A stretch of 63,968 bases of DNA, the filler included, from Conidiobolus incongruus B7586 (lineage: Eukaryota), in the NCBI GenBank assembly GCA_000697335.1. It is 15 parts of 15 records of this genome, joined end to end, with 100 filler letters (N's around TTAATTAATTAA, not from the genome) between each part and the next. Parts side by side here need not be neighbours in the genome. Positions count along the whole stretch, not along the records: positions 41,242 to 45,278 come from JNEM01000883.1; 14 more parts are not named here. One strand, written 5' to 3'. Position 1 is the first letter of the stretch; the number at the start of each line of letters is the position of its first letter. The notes under the pieces are model-generated. The model saw only the letters and a list, made by a program, of their open reading frames with translations, had not been told where the DNA came from and ran no database searches. The translations under genes were made by a program, and so were the position numbers. Of this stretch, positions 1 to 63,968 are shown piece by piece.

Positions 1-2949
1 ATTAAAAATAAAAAAAAGTATAAATCCTATATTTTTTATTCAACTTTATATATTATTTATAAATTTATTTATTTAATTTTAATTTTAAAATTATATCATT
101 ATTTTATATTTATAATAATATTAAATAATATATTAATATTTATATAATTTTAAAATTAAGGTTATTTAACTTTTTGAAATAAAATAAATTAATATATTTA
201 TTTGATTTTTTTATTTAAAATTGATATTATTATCATATTTAATAATGATAGTATTTATTTAAGTTACTTGTCTTTATATAATATTTGGTGTTAATTAACT
301 ATTAAATTATATATTTTTGATTTTAACTAATTTAATTCACTGGATTCAAAAATTTATTAGTAAATATAATAACCTTAGTTAAAATTATTTGGATTTAATC
401 AAATTGACAATAAGATTAATATTTTATTCATATATAATATATTTATCATTATTAAATTTAATATAATATTCAAATTAATTTGATTGGTAAACCAACCTCA
501 TTTTAATAATATATTAACATTATAGTATACACAAAGTGATGAAAAGTCACTTAAATATAAAATATTTACTAATTAAACTAAAATGAAAAATTTTATTAAA
601 TGACAAAAAATTATTTAAAATTATATTTTAAATTATATAGTAATAAAGATTGAATCATATAATATTTAATTATTTTTATAACTTAAATGATAGTGGCTAA
701 AATATTAATTTCATTCTTTTATAATCTACACATTGAAATTTCAGTTTAAGTTCAAATATATATATTTGATGCTACATCAAACTTTCGAATTATCTATTCG
801 ATACACATATAACATAAATAATATCAAATATAGTAAAATATATAGATATATTCCGATTATAATAAAGATTATTTGATGAATTCTAATTGAGAATTGTTAT
901 TTTGGTATATTTCCATAAATAAATTTACTCCCTAAACTTTTCTATTAATTTGAAAATTAATAAAAATATTAAAAAAACATCCAATATATTAATTTAAATA
1001 TAATTTAAAAATATATAACTAAAAGGTAAATTTTTTTAAAATTAAATAATAATTAAAAAATATATTTTTAAAAAAAAGTTATTAAAATATTTAAATTTGA
1101 CAAAATAAAATTACAATTGTTAAATATAATGTAGATCTAATCAAATTTAAGTAAAAAGGATTTTTTTAGTTTAAAAATTACACTAAAATCAAATTAAGTT
1201 AATAACAAGCATATAACCAAATTGCAAAATTGTTGAGGAAATTGAGGAGTTATAAGTACTGAATAAGAATATTATACTTAGATGATTATTTGATTGGCAT
1301 AGTTAGTTTTATACTAATGAAGCGTAACTTTTAAGTATTTATTAGCTAAATTTTTACATACTATTATTGGTTAGCTTCAAACCAATACATAAAAATTTTG
1401 TCAACCTCACGAATTGAGATTAGAGAAGCTTTATGTACATTGAAGTTAATTACAATTAGATATAAAAACATAAATTGTATTATAATCATTGAATAAATAA
1501 TAACATTGGTGTTTTGTTTAAGATATAATAATGCTAATTAGAAATGCAAAAGAATTGAATGCAAATGAATTAAATTAAGATTTAATGGTCAAATATAGAT
1601 CATTGGTAACTATTTTAAGCTTGAAAAGTTTGGAATAATTTTAATATGAAAATTGATTTAATTGGATAGTATACGCTTAGTCATAACCTAATCATTCTAT
1701 CAAGTTAATTTATGCTTTAGTTATTTTTTATCATAAACAAAAAAATTTATTATTGAAAAATTTTTGAATAAAAACTATCAAATTAAAAAGAGTATTTATA
1801 AGTAAATGTTTTAAATGCTCTCCAATAATATTCCCCAATTGTTTATAATTTGAAAAACCAGGTTTAACAATAATACATAATATTTTAAACTTATGTAAAA
1901 GTAATAAAATTTACATATTTTGATACTCTCAAGTTTAGAAATAATATAGTTGAAAAAATTATTTTGAAGTACTTATGAAACAGGGTAAAAATCAACTACC
2001 ACATTAGATAGATACTCTGGTAATTCAACTATTATTAAAGAGAGTTAAAATAATTAATTAAAATTATAAGATTTAACCCAGTATATAATTTAAAAATATT
2101 TTAAATCAATATTGATATATGAATTAAAAATTTAAAAATATAATTGGTTTGATTTAGTAAATAATATTCTTAATCAAGTAAAATATATTCAACTAAAACT
2201 AGATTTGAATAGATAATTAATAGAGCAAATTTTTCAAAATTACTTACTATTCAAAATGATTTTACAGCTATTCAATCTTGGTTATAGAAATGATTAGCAT
2301 CTCTTAATAATAAAAGTAGCTGAATCTTGTTAACTGTGTTTGATTGTGAATATTGTTATGATGTGCACTATAAAGTCATCGATGATCTTTTAAGAGGCGC
2401 TGAATCTGTATTAAGGACAATTAGTCTGAATTTACGATATATCTCTAATTGAAGACTGAAAATTGGATTTGAATTTAACATATCAGTACTCAATTATAAA
2501 GTCATTTATAAAATTTTCAAATTAAATTTTGTGTTTTTAATCGTTCAATTGTTATTCTTTATCTGTGTTATAATTAAGTATTTGAATATCTGTACCAATC
2601 TTAATAGACTATAAATTATAAGTTTATTAATGATCAATATGATTCATGTATATTGACATTATTATAATATTTGAATCGTGATTAACTTAATATAGTTATC
2701 GTTACTATGGAATCTAAAATGATTATCCCTACTGAATTGGACAGAAGCCCCTTAATCTGGAATAAATAATGATGCAAGAAAAATCACACTTCAAAAAAAA
2801 TGTAAATAGTAAAAGAAATTATTAGAATGCAAATTTGAGATTATTTATTGCACCCCTTTAAATCATGACATAGCATATAAATACTGGTCAGAGTCTCTCA
2901 TTATGGGTGAACCACTGCCGTGTTTTAATAGAATATTATTTAGTCTAAG

Positions 2950-3363
2950 ATGTTGGCAACTAGTCCTAAAGCTGTCATTCATAAATTAAAATCCTTCAAA
3001 AGTGCATCAAGTACATCAAAATCAAAACCGCCAAGAAGGATTCAATCCATGAAATGCATGGTCGGTGATTCTGATAACCACACTTGCATCTGCCAATTCC
3101 ACTCCAAACCATCCCAGTCCCCTTCCAACACATCATCCGTCTCAATTAACTCAGTCAGCTCACTCTCCAGCTCTATCTACTCTCCGATACCGAAGGATGA
3201 CGAATCGAGAAAATATCAGCTTGGCTTCAATCAAAGACAACAGTCAATTGAAAGTGCTAAGCAATTTGACGAAATGATTCACAATGGATTCAAAAACAAT
3301 GAAACTGAAGAGATTCACTACACGCTTATTTTAACAATGACACCAAAGCTATTTAGACTTTAA
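2950..3363 (+). CDS. Hypothetical Ser-rich protein (137 aa)
   Basis: ATG-started ORF on a GC-elevated island, with TATAAATA at 2876-2883. Low-complexity Ser-rich middle and a short ordered C-terminus (QFDEMIH...LILTMTPK). Confidence 0.75.
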   Translation: MLATSPKAVIHKLKSFKSASSTSKSKPPRRIQSMKCMVGDSDNHTCICQFHSKPSQSPSNTSSVSINSVSSLSSSIYSPIPKDDESRKYQLGFNQRQQSIESAKQFDEMIHNGFKNNETEEIHYTLILTMTPKLFRL

Positions 3364-3571
3364 CACTTTCCTCCAATTATATATATATATTCATAGAAAT
3401 TTCAAAAATTGCATACTTCATCTTTTATCCATATTCATCTTACCTAAACCATTTTTTAGACTTATTTAATGAATCTCCTCCTCCAAAATTAGCAAACATA
3501 ATAATTATATAATGATATAATATATAATATATACTTATTCTTATTAAATATATAAAAAAATGAATAATAAA

Positions 3572-3573
<2 letters not shown>

Positions 3574-3623
<50 letters not shown>
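3574..3623. repeat. (TTA)n microsatellite, about 16 units
   Basis: Perfect TTA run visible in the sequence near the contig end. Confidence 0.95.
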
Positions 3624-3717
3624 TTATAATCTATAATAATTGAAACTTAATACTTAAAACTTTATAAAAAAATATTTATAAACCATAAAAAAAATAATTA
3701 AAATAAATATTATGTAT

Positions 3718-3817
3718 NNNNNNNNNNNNNNNNNNNNNNNNNNNNNNNNNNNNNNNNNNNNTTAATTAATTAANNNNNNNNNNNNNNNNNNNNNNNNNNN
3801 NNNNNNNNNNNNNNNNN
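3718..3817. other. Artificial contig-joining linker (44 N + TTAATTAATTAA + 44 N); first of 14
   Basis: Identical 100-nt blocks at 3718, 8933, 14146, 19111, 23842, 28282, 32661, 36980, 41142, 45279, 49317, 53320, 57303 and 61272. The palindromic core places TAA stops in all six frames. Confidence 0.99.
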
Positions 3818-5718
3818 AATAAACAAACAATTTTGAAAAATTAAGTTTCTAATCAAAAAAGTATATATATATATATATAATTAAAAAATAATTAATTTCT
3901 TATTTATTTAAAATTATAGATATATTTAAAAAATCAAAGATTAAAAAATTTCCCATTATTTCAAATTCAAGGTAATACTATTAAAATATAGAATAAATTA
4001 ATAATAGATTAATCTTATGAATATATATTTCAATTATAATTACTTATCAATATAAAATATAAATGTTTATAATATTATTGAATATATTTTAATAACTATT
4101 TAATTTAGTAATAACCAAATTTTATTTAATATAATAAATTTAATTCACAATTATTTTGCAAATAATATTGAAATTAAATTAATATAAACTTTGATAGTAT
4201 AATAAATATTAATAAAAAACCAATATTAAAAGGTTTCTTATATCAAGTTATATATATGCATTATTTAAATGATAAATATTATTATATAATAATATTGGAA
4301 CTAAATTTATTTAATATTTTATTCCAATGTTATCAAGTTCAAATTTAATATAATTTATGACAATATTAAATATTCATAATGCTTTTTAAATTTAATATTA
4401 TATAAAATCAAAAAAGTTCAGCAAAATTTTATATTTATTTATAAGTATATAATTAATTACAATTTAGGTTTTGATAATTCTGGATCAGAGATATTTTCAT
4501 TATTCTTAAAATAATATATTTTTATATTAATTTTATAAAGATAAACCTAAACTTCCTAATATAAACTCTTTTATGCGTTTAACAAGTCAATTATTCCAAT
4601 ATTGAAACATTTAATTATAACTTTTTGAATTTTTTATATTAAAATTGTATGTATATTAATAGAATGATTTTTAAATGGTAGGTTTTAAATTGGATAAATT
4701 TTTATATATTTATTATTTATCAATGTATTAACAAGTTAATTGATCCGATTTGTCAGGATTTATAAGTATTCTACAATATTATAAACTGATGTTTCACTAT
4801 AGAAAGTTTAAAAAATTCCATGATTATCTAATAATTTATTCAATAATGCATTAATTTTGCTTTAACCAAGGTAAAACTTATATGCCGTATTTTAATACTA
4901 TCAACGGAATTAAAACCATTTTAAAATAATCAAATTATAAACTTAATATACAAGTTTGTATTTTGCATATCCATAATTCATCTGAATATTATAGATTAGC
5001 ATTATTATTAACACATCCATAAAAATTTTAAGCATTGATAGCTTAATGTCGCTATATATAAAAATTTTATTTTTTTTCAATTATACAGTAGTATTAAATT
5101 TATATTATCGGTATATTATTTTAAGCCATAATCGAAATTTACTTAAAAAACTAACACCTATGTCTTCTAAATACTTGATGATTTTTAAAGAAAATGTGGT
5201 TTAAATTTATTTATTTGAATTACACAAACATTAGTTAAACCACATTAATATAAAAGAATCCATCGAATAATTTATGTATTTAAAAACATCTAATAAAAAA
5301 GGTGAAGATTATCACATTGATTAAACATTAAATGAAGTTTTATTTAATTGAATTAATATTAGCAAAGACAAATAGCTGTTGTTGATATTTAACGAATAAT
5401 ATTGATAAAATTAAATGTAATAGATTCGAAATTTAAGTAGACCAAAAGCCAAGATTTTCATGGGATTTAGGTTTTATATAATTCTAAGCTGATTTTATGT
5501 TATTCAATTGAGCATTTAGTAATATTATGTATTGAATATTTTAATATTTTTTAATTTTATGATTTGCTTGAAATGATTTATATTTAACTCTTTTATTTAT
5601 TTTCAATTTGGAAAATTCGTAAAAATTTAATATATATATATATATATCTATGATAATATTTCTATATTTTTGCATTAAATTTCGATATTATTGATTTTAA
5701 ACTCTCAAATTTTTTATT

Positions 5719-6500
5719 GATATTAAAACATTCTTTTATTACAATCTACTCAAACATTATATTAATAATAAAAACAAAGTATATATTGCGTCAATCAATT
5801 GCTTTCGCTAATTAAAATTAAAGTATTTTTTATTGTAACAATTATTTAATGTGATATACAACAATCATTAATTTTATCTCTAGCGGTAGTCAATAAATCA
5901 TTTAATGCATCCATAACATTATAACTTAGAAAATTATGATTATATGGAGCTTAAAAATACTAGTGTTATTATCGCATTTACAAATATTACCAAGATTCAT
6001 ATTGCGTTTAAATCCATTACACATAGACATATATTAAACACCAATAGTAATAAAGTTGTGATACTGAATAGTTCTTTTCATTAAGCTTTAAAAATTTAGA
6101 AATGATTGACTTCAATGTTGAAAAGCTGTAACATTTTGAGAGCAACTTCCAATCATTATATTTATTCGATTATAATAATATTAAATCAAATTATTCAAAT
6201 ATATTTGATAATAAATTTATTACCAAGGTAAACACAATCCCGAAAAGCTTGACCTTTATTATTATTTTCAGTTTTACGATACATAAAATTAACCATAATT
6301 TTCATGTTAATTCAAAGCACTTTGGAATTATTAATTGATTATTTAATGCCAAAAAAGTAATAGTGTATCAAATCAATGATTTAATTTATAATTAAATATA
6401 TATTTTATACACAATTAATGGAATTAAAATATTATCTCCAAATTTGGAATGCGATATAATTTTCTATAAATTTTTGAACATTAATAAAAGAATATTCTTA
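5719..6500 (+). pseudogene. Decayed F-box-like/LRR (RNI-like) gene
   Basis: Manual translation gives an F-box-like start (LLKHYINNKNKVYIASINCFR*LKLKYFLL*QL) and then LRR-like units (AFTNITKIHIAF, SFKNLEMIDF, IPKSLTFIII, LSPNLECDII). Open stretches of about 55-68 codons are broken by stops and frameshifts. Family assignment is from recalled similarity, not a search. Confidence 0.45.
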
Positions 6501-7340
6501 ATATGTGAATGTGAATTAGATACAGATAATCACATATTAAATATCAAACAGTATCGAACAAAATCTAATTAATGGAATTCAACTAAAATCAAGTATTCAA
6601 GTTTTGAAAAATCATATATTATCAATATGAAATACTAAACTTAAATATATATTTAATATTAATCATTATAAGTAGAATATTTTGAAATTATTCTACCGAG
6701 ATATTTTGTAAATTACAGATAAAATAATCGCAATTTAAAAATCTTTGGCAAATTGATAAAATTACAATATCAAGGAGATCTTTCATTTATATTTTTAATA
6801 ATAGATGTGATATTTTTAAATAATGGAAGGAAAGCAAAGATATATACATTACCATTAAGCCTATAGTACATTTTGAAATAAATAATTCATTATAAAAAAT
6901 ATTTTTTTTATAAAAGTAATCATTAAATTTTAGAGTAATATATGATCAGGTATTAAATCATTTCATTCCTTTTAATGAATATAATTTTCCAAAATGCTAA
7001 ATTATATAAATCTATTGAAAGTAATAACAGTATTAAAACACTTAATTTTATATAAACTTTTTCCAAATCCATTTATTGAATATTCAATCTTTCCTAGCAA
7101 CTTGATAGCATTACGGTATAAAAATAATTATAACTCTAATTTTATTATGTATATATATAAATATCTTTATTCAATTATTAACTAAGAATAATTAGCATGA
7201 TGAAGTAAAATTCATCTTTAATTAAATTTAATAAAAAATCGGTGATAGATTTAAATTTAAGCATTAATGTGGCATTTGAAGATTGTTACTTTTAGGGAAC
7301 AATATTAATGCATTTTGAATAATAATAAAAATTTGTTGGC

Positions 7341-7348
7341 TATAAATA
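7341..7348 (+). promoter_or_regulatory. Putative TATA box of the 7404 ORF
   Basis: TATAAATA 63 nt upstream of the ATG; the same octamer sits at a similar distance before several other genes in the window. Confidence 0.5.
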
Positions 7349-7403
7349 CACTGCGAATTAGAGATACGAAGCTCAATAATCAATTTTATCAATTTTATCA
7401 ATT

Positions 7404-7760
7404 ATGAAGATTGAAAATCTGTTATCTTACGATACTCCAAAAAAACATCATATTAAAAATAACAAACCAAATTTAACTAATGAAGAAAGAGAGATTATTT
7501 ACGAACTTTTATGTCAGAACAGTTTTAATGGTAAACTTCCACGAGGAATTCTAAGGGAAGTTAGTGAAAAATTCAATGTCAAGCCCAGGACAATAAGCCG
7601 TATTTGGCATCAAGGTCAAGAGTCCATAAAGAATGGTTGGTTATATCCCAATGTACGGTCAAAAATTAAACTCAATTCGGGCCGAAAAAAAAATCCGCTA
7701 CGCTTACAACTGATGAGAGAGCAGCAAAGAAATCATTTTAATAGACTACTTATTTCTTAG
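7404..7760 (+). CDS. Stand-alone N-terminal HTH DNA-binding domain of a plant/oomycete-type (DD39D) mariner transposase (118 aa)
   Basis: LTNEEREIIYELL..S.NGKLPRG...VSEKFNV..RTISRIW.....NVRSK....GRKK matches the DD39D Tc1/mariner N-terminus ending in the GRK/GRPR-like linker. No catalytic DDD domain follows in any frame and no TIRs were found. Confidence 0.8.
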   Translation: MKIENLLSYDTPKKHHIKNNKPNLTNEEREIIYELLCQNSFNGKLPRGILREVSEKFNVKPRTISRIWHQGQESIKNGWLYPNVRSKIKLNSGRKKNPLRLQLMREQQRNHFNRLLIS

Positions 7761-9292
7761 TCTATTGATTTATATCCCCATTTAAAATATGTTAATTAAA
7801 TATAATAAGAATACTAATAAATATAGCATTAATTTAAACAACTTTAAAAATATAATAATGTAATTTCATACAATTGATAATATGTGTTGCATTTCAAATT
7901 ACCCGTCCATCTCGATTGGATAGTTAAGGCAATACTATTTATTAGATTTTAACATTCACTCAGGTAACTATTTTAATCATTTAATATCTACCATCTTATT
8001 ATAAATTATAACAATATGAAACTATATTACATAATTTTATAAATAAATTGAGAAGTAATTAAGATTAAACATTATGGGGCCAGTATATGCTATGAGTAAT
8101 TATATGTGTTAATTATATTAACTCAAATCGCCAAATTTTTTTATTTTTGTATTTTAAAAAATGAAATATGGTAATTCCATTTGTACTATAAAGTTAATTT
8201 ACCTTATTGTTATATCACTAGAATTAAATAATAATACTTATAGAAATTTTTTTAAAAAAAAAGTAAATAAAGGTTGAAAAATAATAATATTTAGGTATAT
8301 TTCATATTGTAAAATTGAAAAATATATCCAAGGAATAAACTCATAAAATTATTAAGTATGGTCAATATTTGAATGACTAATAATTCAGATTTAATTTTAA
8401 AATCTGATAAATATATAACTTGGTTTATTTATTACTCTAAAAATATAGAATATTATTAAATCATATATCTTATAATTAAAAATTTGATGCAAAATTATTT
8501 ACGGCAAAGTCAATACACCACTATTTAAACCTATTATATTATCCTACTTATATAAAATTCAATCAATATTTTTGATTTACCAATTTAATTTAAAAATTAA
8601 ATATTTTAATGTTACTTGCATAAAATATACTTCAAAAAGTTCAAAAGGCTAAATTATATCACCGGGAAAATATTTAAATATAATATAATAATTTAATAAA
8701 ACTATTAATGAAAATAATGCATAGATTAAGAATACTTCAATTTTTACTTATGATATATAATCTTTCGAAATAATAGGTATTAAATACCAAAATTAATTAA
8801 AATAAGCTTTAATAAACATATTTTATATAAAAGCTATTATCTTTCAAAAATTATAATTTTATTTTAGATAAATATTAAAAGATATATAAATATTTATATA
8901 GACAATTATATAATTAAATAAAATTATAGATANNNNNNNNNNNNNNNNNNNNNNNNNNNNNNNNNNNNNNNNNNNNTTAATTAATTAANNNNNNNNNNNN
9001 NNNNNNNNNNNNNNNNNNNNNNNNNNNNNNNNGAAATTAAACGCAAAAAAAAATTTAAAAGGAATTAAATAATTATTAATAATTTAGTATTATATATTAA
9101 AAAATCAAAATTTTATTTATATTTATTATAATATTGCTTAATGATCTATATTTTTATATTATATAGTATAAAAATTCAAAATTATTCTATTTTTCTTTTA
9201 AATATATGAATATAATAAAGATTGATAAAAATTAAGATTAAACTTATTATTTAATTAATATAATTCTTAAAATAAGTTTTTAATAATATTTA

Positions 9293-10282
9293 TTAAGATG
9301 TGGTATTTTGAAATAATTTAAACCAATAAATAGTTACCATAGCTCTCAATTCTTGATTTGTTTCTTCATGGAAGAATAAAATAAATAATGGATTGGTTAA
9401 GGGTAGAAAATGTAAGACAGTAGATGCCAGACTGTCAAATACATGTAAGTCATCAGTTCTCCATATCATAAAATATATTTGAGAGATTACGATGGGCAAA
9501 GACTGTAATATATACACTATTAGCATGATGATCACTTTCAATACTGAGCTTTTGATATTAGATCGATATTCGCAAGAATTCTGGACGCTTTCTTCCTCAT
9601 TGATCAAAGTTGTAGAACTTCCCCCTACTTTACATTTAGTAATTAATTCAATACTGCCCTTTTGATCAAAGTTGAAAGATTTGAAATAATTAATATAAAA
9701 TCGACTAATTTGAAGGTAGCAAAATATATCCACCAAAAGACAGATAAGTATACAGCTTTCAAATACATAAAAATAAACGGTAGGTGCTATTTCTTCAGTA
9801 GGAGCTATTGAACAATATTTTTTAGATGGAAATGCTGTGAATTTATGTTCCATTAGTGGCCATACACTGAAGATCAAATTCAAAAATATTAGAATAAATA
9901 TAGATATTACCCAGATTTCAATGGAATATAGTTTGTTATGACATATGGCCAAATATCTTAGTAAGCCTAGTATCATAACAACTTGGATACTGGAACCTAT
10001 TACAGCATGAAACACAAAGCCATACAGTTGACAAAAGTCGCTATTTGTGGCAAGAATAGTTGGACCAATCCAAATATTCATCAGAATACTTAGTGTGGAG
10101 TATGATGCAAATAGGATGTCCACTAAACATAGAATAAAGGAAACAACAGTGTCAGATTGGTATAACTTCATTCTATTAACTAGAATATGAATCACCAATA
10201 TATTTACTGGTATCGATATAATTGATACCAGCATTTCACAAAATGCAGATATATACCATCCTACATTGATATGATTCTCCAT
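9293..10282 (-). CDS. Rhodopsin-like (class A-type) 7TM receptor 1 (329 aa)
   Basis: Seven hydrophobic segments with N1.50 (PVN), LCLVD (D2.50), CQLYGF (C3.25), LRY exactly 25 residues after C3.25, ECL2 PSKKYC, TM5 FCY, TM6 QSLP and TM7 LTNPLF. First ATG is at 10282; the track starts at an upstream TTG. Confidence 0.9.
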   Translation of the reverse strand: MENHINVGWYISAFCEMLVSIISIPVNILVIHILVNRMKLYQSDTVVSFILCLVDILFASYSTLSILMNIWIGPTILATNSDFCQLYGFVFHAVIGSSIQVVMILGLLRYLAICHNKLYSIEIWVISIFILIFLNLIFSVWPLMEHKFTAFPSKKYCSIAPTEEIAPTVYFYVFESCILICLLVDIFCYLQISRFYINYFKSFNFDQKGSIELITKCKVGGSSTTLINEEESVQNSCEYRSNIKSSVLKVIIMLIVYILQSLPIVISQIYFMIWRTDDLHVFDSLASTVLHFLPLTNPLFILFFHEETNQELRAMVTIYWFKLFQNTTS

Positions 10283-13200
10283 CAAATTATCAATAATGAC
10301 TTAGATCTATATATTATATTGAATTAACAATGCCGATTATTTTACTTCGGTTTATATATGAATTGAAGTTACACTTAAATCTGGAAAAATATGATATTTA
10401 CCAAAATGTAATTAGAAGGATTATTATATTATTGTAACTGTCGACAGCTCTTTTTGTGACTGTACAACAATTAAGGTTAAATATTATTCAACTATATGTT
10501 CTTAAATTGAATCCTGTTATTAATTCAAAAATATATCATCATGTCAATCCATACACTATAAATACTATTTGATTTTTGAATGGTCAAGTAACTTAATTTT
10601 AATTATTTTATTCAATTAATTCTTAGTCATATTAATGGGTATTGATGAATTAAGAAAATTTCTAAAATATTAAATAATCTCATAAATGATAGAATCTCAA
10701 CTAAACTAATATCGGGTAAATATAATATTTGATATTTTATTAAAATTTTGTGAACAATTTAATGTAAAATATTTTTTTTTCTTTCTGTACAACTTTAAAA
10801 TAAATGAGGTTTCTTTAATATTAATCTATAATTCTCATAATTCTTTATTAAATAACCTGTAATTAAAAAACGTGTTAAAATTATTTTTAATAATATGTTA
10901 GGATTTGAAATCAAAATAATATGTTTTGAATTAAATTTTTATTAATTTTTATTAAATATTTCACAATTCATACTTATAATGAATAAGATATAACACGTTA
11001 TTATAATGTTAAATGTATGTAGTTTTCTTATTAATTCATTTTAATACATTTAATTTTGACAATAATATACGACTAATTAGAAATAAATAAACTATAACGT
11101 TATCTTTAATATTAATCATTTATATATTTATATAAATTTTTTAATATTAATTAAAATAACTAAAAATTAATTTGAGTTGATAACTTGCTGTGTCGAATTT
11201 AATCTGATGCATACTAATCATAGTCATCGCTGTCAGTTAAATTCCATATAATGTGACACTTGGTCTTATTTATTTTTTACAAATACATCAATAAACACAT
11301 TTTATTAATACTGAACATGTGTCTTGTCCTACTTTTATGTTCAATATTCATCCGTGTATCAGTGGATATGATTATAGATAAGGTGTTGAAATTTATTAGA
11401 TTATTCGAGGTTTTATTGCAACCAAAATCTTAAATTTAAAAATTTTCTAATATATTTTATTATATAATGAATCTTTCAATAAATATGATTTATCAAACAA
11501 CGTAATAAAGGAAGCATATATATTCTAACTTTATCATATTCATAATTTCATATCAATGATTAGTAATTCTAAATACATAATTGATTAATATCGAATTTTG
11601 GGTTGATTTTAACATTTTTAGAATTTATGTTAAGCTCAAAGAACGATTGATTATTTACTCAGTTCAATTTGAGAGAATATTATGATTGTTTTTTATAAAT
11701 AAGTACACGTTTCTTAAATTCTTGAAACAGTCTTATATTTAATAGTGGATATTAATATTTCCTAATTGAGTTTTTATTTCAAATTAAAAGTTTATTGATT
11801 ATTTTGAATTTATTACAAACTTATTTATCATTACAAAATTAGGATATATATAGTATAAATCAACAACTTTGTTTATTTATGCTGTATTGTTAAAATAGAA
11901 TCTAAACTATAGAATTGAAATCGATTATAAAGTCATATTAAAGTAATGTGAGATACAAAATTAAAGGGATAAATTCAAGTCTAACCTACCAATTGGCCTA
12001 GATTTTTTTCAATAGAGCTTTTCTAAGAAATATATTATATAAGAATATATGTAAAATTAATTATTGAGTTAATGTTTAAGGATAAAACTATGATAATATC
12101 TTATGACAGAAGTATTCTATAAGTATAAATTTGAATTTTACCTCTAATTAAATACATGAATATCTGGATAATATTTACCTAATCTTGAGTGGACATAAGA
12201 TTTTAAATATTTTTTATTTAAATATATATTATTGGATAATACATATTTTCTTCTCGTAAAGAATACCTATATATTAACTATCCTACCAATTATTATAGTT
12301 TTCTGTATAATATTTTAATAATTATTCCAAGTATTATAAACTGAAATACTGATATATCTTTGAATTTGATAAAATAAAATCCAAATATAATATCTTGCTT
12401 TTATATTATATAGAATAAAAAAAGACAAATTTGATATGTTAAGCCTAGTTTGTTTAATATAAGACCACTTTGAGTTTAATGAATGTAGTTGGATATATAT
12501 TGAAGGAGAAAAGTACCAATATTAAGATCTTTAAGATATATTTATAATATATTTTAAATATGCAATATATATGTGATATATATATTTTATATAATAATAT
12601 ATTAGATGGATTAAATTTGTAAGCAATAAAGAAAAAGGCTTAGATGGAGATTATACAAGTTTGTTAAAAAATCATAAATTTCAACTTAATAGTAAAAATC
12701 TATATTGATTAAATTTAATTAATATAGCAACATAGCATATTTATGACATTTGAAATACTTTTTTGATTAAGAATTTACAATAGTTAGTTCAATAATATTA
12801 TACTAAAGTATTGTAATTTTTAAATCTATTTTGATTAATAAATATTTGTTCTAAACTCTATTGTTGAAAATCTATATTAACAAAATTATATTTAATAATA
12901 ATATTATTTTTTATCAAAATTAAATCAAAATTATTTGCTGAATTTATAAAAATATATGATGCAAAATATATTATTATAATTAAAGGTATCACCATGCTAA
13001 ATAATAAATAAAAATAATTTATACATTATGTATTCATGCTTTATAATTTATTTATTGAAAATTTTATTATAAGTTTAAAGATATTTATTGTATTTTTATT
13101 CAAACAATTGAATAATTAAATCTTAATTTGAATTTTTTTATTTTTTTTAATTTCAAGTTTTGAAACTAAGAAATTTAACAAATATAACTCTTTTACATAT

Positions 13201-16165
13201 TTAATTTAACAATTCAATATTACAATATTCACCAAAATTAGAGAACACCAATTGATGCTAAAGCCTTGTTTTAGGACTTTTTTGAATTTAATTCTAACTG
13301 AGTAATTGTTATATTTCAAAATTAATCATCTTTTCTAGTTTGATAGCTAAACCAACATTATTTCTATTTTAAGCTGGCTTTGTCAGTCTATAATTGAAGG
13401 ATACTCTTTGTTCTTTTTGTTTTCTTTATTAGATTTTATCCAAATCCCATATTATTTATTGAATCAATTATTTAAACACAACAGTGATAAAGATAAAGGA
13501 GGTTTTTTTTAAATATTTTGCTATAATATCTCAATAGTAAGTTTTCAAACCTATAGTTCCAATATATTAAAAAGCAGGATTAGTAAATAATTTACTAAAT
13601 CATATTTTAAGTACTTTTTTAACTATAATCTTTATTTATAAAATTTAATATAAAAACACAATATAATTATTTAATATAATAGTAATGATAAGAATAGTAT
13701 TTTTTAATTTTTTCAATAATTGGCTATATTATTGTCAAATATTTGCAGATTTAATATAAAATTCACTTAATTATATTTTTCTCTAAACTTAAACTATAAA
13801 ATTACCTATAAATATACATAAAGTATTATAATTAGGTAATCTAAAATATTGATATTATAAATTATTTTATTATATTGGTCTTGTCTATTATAATATCACT
13901 ATTTTAATGATATTTATTTATTTATAATATTCTAAAAATATTTTAATAAAAAGTTTTATAAATTAAAATTTTAGAATTTTTGTTATTTTGTAAAAAATAT
14001 GATTTTAATTATAATTATATTTAGTGAAATAATGGATATAATATTTAAATAATTAATTATTCTATATAAATTCAAATATCTTTAATAATAAATTCAAATA
14101 AGAATGGTTGATAGTAATAATATCATTTTTTGTTAAATTTAAAAANNNNNNNNNNNNNNNNNNNNNNNNNNNNNNNNNNNNNNNNNNNNTTAATTAATTA
14201 ANNNNNNNNNNNNNNNNNNNNNNNNNNNNNNNNNNNNNNNNNNNNATATTTGTTTAATTATAAATTATAGATCTTTACCTAGTATATATATTAGAAATAA
14301 AGTTCTTATTATATTATATATATCATTGTATTATTTAATTTAATTTATATTCATAGTTTATTTTATTATATGGATTTAATTTCTTTTAATTTATTAATTC
14401 CTAATTATAATCTAATTATATTCTCATAATAGTTCTAGTTTTAAGAATATAATAAAATTTATTATTTTCTTAATTTTGTTTTCAATCTATATATAATATT
14501 TGGAAATAATTTATAAAACTTGATAGTGTTTACCTTTAATAATGATATAATTCAATAATTCAAAGGATATCAATTATTTTAAAAATTAATTCAATAATGA
14601 ATAATTTAATTTGAATAATATGCTAATAAGTCTTTTATATTTCATAATATAGTTATTTGAAAATATTTTAATTTTTTGTTTTATTACAGTTGGTATAAAT
14701 TATAATATTAATAGTTCTTTATAATTTATTATTCAATTTCTATTAATTCATATTATATATATGATTTTGATATCATAATAGATAATATATTGTTTTTTCT
14801 GAAATGTCAAAATATAGTATAAAATGGACTTGTTTATTTTAAATTCAAATAAATTATTATAATATTTCTATATTAGGGTTTTTGTTCAAATATTTTAATA
14901 ATAATTAAAAAACAATATTGACTTTTAAATTTTGAATAAAATATAAATTTCAATTATTTCTGGAGAAATTTACTTAAATTGAATCCCAATCAAAAACAGT
15001 TTCAATTATTGTTGCTTAAAATAAACTAGAAGGCTTAATGCCATTAAATATTAAATGTAATAATAAAACTTACAACGGAAATGTTTGATTGAATTTGGAA
15101 ATCAAACGATCCTATAAATCGTTTCATTTAATCAAAAGGGTATCAATTTTACTTGTCAAATAATCTTGTATCTTTGATAAATTATATATTAATATTTCCA
15201 TTCATTATTAGTTACGGAAATAGATTAATTAATTGATATTCAATGTAATATAATTAATAATGCTATAATTTAGTATTACAATGTATTTTTACTTGGTTAA
15301 AGAATAGAAATTTGGTTCCATTTATACTCCATTAAATTGAAACAAGGATAATAACGAAAACGTGAATTATATATCTGAAATAATAGTTTCCAAATAGAAA
15401 AAATTCAGAGAATACAACGTTGTTACTGTTTATAATATTAATTTATCTGAATCAGAGCAGTAGTATGCATTTTGTTTTTGAGTTTTATAAAATAGAGTCT
15501 CACATATGCATCTATATTTTTGTATTCATTCAAAACTAGAATAAAATATTAATTATTAATTCGGCCCTCAAATTAAAAAAAATAATATCAACAGGAGCGA
15601 TAAAAGTGAGTATATAATTAATGTAAAATAGCTTTTGCAAATTGAATGATATCTATTAGATAAACATTCATATTAATCAAATCATTGATTATTTTGCAGT
15701 TGTATTCACATGTCAAATTATGAATTTGATTACTTCATATTAACATTAAAATTGTAAAAGATTCAATTGTTTTGTCCAACCTTTAATTTTTGAGAGATTT
15801 AAGATAATTCAGTAATACTATTTAATATGTATTGAATTAGTAAATATTGGCAATACTAAATATTATATATCAGGCGATATTCGTATATTCTTCAACTGAT
15901 TTTGATTCAATTATATGATGATCAAACTAAATTAAATTGACACAGGTAATTGATCAAATTGTATCAATCATTACATAATCATGTAGTATTAATTATTGAT
16001 TATTGATAGTATAATGTAATATCCTCAAATTTTACATTTAATATTAATTACAAATCACAAATAAATTTAAATTTTGTTATATATAATATGAGTATATTAC
16101 ATGTAATATGATGAGTTAAATTTATAGATATCAATTATCATAAATCAATTTGTTATATCGATTAA

Positions 16166-17355
16166 ATGACTACTAGAAAGATTTGTAGAACTGGACTCAT
16201 AGAGAATTTAAGCGATCGAGATATTCAAGGATTGAAAGAAGTCTACCAGTATATGCTTGATATGAAAGCTGAAACGGAGCAAAAAGGGTATTTGAAAGCT
16301 GATACCAAGTCATCCGGAGGTTGGCTATCTAGTGCAACCAGCTTTTTAACAAAGTCTAATTCATTGGAGCCTGAAACTTTTACATATGCTCAATTAGAAG
16401 CTGAGATGATGAAAATTACGATGGTAGATCATCCAGATAATATGATTATCCGATACTTACGAGCTCGAAAATACAACTCAAAAGCTGCATTCCAAATGAT
16501 TTATGATAGTATAAAGTTTTTCTATGATATGGGATTGCATGATATCATTCGATTGGGAGAATGTGAACTGATTCAATATCCGTTGAAATCTGGTGAACTT
16601 TACTTTCATGGGCACGACCGAGAAGGTAATACAATCTTATATTTAAATGCTAGGCTACATAAGCCAAAAGAATGTCCAATCGAACATTTCTCAAAAATTA
16701 TAATGTACATTATGGGCCAAGGTTATCTTATGCTCGGTGAGAAGAGAATTACAGGAATCATTGATTTAAAAGGGCTTTCATTGAGTAATGTAGACTATCC
16801 TAACCTCAAGCTTGCAGCTACAATTTTAGCTAATAACTTCCCAGAATGTTTGCATCGAATATTGATTGTGAATGCTCCATGGATTTTTAGTGGTAAATAA
16901 ATATTATATAAAATTAAATTTAATTAATATTAAAAAATTGATTAGGTATCTGGAACATTATATGTACATTTTTAGATCCAGTTGTAAAGGATAAAATTCA
17001 ATTCCCATCTCAAGAAAATCTTACCAGGTTCATTGCGATAGATCAATTACCAACTTGGCTCGGAGGAGAGAATACATATGTGTATAACTACACCACTCCA
17101 ACTAGAGAAGAAACAGCTGTTAAAGAAGATCCTGAAGAGTGGGAGCGACTTAAAGAAGAGAGGTTAAAGATTGGATATAAATTAATTGATAAGACTGAAG
17201 AATGGATTAAAGGATTACCAGTTGAGGAGGAGCGTAACCAGCTTGCAGAACAATTGGCAATTAACTTTCGCAAGATGGCACCTTATATTTGGAGTCCTTC
17301 ATATTATCATCGAAATGGATTCGTTAAGAATTTCGACGAGGTTAATTTCAAATAA
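16166..17355 (+). CDS. CSR1: CRAL-TRIO (Sec14-like) phosphatidylinositol transfer protein, Csr1/Sfh2-like (378 aa, 2 exons)
   Basis: Exons 16166-16892 and 16946-17355, with a 53-nt intron GTAAAT...TAG. The spliced product reads DHPDNMIIRYLRARK, GHDREG, NFPECL..ILIVNAPWIFSGIW..I..FLDPVVKDKIQF, LPTWLGG and C-terminal PYI...YYHRNG. Confidence 0.9.
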
Positions 17356-18257
17356 CCTGATTATATGCTGCTATTAAATTATGTAACTGGGTCAAGAATT
17401 ACGAGTAATAGCTTAAAGATTTTTTATAAGAGTGATATTTAAATTAGTATGATTATTCAAAATAATTTAATTCCTAAAATAAATATTATATAATTTGATT
17501 TAAATCAATTAAACAAATTAAATTTTATAAATTTTAATGAATATAAATTTTGCATTAATATACTGCCATTATAATAATAGGTATAATACTAAATTCAAAA
17601 ATATCTGAAAATAATATAATATATTTTTTTATTCATAATTCTATAAATCAATATTTTGTATAAAATGAAATTATTGAAAATTTGATAATTTTTAGTTTCA
17701 AAATATACTAAGACTAATACATCTAGTTCAGAACATTAATTAAAAAGTAATATTTTGTAAAGTATATACGATATTAGAAAATATTCATCTTTAAACAGAG
17801 TTCATAATTCAAACTTGTTAATATATAAAACCATTTTAATAATTGACCTCAATATATATTGAATATTTTTAGTAATAATTTTTGATCGATTTTAATACAA
17901 TTCATCTTTAGTTTTAGCATAATTTCAATATAATAATTATCAGTTTAATTTATTAGATTTCATATTATAATATCTCAAGAAGTAACTACACATATTTTAT
18001 TTTTGTAAACAAATTAATAGTTATTATCAAATATATTAACTCAATTCTATAAAACTAGGATTATCTTATATTTTTTAAATTAAAATTTAAAATTATATTT
18101 GAAACGCTTCAATTCCTTATACCTTTTAAATCACCCATCAATAATTAATAATAGCAACAGTTTTTCATTAAATAATTAACAATAGCCACTATTCCTCATT
18201 AACTGCACATTGAGACTAAGGACTGATTAATTTAGTAGATCATCCTTGAATATATTA

Positions 18258-18279
18258 ATATATATATATATATATATAT
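18258..18279. repeat. (AT)n microsatellite
   Basis: Perfect AT run; similar short runs near 3862, 5630, 29214, 35832, 60928 and 61124. Confidence 0.9.
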
Positions 18280-19704
18280 CAGTTAAGAATATAAATAAAT
18301 ATAATTAATTACAATATATATAGGATAAAAAATTGAGTTTTTTATAAACCTAATACATGATTATTATTATTAAAAGTTCATCTATATATAATTGTTTTGT
18401 ATGTAATACTACCTAATAAAATTTTAACTAAGTAATAAATATACAGGAATGATAGGATCCATTATGTGTCATATTATCATTTATTTAAGCAATGATTTGA
18501 AAATATCAATAGTTAGTATAAGATTATTATAAATTAAAATTTAATGTTTCAAAATTTTTCAATTCAATATATTTATTTGAATAAAATATTAATTATAAAA
18601 AATGAACCAAGAATGATAATAATAGTATAATTAATATTTCGACAGAAATTAAATAAAAGGACAATTTAAATATCAATATTATTCAAAATTTTCAATATAG
18701 AATTAATGAAAATAAATACACAAAATGAAATTAGTATTCTCCTTGATTATTAATTACTCTTTACTATATTTTTGGTAAATTTCTAATATTTAACCAATGT
18801 TTTTTTTATTAAAAAATAAAATTTGATTTTTCACAAACTAATTTAATTAGATTATAATATTATTTGGTAAGTATATTTTTTTTAATTATATAAAGTAATT
18901 TTGATTATATAGGTTATAATCTAAAAAATATATTAAATATCATAATTTTGATAATTCTTTTTATAAAAAATTTTTTTATAGCTTTGGTTTTATATTTTTA
19001 TAATTTATATATATAATGATAGCCATTGATAATTTATATTAATATAATAATTATATATTATTTAATTTTTTTAAAAATATATAATTTTAATTATAAATTA
19101 ATATAATTTCNNNNNNNNNNNNNNNNNNNNNNNNNNNNNNNNNNNNNNNNNNNNTTAATTAATTAANNNNNNNNNNNNNNNNNNNNNNNNNNNNNNNNNN
19201 NNNNNNNNNNAATTTTTAAAAATAATAATATTTTGAAATAATTATTTTAAGAAATAAAATAAATATAAGATTAAAACAAATTTATAGATAATTTATTCTT
19301 ATAATATTATATTATACTAAACAATATTATATTAAAGATCATAAAATAATTTTAATCATAATAATATAAATTTTATTATAAACTATTTAATTTGAATAAT
19401 TAATAAATTAAAAAAAGATTTAAATTTATAATATTATTAATCAACCATTAATTTAGTTAAATTTCAATTATAATAAGTTATATATTATTAACTGAATATC
19501 TCTTGAATATTTAATTAAATAATTTTTTAAAATTTGTAAAAATTAAAAATAATAGATTCAAATATACTATATCTATCTTGAATCTAATAAAATACTTTCA
19601 ATTGTTCTAATAAGATTTTATTATAATATTTAATATAATAAATTTTGTAAAATCATAATTGAATGCTTGAAATATCTTTGGTACTAATTATCTGAAATAG
19701 AATT

Positions 19705-20313
19705 TTAAGTCTGGCTCAATGGCTCATTTTGTGAAACCATGGATAATAGTTTGTAGACTAAACGAGGATTTTCCTTAAGAGCTTTGTTGAGAGTAAAAAT
19801 TGCAGCCCAATCCTCTTTGGAGAATTTATGTACTTTGTTTGAATTATTTGAAACAGAAGATGGCTCATTAGAATCAATATCTGGCTTATTTGAGCTAGAT
19901 TGGATAAGTTCTGGGGTAACAGTTCGGAAATGATGGGTGGACAATGATGTACTAGCGCCAGAACCTACCGGCTCTGGAGTGCTTTCAAGTTGTTTGCTAT
20001 CAGCTGGAGGATTGACAGCCCAAAACACATCATTTGCATCAAAATCAAGATTCCAGAATGGATTGGTCCACAGCCCGAAATTCCATGCCTCGAAAGTTCC
20101 TCCAGGTACAGACCAGAATGGATTGAACATAATCTCTTTAGGATTAATTTCTGGTGCCTCTCCTTCATCATCATAAATTGTGGAAGTTGGTTTTCCTGGG
20201 TGTAACATAAAGCTTGATATCTGGCTATTAGCTGCTAGAGGAGAGCCTTTTATATGATTGCAGCCTGAAAACAGAATTAACAAAATAAATTGGTAAATAG
20301 TTGAATTTTGCAT
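19705..20313 (-). CDS. Secreted protein with a Trp-rich internal repeat (202 aa)
   Basis: Hydrophobic N-terminus (YQFILLILFSGC...KG|SP), NPFW twice, Ser/Asn-rich linker and a helical C-terminus. GC-elevated ORF with TATATAAAG about 80 nt upstream. Confidence 0.8.
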   Translation of the reverse strand: MQNSTIYQFILLILFSGCNHIKGSPLAANSQISSFMLHPGKPTSTIYDDEGEAPEINPKEIMFNPFWSVPGGTFEAWNFGLWTNPFWNLDFDANDVFWAVNPPADSKQLESTPEPVGSGASTSLSTHHFRTVTPELIQSSSNKPDIDSNEPSSVSNNSNKVHKFSKEDWAAIFTLNKALKENPRLVYKLLSMVSQNEPLSQT

Positions 20314-22752
20314 GTCTTTAGAGTATTGATATGACTAATCGATTAATAGTTCACTGATTAAATATGGGTAATTGTATGTTATCTCTTTATATACTCCATA
20401 TATGTGGGTGTTTAGTCTCATCTTGCAACTTAGAACCTTTGAAACGCCAAGGAAATTATATTATTATTCAAGGATCTAATTGAAAAATAACGCAAACCTC
20501 ATTTCCCTTTGAAATTTACGGAACCATATCAACCAATTCAATTATTGATCTTCTTCCTATCTATTCAGTATTCGACTCTATTCAATTCAGTCTTTGTTTT
20601 GTTTCACTTATACTTATTAGACTAATAATTAATTTAAATCAATTCACTCATTGAATAATACCAATTTGTATTTTAACATCAACTAAATTTGACTAAAATG
20701 ACTAAATACAAAATTTAGTTCAATCTAAAATTAATTAAATCCAAATCATTATTTTTTGATAATATTATAATCATTAGGTTCCTAACTAAAATAACTCGAG
20801 TGCCTCGTTTGATTCAAATCTAGAGCAAAGCACCTTAGTTTCAATATACACCCTTTTAGTTATTATTAAATTATAATAATTAATTCTCTTTAATTATTAG
20901 GATTGTATATTTTAGAAATTATTAATCACCTGTAAATCATTTTTATAATTTCCTATATCACATTATTATTTATGATATTTGTTAAAGTGGCATTTAATCC
21001 ATTTATATATTCCAAACAACTGATGCAATATTTACTATCGATTTCTTAAATAGAGTAAAAATAAAGATATAATATATATCGCTTTCTTTAACAATGAAAT
21101 TCTTTGTAAATATAAAATATTATTTTGAATTAATATCATAATATGTATAGTTCTAAGTATTTCTTCATTTTTTATTAATAAATTTTATTATTTGATAAAA
21201 TCAATAATATCTATATTCAATGTTTACAATAAATCCTCATTATTTTTAACAAATACATATTATATAGGAAAATAAAAAAATTAATTATGGAAATTAATCA
21301 TATAAATTTTTTAGTTTTATATTATATATTTACAGAATTCGAGAAAAAGAAAGAGTATATCATAAATTTATCTCCAATTAAAATAATTAAATATCCCACG
21401 TTGATTTTCATAGATTTATTGTGATCATTCAAGATAAATTTAATCTCAATCAAAATATTCCAGTTTAATATTATCAATATTAACTTGGATTAAATATAAC
21501 AAGATACAAAGTTTTTTTTTAATTTCTCTACTATATTATGATTCTGAACAACTTTTCCTCATTATTCTTCAATTCAATATTTACTCAAACACACTAATAT
21601 CAATATTATTTATAACTTTAGGAATATCATAAAATATAAAATCCTTCATATTATCATGTCAGAAATTTGCTACAATGTAATTTAGTACCACTTTGATGAT
21701 TAATCACATATATTATATATATAAAATACTATTTTAATATATCCATATTTCGAAAAATAGATTGATAATAGTACAATTTTGAAATTATTCAGCTTAACAG
21801 TTGTATTGTAAATCGCGTTAAATTTTAACTTAATACCACCACATCTGTCTGTATTATGGCATGTTTAATTTGCATCATTTTGTTTGATCAATTGTTAGAT
21901 TTATTGCTATATTTTGAATTTAGGTGTTAAATATTGAATATATATTCTAGTGCAATAATATGGGTCCCATCAAAAAAATTTAAAAATATCAATTTTTGTT
22001 GTAAATTACTGATTCGAAAAAATTTCACACCTGATTCAAATAATTTGTGATCATATTTTTTGAATTATGCATCTGTATATTAATATCATTTCATAATGCA
22101 TCAAATGACTGTATATATTGAAAAATTCATTTTGTTAAAAATTAATCATTATCAATAATTCAATATCGTATTATTTTTAAATGGTATATCAATGGATTAC
22201 AGAGAATTGAAATGAAATAAACCTCAAATAGTTTATATTGAATCAACACTAAATTTTAATTATTTCAAAAGACCCGCATAATATCTAGTTGTCGCATTGA
22301 GTTATCATAAAATTATATTACAATAATTGAATGAACTCTATCCAATTAATCTTATTAAAATAAAGTAATTTTATTTTCTTTTTAATTCTTCTTAGTTCTA
22401 AATTAATAGCACTCATTTTTTTATTATTTCATCTTTATTGTTTTTCTGTAAATTAATTTGCATATCTCCAATATATCTTGTACTTTTATTAAATAATATA
22501 CTATTTAACCAAACTAGTATTAACAATAGACATTGTTGAATACATATTAAATATTTTTTGATAATTTCAGTTTACTTCCATTATATTGTATATTTGATCA
22601 TATTAAATCAAAATATGATTTGTTCTTTTTGTATTAGTCTATAGTTTTAAATCAGTGTGAATTTATTTGAAATAGATATCTTGCTTAAACAAATACTATT
22701 GTTAAAACAAAATTATATTAAGGATCAATATAGCTCTATTAAAATAAATATT

Positions 22753-23113
22753 ATGAAAATTTTTCTTGGTATGATTGCCTTCAATTTGTAGATAACGAAT
22801 TAATGGCTCACCTTACCAGCTTCATCTCATCAAATATTACATTATTAAGATATAGAACCAGAATACCTGTAACTCCACCTCATATCTAATTTTTCTGAAT
22901 ACCTAATTCATTTTACAATGCCTACAACCGAGAAATGATCTATAGAAGAACCATTGTTGGAACATATTTTCATCACCACCTCTGGATTTCTGTAGCTCTC
23001 ATTAAGCTCTAATAAAACACCTTAACTCAAACTACCAAAAAATCACCAATAAGCCGCTCGCTTCATTATTTTCAAAGTTCTTTTGGCAATTTGTAGAATC
23101 ACAAAATAAATAA
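22753..23113 (+). pseudogene. Possible decayed secreted-protein gene
   Basis: GC-elevated island beginning ATG AAA ATT TTT CTT GGT ATG ATT GCC (MKIFLGMIAF). It continues as a frameshifted NGSP/LPASSHQ and has many stops. Confidence 0.3.
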
Positions 23114-24384
23114 AAAATTGTTTGTTTTATAAGTTATAATAATAAAGTATAATTTTTTACCAAAATTTAAGATTTATATTTTAGGTAAAATTAGTTCGAG
23201 AACATCATCTATTAATTAGAAAATTTTTATAATATAATATATTGATTGTATTTTCTAATTTAAAACACTCAACAATGAGAGTATAATTGTTTGTTTATTA
23301 ATTGGAATTTAATTATTTAATTTTTTTAAATATATATTTCAAAATGAAAAGTTATGCAATATTTAAGCTGATTGTAATTTCAATACTTTTAAACCAGTTA
23401 TACTAATAGTTAAAAAACTTTATAATTATACTAATAATCATTTTATTTAAGTATGTTCTATATACTATAGAGCATCTTAATCATGATTAGTATTTGATAA
23501 TTAAATAAATTAAATAGAAAGTTTGTATTATTATGATAAAATTTAATATAAATATAATTTATACTATTGAGTAATACAAAATAAATAGTTTTGATATTCT
23601 GAAATTTATAGTTTTATTCTTATAATATTAAGTAAGTTTTGACTAAATTTTCCATTTTAAAATTGGTTTATTATTATTTTCCTAATTATTATTTATAATT
23701 ATTAATTAATAAATAATTGGTTTATATTATATAATCGTTAATAATCATATATCCAAACTAAATTAACTATATTAATATATATATTATATTTTATAAAAAA
23801 TTTTAAAATAAATATCTTTATAAATAATTTTAATAATAAAANNNNNNNNNNNNNNNNNNNNNNNNNNNNNNNNNNNNNNNNNNNNTTAATTAATTAANNN
23901 NNNNNNNNNNNNNNNNNNNNNNNNNNNNNNNNNNNNNNNNNAAAAATATTTAGTTTTTAAGTCTTTCTCATATTTACTAACAAAAGTATCAAAATATAAT
24001 AGTTATAAGATATTTATTTTATTCAAAGAATTTAATTTATAATAAGTTATTTTTAGTTAGTTTAATAAACCCTTTTATTTCCCTTAACTTTATAATAATT
24101 TATTATTTATTAATAATAATTCTTTATTTAAATTTTAAAATTTATTTTTTATTATATTTATAATTATTATTATAAATATTAGAAATTTACCAAATATATA
24201 GTAAAAGGATTATAAGTATTATAGCAACAAACTAATATAGTACATAAGAAAACTTGATATAAAAATTATATAGCTTGCAATATAATATTAATAATATAAC
24301 AAGATAATATAAATATAAACCAAGTTTAATTAAGTTTGATAAATAAATAAATTAATATTGATAAATTAGGATTTATATTAAATA

Positions 24385-24591
24385 AGTCTAATATTTTATA
24401 ATATTAACAAAATATAGTTTCAATCCTAAATATAATAAGAATTAAGAAAAAAAACATGGTTTATTAGATAATTTAGTATTATTTATATATTTAATTTAGC
24501 TTTAAAAGTATAAATTAATAGATTTAATATTAAATAATTTATATAGAAATATATATATATATAAGAATTTTGAGAACTAATCTCTTAACAA
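24385..24591 (-). repeat. Dispersed AT-rich repeat, copy A
   Basis: The reverse complement aligns by eye with 32119-32340 and 40417-40608. Shared ordered blocks: TTAAGAGAyTAkTT..AAAwTnCTTATwTATA, TAATTTATA..wTTAAAGyTAA, ATAATAyT and TTArGATTrArA. Confidence 0.65.
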
Positions 24592-25509
24592 GGTTATTAA
24601 TAATAAAGGAATATTTTTTTAGTATATATTTATTTTGGTAAATTTAAATCCAAAAAAGTCTTATTATATAAAATATAAATTAATAATAATTTTAATAAAT
24701 TAATTTTGAAAAATATTCTTAAGAATATAAGTTTTCAAACTTGGTTTTAAAAAATATAATATCATACATATAATACATGAGAATGATATTAACTTGGGAA
24801 ACTAATTTAGAATAAATATTATAAAATAATGAGTAAAAGTATTAATAGTATTATATAATTATAATTTTCATAAAATAGATACCATTATATTATTTTGATC
24901 ACCTACATTCAAAAAAATTTTTAAAGCATTTATTAAATCAATAAAATTGTATTTTAATTAATATTAATTAATAATATTAAAAAGTGATTAAAAGTATTCA
25001 AATTCTGGAAAATCATTCATGTCTTTACATGATAGTATTTTGGTTTAAATTGCTACGTTTTACGAATATGATTATTCACAATTTAATAAATAATAATTTT
25101 TTACCATGATGAATCCTTTAAGTATTAAATAATAGGATAATTAAAGGCTTGATTTTGTGTCGGAAAAATAATATGTATTTAAAATTCAGGGTCCAGAAAT
25201 AATATTCGTTTAACAATGATATCTGAATAAATATTAAACTGTTAGCTTGTCATATATATAAGTTAATATTTTACAGTATAACTGATCGAAAAATTTAATA
25301 TTTATATTTAAACTAAAAATTAAAATTTCAATATTTTCATCTTCAGCTGTTTATAATTTTTAGGTTTAAAACATCTCCAAAGTTATTATATTATTGGAAT
25401 TATTAAACCAGTTCGTGTTGCTAATAATAAGCATATCAAGATTAATATCTTAAAATAATCTTATTTTACATTTATATTTAAATATTGAAAGTTTGTTGGA
25501 TCGTTAATA

Positions 25510-25770
25510 CTATGGGTGGTATGGTGGGGGAAGTTCGTTAGTATTGATGCGGGGAGGAGGCGGTGTATATTGAGGAACGCATTCCTCTCCCATTTCTTCT
25601 CTCGAACTTATGGATTGATTGAATTCCGTTGATAAAGCATTGCTTGAGACAAAATTACGCTTCAAACAAGAAATAATGAATATTATACCTAATATACTAG
25701 CACCTATAATAACTATTACCATTACAATTAATAATACAGATCCCGAATCGTATAAACCTCTCGGTGGCAT
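25510..25770 (-). CDS. Small single-pass membrane protein with PY motifs (86 aa), Rcr1/Rcr2-like Rsp5-adaptor architecture
   Basis: ATG at 25770 (track starts at TTG 25779). One TM helix, then a cytoplasmic tail with VPQY and C-terminal LPPPY. TATAAATA on the minus strand at 25851-25858. Paralogue at 27210-27479. Confidence 0.8.
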   Translation of the reverse strand: MPPRGLYDSGSVLLIVMVIVIIGASILGIIFIISCLKRNFVSSNALSTEFNQSISSREEMGEECVPQYTPPPPRINTNELPPPYHP

Positions 25771-27209
25771 ATCTTTCAATATAAATTTCAGTTAGTAAAA
25801 ATACAATGACTTGGATAGTAAAAATATTAGAAATAATGGAAGAAAAAGGTTATTTATATTGATTACCATTTTCACATTCAATTTTAATAGTGACATTCAA
25901 TATGAACTCCATTTTTATTCTTAACCTTGAAATTAAATAATCTCCCACATCCTAGTGGTACTTTAATGTTGGATATAATTTTAGTTACACTATTTTCATA
26001 GTTTCATTATTTTCGGTTAAATTCACTGGTATTGATGTATGAAAATTCATCCACAAAACATGTAATGGATACATTTGAAATGAAAATCATATTACTTTTA
26101 AATCAGTTTTAAATTAATTAGAGTTATGACAAAAAAAATTAAAATTTTAAATACTAGAAAAATTTATCAAGGATTGAAATTCAAAATAACATCTATTCAA
26201 TTTCAATATAAAAAATCCAAAATAAAGTTTTCTAATAATAAGCATCTATAAGATAGTATTAATAATTCAAAATATATTATATCACCTTAAAATATTTTGC
26301 AACCTTTGATATTGGAAAATCAAAGTTAAAATACTGAATTTTCATTCAAAGCTAATAAATTGTCATTTTAAAAATCAGTTATCTGAAACTTTCAAAATAC
26401 CAAATATTGAAAATGTAATAAAAGGAATGTATATTAGAGAATAAAAGATTTTATGATCTCCGAAATGAATGTAATATTACTGTATAAATATTAAATCTTA
26501 TATCAAGAACAATAATTATATGACTATAAATGACTAAATTTGGAATATATAAAATGCGAAAAATATGGTTTTGGAAATTATTTTGAATTAATATGAATAA
26601 TTAGACTATTTAGTTTTCCATCAGTTGCAAATTCATATGAAAAATTAAATATTCAACCTTATAATAAAATATAATTTATATATTACTGTTCTTAAGTTGC
26701 ACAAACGTATGACTATATTCTGAAAGTAAGATTATTTATATAGTTTAATTACGATAACTTGATATTATTTACTCTGAATATAATTATGTAAATTTAAAAA
26801 AAATTAAATTTATACCATCTATATCAGTTTTTCTAGAGCATCCTAAAAAGAATTAATCACTCTAAAAAATAAAAGATATTTTACTACAGTATTTATATTT
26901 TATTATATCTTAAATAATATTGGACTAGTTAAATATATGGATATATTTAGTTAATATTTATCAAACTATATTTTTGATTATACCTGTTTTATTAATTTTT
27001 AATTATTTTAGCAATAAATATAATTGAAAATAAGGATTTGGTTTTAAATCACTGTCCTATGAAGAACTGATTATCTAGTAGCATTTTCAAAGGTATATAT
27101 GCATCTTGAAATGAGATCTTTTCTATATTTAATTTTATTAGTAAAATATGAAATATTGATATGTATTTACTATATTAAGTAGTCATATTAATTTACGATT
27201 CTGTTGAAA

Positions 27210-27479
27210 TTATTGTTGGTAAGGCAGAGGAAGAGAATTTGTATTAATACGAGCTGGACGTGGATGCGGAGATGGGGTCTCAGGAGGAGTATATTCAGGA
27301 ACATTATCGCTTTCCTGTTCTTGACTTATGTTGGATATAAAATCATTCCCTTGTCCAAGATGATGCTTAATTAACCTGACAATAAATAATATGACTAACA
27401 AACTGCCGAATATAAGAGCTACTACGAATACTGAAGAAATTGATGGTTCACTACTAGTAAATCTTCTATTCAGATGCAT
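27210..27479 (-). CDS. Small single-pass membrane protein with VPEY motif (89 aa), tandem paralogue
   Basis: One TM helix (VFVVALIFGSLLVILFIV). The tail VPEYTPP...RINTNSLPLPY is shared with the 25510 protein (VPQYTPP...RINTNELPPPY); same strand and same contig. Confidence 0.8.
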   Translation of the reverse strand: MHLNRRFTSSEPSISSVFVVALIFGSLLVILFIVRLIKHHLGQGNDFISNISQEQESDNVPEYTPPETPSPHPRPARINTNSLPLPYQQ

Positions 27480-30400
27480 TATTGTAGAACATGTATTTAG
27501 TATATATTTTGGAATTTTTTAAACAATATTTAAACTGAATGGAAAAATTTTGATAAATACTTTATGAATTTTCACTTTTCATTTCATGATAAAATAAACA
27601 AGTGAATTAAACGAAATTGTGTGAATTTTATAATTTTAAATGGGGTAGTACATTAGATGGTTAAAAATTATTTTAAACTATAGAATTACATTTAACAAGT
27701 GTATTGGATTGAGATATTGGTTGATAATGGTAAAACTAGTTTGGTTAATATTTAAAATTACGTTAATATCTCAATGGAATAAAAAATTACTGATAATTAT
27801 TGATTAAATAAGTTTTACTTAAATATTAAATATTCATTAGATTTGATACAAATCATTCAGCATTCAACAAAAATAATTGAAATTGTCAAATATTAGATAC
27901 AAATTAAGTAATGGCACAATTTTAAAATTAAAAATACATAAAATTATTAATATATGATTTAATATAATTTATACCCTCGTGTATTATTAATTACTCTTAA
28001 CTATTTTTTTAGCAAGCTTTTAATACTTAAAATATTTTTTTATCAAAAATCAAAATTTGATATTTATAAATTAATTTAATTTGTTTATAAGAGTAATTTT
28101 CCTATAACTTTTTATTACTTAAAGTAATTATATTTACATAAATTATAATCTAGTGAATATACTAGATATGGTATCTTTTTTAAACATTTTTTTATAAAAA
28201 AATTACTATAACTATATTTATTTATAATATTTATATATATTAATAAATATTTTTAATTTATATTAAAAAAATCATTTAGAANNNNNNNNNNNNNNNNNNN
28301 NNNNNNNNNNNNNNNNNNNNNNNNNTTAATTAATTAANNNNNNNNNNNNNNNNNNNNNNNNNNNNNNNNNNNNNNNNNNNNAATTTATATAATAATATAT
28401 TCATAAAATTGAAATTAAACAAACAAAATTATAACCTTATTATAAAATTATTTTTTGTAGAATTTGAGACTTTATGACATCATATTTTTTAGATTCTTGC
28501 AAAGAGATTTCAAGTATAGCTATAATTAAATAATATAACTAATTATTATTATATAATTCATAAATCACTAATATAATAGTTAAAATTATTTTTCATGATA
28601 GGTTATGATAAAGAAATAATAAAGATCGGCTGCTAATATTAATGTTTTATATTAATATAATATTCAATAATTCTGATTTCAAAATATCTAAAATATTCTA
28701 AATTATTAAAAGTAATATTGTGATTAGTTAGTTGAAAAAAAAATTATTAAAATAAATTATAATTTAATTGATAATTATTTATTAAATAATAATAATTTAC
28801 TAACCATTTTAATATTTGGATATTCAATATTAAAATTATATTATTTTTAAAACTTCAAAAGATTAAAATTGGTGTGAATTAAATTAAAATAGATAAATAA
28901 AATGAAATTTTATAGACTTTCTCCAGGTTGTATTGCCAATAGAAATTTTTTTAATATATTAAATTTAATCTTATATTATTATTTCTTACCATTTTTTAAC
29001 ATTAATGAAATAAGTTTGGAAGATCAATTCAAGCAAATCTAAAGACAATCAAAACGCGAGAGTGACAATGGACACTTAATCATAAAATATTAAAAATAAC
29101 ACATATTATTATATTCGTAACATAATATTATTAGTCTCATTAAATTGCTTGATTTAATAATGAGAAATTCATAAATTTAATACCTAAATTTAATGAAATA
29201 AATATTATGAATTATATATATATATATATATTAACAAATTTTAAAATAATCAAAAAATATTAATAAAATAAAATATTTAGTAATTTATCTCGTACTATAT
29301 TTTTTTAACAAATTACCAAATTTCATTTATCAAGTAATATCTTAGGAATTATATTATTATTTATAAATTTATATTCATATAAAAATGGAAACCTTATAAA
29401 GCTATTAATTAGGTTACATTTCACGATTTTAGTAGGTATGTTTATTCCATTCATGAAAATATTTCGGAATATCAAAGACATAAAAATTTAAATTCATTAA
29501 TTGATAAACAAATATATATTTAACGAGATCCAAGGTAAGATACGATTGAGTATTTTAATTTGCCAATATTCATACATTAGCTCTTCCTTATTATATGCAT
29601 AATTCAAACAATAAATTAACCACTTATTAACCTAATTGCATTATTTATCACTTACCAAAGAGATATCAAAATATTGACTTGCATAGATTTGAATTAAATT
29701 TTCAAACAACTTAAACTCATAATCAAGTTTGAAAAAAGGATTTTGATTTTGAAATTAAAGAATCCTAGCAACAGATTGATTTATTATTAATGATTTAATA
29801 TTGTGATAATCCCCTAATATTAAAACGTCCACCTTGTACAACTTATATAATTGAATAGCATTAATGTTGTAATATTATTTATGTCTTTTGTTTATAATTG
29901 ATATTTATTTTTTATATTAAATATGTTGATTAATACTCTTTTTGACATGAAATTAAAGAAAGAAATAATTTTATTTGTAGTAAATCAATATTATTTAAAA
30001 TAATTAATAATAAATAATATCAAATATAATAAATATTTTAATATTAATAAATCTTAATATCTTGAATAAATAATTAATAATCTACTTTTAATAAAATTTT
30101 ATTAGTTAAAAAAATTTAACATTGTAATAGAGGCTAAAATGAATACTCATTAACTCAGTGAATGTGATTCAATTTACCATAATAATTGTCATATTCAACT
30201 CTTAAATTATCTAAAAAAGGCATTAAGCGCAATATCGCATGTAAAAATCAACAAAAACTTAGTATTTAAATCATTATTCTCACAAAATTCAAAGTGTCCA
30301 TCAACAATCGTTATAAATATGATAAAATTGACTCAATTAAATTGAATCCAATGTTACAATTTTTAATTATAAATTAATTATCTTTAGTAATTTAAATGGA

Positions 30401-30545
30401 TTTCAATTAATCGAACTTTATTTATTAGGTTCTTAAATTATACCTTGATTCATAAATTTATGTGGATTTATTAATTGGTATTTATACTCTGATTATCTCT
30501 TTGAATTGACTGTACCTTGTGTTTATTTTCTTTTCAGATATTATA

Positions 30546-31481
30546 ATGGCCTCAAATGCGAGTCATTTTGACGAAACTGCAGCTGCTACAGTCCAATTGA
30601 TTTTATCTATATTAATAATATTTACAAATATACCTGTATTATATATCAGTATCACAAAAAGGCAGAGTGTGGGAGATGATGCTATACTCATATCAACAGT
30701 TTCCATTAATGATTTCTTGGTTGGGGTTGCAATGATGTCATATACAATATTCAAAATTATAACTCAATATCATATCAAAAGCAATAGCTTATTTTGCCAA
30801 TTGACAGCAATGGTTCATACTTCATTAAGTACTGGTATGTGTATTTCTGTCACTTCTTTAGCTGTGTATAGATATTTGGTATTTGTTAGATCAAAAAAAT
30901 TGAATATTAAATATTGGTCCATATTCCTAGGATTGACTACTATTTTAACTTATCTTCTAACAGGATTAGGTGCATATTTTAAAATATTTACCGTAATGCC
31001 CAGTCATGCATATTGTTTCCTCTACTATGATACCAATACTTACGGACTTGTGGTACTGTGGCTTGGTTTGATTGTTGCAACATTGGGATATCCTCTATTT
31101 TGTACATGTTATATTCTTATCTCCATTCATCAATATCATTTTATCAAGAGGATTCAATTGGAAAATGCTATGTATTTATCCAGAAAAGAACTCAAAAAAA
31201 TCCTTGTACACCAGAGATTGAAGGGGACTCTAAAAGTTTTAATTGCCAGTATGCTATTCGCTTTGGAGACTGGTCCACAATTAGTATGTTATTTACTTGC
31301 AGGAATTTTTGGATTTAATAGGGGTCCAAAGTTGGATATTATGGTTGACACAATGTTCAGATTAACCGCTTTGACAAATCCCTTATTTATTCTCATATTT
31401 CACTACGATTTCTGTTCAATATTCTCTAAAATGTTTTATGATAACTTTGGACCATTGCTACCATCTATATTAAAGCATTAA
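30546..31481 (+). CDS. Rhodopsin-like (class A-type) 7TM receptor 2 (311 aa)
   Basis: First ATG at 30546. FTNIP (N1.50), SIND (D2.50), CQLTA (C3.25), YRY (R3.50 at +25), ECL2 PSHAYC, TM5 TCY, TM6 ETGP and TM7 LTNPLF. Confidence 0.9.
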   Translation: MASNASHFDETAAATVQLILSILIIFTNIPVLYISITKRQSVGDDAILISTVSINDFLVGVAMMSYTIFKIITQYHIKSNSLFCQLTAMVHTSLSTGMCISVTSLAVYRYLVFVRSKKLNIKYWSIFLGLTTILTYLLTGLGAYFKIFTVMPSHAYCFLYYDTNTYGLVVLWLGLIVATLGYPLFCTCYILISIHQYHFIKRIQLENAMYLSRKELKKILVHQRLKGTLKVLIASMLFALETGPQLVCYLLAGIFGFNRGPKLDIMVDTMFRLTALTNPLFILIFHYDFCSIFSKMFYDNFGPLLPSILKH

Positions 31482-32118
31482 CCTATTTAACCAATAAATA
31501 TTAATTATTAATTTCATGCATACTACAATTGAAAGTGGTGTTATTTTGTGCAGTTTATTTTTAATTCATTTAATTAATACAATCTCAAATAATTACTTAA
31601 AAAATCATAATGTAGATATATAAATTTGTCAAAAAAATTATATTAATATTAAAAATTGTGTTTTTGATATATAGTTTAGTTTAATTTAATTTTAAATAAT
31701 GACAATTTTATAAAGATAAAATTGTTAGAAATGTATAAATTTTGAATTATTATTAATTCATAAATAATTACTTGATCATATTACTTGAGCATTTATTCCA
31801 ATTTTATGTTAGCCACTATATTTGTAAATAAAATAAATTATTATCATTTGATATTTTTGAACAATTTGATCGAAAACCAAATCAATTCTAGCATAAGTAA
31901 TTATGTGATATCCTAATTAGTAAATTATTTCCTATTATAGAATATTATTCAATAAAGACTGATAAAATTTCAAATTTATGTAAATTTTAAAAATTTAACA
32001 AAATGTTATTATATATATAATATGATAGTTATATAATATTAAAAAAATTCTGAATTATTAATATCAAAATAAATTTGATTGCAATTGAGATATTTTTAAC
32101 TAAATTATATATATATTG

Positions 32119-32340
32119 TTATTAAGAGATTATTTTTTAAAATACTTATTTATAAATCTATATAATTAATTTAAATTTAGATTAATAAAATAATTTATAT
32201 TATTAAAGTTAATTAAATATATAATATTGGTTTAACGATTAAACATGGTTTTTTTCTCTCTTAATTTTTATTATTTTTTAATTCTAATCACTTTTTAAGA
32301 TTAAAATAATATTTATCCAAATTATATTATATTGACATTA
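32119..32340 (+). repeat. Dispersed AT-rich repeat, copy B
   Basis: Collinear by eye with 40417-40608 (+) and 24385-24591 (-). Confidence 0.6.
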
Positions 32341-35300
32341 TTTTTATATAAAATAAAATATATGTATATTGATTCATTTGTTGAAAAAACCTAAATAATT
32401 TTTGTTTACTAATATATTAACTTAATTCATAGATATTATATTAAGTCTTGCTTTGTATTAAATTGGTTTTATTACCATTATTCTTATTAAATTATTATTA
32501 TTTCAGATTTAATATTATTTTTTAAGGAGAATTTATTAATTATTTAAATTATTAACTTTATAAAATTTTTTACCTAATATATCATAAGATAAAACATTAT
32601 AATTAAATTATTTAAATTTGAGCATAATTTTTAAATTTAATAATAATTAATTATAATAATNNNNNNNNNNNNNNNNNNNNNNNNNNNNNNNNNNNNNNNN
32701 NNNNTTAATTAATTAANNNNNNNNNNNNNNNNNNNNNNNNNNNNNNNNNNNNNNNNNNNNAAAATATTTATAATAATATAAATTGTAATTTGGTGAATAT
32801 ACCAAATATAATAAAGTTTTAAAAATATTTATAAAAAATTATCTATATTTCTAGCTTTATTTGGTATTTATTTAAAATAATATATATTTTTAAATTATAT
32901 AAAAATATTAATAAAAGATAATTTAATATAAAAAATAATATTAAGTTTATAATTAATTGAATTTTTTTCTAGGATTAAATTAAAATAAGATCTAATATTT
33001 TAATTAGCTTTAATAATTAATATTAACTAATAAATAAAATAAATATTTATATAAACTTGTAAAAAGTTTAATTTTGGTATATATTAGTTTTTGATATATA
33101 TTTTAGGCAATATTTTTATAAAAGGATTTATAAATAATTATAAAAATTCAATATAAAAGATTTGGTTTCTAGTTATACCTTAATAGGTTTTATTTAACTA
33201 TAGTTACCTGAGCTTTTTTAAGCTTTAATCAATTTATAAAGATTATATTTTTATAGTTTCATTAATTAATCTAAGCTAAAATTTAATATAGATAATATAT
33301 TTATAAATTAAATATTAAATATTTTAATAGTTTTAATTAAATAAAAATTAAAATTAACTTTTTATATTTTACAAAATATTTAAATTATTTCTCTGTTAGC
33401 TATAAAAAATTTATATAATCATAAATAATTAATTCATATAAAGTATCCTTTTTATAAAATATTTGTAAATTTTAAGTTTTAAAAAATATTTGGTTAAATT
33501 TTATCAATACTAAAATAAATGATTTTGATGGTTATTATTTATATATGATTAAATTAAACAATAAATTTTCAAAATTAATTATTTAAAGCAAAAATATTTT
33601 ATATCTAAATATTTTTTATTTTTTATATAATTTTTACTGAAATTAATAATTTATTTTAAAAATCATAATTAAGAAATTATCCATTTTGTGGATTTTGAGG
33701 TAAATATGACTAAAATTTAATAAAATGGTTATTATTATTAATAACTATTTTAAACAATCAAAACTGTATTATTAATTTGCAAGCTACTTCACTAGTAATA
33801 TTAGGTGATTTTTGACCATTTTAATATAGTTGTGGACACACTCCATTCATGATCATAATTGCTACCAGTAATAAATAATATTTACTAAATCCTCCTGTAT
33901 ACTAAATTAATTGAGATTTTTTCCAACAATAGTTATGAACTTCTTGATCCTATCTAATTAAAAGTAATAGTTAGCTGATCGGCCAAAATTCCTACTTGAT
34001 TAGATTTTTTAAGAGATTGAATAAACGTGTAAGAGGTAAAACATATAGTTATATATTTAATTATGGGTAAAAGCAATTTCAAATCAAAATTACATGATAT
34101 TCATCGTTTTATAGTAATCTACAATTTGAGATTTGAAAGTTAATATATGAATATATCTCAACAAGCAGATAATCAACAAAAGAAATAGCAGTGCAAACAT
34201 GGATTTATAGCTCTTGAGGAAATACTGAAAATAAAAAATACCTGAAATTTGACTTGAAAATAGTTTCAATTTTAAAATTTTCTAAAAAATCAACTCATTT
34301 TGAAATTTTAGATGTAGTTTAATATATCAAATAAATAATACGCTTAATTAAAATAGATTTCAACATTAAAGGCAATATTTAAGGGATATATTTTAGTTTT
34401 TATAAAAAATCATTCTATATCATTTTAAAATAGATTGTAAATTTGTTTAATATTTCAATATACACCATATAAAATTAATAATTCTAATTGATGAAATGCA
34501 AAATTACATTAAAAGGGGGTTTGAAGATAATTGAGACCTACTGCGTATTGAATCATGACCACATTTGTCCAAATATAAACAATATTACTATTTAAAATAT
34601 ACAATTATCCAATATTTTAAGAAAAATTTTAACCCAATTTGAAATTTAAATGTCTAATTATTTATTATTTTACATAAGTTATTATAATAATACAATTTTG
34701 GTGTATAATTTACTGCGTTTTTTGTTCCTCAAATGGAACTAATGATAATTCTCTAATTTATTAATTAATATATTTTGAATTTATAATTAGGCATTATACC
34801 CAGTATTAAATTTTGATTTATAAGATATATCTTTGTAAAATATATATTACCTCAATAGCTCAAATTATTAGAGTGTCGTAATGGATGTATTTGAATCTAT
34901 ATAACTCGAGTTCAAATTTGTTAATATTTAGTATATATATATTTTTAACTTTTTTTACTGAATGATAATAATAAAACCTTAAGATTTAGTTGTAATATTA
35001 TTTTTATTTCCCAAAAGTTGATTTGATTGAATATAAAATATATCCTCTTTCAAATAATTAAGTATATTAGATTTAATAGATGAATCATAATTATCTTTCA
35101 TAATATTAAAAAAATATTATTATTTTATATTAAATAAGTCCAAATTTAGTTATATACTCTATCTTTTTGTACATAAAATTATTTTAATAGTAAATTTTGC
35201 CAATTTGATATGATATAACACTCGAAAATCGAAATAACTAATATTTACCTAATTTAGGTCAAATTACTTTTATTTGAGTATCAAACTTGAATACAAGGAA

Positions 35301-38297
35301 AAATTTTCATCCCCCAGCAAATATTCAATATAGGATATATTTAATGTCATTTTTTTTGATAAATTGAACCTGGCTAGAATAGTTACAATTTTTCAAATTT
35401 TATTTATTTATTAACATAAATTTTAATTAAATTTATAATTATTATATACAATTTATAGCATAATTAGAATATAATGAAGATTGTATTACTATTCTATATT
35501 GCTTACTATTTAATATTTATAATAAATTGTTTTCTTTCTCCAATAGTAAGTTTTCATTCAAAAATATTTCATCATTAATCCAATATTTTTTGAGAAATTA
35601 TCATTATTTAAAAACTCGTTAAATAGAATATAATCATAATATTTAGTTATTACATTTAATTCAATATTATTTATGATTTTTATATTTATTAATAATATGG
35701 CGTTTCAAAATAAGTATAACTGATAACTTCTACCCTCAGGAATGATTGTGACAATTGAAGGAGATTTTGAACATCAGGTATTTATATCGATAAAATATGG
35801 AATATAAATCATTAAAATCAAGCGTTTTTAATATATATATATATATATATTGTTGAAAAAAGGCTTAAAGTACTATATAATATAATATAATATGATATCA
35901 AAGACAGGGACAGAATTTTTTTTAAATTTTATAAATCGGAGAGAGAAACCTGTATTTTTTGTTGAATTTTGACAAGATACTAAATTTGTTCCTTATGAAA
36001 TATATAATTAAAGATAATAATATAATTTGAATTGTTTTATTGAATAAACTATCCATGCAATTATTAACACAGTTTTACAATTAATTGTGAAAAATTAATA
36101 TATTTAAAGAATCATTTACTATTTAAGGTATATTGTAAATTAAAATTGTAAAATGGAATTTGTCCAGTGTGAAGCTTAAACCTACATAAATTCAATTTAA
36201 TTATTAATAGAAATTTCAGTAACGACAATGTTATAAAGTAGTTATCATAGTTCAAAAAAAATGAAACAAGTATTATATTCATAAAAATATTGGTTAATTA
36301 TTTATGGACAAATCTAAAATTATATTTTTACTCAAAATAATATCTTTTAACAATATTGATATCATTAAAACTTGAATTTTTGTGAATTATTTTCAAATTA
36401 TTTTGATTCTTATATATTTTATTTGAATGAAGTTTGATTATCAAATATTTAATCTTAAACATTGTATAATTTTGGAATTGTTAAATATTTATTTAAAAAA
36501 GAGTTTTTAATTTTTATAATTTATATAATTGATAATTATAAAAAATTTCTAAATTTATTTGAATTATAAAACAAAATATTAATTGATTTAATTAAAAGAA
36601 TAATTTCACTGTTGATAATGTTTATTTTTTTTTATTAATTTAATTTTATTCAGAATTTTTGCATCATTGAGTTAAATCTAAATAAATTTATTTTTGATTA
36701 TCAGGTTTAAGATAAATAATAACAAATATTCAAATATTATACATCTTGAAATTTAGTAATTAGATTATAAATACTATAAAGAATAATATTTCTTTTATAA
36801 AATTTTTTTCTAAAAAGTTTATTTTTGATTATTTCCAATATAACTCAAATAAAAAAATTTCAATTTATAATTAAGAAATTTTTATTAATTATTTTTTGAT
36901 TAAAAAAATACTAATTTTTAATTTCTGATTTTTAAATATATTGATAGATTTAAAACAAATTAAATATTAAAATATATTANNNNNNNNNNNNNNNNNNNNN
37001 NNNNNNNNNNNNNNNNNNNNNNNTTAATTAATTAANNNNNNNNNNNNNNNNNNNNNNNNNNNNNNNNNNNNNNNNNNNNATATAAAATATTAAGTTTTAA
37101 TTTTTAAAAAAACTATTTTTTAAAGGTTAGAAATTAGTTCAATATATAATAATAATATTATTAAAATTAAAGAAGAGAACTGATTTAATAAAATATACTT
37201 ATTATTGTAATTTATATACTAGGATGTTTAATTATTTTTTATCTCAAAAAAGCCTGATCATTAAAAATCCCAATTAATATTAATTAATATATTGAATTAA
37301 ATAATTTCAATATAATTTATGAATACAATTAAAAAGTAAAATAATTATCAATATTATGAAATAAAATGATAATATTTAGCTTTTAATCATGGTTTTCACT
37401 ATATTAGAGTTTTAAGATCTTATATAATAAAAGATATTAATTTTTATACAACTAAGGATTGGTATTTTATACTGATATAACAATTTTATTTTCTAGGATA
37501 ATTTTGAGTTTCTATCTAAATTTAAAATAAATCTTTTAATTTATTAACAATATTAAATAATCTGTATTATTGATTTTAATAGTCAAAATAAAATATATTA
37601 TGATATATTAAACTGGTTAAAACTACAATATGTCATATAGTATACCTGGTAAATACTTCAAAATAAGGAATTTGATTTGAATTTATTAGTTCGATTCGAA
37701 TACATAGTATTGAACCAATACCTGCTTACGTCTCAATATTAAACATATATTTGAATACTAATTCCGTTTATTTTGATAGTTTATCCTATAAAATGTGGCA
37801 GTTTGTTTTTTCAGCTTATACTTAATCAATGAATTTAATTTATCTTAAATTCTATCTAAATATTGAATAATATTTTAGACTAAAATAAATATGTATACAA
37901 ATAATTATTTTTTATTCAAATGGTTTATAAAAATAGTGTATGATATTTTTATAATTTAGTATAGTTTAATACAATCTAATTAAATACATTTTGATATCTA
38001 CAAAAATTTGAGAATGAAGATATATAGTACCTTATCAGTTGATAAATTATTTACTCATCTAATTATTTCAAATCTTGCTATACTTAACAGTCCCGTTTTA
38101 AAGTATAAAAATACATTGATATAAAAATTACTATTTAATCAGATTGAATTTAAATCATATCAATAATAAAATTTACATGTGAAAAAATAACTAGTACTTA
38201 TTTTACTTAATATCTTTTTTCTGATTTAACCAAAATATCTCAAATTAATCAAAATAGATTTTATTTTTTTATTATAATTATAAAAAATTTTCAAAAA

Positions 38298-39577
38298 TTA
38301 AAATGGTTGAGCTTGATGTTTGACTTGAGGATTCTCAATATGTTTTTTAGATTGAATTAATTTCAAATCATATTTGATTAATTTAGCATTAGGATGGTCA
38401 TCTGAGACTTTGCAAACTTTAGCATACTCTAATGTAGTTTGGAGGATAGATTGCATAGTAGCAATGACCTTCTCACAACTTCTAGCAAGAGCACAATCAA
38501 TTGGTGATTCAGGGTTATCGGCCTTGGGACTTTCATGATGGTAGTGAGCTAATAATAAACTAGCAAAAACGTCACCTGTACCAATAAAAGAGGCGTCAAT
38601 TGAAGGGAACTTAATGCTAAAAGTCTTGGCAAGTTGATCTTTGGAGGATTTGGAGCTAGCGAATGTTTGCATGAAACCTTCTTTTTCATCGATATTGGAA
38701 CTGGTGATCACGATGTTGGGAATACCTTGAGCATGGAAATATTGAAATACAGATTTAATATCGTCTTTAGTTTTGATGGAAAGACCTGTTAATAATCTAA
38801 ATAATCATAAGGGTTAAATTTAATTAAAGAAATTGATATACTGATAATATATTACTCAGCTTCAGTTTGATTAGGAACGATAATATCAGCCAAAGGACAT
38901 AAAACATCCTTATAAACTGGTACAGATTCCAAAGGTACATAAATACGACCATAGTCTCCCATAACTGGATCCATAACTAATTTCAAGTCAATTTTAAATT
39001 GAATGTAATATATCAATTACAATATTTACCAAAAGTTAAATTAGGATTAATCTGTTTTAATTTTTGAACAATTTCAGCAATGACTCTTAAACTATCAGGA
39101 TTTCCAATATAACCTAATTGATTATATTAAACATACTGAATAATAAAATATTATAAAAACCGAATATACCAGTGATTAAATGCGTAAAGTCCAGAAGGTC
39201 ATTCTCTTCTAAACCTTGGAAAACTGTGCGTAAATCTTCGGGAGCTAATTTAGTTCCTTTGACTACTTTATATGCTAAATAAAAATACAATATTAATATA
39301 ATATCAATATAATTATTTTTTTTAGTTATATGGTATCCATCAAATTTATAATATTAATATCATCATCACATAAACTGATGTATTACCTGTGCTAGTACAA
39401 AATTGAACAGTATTAATAGGACTTACATCAAACCCCAAAGTTTGTAGAGGAAAGACAGCGGATTTATTACCTGAAATACAGTAAATAAAAAATTTAAATT
39501 ATTATAAATATTATGATATTACCAACGTAACCAGATACAACATGAGATTGAATTGATAAAACTTTGGGGTATTCCAT
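38298..39577 (-). CDS. PDXK: Pyridoxal kinase (PfkB/ribokinase fold; PDXK/Bud16-like), 315 aa, 6 exons
   Basis: Exons 39577-39523, 39470-39387, 39274-39170, 39113-39030, 38976-38856 and 38796-38298. Five GT-AG introns (52, 112, 56, 53 and 59 nt) keep the frame. Motifs: [59 protein letters not shown]. Confidence 0.96.
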
Positions 39578-40416
39578 TTTAATTTTTAAATAATATTATA
39601 ATGATTTAAATTATATTAATTTGAAATTTCAGTCATCTTAATATATACATATTAAGATTAGAGTATTTATGGGATTTAAGATGTATTATTAATGCATATT
39701 ATCAACTTTGGATAAATAAATGGTTTAATTAAAATCATAATGAATTAAGGATAATTTTATTTTTTTATTGCCTATTTTATTATATATCATGAATTATTAA
39801 TAAATTTATACATTAGTCATTATTTATTTTTGAAATTGTATTTTGAGAAAAAACCAAGATTTTGTAATATGCCAATATGTTTTATGAACAATATGAAATG
39901 TCGGAATATTAATGTGAGTTAATATAGCTTGTTTAACATTCAAATTATAAAAATAAATATACCTATATTATTATTAAATTCAAAAAATTCCAATAAATAT
40001 TAATATAGGAATAAACTAATTTTATTTTAGATTAATAGTTTTATTATTTGGCAATCATATTTTCTAATCTTGAAATATTAATAGCATTAATATTATATTT
40101 AAATATTGAATATATTTTTATAATTATAATAATATTTAAATCCTGATAAAGCCATTAAAATTCAATTAGAAATACTATTATTAATTGAATTTTATAAAAT
40201 GGAATACTCTTGTCAATTACTCAATAAATTACAATTAACACACCAAATCAACAATTTACTTTATAAGTAATTCTTTTTATAAAATGATAGATTTTATTGC
40301 TATTTAGAGAAACTTGCTTTTATCTATTAAATTTAATAATAGTATTTAATATAATATTATTAAATAATAATCTTATTTGTAAAATGTATCATTTTTAAGT
40401 TTTCCTATTATATTCT

Positions 40417-40608
40417 ATTAAGAGACTAGTTTTGAAATTCTTATATATAGCTTTATATCATTGATTATACTCTATATTAATCAAGTAATTTATAATTTTA
40501 AAGTTAATTTAATTATATAAATAATATTAATTTAGCTGATAAATATAGTTTTTATTTTATTCTTAAGATTGAGACTATATTTATTGATATATTATTATAT
40601 TGATGTTA
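40417..40608 (+). repeat. Dispersed AT-rich repeat, copy C
   Basis: ATTAAGAGACTAGTTTTGAAATTCTTATATATA...TAATTTATAATTTTAAAGTTAA...TATATAAATAATATTAA...TTAAGATTGAGACTATATTT matches copies A and B in order and spacing. Confidence 0.65.
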
Positions 40609-41548
40609 TATAATATAATTTCTAATATATATAAGATAATTTATTTATTTATAAAGCTTTAATAAACTATATTTATAGTTATATTAATTTGCCATGTGGA
40701 TATTAAATTAAGCCTTTATCTATATTATAATGATTTTATTATCAAATACAAATATATATTTACAAATAGTATTAAGTTATTATAAATATGAAATATTTAT
40801 ATTTTTAAAAAACCTAATTTATAAAAAGCTATTTTAAACTTATTTGGTGAAACCTATTTATATCCTATAATTCTATGGTAAACTTTTATATATTATTGAA
40901 AATTCCCTATTTAAATTTTAAAAGTTTCTTTCTTCCTATATTTATAATTATAATTTTAATATGATAATGAATTCAGAAAATTCCAAATCCTTTTCATTTT
41001 AAGATATAATTTCTTTATTATATATATTATAAAATAATAGATAAATTTATATAACATAATTATATAACATAATAAATATAATAAGAAATATTTTATTATC
41101 TAATATATTAATAAAAAATTAAAGATATTATAAAATTTTCANNNNNNNNNNNNNNNNNNNNNNNNNNNNNNNNNNNNNNNNNNNNTTAATTAATTAANNN
41201 NNNNNNNNNNNNNNNNNNNNNNNNNNNNNNNNNNNNNNNNNAATTTAATTATTATAATTAATATAGTATTGAGATATAATATTTAATTATAAGTTAATTA
41301 TGAAAAATAAATACAAAATTATATAGTTTAAAATATTTAACAAAAATAAATAATTTATAATTTTATATTATATCAATATATTATATAAAATTAAATTTTT
41401 AATAATAATTTAATAAGGAAAGAGGAAATTATTTTGTATTATTAAAATAAAATTTAATATCATTTAAAAATTAAAAATAAAAAAAATTTTTTATTATATT
41501 ATTGGTTGAAATAAAATAATAATAATAATAATTTAAATAAACAGGTCA

Positions 41549-42463
41549 TTATTCTGAATTAAATCCCCATAACGCTTTGACAGATTTCCATAAATTGGGT
41601 TTTAATATACACAATATTAGTGAATTGGTCAGGAGATTGAGTTTGGTTAACAGAGTTTGTGCCATATCCATTGCAGGGGTAAGGAAGGAAGGATTGAACC
41701 AAGTAATTATCATAATTATCAAGTATGGTCCAATCGTGATACAAATTGCAAATAAGCAAGTAAGTGATTTTAGAATAGTTGCGTTCACGTCCCTCTTAAC
41801 TTTCGCAGGATCTAATCCAAGATCCAGTTGTGCTTTTAAACTTTGATTTCTGCGGTAAACACATATCATGGGATAGCAAATGAATAGCAATATATATGGA
41901 ACTGTTGTTGAAGCGATAATTAATATAGATCCGACTAATCCACCTTTCTTATAGGTATCAAAAAAGCAATATGTAGTAGACGGAACGATTCCAAATCCTT
42001 CTGTAGCCCAAGTCATAATGCAAATAATTAAATTAATAATAAATAAAATACCAATAATGGAATAATAAAATTTATCCGAGTACACTCTTTTGTATACAAC
42101 TAATAAGCATCTCTCCAAACTAATTACTCCCACAATATATACGGAAGTAATAAATGTTAGAGAAAGAATTGCACCATCCAAATTACATAACTGCTGATTA
42201 TAGAAGAAATAACTAAAGTGAGCCAAATTGCAAAGAGCATTAAATAAGAATATTAAAGCACCACCTAAATCGAATAAGATCATAAAAGTTGCCAATTTCA
42301 TATCAATTTTCATATTGGACCACTTATTCTTAGAAATTACAATCAGAAGTGATACAATGAATATGGTGGCAATGCTATTTAAAATCAATACATAAATATC
42401 CAGGATATAATTGAAAGGAAATGATTTCTGGTAGAGTAGTTCAAATTCTTCTTTGTTAGTCAT
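41549..42463 (-). CDS. Rhodopsin-like (class A-type) 7TM receptor 3, opsin-like (304 aa)
   Basis: Seven TM segments with D65 (2.50), C93-N-L-D96-G, E117-R118-C (R3.50 at +25 from C93), ECL2 PSTTYC166FFD169, TM5 ICY, TM6 P246 and TM7 K274-L-N276-L-L-T-N280. TATAAATA on the minus strand at 42515-42522. Confidence 0.9.
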   Translation of the reverse strand: MTNKEEFELLYQKSFPFNYILDIYVLILNSIATIFIVSLLIVISKNKWSNMKIDMKLATFMILFDLGGALIFLFNALCNLAHFSYFFYNQQLCNLDGAILSLTFITSVYIVGVISLERCLLVVYKRVYSDKFYYSIIGILFIINLIICIMTWATEGFGIVPSTTYCFFDTYKKGGLVGSILIIASTTVPYILLFICYPMICVYRRNQSLKAQLDLGLDPAKVKRDVNATILKSLTCLFAICITIGPYLIIMIITWFNPSFLTPAMDMAQTLLTKLNLLTNSLILCILKPNLWKSVKALWGFNSE

Positions 42464-45400
42464 TATCCTGATATTTCACTAATAATAAACTGAATAAAGT
42501 TGAAATTTATCTAATATTTATACTGTTAGTGAAAGGGGTTTTTAAGTTACTAAATGACTACTGAATCAAATTTTTAACTAAATTAGTACATGGATTAAAA
42601 TATTAAAATATTTTTTTTGGATTTAGATTTCATCAATAATGGGTTTAAACCTTATAATTTATTGTTATTTTAGTAAATATTTACATATTTTTCATCAGAA
42701 TTCTCAAGTTTTTTAATCACAATTCTTTTATAAATGAAATTTATTTTAATTTTATATTATGATTAAAATTATTTAAAGATATTATTAAATTGGTGAAGTA
42801 TGTTAAATAAGCATGAAAAAATTATAATCATTTTGACTAATGATAGTTTCAAGTTTAATATTTTCCCGTTCTAATGGATTATATATTTAGATGAATGAAT
42901 ATTATTATTTAATTGGAAAATAAAGTTGAAAATTTATTTCATCAGCTTGCACTCAAATTAACTGTTTAAAGTTAATTCATTTCCCCTTGGAGTAAGGAAA
43001 TTCAATTGTAGTCTCAAAGTTTAAAAATTTAAGTAGACAAAAATGGTTAAATATGAAAACAATTTCATATTTCGAAATATAAAAGATTTGAAATCAAATT
43101 ATATTATAACATAAAATTGTATAAAATTTTTAAAAGCCATTAATGATACTGCCAAAGAATGAATTCTCAATATGTAACATTCCCGATAATAAATAGGAGT
43201 ATATATATATTATGATTGGAGATTCACTACATCTGAATATGTATTCTAACAATGAAAACAGAAGACTAAATCAAAATGAGTATATTGTTTAAATCTTAAT
43301 GTTCAAATATTTAGTTTCATATTTAGTCAATCCCAGCATTCTTGGTCAGTTGATGTAAATTTAAACTAATTTGATTTAGTAAAAGAATTATTCAGTTTAC
43401 TGATTAGAGTATGGAATTCAGTGACAATTAGAGTAAGTATACTATTTAATGGGATTAAGTATAGCTTAACAATCAATCAAGCTTGCTAAATTATATCACT
43501 TTAAAATATCTTGTCTCAAGAATTTTCCCGCAATTCTAATTTCAATGAGTTAAACTAATTGAGCCGAACTAAATCCTCCCTAGTTCAGACTACCAATCAC
43601 CCTGGGAACAACCATTTAAAGTTTAACCATAATTGAATTAATTTCCCCTAAAATAATTTCAAAATTTTTGAAATATATTTTGAACATATGATTTTTTCTG
43701 TAACAGGTTTTTTTATTATTAAAATTCTTTTAAGGATTTGATTGAATATTTCTAAAAAATTTCATTTCAAGTTTTTATGAAATTTAGTTGATAAAAGTAT
43801 TTTATTATAAATTTTATATTGGATTCAATTAACATTAATTTCCTTGGGTTTTAACCTTGTTTGAACTTAGTTCTGATTGTTAATTAATATTAATATATAT
43901 AACATTTTGAATATTACGGTATATTATTTACAGAGTCTGATGATTAATATTGATTTGAAAATGTCCCAGTTTATGTAAAATTTAACAATTTAACTCTTTC
44001 ATTTTGATAATAATTTAAATTTTATCAAAAAAAATATTCCGTTTTGGAAATTTCTATAAACTTTATTTATAATAAATATTTATTCAGCTATTTTAGAAGA
44101 AGGTTTCGTCGTTTGAAATCATCGTATATTAAATATAACATTATTAGTTATAATATAATATGATTTCAAATTGCTAATATTTTTGAACCTTTTACACATC
44201 GAATTTAATATGATATTCGAAATTTAATATTTGTAACTCTAGTGTTCACATTCACCGGCAAATTTTTAACTTTGATTTAATCATATACTATTCAACCTGT
44301 AAAATTTGCCTAAGATGTTTGCCATACTTACAGACTAAGGTTCCATTAAATATTAATAAATTGAGAAGACAATTCCAAGTTCTGTAGTTTTTGTTTTTTA
44401 ATTAAAATATTTGAATATGATTCATCAAATTAATTAATATAATTTAATAAAAAACTGATAACAATAATAGAGAATAATCAATTTCGAAAACTTTATATTT
44501 ATTGATATAAGTTGAAAATGTTTAGTTGAATCAATGAAATCAAATTTACCCATTTTATATTTAACTATTCTTAGTTTTTAAAAATTCTCAACTTTGATAT
44601 TTATCTTATAGATTCATTATTATTTATAAATTAATGCAATAATAAAAAATAGATTTGGAATAATAGATATAATGATTTGTAAAAATGCAAAAAGGAAAAA
44701 TTATTGAGAGGTGAACTTGTTAAAAGGGAATAAAAATGTTTGACTCGATTATTAATTTCATTGGTTGAAAGTAGGAGATTTGATGAAGTTTTTATATTTT
44801 ATTATAATTAAGATTTAGGAAATAAATTCTAATTTATATTTTACAAATATATATTTCATTAATAACTAACATCATTAATCATGTATTTGAATATTGTAGC
44901 TTGTATAACTATAAACTATTCATTATAACAAAAAATCGAAAATAAGTCAAATCTAAGTGATATTTCAAAATATATAAATACATGTTATACTTTATTTAGA
45001 ATTTTTAACTTATCATTTATTCAAATTGAATATATATTTATTTTATTTAAATTTTAATTTTTTAATAAATTTAGTTATTAATATTATAAATTTGATTTTT
45101 AAATCCAAAATATAAATTGGATTGATGATATAGCATATTTATTATAATTAATACTATATTTTATATTTATATTGAAAATTAATATATGATAATAAAATTG
45201 ATATAATAATAATAATATCACTTTGGACCTTTAATAATAGGAATATTTTGAGACTAAAAATAAATAAAAATTTATATANNNNNNNNNNNNNNNNNNNNNN
45301 NNNNNNNNNNNNNNNNNNNNNNTTAATTAATTAANNNNNNNNNNNNNNNNNNNNNNNNNNNNNNNNNNNNNNNNNNNNATTATATATATTATTTATTTAT

Positions 45401-46488
45401 CATTGCAAAATAAAAATAAAATCTTTATTTCATAATATTTTTCTCAAAATTATTAAATATATCGATATTTTGATATAGTGTTATTTACAATAAATAATAA
45501 ATTTCAATATTTTAGTAATATTTTAGGGTTATTCTAATAAAATTTCAAAAAAAAGGATTTTGAATACCTGAGCCATATATTATTATTCAAAAAGATATAT
45601 TAAATATAATATTAGTATAGTTATATAAAATTAATAAAAGTTCATACTTATAATTTAAAGAAATCTGTATAATGATATTGGTACTCAATATTAATTAAGT
45701 TTTACATAATTGTTGAATCAATATTATTTTTCAATATGACTAAAAAGAAATATATATTAGTGATAAATAAATTAATTGACCAAAACCTATAATCTATAAA
45801 ATTGAATATATAATTGATATCCACTATTTTACTCCGTTAACAAATTCAAAAATTAAGTATTTCTCATTATAGAATACTTTTTCATATTATTCAAAGATTG
45901 ATGATTTGACTGCGAATGTGTTACATATATAGGATTAATCCATTTACCATGAATAATATAATTTTATAAATTTGCGTAATAGATAATGAATTTGATAATT
46001 ATAATAATTATTAATAATTTTATACATTTCAAGTTTGCCAAAAAGTATCATTGTAATACGGAACAAGTAAATTCGATATAACGAGCAAAGAGTGGCTAAA
46101 AAGGTGTTTTAAAAAGTTTCATTAGAATATCAATGTGTAGGTCTTGGCCCAAGTTGAGATGGCCTCCGAGCAAATATGTGCACAGTAGTAATTTCATGGT
46201 ATTATCAGTGCTTACAACAATGCGCTGGATCACTGATTGTAGTAGTTGGCCCAGTTTTTCATTGTACAAAGGTTCTACATTGTACCTGTGTGTGGGTTGT
46301 ATTTGAAATAACGATGGATGATTGAAGTTAAATGATAAGGGGACCTCCCAATAAACCACAATATATTACTCGTAATTACGTCATTAAAGGCATAAAACAA
46401 AAATTGAAGCGTTAAAAAATTAATATTGAAATTGTTTATTTCACTTAATTATTTGTGTTAAAATAAATTAATTATTCATTTAAACTGT

Positions 46489-47166
46489 TTAAATCATAAA
46501 TAGGAAAGTGAGGGGAAGACTGATAAAGAATATTGTTTTCTTATCTACGTTGACCATATTGGAATTAGATTTGTCATTGGATGCGTTACCATTATTTTTT
46601 GAAGCGTCTTTGCTTTCAGCTTTAGAGTCCGATGGCTTATAGTCACCTGCCAATTTGCTGTACAATTTCTCGTTACACTTGTAATCACAATCGAAAAGCT
46701 CAGAAATATTGGTTTGTTTGCAAGATTGAGAACATTCAATAGCTTTCTTGGAATCAAAGTCAGTTAAATTGGCTTTTTTAGACATACAGGTGTAATATTC
46801 AGAAACAGTAGGTTCGAAGCACTTTTGAATACAAGCATCCTTATCGTCACCAGTACAACTCTTAACACAATCGGTTTGAGATTGATTGTCTTTGGTGCAT
46901 TCATAAGAGATTGGTTTCAACTTCATAAAGGCTCCCACTTGGTCAACGTTCAAACCGGCAGCTTCTAATCCACACTTTAATTGTTCATTATCATCACTTT
47001 TAGTGAGACAATCTTTCCCCTTCAAGATTACGGTAATGTCACTGAAGATCATATTGGTAGCCTTGCATTCTAAAGGGGTTTTGCATGGAAGATTAGGTAA
47101 TCCAAAATCATTATTTTGAGCAATAATTGAACTAGCTAAAAATGTTAAACTTAAGTTGAATTTCAT
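46489..47166 (-). CDS. Secreted Cys-rich, probably GPI-anchored surface protein (225 aa)
   Basis: Signal peptide MKFNLSLTFLASSIIA and 14 Cys, including four CX3C motifs. An Asn/Ser-rich omega region precedes the hydrophobic C-terminal tail TIFFISLPLTFLFMI. TATAAATA on the minus strand at 47224-47231. Confidence 0.9.
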   Translation of the reverse strand: MKFNLSLTFLASSIIAQNNDFGLPNLPCKTPLECKATNMIFSDITVILKGKDCLTKSDDNEQLKCGLEAAGLNVDQVGAFMKLKPISYECTKDNQSQTDCVKSCTGDDKDACIQKCFEPTVSEYYTCMSKKANLTDFDSKKAIECSQSCKQTNISELFDCDYKCNEKLYSKLAGDYKPSDSKAESKDASKNNGNASNDKSNSNMVNVDKKTIFFISLPLTFLFMI

Positions 47167-50100
47167 TTTAATCCTACTTATACAATTTGAATATATATTA
47201 TTTTAAATTGGATTTTATCCTTGTATTTATAGTAGATTTCATTAAAGATAATGGATCAAATAGTTAAATGATAATACCAAGTTACAATTCTTGGAGATAT
47301 AAATAGAATTTAATTCTGTACAATTAAGATTTTCGCATTGTCCAACTTTGGAAAATTGGTAATAATAACAATTTTTTAAGGATTATGAATTAGAAATTAG
47401 ACAAATAATAATTAAAATTAGATATATTATTTGATTTCATCGCAAATTATAAATATTTTTTAACAAGCTTATTGCACTTAATACCTTGGCACTTCAAATT
47501 ATTTTCTCACAATTATTATTAAATATAATAATTATATTAGTTATATAAAATTTATCCAAATTAAATTCAAAAATAGTTAAAATAATGGTTTAGAATTAAT
47601 TCAAGGGTAAATGTCTTAAATTAATTATTATACTATTCAAATCACTTGGATTATGTTCATTAATGGTAATACTCTTAAATTCATAATCACTTCACTCAAC
47701 AAGTTAAATACTAGTCGTAGTAATTTGATTAAGAAGATTGAAAGTTACTGCAAGATTTAAAAGGAAAAATTCACCTATAATTAATATATCAAAAAATATC
47801 ATGTATCATTATTAAGTTTGGATCAAATCAATCAATTATACATTTTTAAATAGTTGAATAATACCAAGTTTTGCCATTAATTAAAAATCAGATATATATC
47901 TCAAGTTAATAGAATATAATTTACCCAATAGCCCTTTGCCAATAATATTTGATTAATTCATAGCATAATAAATGTAATTATAAAGTCCAGACATTTGTAT
48001 TTGAAGAGTTTGTTATAATAATTCATATTGTATAAAATCCAAAACATTTCATGAAATTTAAATTATTTTTGTAATTAGTTAAAAAATTACTGAAACAAAT
48101 GACAACTAGTATTTTAGCGAGAGAAATATGATTTGATGAAATATTAATTAATTGTTATCTAAATAATATGAATATATTGAAAAATGTTAAAATTTTGCTA
48201 GTTTCATGATCTTTGTGAAAATTGAATGAAATGAGTGATGAATTAAACAGTTTTTAATTCATAATCAAGTATTTTGAAAAATATACATTAAATCATAAAT
48301 TTTTTATTTTAAATTCTTTAAGAATATAATTCTCAGTTTTCTAATAGTTACTTTTAGTTTCATATATTCCAATTAATTTTATTGCGAATTTAATTCTAAA
48401 CCTAAATATATTCCTTATCGTAATCAATAAATTAAACAAAAGGTTATTTGTAAAAATGATCAAATCTTGGAATAGGCTTCATTTTTAGGGTTAGTTATAA
48501 TATTTAGCATATGTTAGTAATAATATATACTTTATTTTTAGCTTTGCAAATTATCAATTTTAAATAAATCTGATATTTAATATATTTTAAATTGATAGCT
48601 AATTACTATATCATTTAAACTAACCTAACATCAAAAATAAAACACTAAATATTATGAAATAAAGTTAACTTATTCAAATGATTGTATTTTTAATGACTAT
48701 TTTTAATATTATTATTTTATAAATTATTAATTGATAAAATAATGAAATATAGCATAAATGTTGGAATACGATTTAAAAATGTTTATTTATTTTATATATC
48801 CAAAAAACATAAAAAATATCATATATATTTTACTTATATTAAAATTTAAGCTTTAATTTAATTCAATATACAATATTTCTTTCTAAAATTCAATAAACAA
48901 TAGTTTCTGAGTTATTAAATATTAAATTATTAAATATAAATCTTTTTATTACTTAGAATTTAAACATGAAAATATTTTAAAATTGAATTTTTATTTAATT
49001 ATTTTCAAATAGATTTAAAATAATTTATAAATGGCATAAAATCAATATTTATTTCTTTATCATCTATTTTTCAAATATTTATTTAATTAACTCTCTAATA
49101 ACAAATATTATTATTTATTTTTTTAAATTATTATATTATATATCTGGTATTTTGTTAAGAAAAGATTTTTATATAAATTATCTATTCATATTATAGATTA
49201 ATTTTATTTGATTAATTTCTATTTAAATTTTATATTTAATATAATATTAATTTCTATCATTATACTATAATAATCTTATGTTATTTCTATTTGATTTATT
49301 ATGCTATTATCAAATANNNNNNNNNNNNNNNNNNNNNNNNNNNNNNNNNNNNNNNNNNNNTTAATTAATTAANNNNNNNNNNNNNNNNNNNNNNNNNNNN
49401 NNNNNNNNNNNNNNNNATATTATTATATTAATTATCAAAATGAAATTTTATTAAAAAATATATAAATAATGTTAGGAATAGCTATTAATATCTATAACAT
49501 TTGAAAAACTATAATTATTAAAATTATATTTAAAAAAAATATTAAATTTTTAGGTTTTATATAAAATAAAATAGTGAATTATGATAAAAAAGTATAAAAA
49601 ATAACCTTATTCTATATATTTAATTTTCCATATTTAATTTAAATAATAAAAACTATTTTTTAACAAAAAACTTATTTTATTACCTAATCATTTAATTATG
49701 AGTTATAAGTATTAATGATTATGTTTATTTTGGTAGTTTAAAGAGTTTTGTTATTATAAGAGATTTGACGACTTTTAGACAATATATTCCAATTTTTAGA
49801 ATATAATTTGGAAAATATATTATAAAACAAGAAATAAAAGGATTAGCGAATTATAATGTATATGTTATGATATTACCAAAAACATTATTATTTTTATTAA
49901 AATAATAGTATTTTTATTTTGTCCTATATATATTTAATTATAAATTCAAAATTACTATAGTGTATTTAAAAAATATCCTATGTAAATAAGTAATATCAAG
50001 AAAAGCAACTTGGTTTATTTTTTGATTTTTTCTCTTCTTTATTCTCCTATTTATTTATGATAGAATATAATGTATACATAATAAACTTTAAAACATTTTA

Positions 50101-50519
50101 ACGCTAAGGTTAATTTGTAGTTAAATTTCAATTTGGTAATTAATAATTTGCTCAGTTTGATTTCTAATTCTAATAATCAAATCAGTTACTTATAATACAG
50201 TTTGCTTTTGAATTACTCTATATAACAATAAATACAACTAAATTAAAATTATTAAAAAAATATCGATAAAAGTAAAAATAGTTATAATTTCATGATGTTA
50301 ATCATAATTGATAGATCTAAATTATAAAATAAACAATATTTCGTTGAAAAAAATCTAATCTTTGAATCTTTTCTGATTTAAAACCATTTATAATAAAATC
50401 CATATTTCAATTGTATTTCAAAAACTAGATATATCTTGTCAGAAAAAGAGTATTCAATTGACTTTGTTACTATATTTATTAAGAAATAATGATAATAATA
50501 TAATTACACTTAGTTCAGA

Positions 50520-52040
50520 ATATATTTGGTTAATCTAACGTGTTTTTTCAGTTCTCCATATGTTTTTCCAAAGTTCAAGAATTATATATTTATACCACTG
50601 ACATCCCTAATATCTAAAATATCAGTGCAACAATTTGTAATTTCAAAGATGGTCCCATCACCTATATCATCTCTCATCCTTCAACATGCAAATTATATAG
50701 AATCTCCAACAACAATATAGCTCACTTTCTTAATATCCCACCTGGAGTGAAAAAAGTAAATTTAATGGAGTATAGATGATAGGAGGCCAAATCACCGCAT
50801 TTATGGATACAAATCCTATTGGACAGAAATAATAGGCAAGTCGATTATTTGTGAATCAATAAGACTTATAATTTGACTGAGTTTAGATAAATATTCCTAC
50901 ATTTACCAGTTTTTATAAAGAATTTTTATATATAATCCACGATAATCAACAAATATTGCTCCTTTTGTTTACTGGGAAACCTTACATTCCGCTCAATTCA
51001 AATCTACTTTCATATTCAACAGGCTTTACAAGTGTGACTCTGTCACCAAGCAGTGAAATGTTTTGTGCTGTACTACGAAGAGTACATTGCTACAATTTGC
51101 TTGCGATATGTCTATGACCACAAAAGATAAATATTTACTTTACTAGGTGGGTCATCTTCCAATGCTACTAAAAATGAATTCGATTTTGAATACGCAGCGA
51201 ACAAAATCAGTTTTAATGTATTTTCTAAATTTTTGTGATTTGATATCAAAAATGATACTTGGGAAAATTTACCTATTTATTCGAATTTAGAAGTGAAATT
51301 ATGAGATTGTTTGTAATGAGATTCTTTGTTTCTGTTTACAAAGAAACTTATGAGGTAAATATTGCTAATAATAATTATGATATGGAAGTTTAGACTTAAT
51401 TAAATCAACTTTGGAATTACACCTGTTATCTAATGTAAATAGAAGTTAGTTCGATTAGAAGTTCTCTCCTTGATTCCTTTATGTTGCAAGATCAATTGGT
51501 ACTAGCTCATGATAATTTAATGTTATTTATTTATTTTTCCTTATGCATAATAGGTTTTACTCATAATAGAGAAGCCCACAAAATCTTAGCTATTGATTTT
51601 AATAAGGTTACATTAAAATCTATTTTAAATATCAATGGTTCAGATAATGGATCGAATAATATTTCGCCAGGGTTGCTACAATATTCTATCATTATTATTG
51701 GGATGATTAATATTTTAATTCTTAATACAATTGGTATTTTTTTTATATAGAAGGTATAGACGAAGGTTTTCAGATAATTCGTCATCAACCGATGAATATA
51801 ATAAGCAAATGATGTAACAAGCATAGCTCTCTTCTTCTCCCATTACAACTTATAGATACAACACTAAGAACCTGTTTTTTCAATTTTAATTTAACTGATG
51901 AGCCCCATAAACAAATTGATCCATGAAACGGAATCAAATTGGAGACTTCATTAGCTCATTTTTATTAATGGATTTGCCTCATTTCCAACAAGAAGTCGAT
52001 ATGGAGGACACTCGACCTACTTTTACGACTTCAAATTAAC
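50520..52040 (+). pseudogene. Decayed kelch/beta-propeller single-pass membrane protein gene
   Basis: Kelch-like blades NGV*MIGG (stop 50773) and IFTLLGG...L*FDIKNDTWE (from 51131, stop 51236). A TM segment (GLLQYSIIIIGMINILILNTIGIFFI*) and an acidic tail follow. Many stops and frameshifts; track ORF 51481 is a fragment, while 50526 overlaps in a different frame. Confidence 0.6.
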
Positions 52041-54951
52041 AAAATTTTTTAACAACAGCTATTCAATTGTCGACGTTTTAATACATATAATATTAGAATG
52101 AATATAAATGTAACTATCTTTTAGTTCCATATTGGAGAAAACTTATAGCAATTTTTCAATTCCTTATTTTCTCTCTATGGCAACAACATAATATGAAAGG
52201 AAACTTTGTTGGGTTGATTTTTCCTTTATTTATAAACAATTCAAAATAAGAATTAAAAAAATAAATTCAATATAGGGAGACTAGAAATATCATTGTATTT
52301 TATTATATATATTGAATTTATATATAATGACGACCGTAATTGTGGGAGGAAATAGACTTTTAGAGCTTAAACGGGGAATCTCCAGTGGTAAACGATAAGT
52401 TACCACAGAATTAAGAGAAATTGATGGGTTTCAACAAATGAGGTGAAAATAGCTTACTGTAAATTCGGTTCTTAGTATATAGTAAATATCTCATGCTCAT
52501 CATGACTCAATATTTTTTTGAGTATTACAATAAAAACTTAGAGAATGGATACTTTTGGAATGAGGATATAAGAGATCTGTTTATTAGTCCATTATTGATA
52601 AACTTATATTATCTTTCATTGTTGATTTTTATGAATAGGAATAACTCAGTGACAGAAAGAAATATAACCACCCAATTCAGAGAATTGGTGTTCTCCAATG
52701 TGACTTCTCAATTTAGTGTAATAATCATAATTTCTTGAATAATTGAAAAGATTATTTCTTATCAAATATATAAAATAGTTTATATTTATTTAAAATAAAT
52801 TTAAGTTTTTATAATATTTGTTCAATGTGATCAAAATATATATTTCAAAATTTTGAAATTTAATTTCATTTAAAACTATATTTCTAATGAATATATTTTA
52901 ATTAAAATTGATTTCAATGTAAAATTTTAAAGTTTAAATAAACAATATTTAAATATATTAAATTTTAAAGGATACTTATTTAAATATAGTTTATCAATGT
53001 AAAATATCACTCAATATCAAAATAATACTAATATATTACACTTTTACTCTAAAAATTCATTTATATGATAATATAATTTATATATTCATAACTTAAGCAA
53101 ATTTCTTTCTATTTATGAACTTGGTTTAATTATTATATAGCTTATTATTCAATTTAATGAATTAGATATACTTATAACGTAAATTATAATATTGTTTTTA
53201 TTTTAATATTTATTTTTATATTATCTATATATTAAATATTAAATATTATTATAAATATTTTTAATATTAATATTAAATATATTTTTAAAAATAATATATT
53301 TTAAGAATTATATTAAATANNNNNNNNNNNNNNNNNNNNNNNNNNNNNNNNNNNNNNNNNNNNTTAATTAATTAANNNNNNNNNNNNNNNNNNNNNNNNN
53401 NNNNNNNNNNNNNNNNNNNAGTATTTTAAAAATAAAGTTATATAAATTAATATTTATACTATTTAGATAATAAATTTTAAAAAATAATAATAGTATTATT
53501 AATATATATTATATTCCTAATTCTTTAATTTTACGATATAAGAGTATTATAATGTTTAATATATATTACAAATAATTTAAATTAATTCCTTTATCAAAAT
53601 TCGGCTGATATATTAAAATTCCAAAAACTAAAGTTAAAAATAGTCAAATCAAACTATCAATATTTATATTTATATTTGACAACACAAAATTATATTATCC
53701 AATCAAATATGGTGATTTATTAATATATAATTTTAAAATCAAATTTTTAAAATTGCTTAAAATTTTTTTAACTACCTATTAATTTATAAATTATATTCTT
53801 TTTATATATTACAATTATAAACGATAAAAATTTTTTTCAACCTTTAAGAGAATTATATTATTTCTAATACCAATATTATATTTAATATAACTTGAAGTTT
53901 CGATATTTATTTTATTAAAAATAATATGAACTAATTATTAGATTTTAGAAAATAAATAAATAATAATAATATACTATTCTTATTAGAATAACATTGTTTA
54001 ATTGTAAAAATTATCTCTTAATTTTGTAATATTATCACCAAATTCTAATAATAATTATTGATACAATATTAAGAATATCCTTAAATAGCCACCTTGCCTC
54101 ACATTCTGTATTTTCGCAAAGTTGACATTTTTATTTTTCTAATTTCACAAGGCAAGGTTTAAATAGCAATTATATAAATTGTTAAATTTGAGAGATCATG
54201 ATATTTGAAATAATTTTGAATTTTTTGAAATTAAATGAAAATGCATATTATGTAACATTCTTTTGCTTTTATGGCAATATAATGATTGTAATTAATATGT
54301 TACGAATATTGTCTCATGATATATCAACATTATTTGTTTATACATTCTTATCATTCCTTATGATTCTGGAAATTAAAACTTAAAAAATTTAATGAAAATA
54401 TTTATTTGATATTAATAAATATAAACTTACATATATCTTTAAAATTAAAATAATCTATCATAATATTCTTAGACTTTATATCCGATAAATTCTATTTAAT
54501 TATTTAATCGGAGCTATATATTGAAATAATAATAAAATTTGTATGATAAAAGAACCAATTTTGATTGTTATATCATATAACTTTAAAAATGAATATCAAA
54601 ATATTAAAAGTTTAAAGATTAAAAGATTAAAAAATTCCAAACAAATTCTTAAGAATTTTCAATTAGGTTAATTAAAGTAAAAAATTGGATCATTTTAATC
54701 TTATATAATAAATTCATTTTTTTCTGGATATAAATCTCGTGCTGGTTAATGGCTAAGTGATTATCAAGTTTAATAATTAATATTTGAATTTCGGATGAAA
54801 AATTGGGTCATGAAGTGGATTCAAATACTTAGGTTTTGTGTAATGTCGATTGATTGTTAAAATATGTGATAACAAAGTAAACCAATATAAATATGTATCA
54901 AAAGTGCTTAATTAAAAATATTATATTATAGTTCTAATTTAATATTATTTA

Positions 54952-55719
54952 ATGAGTTCTGATTTTTCTATTAGGGATCCTATCACTGATCAAATAGTGC
55001 CTCAAGCACGTATCGTGAATGGCTACGAAGTTCAACCCCCTTTCAAATACTCCAACACTTTTGTAGATATCCAACGATTCGACCGCCACGCTTGCGGTGG
55101 TGTACTCTTTGATCAGAATACAGTGATTACAGCTGCTCACTGCAGTTTAACTCCAAAGGATTATGATTCCGTCGTAGTACATCGTCACGATCAGCTCAAA
55201 ACTACCGAGGAAGAAAAGGGTACCTCTTATAAGGTTGTTAAGAAGATCATTCATCCTAGATTTGTCAGATCGACTTTCGAAAATGATTTGGCTATTTGGA
55301 AAATTGAAGGCAAGACAAATTTCAAACCCAAACTCAAATTGGACGATGGTAAGTATGGCAACCAGACTGACAAGTTACTCCAAGTAATTGGATGGGGAAG
55401 AACCGAGTATAAAGGCTACGCCTCCCCTGTACTCTTGGAAACGAAACTTCCAGTTTACGATAACGCCGAATGCGTTGCCAATTATAAGAAATTTAACGAT
55501 ACTATTAATCCAGAATATAAATTGTGTGCTGGTTTTCCTGAAGGTGGCACCGATGCTTGTCAAGGGGACAGCGGTGGTCCACTCTTCGCTATGGAAGGCG
55601 ACCGAATGGTTTTGGTCGGTATCACAAGTTATGGTATTGGCTGTGCTAGACCAAGTCTTCCCGGAACTTATACTCGTATTTCGAGACATAGACATTGGAT
55701 TTTGGCCAACGTTAAATGA
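54952..55719 (+). CDS. Trypsin-like serine protease (family S1A), 255 aa
   Basis: Activation site R|IVNG, CGG, TAAHC (His), ENDLA (Asp) and DACQGDSGGP (Ser, with Asp189 trypsin pocket). Six Cys for the three canonical disulfides. The 5' end is uncertain because there is no signal peptide. Confidence 0.95.
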   Translation: MSSDFSIRDPITDQIVPQARIVNGYEVQPPFKYSNTFVDIQRFDRHACGGVLFDQNTVITAAHCSLTPKDYDSVVVHRHDQLKTTEEEKGTSYKVVKKIIHPRFVRSTFENDLAIWKIEGKTNFKPKLKLDDGKYGNQTDKLLQVIGWGRTEYKGYASPVLLETKLPVYDNAECVANYKKFNDTINPEYKLCAGFPEGGTDACQGDSGGPLFAMEGDRMVLVGITSYGIGCARPSLPGTYTRISRHRHWILANVK

Positions 55720-58648
55720 GTATAATATATATTTATTTTAAATATCAATTAATAAATTGATTAACATTTTAATATCACAATACTGGTTTAAACAATATAC
55801 AAAATTTCAAAATATTAATAAAATGTATTTTATATATTGAATGATTATATCTTGAAGTAACATTAAATATTGTACTAGATCATAATATAATTTAATATAT
55901 AGAATTTGTTGGTCAGTTTTAAAGTGAAATTTTATTTCAAACATTATTCTTATTATTCGATATATTCAATTCAAAATTTTGATATAAGTGATAGTATTGT
56001 TTTTTAGTATTATTTTAAAATAGTCAATAGAGTTTCCTTATATTTAATTTATTATTATAAATCTAACTTTTCGCTAATCTGAAATTTTATTGATAATATC
56101 AATATATCGGTTATTATGAATTAATTTTTGGATATTATTATTCTAAAAAATTAACAATGCTATTTTTTTAATTACCAATTAATAAAAATATAAAGAATTG
56201 AAGTTGAATTTAATTATAATTAATTGGAGAATTTATAGCAGTGAAATATATTGTTTATAATATATTTATAATATACTCATTGATTTTTAATTATTATTTA
56301 TTTAAAAACCTTTATTTAAAAATATAATACCAAATATAAATATATTTTAATTAAGTTATATCTTTCAAAGTTTATTTACTTCAATATTATTATAGTTTAA
56401 TTATAAATCCTTCAAAATCCTTCAAAAATTACAAACAATTTTTGGAGATAATACATTATCCAAAAGTATCATTTTTCCCTGAGTTTACTATTTTAATGGT
56501 TAAAATTATATTATTCAGAAATTGTTATAATATAATTATTAATATAATTAGCTAAACCAAAATAATATCTTTTAAATATTTAATGAATAATTATTATAAC
56601 TATAAATATATATATTTGTTATTTAAATTAATTATATTTATATATGGTTCTTTTATTAAAGTTTTTAAATATAAAAAAATTAATAAAATATTAACCAAAT
56701 TAAACTATTATATAAATTAAAGATATTAAATATTATATATAATTATTTTATAATATTTAAAATAAAATTAACCAAAATATATTAAATATTATTATCAAAA
56801 TAATATAATATTAAATATTTTTATTATAATATAGCTTGTTAGATAATTGATAATTTAATAATTAAAAACTATATTTAAAATATAACCAATTATAATCAAA
56901 TATCTATCTTGATTTATAAAATAATATATTTCAGTTTTAAATAAAAATATCAATCCTTAAGATTTTAAGATTCAACCAGAAAATAACACAAATTATAAAT
57001 AATAGATAAATATATATAATTTTTACTCTATATTTTATTATTTTTTCTAAATTAAGATTTAATATTATATATAAATTAAATACTAAACATATACAACTAT
57101 TTTATTTTAATATAATATTTTGGTTTATTTAAACTAATATTTAGCTCTTAAACGCTTGAGTATAATTTTTAATAAAAATAACTAATCTTGAATATATATT
57201 TTATATTTTATTTAAAAGATATTATAATTGGGCAATATATGATATATTAAAGAAAATGATATTTAATTATATTAATATTAAAAATATTTAATAATGACAA
57301 ATNNNNNNNNNNNNNNNNNNNNNNNNNNNNNNNNNNNNNNNNNNNNTTAATTAATTAANNNNNNNNNNNNNNNNNNNNNNNNNNNNNNNNNNNNNNNNNN
57401 NNATATATATATTGAATGTATTATATTATATATCCAAAATTTGATATTATAATGGATATTTAGATAAAATGACTATTTCAATATATTCATATAATATAAT
57501 ATAATATAAATATAAAAATTTAAATTATTAAATTAATTCAATATCTAACTGATTAATTATTGAACATTTTGCATATATATCTATATATTTACAATATTTA
57601 ATTTTATAATTTAAATAATGGAATTATAAGTCCCTTTAATTTGTATACTATTAAATGTGAAAACTCCACTCTATTTAGTATTATTTAAAAAGTTTATATT
57701 TTTCATCTGATAAAATAGCATCTGATAAATGTTAGAGTAAGATATTAAAATAATTCTACTCATCCTGTTAATGAACTTATCAGTAATATTTTGGATTCAA
57801 AATATTAACCTTATCTATAGATTTTCCTAAAGAGTTGCCGATAATAGCTGCTAAATATGTATTCTAAATTCCTAAATCAATGAGTATTTTCTTGATCACA
57901 AATTCTTTTATATTAAAAATGTATATTGTGATAGCCACGAAATCTCCTAAATATTGATATTTTAACATTAATAGTTTTGAATGTATGAAATGTAAAAAAA
58001 ATCGAGTTAAAATTTAATTAAATATGAAGATGTATAAATTTAATAAAATTTCAACAAAGATGATCTTATTCCTGACAGATATTGGCTAAATTTGTAATTT
58101 TATTATAACGTTTGATAAAATTAATTTGATAAGGTTATTGTATTTGAATTGCTATTATAGGTAGTTTAAATTTTGTTGGAAGTGATAGTGAAGCTTTAAA
58201 AAATCAATATTAATTATTTTATGATAAATGTAATTATTGCGCTGAATCTTTAGACAAGCTCTAGTATTTAGTTTGAACAGTGATTTAAAAATGTGAAGTA
58301 TTTCGTAAACAATTGTTTCAAATAAGCACTAATATATTTTACCTACTACAGTGCAATAGACTATATTTTGTTTGGTTAAATTTAATTATTAATATAAAAT
58401 TGTGATAAAAAAATCATTAATAAATATAAATAACTTTATTTTTGCAGTCATCACTATCTGGATAATTATTTGATATTATTGCAATTTTAATTACTTTTCA
58501 TAATTTTCGAAATAATCCAAAATGTGCTAAATATAAATAAACCATGAGCATTAATCTCAATATTACTAAGTGAAATTATTAGTTATTGTTAAATATTGTT
58601 TTAATATCAGGGTACATTGGTCTTTATTTTATTAATAAGACCACTTTT

Positions 58649-59305
58649 TTAATAAATACTGAATAAGATGGAGTGGAGAATATCACTGATCCAGGAATCT
58701 TTGAACTCGTCCAATGATGTTTCTATGAGCGAGACAGGTGTTTCTGATCTTGCTGAATCCAGATATTTGCTCTGAAAAACGCTTGATTCTTCTATGAGAG
58801 AGTTGAGTAGTTCGGCTGTAGTCTCTGTATCGACTGCCTGTATTGATGTAGGAAGGTTTCTAAGACTAACAGTGTTTTTAGGAGGAGCAAGGACGCAAAG
58901 AATATTATTGTTTGTATGATCTTTATCACATATACAGTCCAAAGTGATCCAAGTCGTTTCAAGATTGCTACTCTTGGGTAGGATGGCCTCTGATGACCAC
59001 CTGATTGTAAACTTTACAAATGTATCGTCAATGCCTGCTCTTTCAAGATAGTGACAAAAGCTAGATATGTCATCTGAATGAATGTACCTAAAGCATGGAT
59101 GATGTATGATGTTTTGGTAGTGGTGAGATCTGAGTTTTGAATTCGGCGTTAGGACTTTTATTTTAGTGATAATACCAAATGGTGATATATAGAATCCAAG
59201 GGTAGGGATGGTAGATCTGCCCTTTTTATAACATGAAGCTGCAAGTGATACTTGAGATTGGCTTTTATGTAAAGGTATACTGTGTTCCCTTGATATAGCG
59301 AGCAT
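58649..59305 (-). CDS. PAS-fold-like domain protein (218 aa)
   Basis: Intact GC-elevated ORF. GFYISPFGII...CFRYIHSDD..SF...L...VKFTIRW...WITL...ILCVL follows the PAS strand/helix pattern, including an IHxDD motif. Confidence 0.7.
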   Translation of the reverse strand: MLAISREHSIPLHKSQSQVSLAASCYKKGRSTIPTLGFYISPFGIITKIKVLTPNSKLRSHHYQNIIHHPCFRYIHSDDISSFCHYLERAGIDDTFVKFTIRWSSEAILPKSSNLETTWITLDCICDKDHTNNNILCVLAPPKNTVSLRNLPTSIQAVDTETTAELLNSLIEESSVFQSKYLDSARSETPVSLIETSLDEFKDSWISDILHSILFSIY

Positions 59306-59534
59306 TTGTATTATTTAAGATGAATTGATATTTTGTTAAAATAAAATGAAACTATGAGCAAAATTCTTCCTTAAATACCTTAAAACATTGCGTTATTTGG
59401 AAAAATTAGAGAATTCTAACTTTTGTGATAAGTTTTGTACAACAATATTATCTTTATTTTAATTCCAAATGGTATAATTTCTTATAGAACTATTTAATAA
59501 TCTGTTTTATGTGATGAATCAATACAGCAAAGAG

Positions 59535-59973
59535 CCAATCAAGTGAATGGATGAATTTTGGAGTTTTGAGAGTGATCCATTTGGGGCATAATAATTACTT
59601 TTGATAATGTTGAACTAAAGTAATTATTGGTAATAACTCCTAACTGATTATAATTGATGGTGGTTTTATTCGATAAATAAGTTATTCATAACAAAAAAAT
59701 CATTTAGACTTGAATTGATTTTTGGTAATTCCTGAATAATTACACTCAAAATGATTACTATGAAGAAACGAAGCAACAGGACCAACGTTAGAAATTGCCA
59801 TTTAGGGTTCTGATGGTGACATAATTATATAAAATTTGCAATGTTGTGCAAAGTGAATTGAAAATTTAATTACCTAGTTGAAAATGAGGATTTGTGATTG
59901 GTGGTTCAAAGTAAAATGATATTTTTAAGGTGAAAAGAGTCTCTATGGTTGGGTGGTGGTTTTGATCCAATCA
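59535..59973. promoter_or_regulatory. Cluster of three CCAATCA boxes upstream of the PAS-like gene
   Basis: CCAATCA at 59535-59541, TGATTGG at 59895-59901 and CCAATCA at 59967-59973, within a GC-elevated non-coding stretch. Confidence 0.4.
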
Positions 59974-62814
59974 ATTTATGCAGTTTTGTTCTGAAAATTT
60001 TAAACACAATATATTTCATTATTTGTGGCGGAGTAAACTGATATATCAAAGTGATTAATGTATTTTGTTTCAATGATATGATATATAATAATGGATATTC
60101 GGGAAATTGCAGATCATGGGCGAGTACTACTTTATAGTAAGTAGAATATTATAAATTTAATAATTCATGTCTTAATAAATTTATTTAATAATTTAAACAA
60201 TATAGAATACTATTGATTACAGTCGGCGTTTTAATAACAATTGATATTAGAACTAGTATTAAAAATAAGTGATAAATATTAATTAATTAATTAAATAATC
60301 GAAATTAGCTGAATATTAACCGAATAAATTATTTAATAGATTAGATATATTAAATATTATACTAGTTCTTGAGCAATCATTGAGCAATGAGTTATAATTA
60401 ATGCTTTTTTGTGGTTCATGTGCTAACCATTCAATAAATCTCAAGTATTCAAAATATTATATACATCATTTTTGTCTGATTTTCCAGCGAAAGGTTATTA
60501 ATCAAATAATTGTTAACTCATTTAATTTTTATCAAATATTCTAGTGTAAAATTTTTAAAATGAGCATAAAATATTAGCATGCAAGCTATTACTAAATTAA
60601 CAACATAAATGGATGAAATTATGCAAGCTCAAATAATCAAAACAATATTGAATTTAAGGTTATATAATTAATAATAATTTGTAAGTAATACTTGTAAAGC
60701 CTTAATCATTGAAAATTCCTTTTTTATATATGTCATAATTATTAATATTTAAATCAATCATCAGAGTATACAAAAAATATTGAACTCAATCAATATTATA
60801 TATAATTAACCAATATAATTATTAATTATATTGAATGATGAAATGATTATTAATCAAGATAAAACATGTTACTTAATATATTTTTTTTATTTTTAAAATA
60901 ACAATTTAATTCTACCTAATAGTCATAATATATATATATATATATATAATCACTATATAAAGCCAAAATTAATGGAATAAAAAAATGAATCGCAATACAT
61001 TATTAAAATTATATTTATCCAAATAATTGGTTTATTAATCAATTAATTAGACTTTATTAAAAAATTGAAAAAATAAGAGCTTTGCTAATTTTTAATTTTT
61101 TAAATATGTTATTATTTTCAAAATATATATATATATATTAAATAAAAAAATAAAAATATAATACTATATTTATAAAATACTTTTATTTAAAAATAATTAA
61201 TATTTAAAAAATTATTATATAATTTAAATATTTTTAAATTAAAAAATAACCACCAAAAGCTTTTTATTTTANNNNNNNNNNNNNNNNNNNNNNNNNNNNN
61301 NNNNNNNNNNNNNNNTTAATTAATTAANNNNNNNNNNNNNNNNNNNNNNNNNNNNNNNNNNNNNNNNNNNNTATAATTTAATTAAATATTTAAAATAACT
61401 AAAGAAATAATAATTAATTAAAATATATGAAAATATAATCAAAAACTTGCTATTTTACAATTAATTAACATATTGAATAGATTATTTTTATATATATAAA
61501 TCTTTATTAAATTAAAGGAATAAATACTAGGTTTAGTTAAAATAATCCTTTTTAAAATTCTAATAATTTAATATTTTATTTATAAATAAATTTTGATAAA
61601 ATAATATAATATATTTAATATATATTATTTAAGTTTATTTTTAATATAGGAATTAATTAAAAGAAAGTTGGATATTTGTATTTTAAATGAAATTACTTTT
61701 AATTAATAATTTTAATAAAATTGAAAAATATTTAATATTATTTTATCAATATATAATATATAAATATATAAAAAATTTTCTAATGAAAACTAATTCAAAA
61801 AACTACCTAATTTATTATAGTCATTATATTATAACATAAATGATTATAGTTCCCTTAACTATGATTAAAAAAATTATCGTATAAGGAAGAAAATTTTTGT
61901 ATAAAAATTTAATTAATTCAAATAATAGTAAATTTCAATTTTTTATAAAAAGAACAATTTTTAAGTATTAGAATTTTTTTAAAAGTATCACAAGAAGTTA
62001 CTAATATTGAAAGAGAGTATTGATTTTATATTATATATATTTTGATAAGTCATATATTAATATCTTAATTTATTTTCAATTTCAAAAAATCATTATTATT
62101 AAAAAGATAAAGTAATTATTAATTATAAAATCATTATTTCATTTCAAATATATTGAACTTGAAACAATGAATAATATAATATTATTTAAAATATTTTTGG
62201 ATATTTAGAAATAGAGTATATATATTATTTAGTTAATAAAAGGTATTATTTACAGAATTATTTTTAATATATAAGTAACTTAGCTTTGAGATTATTTCAA
62301 ATCATATATTAAAGAAAGGAAAATTTCAAGTTTATAGTTTCAAATTATTAAATATAAAAAAATAGAAATTTCAGATATTCCAATCATTTCGTAAATAATC
62401 GAATAATTATTAAGAATATCTAATTGATATCCCAATATATAATTTATTAATTTTAATTTAGACTATCAAATTGTTTAATTATAAATTTACCACATTTCCA
62501 TCAATTAAAAAGTTAACAATCAAGGATTGAATAAAAGAAGTTAATATTGCTGAATTCTCAAGTTGGATCTCTACATTTTCAATAAGGAGTTAATAAGAAA
62601 AATTTTTATAATGCATAGTTAATATCCAATGTGTATTTTGATAAAAAATCTTTTTATATCTTCTAATATAGCCGTATTTAATAATATACTGAAATAGATT
62701 AATAGTTCAAGAATTTCATTAAATATTCTTGCAAAGTTAAGAAGAAAAATTTTAATATATATATTGAAATAGATTAGTTAGTAATTATTGAAAGTTTAAT
62801 TGTTTTTATTTAAT

Positions 62815-63349
62815 ATAAAATTAGTCTATGCTCTCATTCTTGCTATTGGTGTCTCTACCAAAGGTGTTAAGGTCTTCTATGATGATGAGCCATTTAATGA
62901 TGTTGTAGCTAAAGTTAACATATGTTGCTCAATTTCTGGCCAATTTATTAACAAGGTTGAAGTTCTTGCGGATTTCATTGTTAACTTCTACGACACTAAA
63001 TTTCATTAAGATAAAGAATTAGGACTTAGATATCTTGACATATTTGTACATCTGAATAATAATGGCTTTACCATCTGGTCTCTCATTATGGTACCAAATC
63101 AAAGCGTCTCTCATACTTAAAAACACCGCCGTAGAGCTGAATGGGATCACCACTCACATTCACATCATCACCATAGAGCTGAATCCAATCAAGGCTTTGA
63201 AAGCAAAAATGTTGAAGTTCTCATATAAGCAAGTGGTTTGGCTTGTATCAATTCCAGATTTGAATCAAATTGACCGATTGTCAGGCTAATCTCTTGGTTT
63301 TACTCCTTATCCTTCTGATTCTTTTGCTCGACATTTAGATGATAATTAA
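62815..63349 (+). pseudogene. Decayed secreted protein gene with His-rich/dibasic repeat
   Basis: One frame reads (ATA)KLVYALILAIGVST (signal-like, ATG lost), a small beta-rich domain, then KHRRRAEWDHHSHSHHHHRAE. In-frame TAA at 63007, 63118 and 63226 and a later frameshift. C-ending codons resemble those of well-expressed genes. Confidence 0.65.
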
Positions 63350-63968
63350 AAGTATATATTGCAATTCTGATAATTAACTTTATATTTAATAAATATAGAA
63401 TATATTACCAAAAAAATTTTAATTTTCAATTTTAAAAATGAAAAATTAATAATATTATTTCCTTCAAATTATATAAACTTATTAAGTTTATTAGTAATTA
63501 TATATTGATTTTATTTTCTATTAATCAATAATAGAACTATTGATTATAATATTATATACAAACTCCTGGTTTAAAAATGCAAAGTAATTCCAATTCAACA
63601 GATTAGTTTAAAATACTCAAAATAGATAAATGAAAATTATAATTAATATATGATAGTTTGATATTCAAAGTATATCATTAATATAATTATATAGTTAAAT
63701 AAAATAATTACTAATTTTGAAATTTCTAAATCTTAAATTTATGTATTACTCAAATTTTCAATAGTATTATTATTTTACTTTATTAAAAATTATGTATTAT
63801 ATGTAAAGTATAATGATAAAATAATTTTATATATTAATATTAATTCTAATATAATTAGTATTTTAATTTCTTATATCTTGTCATATTAATCAAATCCAAA
63901 ACTTAATCTTTAAAAAGATTTTTAATATATTGAAGTTTATATTCATTTATAATGAAATTATTAAATAT

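What the first reader, a model, noticed from the sequence alone, without database searches (positions are those of the whole stretch)
41549..42463. Candidate fungal animal-type (type II) opsin: Lys at the Schiff-base position and Asp at the counter-ion position
Seen: TM3 starts C93-N-L-D96-G (Asp codon 42176-42178), against bovine rhodopsin C110-N-L-E113-G, with R3.50 exactly 25 residues later. TM7 reads K274-L-N-L-L-T-N280 (Lys codon 41642-41644), so the Lys lies six residues before N7.49, the register of rhodopsin K296. ECL2 has C-x-x-D, like C187/D190. Established: K7.43 defines retinal-binding opsins and E113 is the vertebrate counter-ion. Type II opsin-like GPCRs are rare in fungi; one has been described by modelling in the chytrid Spizellomyces. 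Conidiobolus-type fungi are phototropic. Inference: this may be a retinal-binding photoreceptor within a fungal class A-like family. Caveats: N1.50, W6.48, P7.50, Y7.53 and E181 equivalents are absent, and D3.28-K7.43 could just be a salt bridge.
Basis: partly seen in the sequence, partly recalled or inferred. Interest (0 to 1): 0.92.

Follow-up and report, generated by a model that had tools for sequence, protein, structure and literature searches.

The report
Fungal orphan receptor with opsin-like lysine
A fungal cell-surface receptor has a lysine and an aspartate at the two positions animal visual pigments use to hold retinal, but no relative found keeps the lysine and related fungi are reported to lack retinal-making enzymes, so it is likely a chemical sensor rather than a light sensor.

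Summary
41549-42463 (-) is an intact 304-aa class A-like GPCR (7tm_1). HMMER aligns K274 to the opsin Schiff-base lysine and D96 to the counter-ion site, and site 7.43 likely faces the pocket. The opsin reading is weak. K7.43 occurs in 0 of 41 relatives covering the site, including the closest (46-53% identity), while an acid at 3.28 is common in the family (9 of 38). The opsin-first database hits are family-wide: a profile without this protein, and a model of a Val7.43 relative, give the same top hits. The pocket has Phe at rhodopsin G121 and lacks W6.48 and E181. Conidiobolus coronatus and Entomophthora muscae are reported to lack all three carotenoid/retinal enzymes but have White Collar (PMC9616733 Table S3). 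Best reading: a ligand-activated orphan receptor of the expanded entomophthoralean GPCR family, with a recently gained Lys that likely pairs with D96 or a ligand's acid group. A real pigment is not excluded (about 8%): the pocket ranks 2nd-4th of 35 for opsin likeness. One retinal-reconstitution assay would settle it.

The parts
41549..42463 (-). Single-exon gene for a 304-aa class A-like (7tm_1) GPCR: 7 TM helices, ECL2 hairpin, helix 8
   Evidence: E 1.2e-7, above the Pfam cut-off; pLDDT 92.9
41642..41644 (-). K274, position 7.43 (register of rhodopsin K296); found only in this protein
   Evidence: 0 of 41 relatives
42176..42178 (-). D96, position 3.28 (register of rhodopsin E113); polar or acidic across the family
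   Evidence: N 14, D 5, E 4 of 38 relatives
42185..42187 (-). C93 (3.25), predicted disulfide partner of C166
   Evidence: invariant, 38 of 38
41957..41968 (-). ECL2 C166-x-x-D169
   Evidence: C in 42 of 42, D in 12 of 42 relatives
42152..42154 (-). F104 (3.36), bulky where rhodopsin has G121; Phe is the family's commonest residue here
   Evidence: F in 18 of 38; G121 role from PMC3045455 passages
42269..42271 (-). D65 (2.50), with S107 (3.39), N276 (7.45) and N280 (7.49): predicted class A sodium/water pocket
   Evidence: D 36/37, S 31/39, N 19/38, N 36/38; pocket residues from PMC5893540 and PMC4608122 passages
42110..42115 (-). E117-R118 (E/DRY-like motif, R3.50)
41783..41830 (-). Subfamily signature in ICL3, Q212-N227 (LGLDP motif), likely G-protein contact
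   Evidence: block of invariant columns in alignment A1; function inferred
41666..41668 (-). D266 (7.35), conserved acid at the top of TM7, candidate family-wide ligand or loop anchor
   Evidence: D in 29 of 39; role inferred
41242..45278 (.). The 4,037-base contig that holds the gene, bounded by artificial N44-12 base-N44 spacers; no other gene seen on it

Best explanation
This is an intact class A-like GPCR of the expanded Conidiobolus/Entomophthorales receptor family that likely senses a diffusible small molecule, not light, and whose Lys274 is likely a recent substitution at a variable pocket position. Shown: fold, register, family membership, and that the Lys is private. Inferred mechanism: the C93-C166 disulfide ties ECL2 over a pocket lined by sites that differ between paralogues (3.28, 3.32, 6.44, 6.48, 7.39, 7.43). 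K274 would pair with D96 as an inactive-state salt bridge or hold an acidic/carbonyl group of the ligand; I240 and I244 (family Ser and Asn) would make the pocket floor more hydrophobic. Ligand binding would collapse the D2.50/S3.39/N7.45/N7.49 pocket, move TM6 and open the E117-R118/ICL3 face to a fungal heterotrimeric G protein. The likely input is a host or substrate cue.
For: Lys at 7.43 in 0 of 38 aligned relatives and 0 of 3 further close fragments. The site takes 14 other residues there, including D, E, R and H, as expected of a specificity site. In the tree the protein sits among relatives with V, D, D, T, T, T, S, E, E, E, on an ordinary branch (0.40). AAA is one base from Glu, Thr, Asn, Gln, Ile and Arg codons in a 20% GC window. 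Controls: the family profile without this protein hits bovine rhodopsin at 56.6 bits against 56.8 with it; the model of the Val7.43 relative KXN71626 has the same two cone opsins as top Foldseek hits. VIA-align ties GPR84, GPR101, GPR161 and rhodopsin at Z 26.9-27.5. Only 3 of 22 pocket sites are identical to bovine rhodopsin, and eight sites that are small in opsins sum to about 1120 vs 650-680 cubic A (recalled residue volumes). S3.39 and N7.45 are present, where rhodopsin has Ala and Ser. C. coronatus has 125 putative GPCRs (PMC12387763 passages). C. coronatus and E. muscae: phytoene dehydrogenase, phytoene synthase and carotenoid oxygenase not found; WC-1/WC-2 found (PMC9616733 Table S3).
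Against: No ligand is known; the chemosensory role is inferred from family expansion only. No relative above 54% identity was found, so the Lys could be conserved in closer, unsampled orthologues. This organism's own genome was not available, so the enzyme absence is borrowed from relatives. As a single sequence this protein hits cone opsins (best E 4.6e-5), while KXN71626 and the two window paralogues do not. Its pocket ranks 2nd of 35 against LWS opsin and tied 4th of 35 against rhodopsin. A buried Lys is rare enough that selection for some function is plausible.
Confidence: 0.7

Rival explanations
1. A true retinal photopigment: an opsin-like fungal scaffold gained K7.43 independently, D96 serves as counter-ion, and retinal comes from an unrecognised enzyme or is scavenged from insect or plant material.
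For: Exact register of K274 and D96. Inward-facing site. The family's best PDB matches are vertebrate opsins, about 11 bits above TAAR1. G3.29, Y6.51 and ECL2 C-x-x-D match opsins, the pocket ranks 2nd-4th of 35, and 6.44/6.48 have turned hydrophobic. F104 opposite the smaller I240 could partly mirror the G121/F261 pair, where F261A rescues bulky G121 mutants (PMC3045455 passage). Precedent by modelling only: the Spizellomyces receptor (PMC5410147).
Against: Lys in 0 of 41 relatives. Opsin likeness is the same without it. Lys-less relatives P0013 and P0040 score higher on the pocket comparison. F3.36, no W6.48, no E181. No carotenoid/retinal enzymes reported in C. coronatus or E. muscae, while White Collar is present to explain light responses.
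Confidence: 0.08
2. The Lys is a near-neutral change in a redundant paralogue: tolerated because D96 neutralises it, with no role in signalling; the copy may be drifting.
For: Hypervariable site. One-base change in an AT-rich genome. Chance of such a pair in a 125-member family is about 0.3. The protein departs from its close relatives at 10 otherwise conserved sites.
Against: Intact ORF, all core motifs kept, branch length not extended. Expression is untested.
Confidence: 0.14
3. A covalent aldehyde chemoreceptor: K274 forms a Schiff base with a non-retinal aldehyde (for example an insect or plant volatile aldehyde), with D96 stabilising it.
For: Buried Lys next to an acid in a pocket that has become more hydrophobic; it needs no retinal pathway. 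Inference only.
Against: No direct evidence; the Lys is not conserved.
Confidence: 0.08

Closest known systems
Conidiobolus coronatus 7tm_1 GPCR family (KXN71626.1/CONCODRAFT_5699 at 49% identity; also KXN73440, KXN66398, KXN68936, KXN68449, KXN72875)
   Same: Length about 305 aa, C3.25-ECL2 Cys, ERC motif, ICL3 LGLDP signature (closer members), D2.50/S3.39/N7.49, same fold hits.
   Different: K at 7.43 (others V, D, E, T, S, N, M, L, I and more); I at 6.44 and 6.48 (family S and N).
Spizellomyces punctatus type II opsin-like GPCR SPPG_00350 (PMC5410147)
   Same: Fungal class A-like receptor with Lys at the Schiff-base site and a putative counter-ion, absent from its own relatives; similar landmarks (C91-C166, D169, ERY 115-117). 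Retinal binding is modelled only.
   Different: It keeps NPVLF at NPxxY and its genome has a carotenoid oxygenase.
Vertebrate ciliary opsins (bovine rhodopsin, human LWS/MWS)
   Same: Top sequence and Foldseek hits (TM 0.78-0.81); K7.43, acid at 3.28, G3.29, Y6.51, ECL2 C-x-x-D.
   Different: About 16% identity; no N1.50, G3.36, W6.48, E181, P7.50 or Y7.53; has S3.39 and N7.45; the Lys is not conserved in the lineage.
Choanoflagellate opsin-like Rhodopsin-class GPCRs (PMC12716839)
   Same: Non-animal class A receptors whose best sequence and structure matches are opsins.
   Different: They lack the Lys (Ser, Val); that paper found no K296 in the holomycotan receptors it aligned.

Membership tests
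Class A (rhodopsin-like) GPCR, PF00001 | 7tm_1 profile match above the gathering cut-off | tested here: met
   31.9 bits vs 30.5, E 1.2e-7
Class A (rhodopsin-like) GPCR, PF00001 | 7TM + helix 8 fold, D2.50, C3.25-ECL2 Cys, E/DR, P5.50, P6.50, N7.49 | tested here: met
Entomophthoralean expanded 7tm_1 family | Clusters with Conidiobolus 7tm_1 proteins and carries the ICL3 signature | tested here: met
   E 6e-87, 49% to KXN71626; nested in the tree, enclosing subfamily support 0.97
Type II (animal) opsin | Lys at 7.43 | tested here: met
Type II (animal) opsin | Counter-ion (acid at 3.28 or E181) | tested here: inconclusive
   D96 is at 3.28, but an acid there is common in Lys-less relatives (9 of 38); no E181 equivalent; distance to K274 not measurable
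Type II (animal) opsin | Lys conserved across the clade | tested here: not met
   0 of 41 relatives; none closer than 54% identity, none a proven orthologue
Type II (animal) opsin | Retinal pocket residues (G3.36, W6.48, aromatic 6.44, small 7.39 and ECL2 sites) | tested here: not met
   F104, I244, I240, T270, F167; 3 of 22 sites identical to rhodopsin, 6 of 22 to LWS; by alignment, not by measured cavity
Type II (animal) opsin | NPxxY in TM7 | tested here: not met
   N280-S-L-I-L
Type II (animal) opsin | Phylogenetic nesting inside the metazoan opsin clade | not tested
Type II (animal) opsin | Covalent retinal binding and light-driven G-protein activation | not testable with these tools
   Needs reconstitution
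Type II (animal) opsin | Chromophore supply in the organism | tested here: inconclusive
   Own genome not held; relatives C. coronatus and E. muscae reported without the three enzymes
Chytrid type II opsin-like GPCR (SPPG_00350 group) | Orthology to SPPG_00350 | not tested
   Sequence not returned by any search; one blastoclad protein (Sorochytrium, KAL7746899.1) hit at E 6.6e-4. PMC9616733 scored this group not found in C. coronatus

The most novel reading that the evidence does not exclude
An entomophthoralean fungus has re-invented an animal-type visual pigment: a receptor family that already has the opsin-like scaffold and a counter-ion-ready acid gained the Schiff-base lysine by one substitution, giving a retinal photoreceptor that arose independently of animal opsins, in a phylum thought to have lost type II rhodopsins, possibly using host-derived retinal.
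Probability: 0.08. Interest if true: 0.9.

Novelty: new variant of a known kind. Interest (0 to 1): 0.38.

Why it matters
If it binds retinal, it would be a natural replay of how opsins arose from a ligand receptor, and a type II pigment outside animals with a ready set of Lys-less sisters as controls. If it does not, it is a clear case that K7.43 plus an acid at 3.28 does not make an opsin. That bears on the modelled Spizellomyces claim and on counting 7tm_1 genes of entomophthoralean fungi as light-sensing domains (done in bioRxiv 10.1101/2023.09.13.557621). Either result needs one standard assay.

Tried and rejected
Own genome: not held, so no search for carotenoid oxygenase or paralogues in this organism. 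Synteny: impossible, since the window is 15 unlinked pieces joined by spacers and the gene is alone on its contig. The CRAL-TRIO gene in the window as a retinal chaperone: rejected; it is Csr1/Sec14-like (E 2.4e-13; no CRALBP among 16 hits) and on another contig. Two metagenome scans found no locus. The profile search of the large protein set was swamped and returned 4 known proteins; the paralogue at 30546 found no relatives. Sequencing runs: no RNA holder listed; three runs that may be the source hold all sampled words, but laying contigs gave no cover of the gene, so the Lys codon has no independent confirmation and strain variation is unknown. ESM Atlas: generic 7tm_1 clusters, one mostly Zoopagomycota cluster of 76, no opsin-named cluster among the rows shown. 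The VIA second look on Foldseek hits did not run. The D96-K274 distance and cavity volume could not be measured: no coordinates are returned. A maximum-likelihood tree run gave no answer; FastTree was used. Earlier scan notes: nothing found. Conidiobolus phototropism and its action spectrum could not be confirmed in the library; it is recalled only. The Clarke and Taylor 2023 opsin-HMM survey was not held and may bear on novelty.

Full report
The gene. Window 41549-42463 (-) is one open frame of 304 codons. It matches Pfam 7tm_1 above the curated cut-off (E 1.2e-7). AlphaFold2 on a 27-sequence alignment gives seven TM helices, an ECL2 hairpin and helix 8 at pLDDT 92.9. The nearest named relative is Conidiobolus coronatus CONCODRAFT_5699 (49% identity, E 6e-87), and further hits are C. 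coronatus family A GPCR-like proteins. The source is therefore likely a Conidiobolus-like entomophthoralean fungus. The window is not a chromosome stretch: it is 15 pieces joined by 14 identical N44-12 base-N44 spacers, the 13 complete ones in falling order of size. The gene is alone on its 4,037-base contig, so nothing can be read from neighbours.

The observation. All coordinates are right. phmmer aligns K274 to the Schiff-base Lys of human cone opsins and D96 to their counter-ion site, and a family profile aligns the same columns to bovine K296 and E113. Site 7.43 holds a charged residue in 8 of 38 relatives while the seven sites 7.40-7.42, 7.44 and 7.46-7.48 hold none, so K274 likely points into the bundle. 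The actual D96-K274 distance could not be measured because the tools return no coordinates.

Conservation. Two searches returned 48 distinct proteins. Eight were left out of the main alignment by length (five fragments under 150 aa, one repeat protein, two long animal-like GPCRs). Forty were aligned with the two other 7tm_1 genes in the window, giving 42 rows. Of the 38 rows covering 7.43, none has Lys; 14 other residues occur. Three of the dropped fragments cover the site at 46-51% identity and have S, Q and N; seven near-duplicate cluster members also lack Lys. The two window paralogues have His and Arg there. At 3.28 the family has N 14, D 5 and E 4 of 38, and none of the 9 acid-bearing rows pairs it with a basic 7.43. 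A FastTree tree of 37 sequences places the protein beside relatives with V, D and D, inside a clade with T, S, E, N and D, on an unremarkable branch. The Lys is therefore most simply a terminal gain. AAA is one base from Glu, Thr, Asn, Gln, Ile and Arg codons. With 125 GPCRs per genome (PMC12387763, passages), a rough estimate gives P about 0.3 that one carries both residues by chance. Limit: no relative is closer than 54%, and none is a proven orthologue.

Opsin-first hits are a family trait. The profile with this protein scores bovine rhodopsin 56.8 bits; without it, 56.6; TAAR1 follows at about 45. Foldseek ranks LWS and MWS opsins first for this model and also for the Val7.43 relative. VIA-align ties GPR84, GPR101, GPR161 and rhodopsin within 0.6 Z (27.5-26.9, rmsd 2.4-3.2, 258-296 aligned). 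The same pattern, opsin-like scaffold without the Lys, is described for choanoflagellate receptors (PMC12716839, passages).

The pocket. At 22 retinal-pocket sites other than 7.43, 3 are identical to bovine rhodopsin and 6 to LWS opsin. The protein ranks tied 4th and 2nd of 35 family rows, below Lys-less relatives in both lists; this is mildly suggestive and not significant. G121 is Phe104. In rhodopsin, retinal binding falls with bulk at G121, although F261A can rescue it (PMC3045455, passages), and here 6.44 is Ile. W265 is Ile244 and there is no E181. Eight sites that are small in opsins sum to about 1120 cubic A against 650-680 (crude, recalled volumes, ECL2 register uncertain). The protein keeps D2.50, S3.39, N7.45 and N7.49, the sodium/water pocket residues of ligand-activated class A receptors; rhodopsin has Ala and Ser at 3.39 and 7.45. 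It departs from its family at 6.44 (Ser to Ile) and 6.48 (Asn to Ile) as well as 7.43, so its ligand may differ from its sisters'.

Chromophore and light sensing. Table S3 of PMC9616733 (supplement 1, parts 4-6 read) lists phytoene dehydrogenase, phytoene synthase, carotenoid oxygenase and the chytrid type II rhodopsin-like GPCR as not found in C. coronatus and E. muscae, while WC-1 and WC-2 are present. Light responses thus have another candidate receptor, and retinal has no known source in these relatives. This organism's own genome could not be searched. That Conidiobolus is phototropic is recalled; the library did not confirm it.

Mechanism. Shown: fold, motifs, register, private Lys. Inferred: a ligand-activated receptor in which paralogue-variable pocket sites set specificity. 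K274 pairs with D96 or with an acid/carbonyl of the ligand, and activation runs through the D2.50 pocket, TM6 and the conserved ICL3 to a fungal G protein (0.70). Rivals: neutral change (0.14), retinal pigment (0.08), covalent receptor for another aldehyde (0.08).

Relation to what is known. It is a member of the entomophthoralean 7tm_1 expansion. It should not be filed as an opsin: clade-wide Lys, pocket residues and NPxxY were tested and not met, and binding is untested. It may still work like one. PMC5410147 (abstract, introduction, passages and section 8 read) calls the Spizellomyces receptor the only fungal type II protein with Lys and counter-ion; that too is a singleton supported by modelling only. 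Four searches listed no report of a K7.43 receptor in Zoopagomycota; one relevant survey was not held, and bioRxiv supplements were not seen.

Verdict. Real and correctly described, worth one bench assay, but most likely an orphan chemoreceptor with a chance or ligand-related lysine. Interest 0.38; 0.9 if a pigment forms.

Noticed in passing
whole window: The window is 15 unlinked pieces joined by identical N44-TTAATTAATTAA-N44 spacers, complete contigs in falling order of size (5.1 to 3.9 kb); gene order here is an assembly artefact.
   Followed up: yes
9293-10282 (-) and 30546-31481 (+): Two more single-exon 7tm_1 GPCR genes on other contigs, with His and Arg at 7.43. Three such genes in 64 kb point to a large family in this genome; the one at 30546 had no relative in the large protein set.
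   Followed up: partly
alignments A2/A3 (family level): The whole Conidiobolus receptor subfamily matches vertebrate visual opsins best among solved structures (about 56 vs 45 bits for TAAR1), and shares landmark numbering with the Spizellomyces receptor. It may descend from the chytrid opsin-like GPCRs that were scored as lost in Zoopagomycota.
   Followed up: partly
16166-17352 (+): CRAL-TRIO gene, Csr1/Sec14-like lipid transfer protein, in two open frames; not CRALBP.
   Followed up: yes
38298-38804 (-): Last exon of a probable pyridoxal/phosphomethylpyrimidine kinase (PF08543, below cut-off).
   Followed up: no
54952-55719 (+): Single-exon trypsin-family serine protease (E 1.4e-45), a family expanded in insect-infecting Conidiobolus.
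   Followed up: no
46489-47166 (-): 225-aa cysteine-rich protein with an apparent signal peptide and hydrophobic C-terminus (possibly GPI-anchored); no Pfam match.
   Followed up: no
7404-7760 (+): DUF7769/HTH protein, resembling a transposase N-terminal domain.
   Followed up: no
P0040, P0047 (related proteins): Distant relatives with Glu at 3.28 and the best rhodopsin-pocket scores but Met or Leu at 7.43; P0047 is from the blastoclad Sorochytrium.
   Followed up: no
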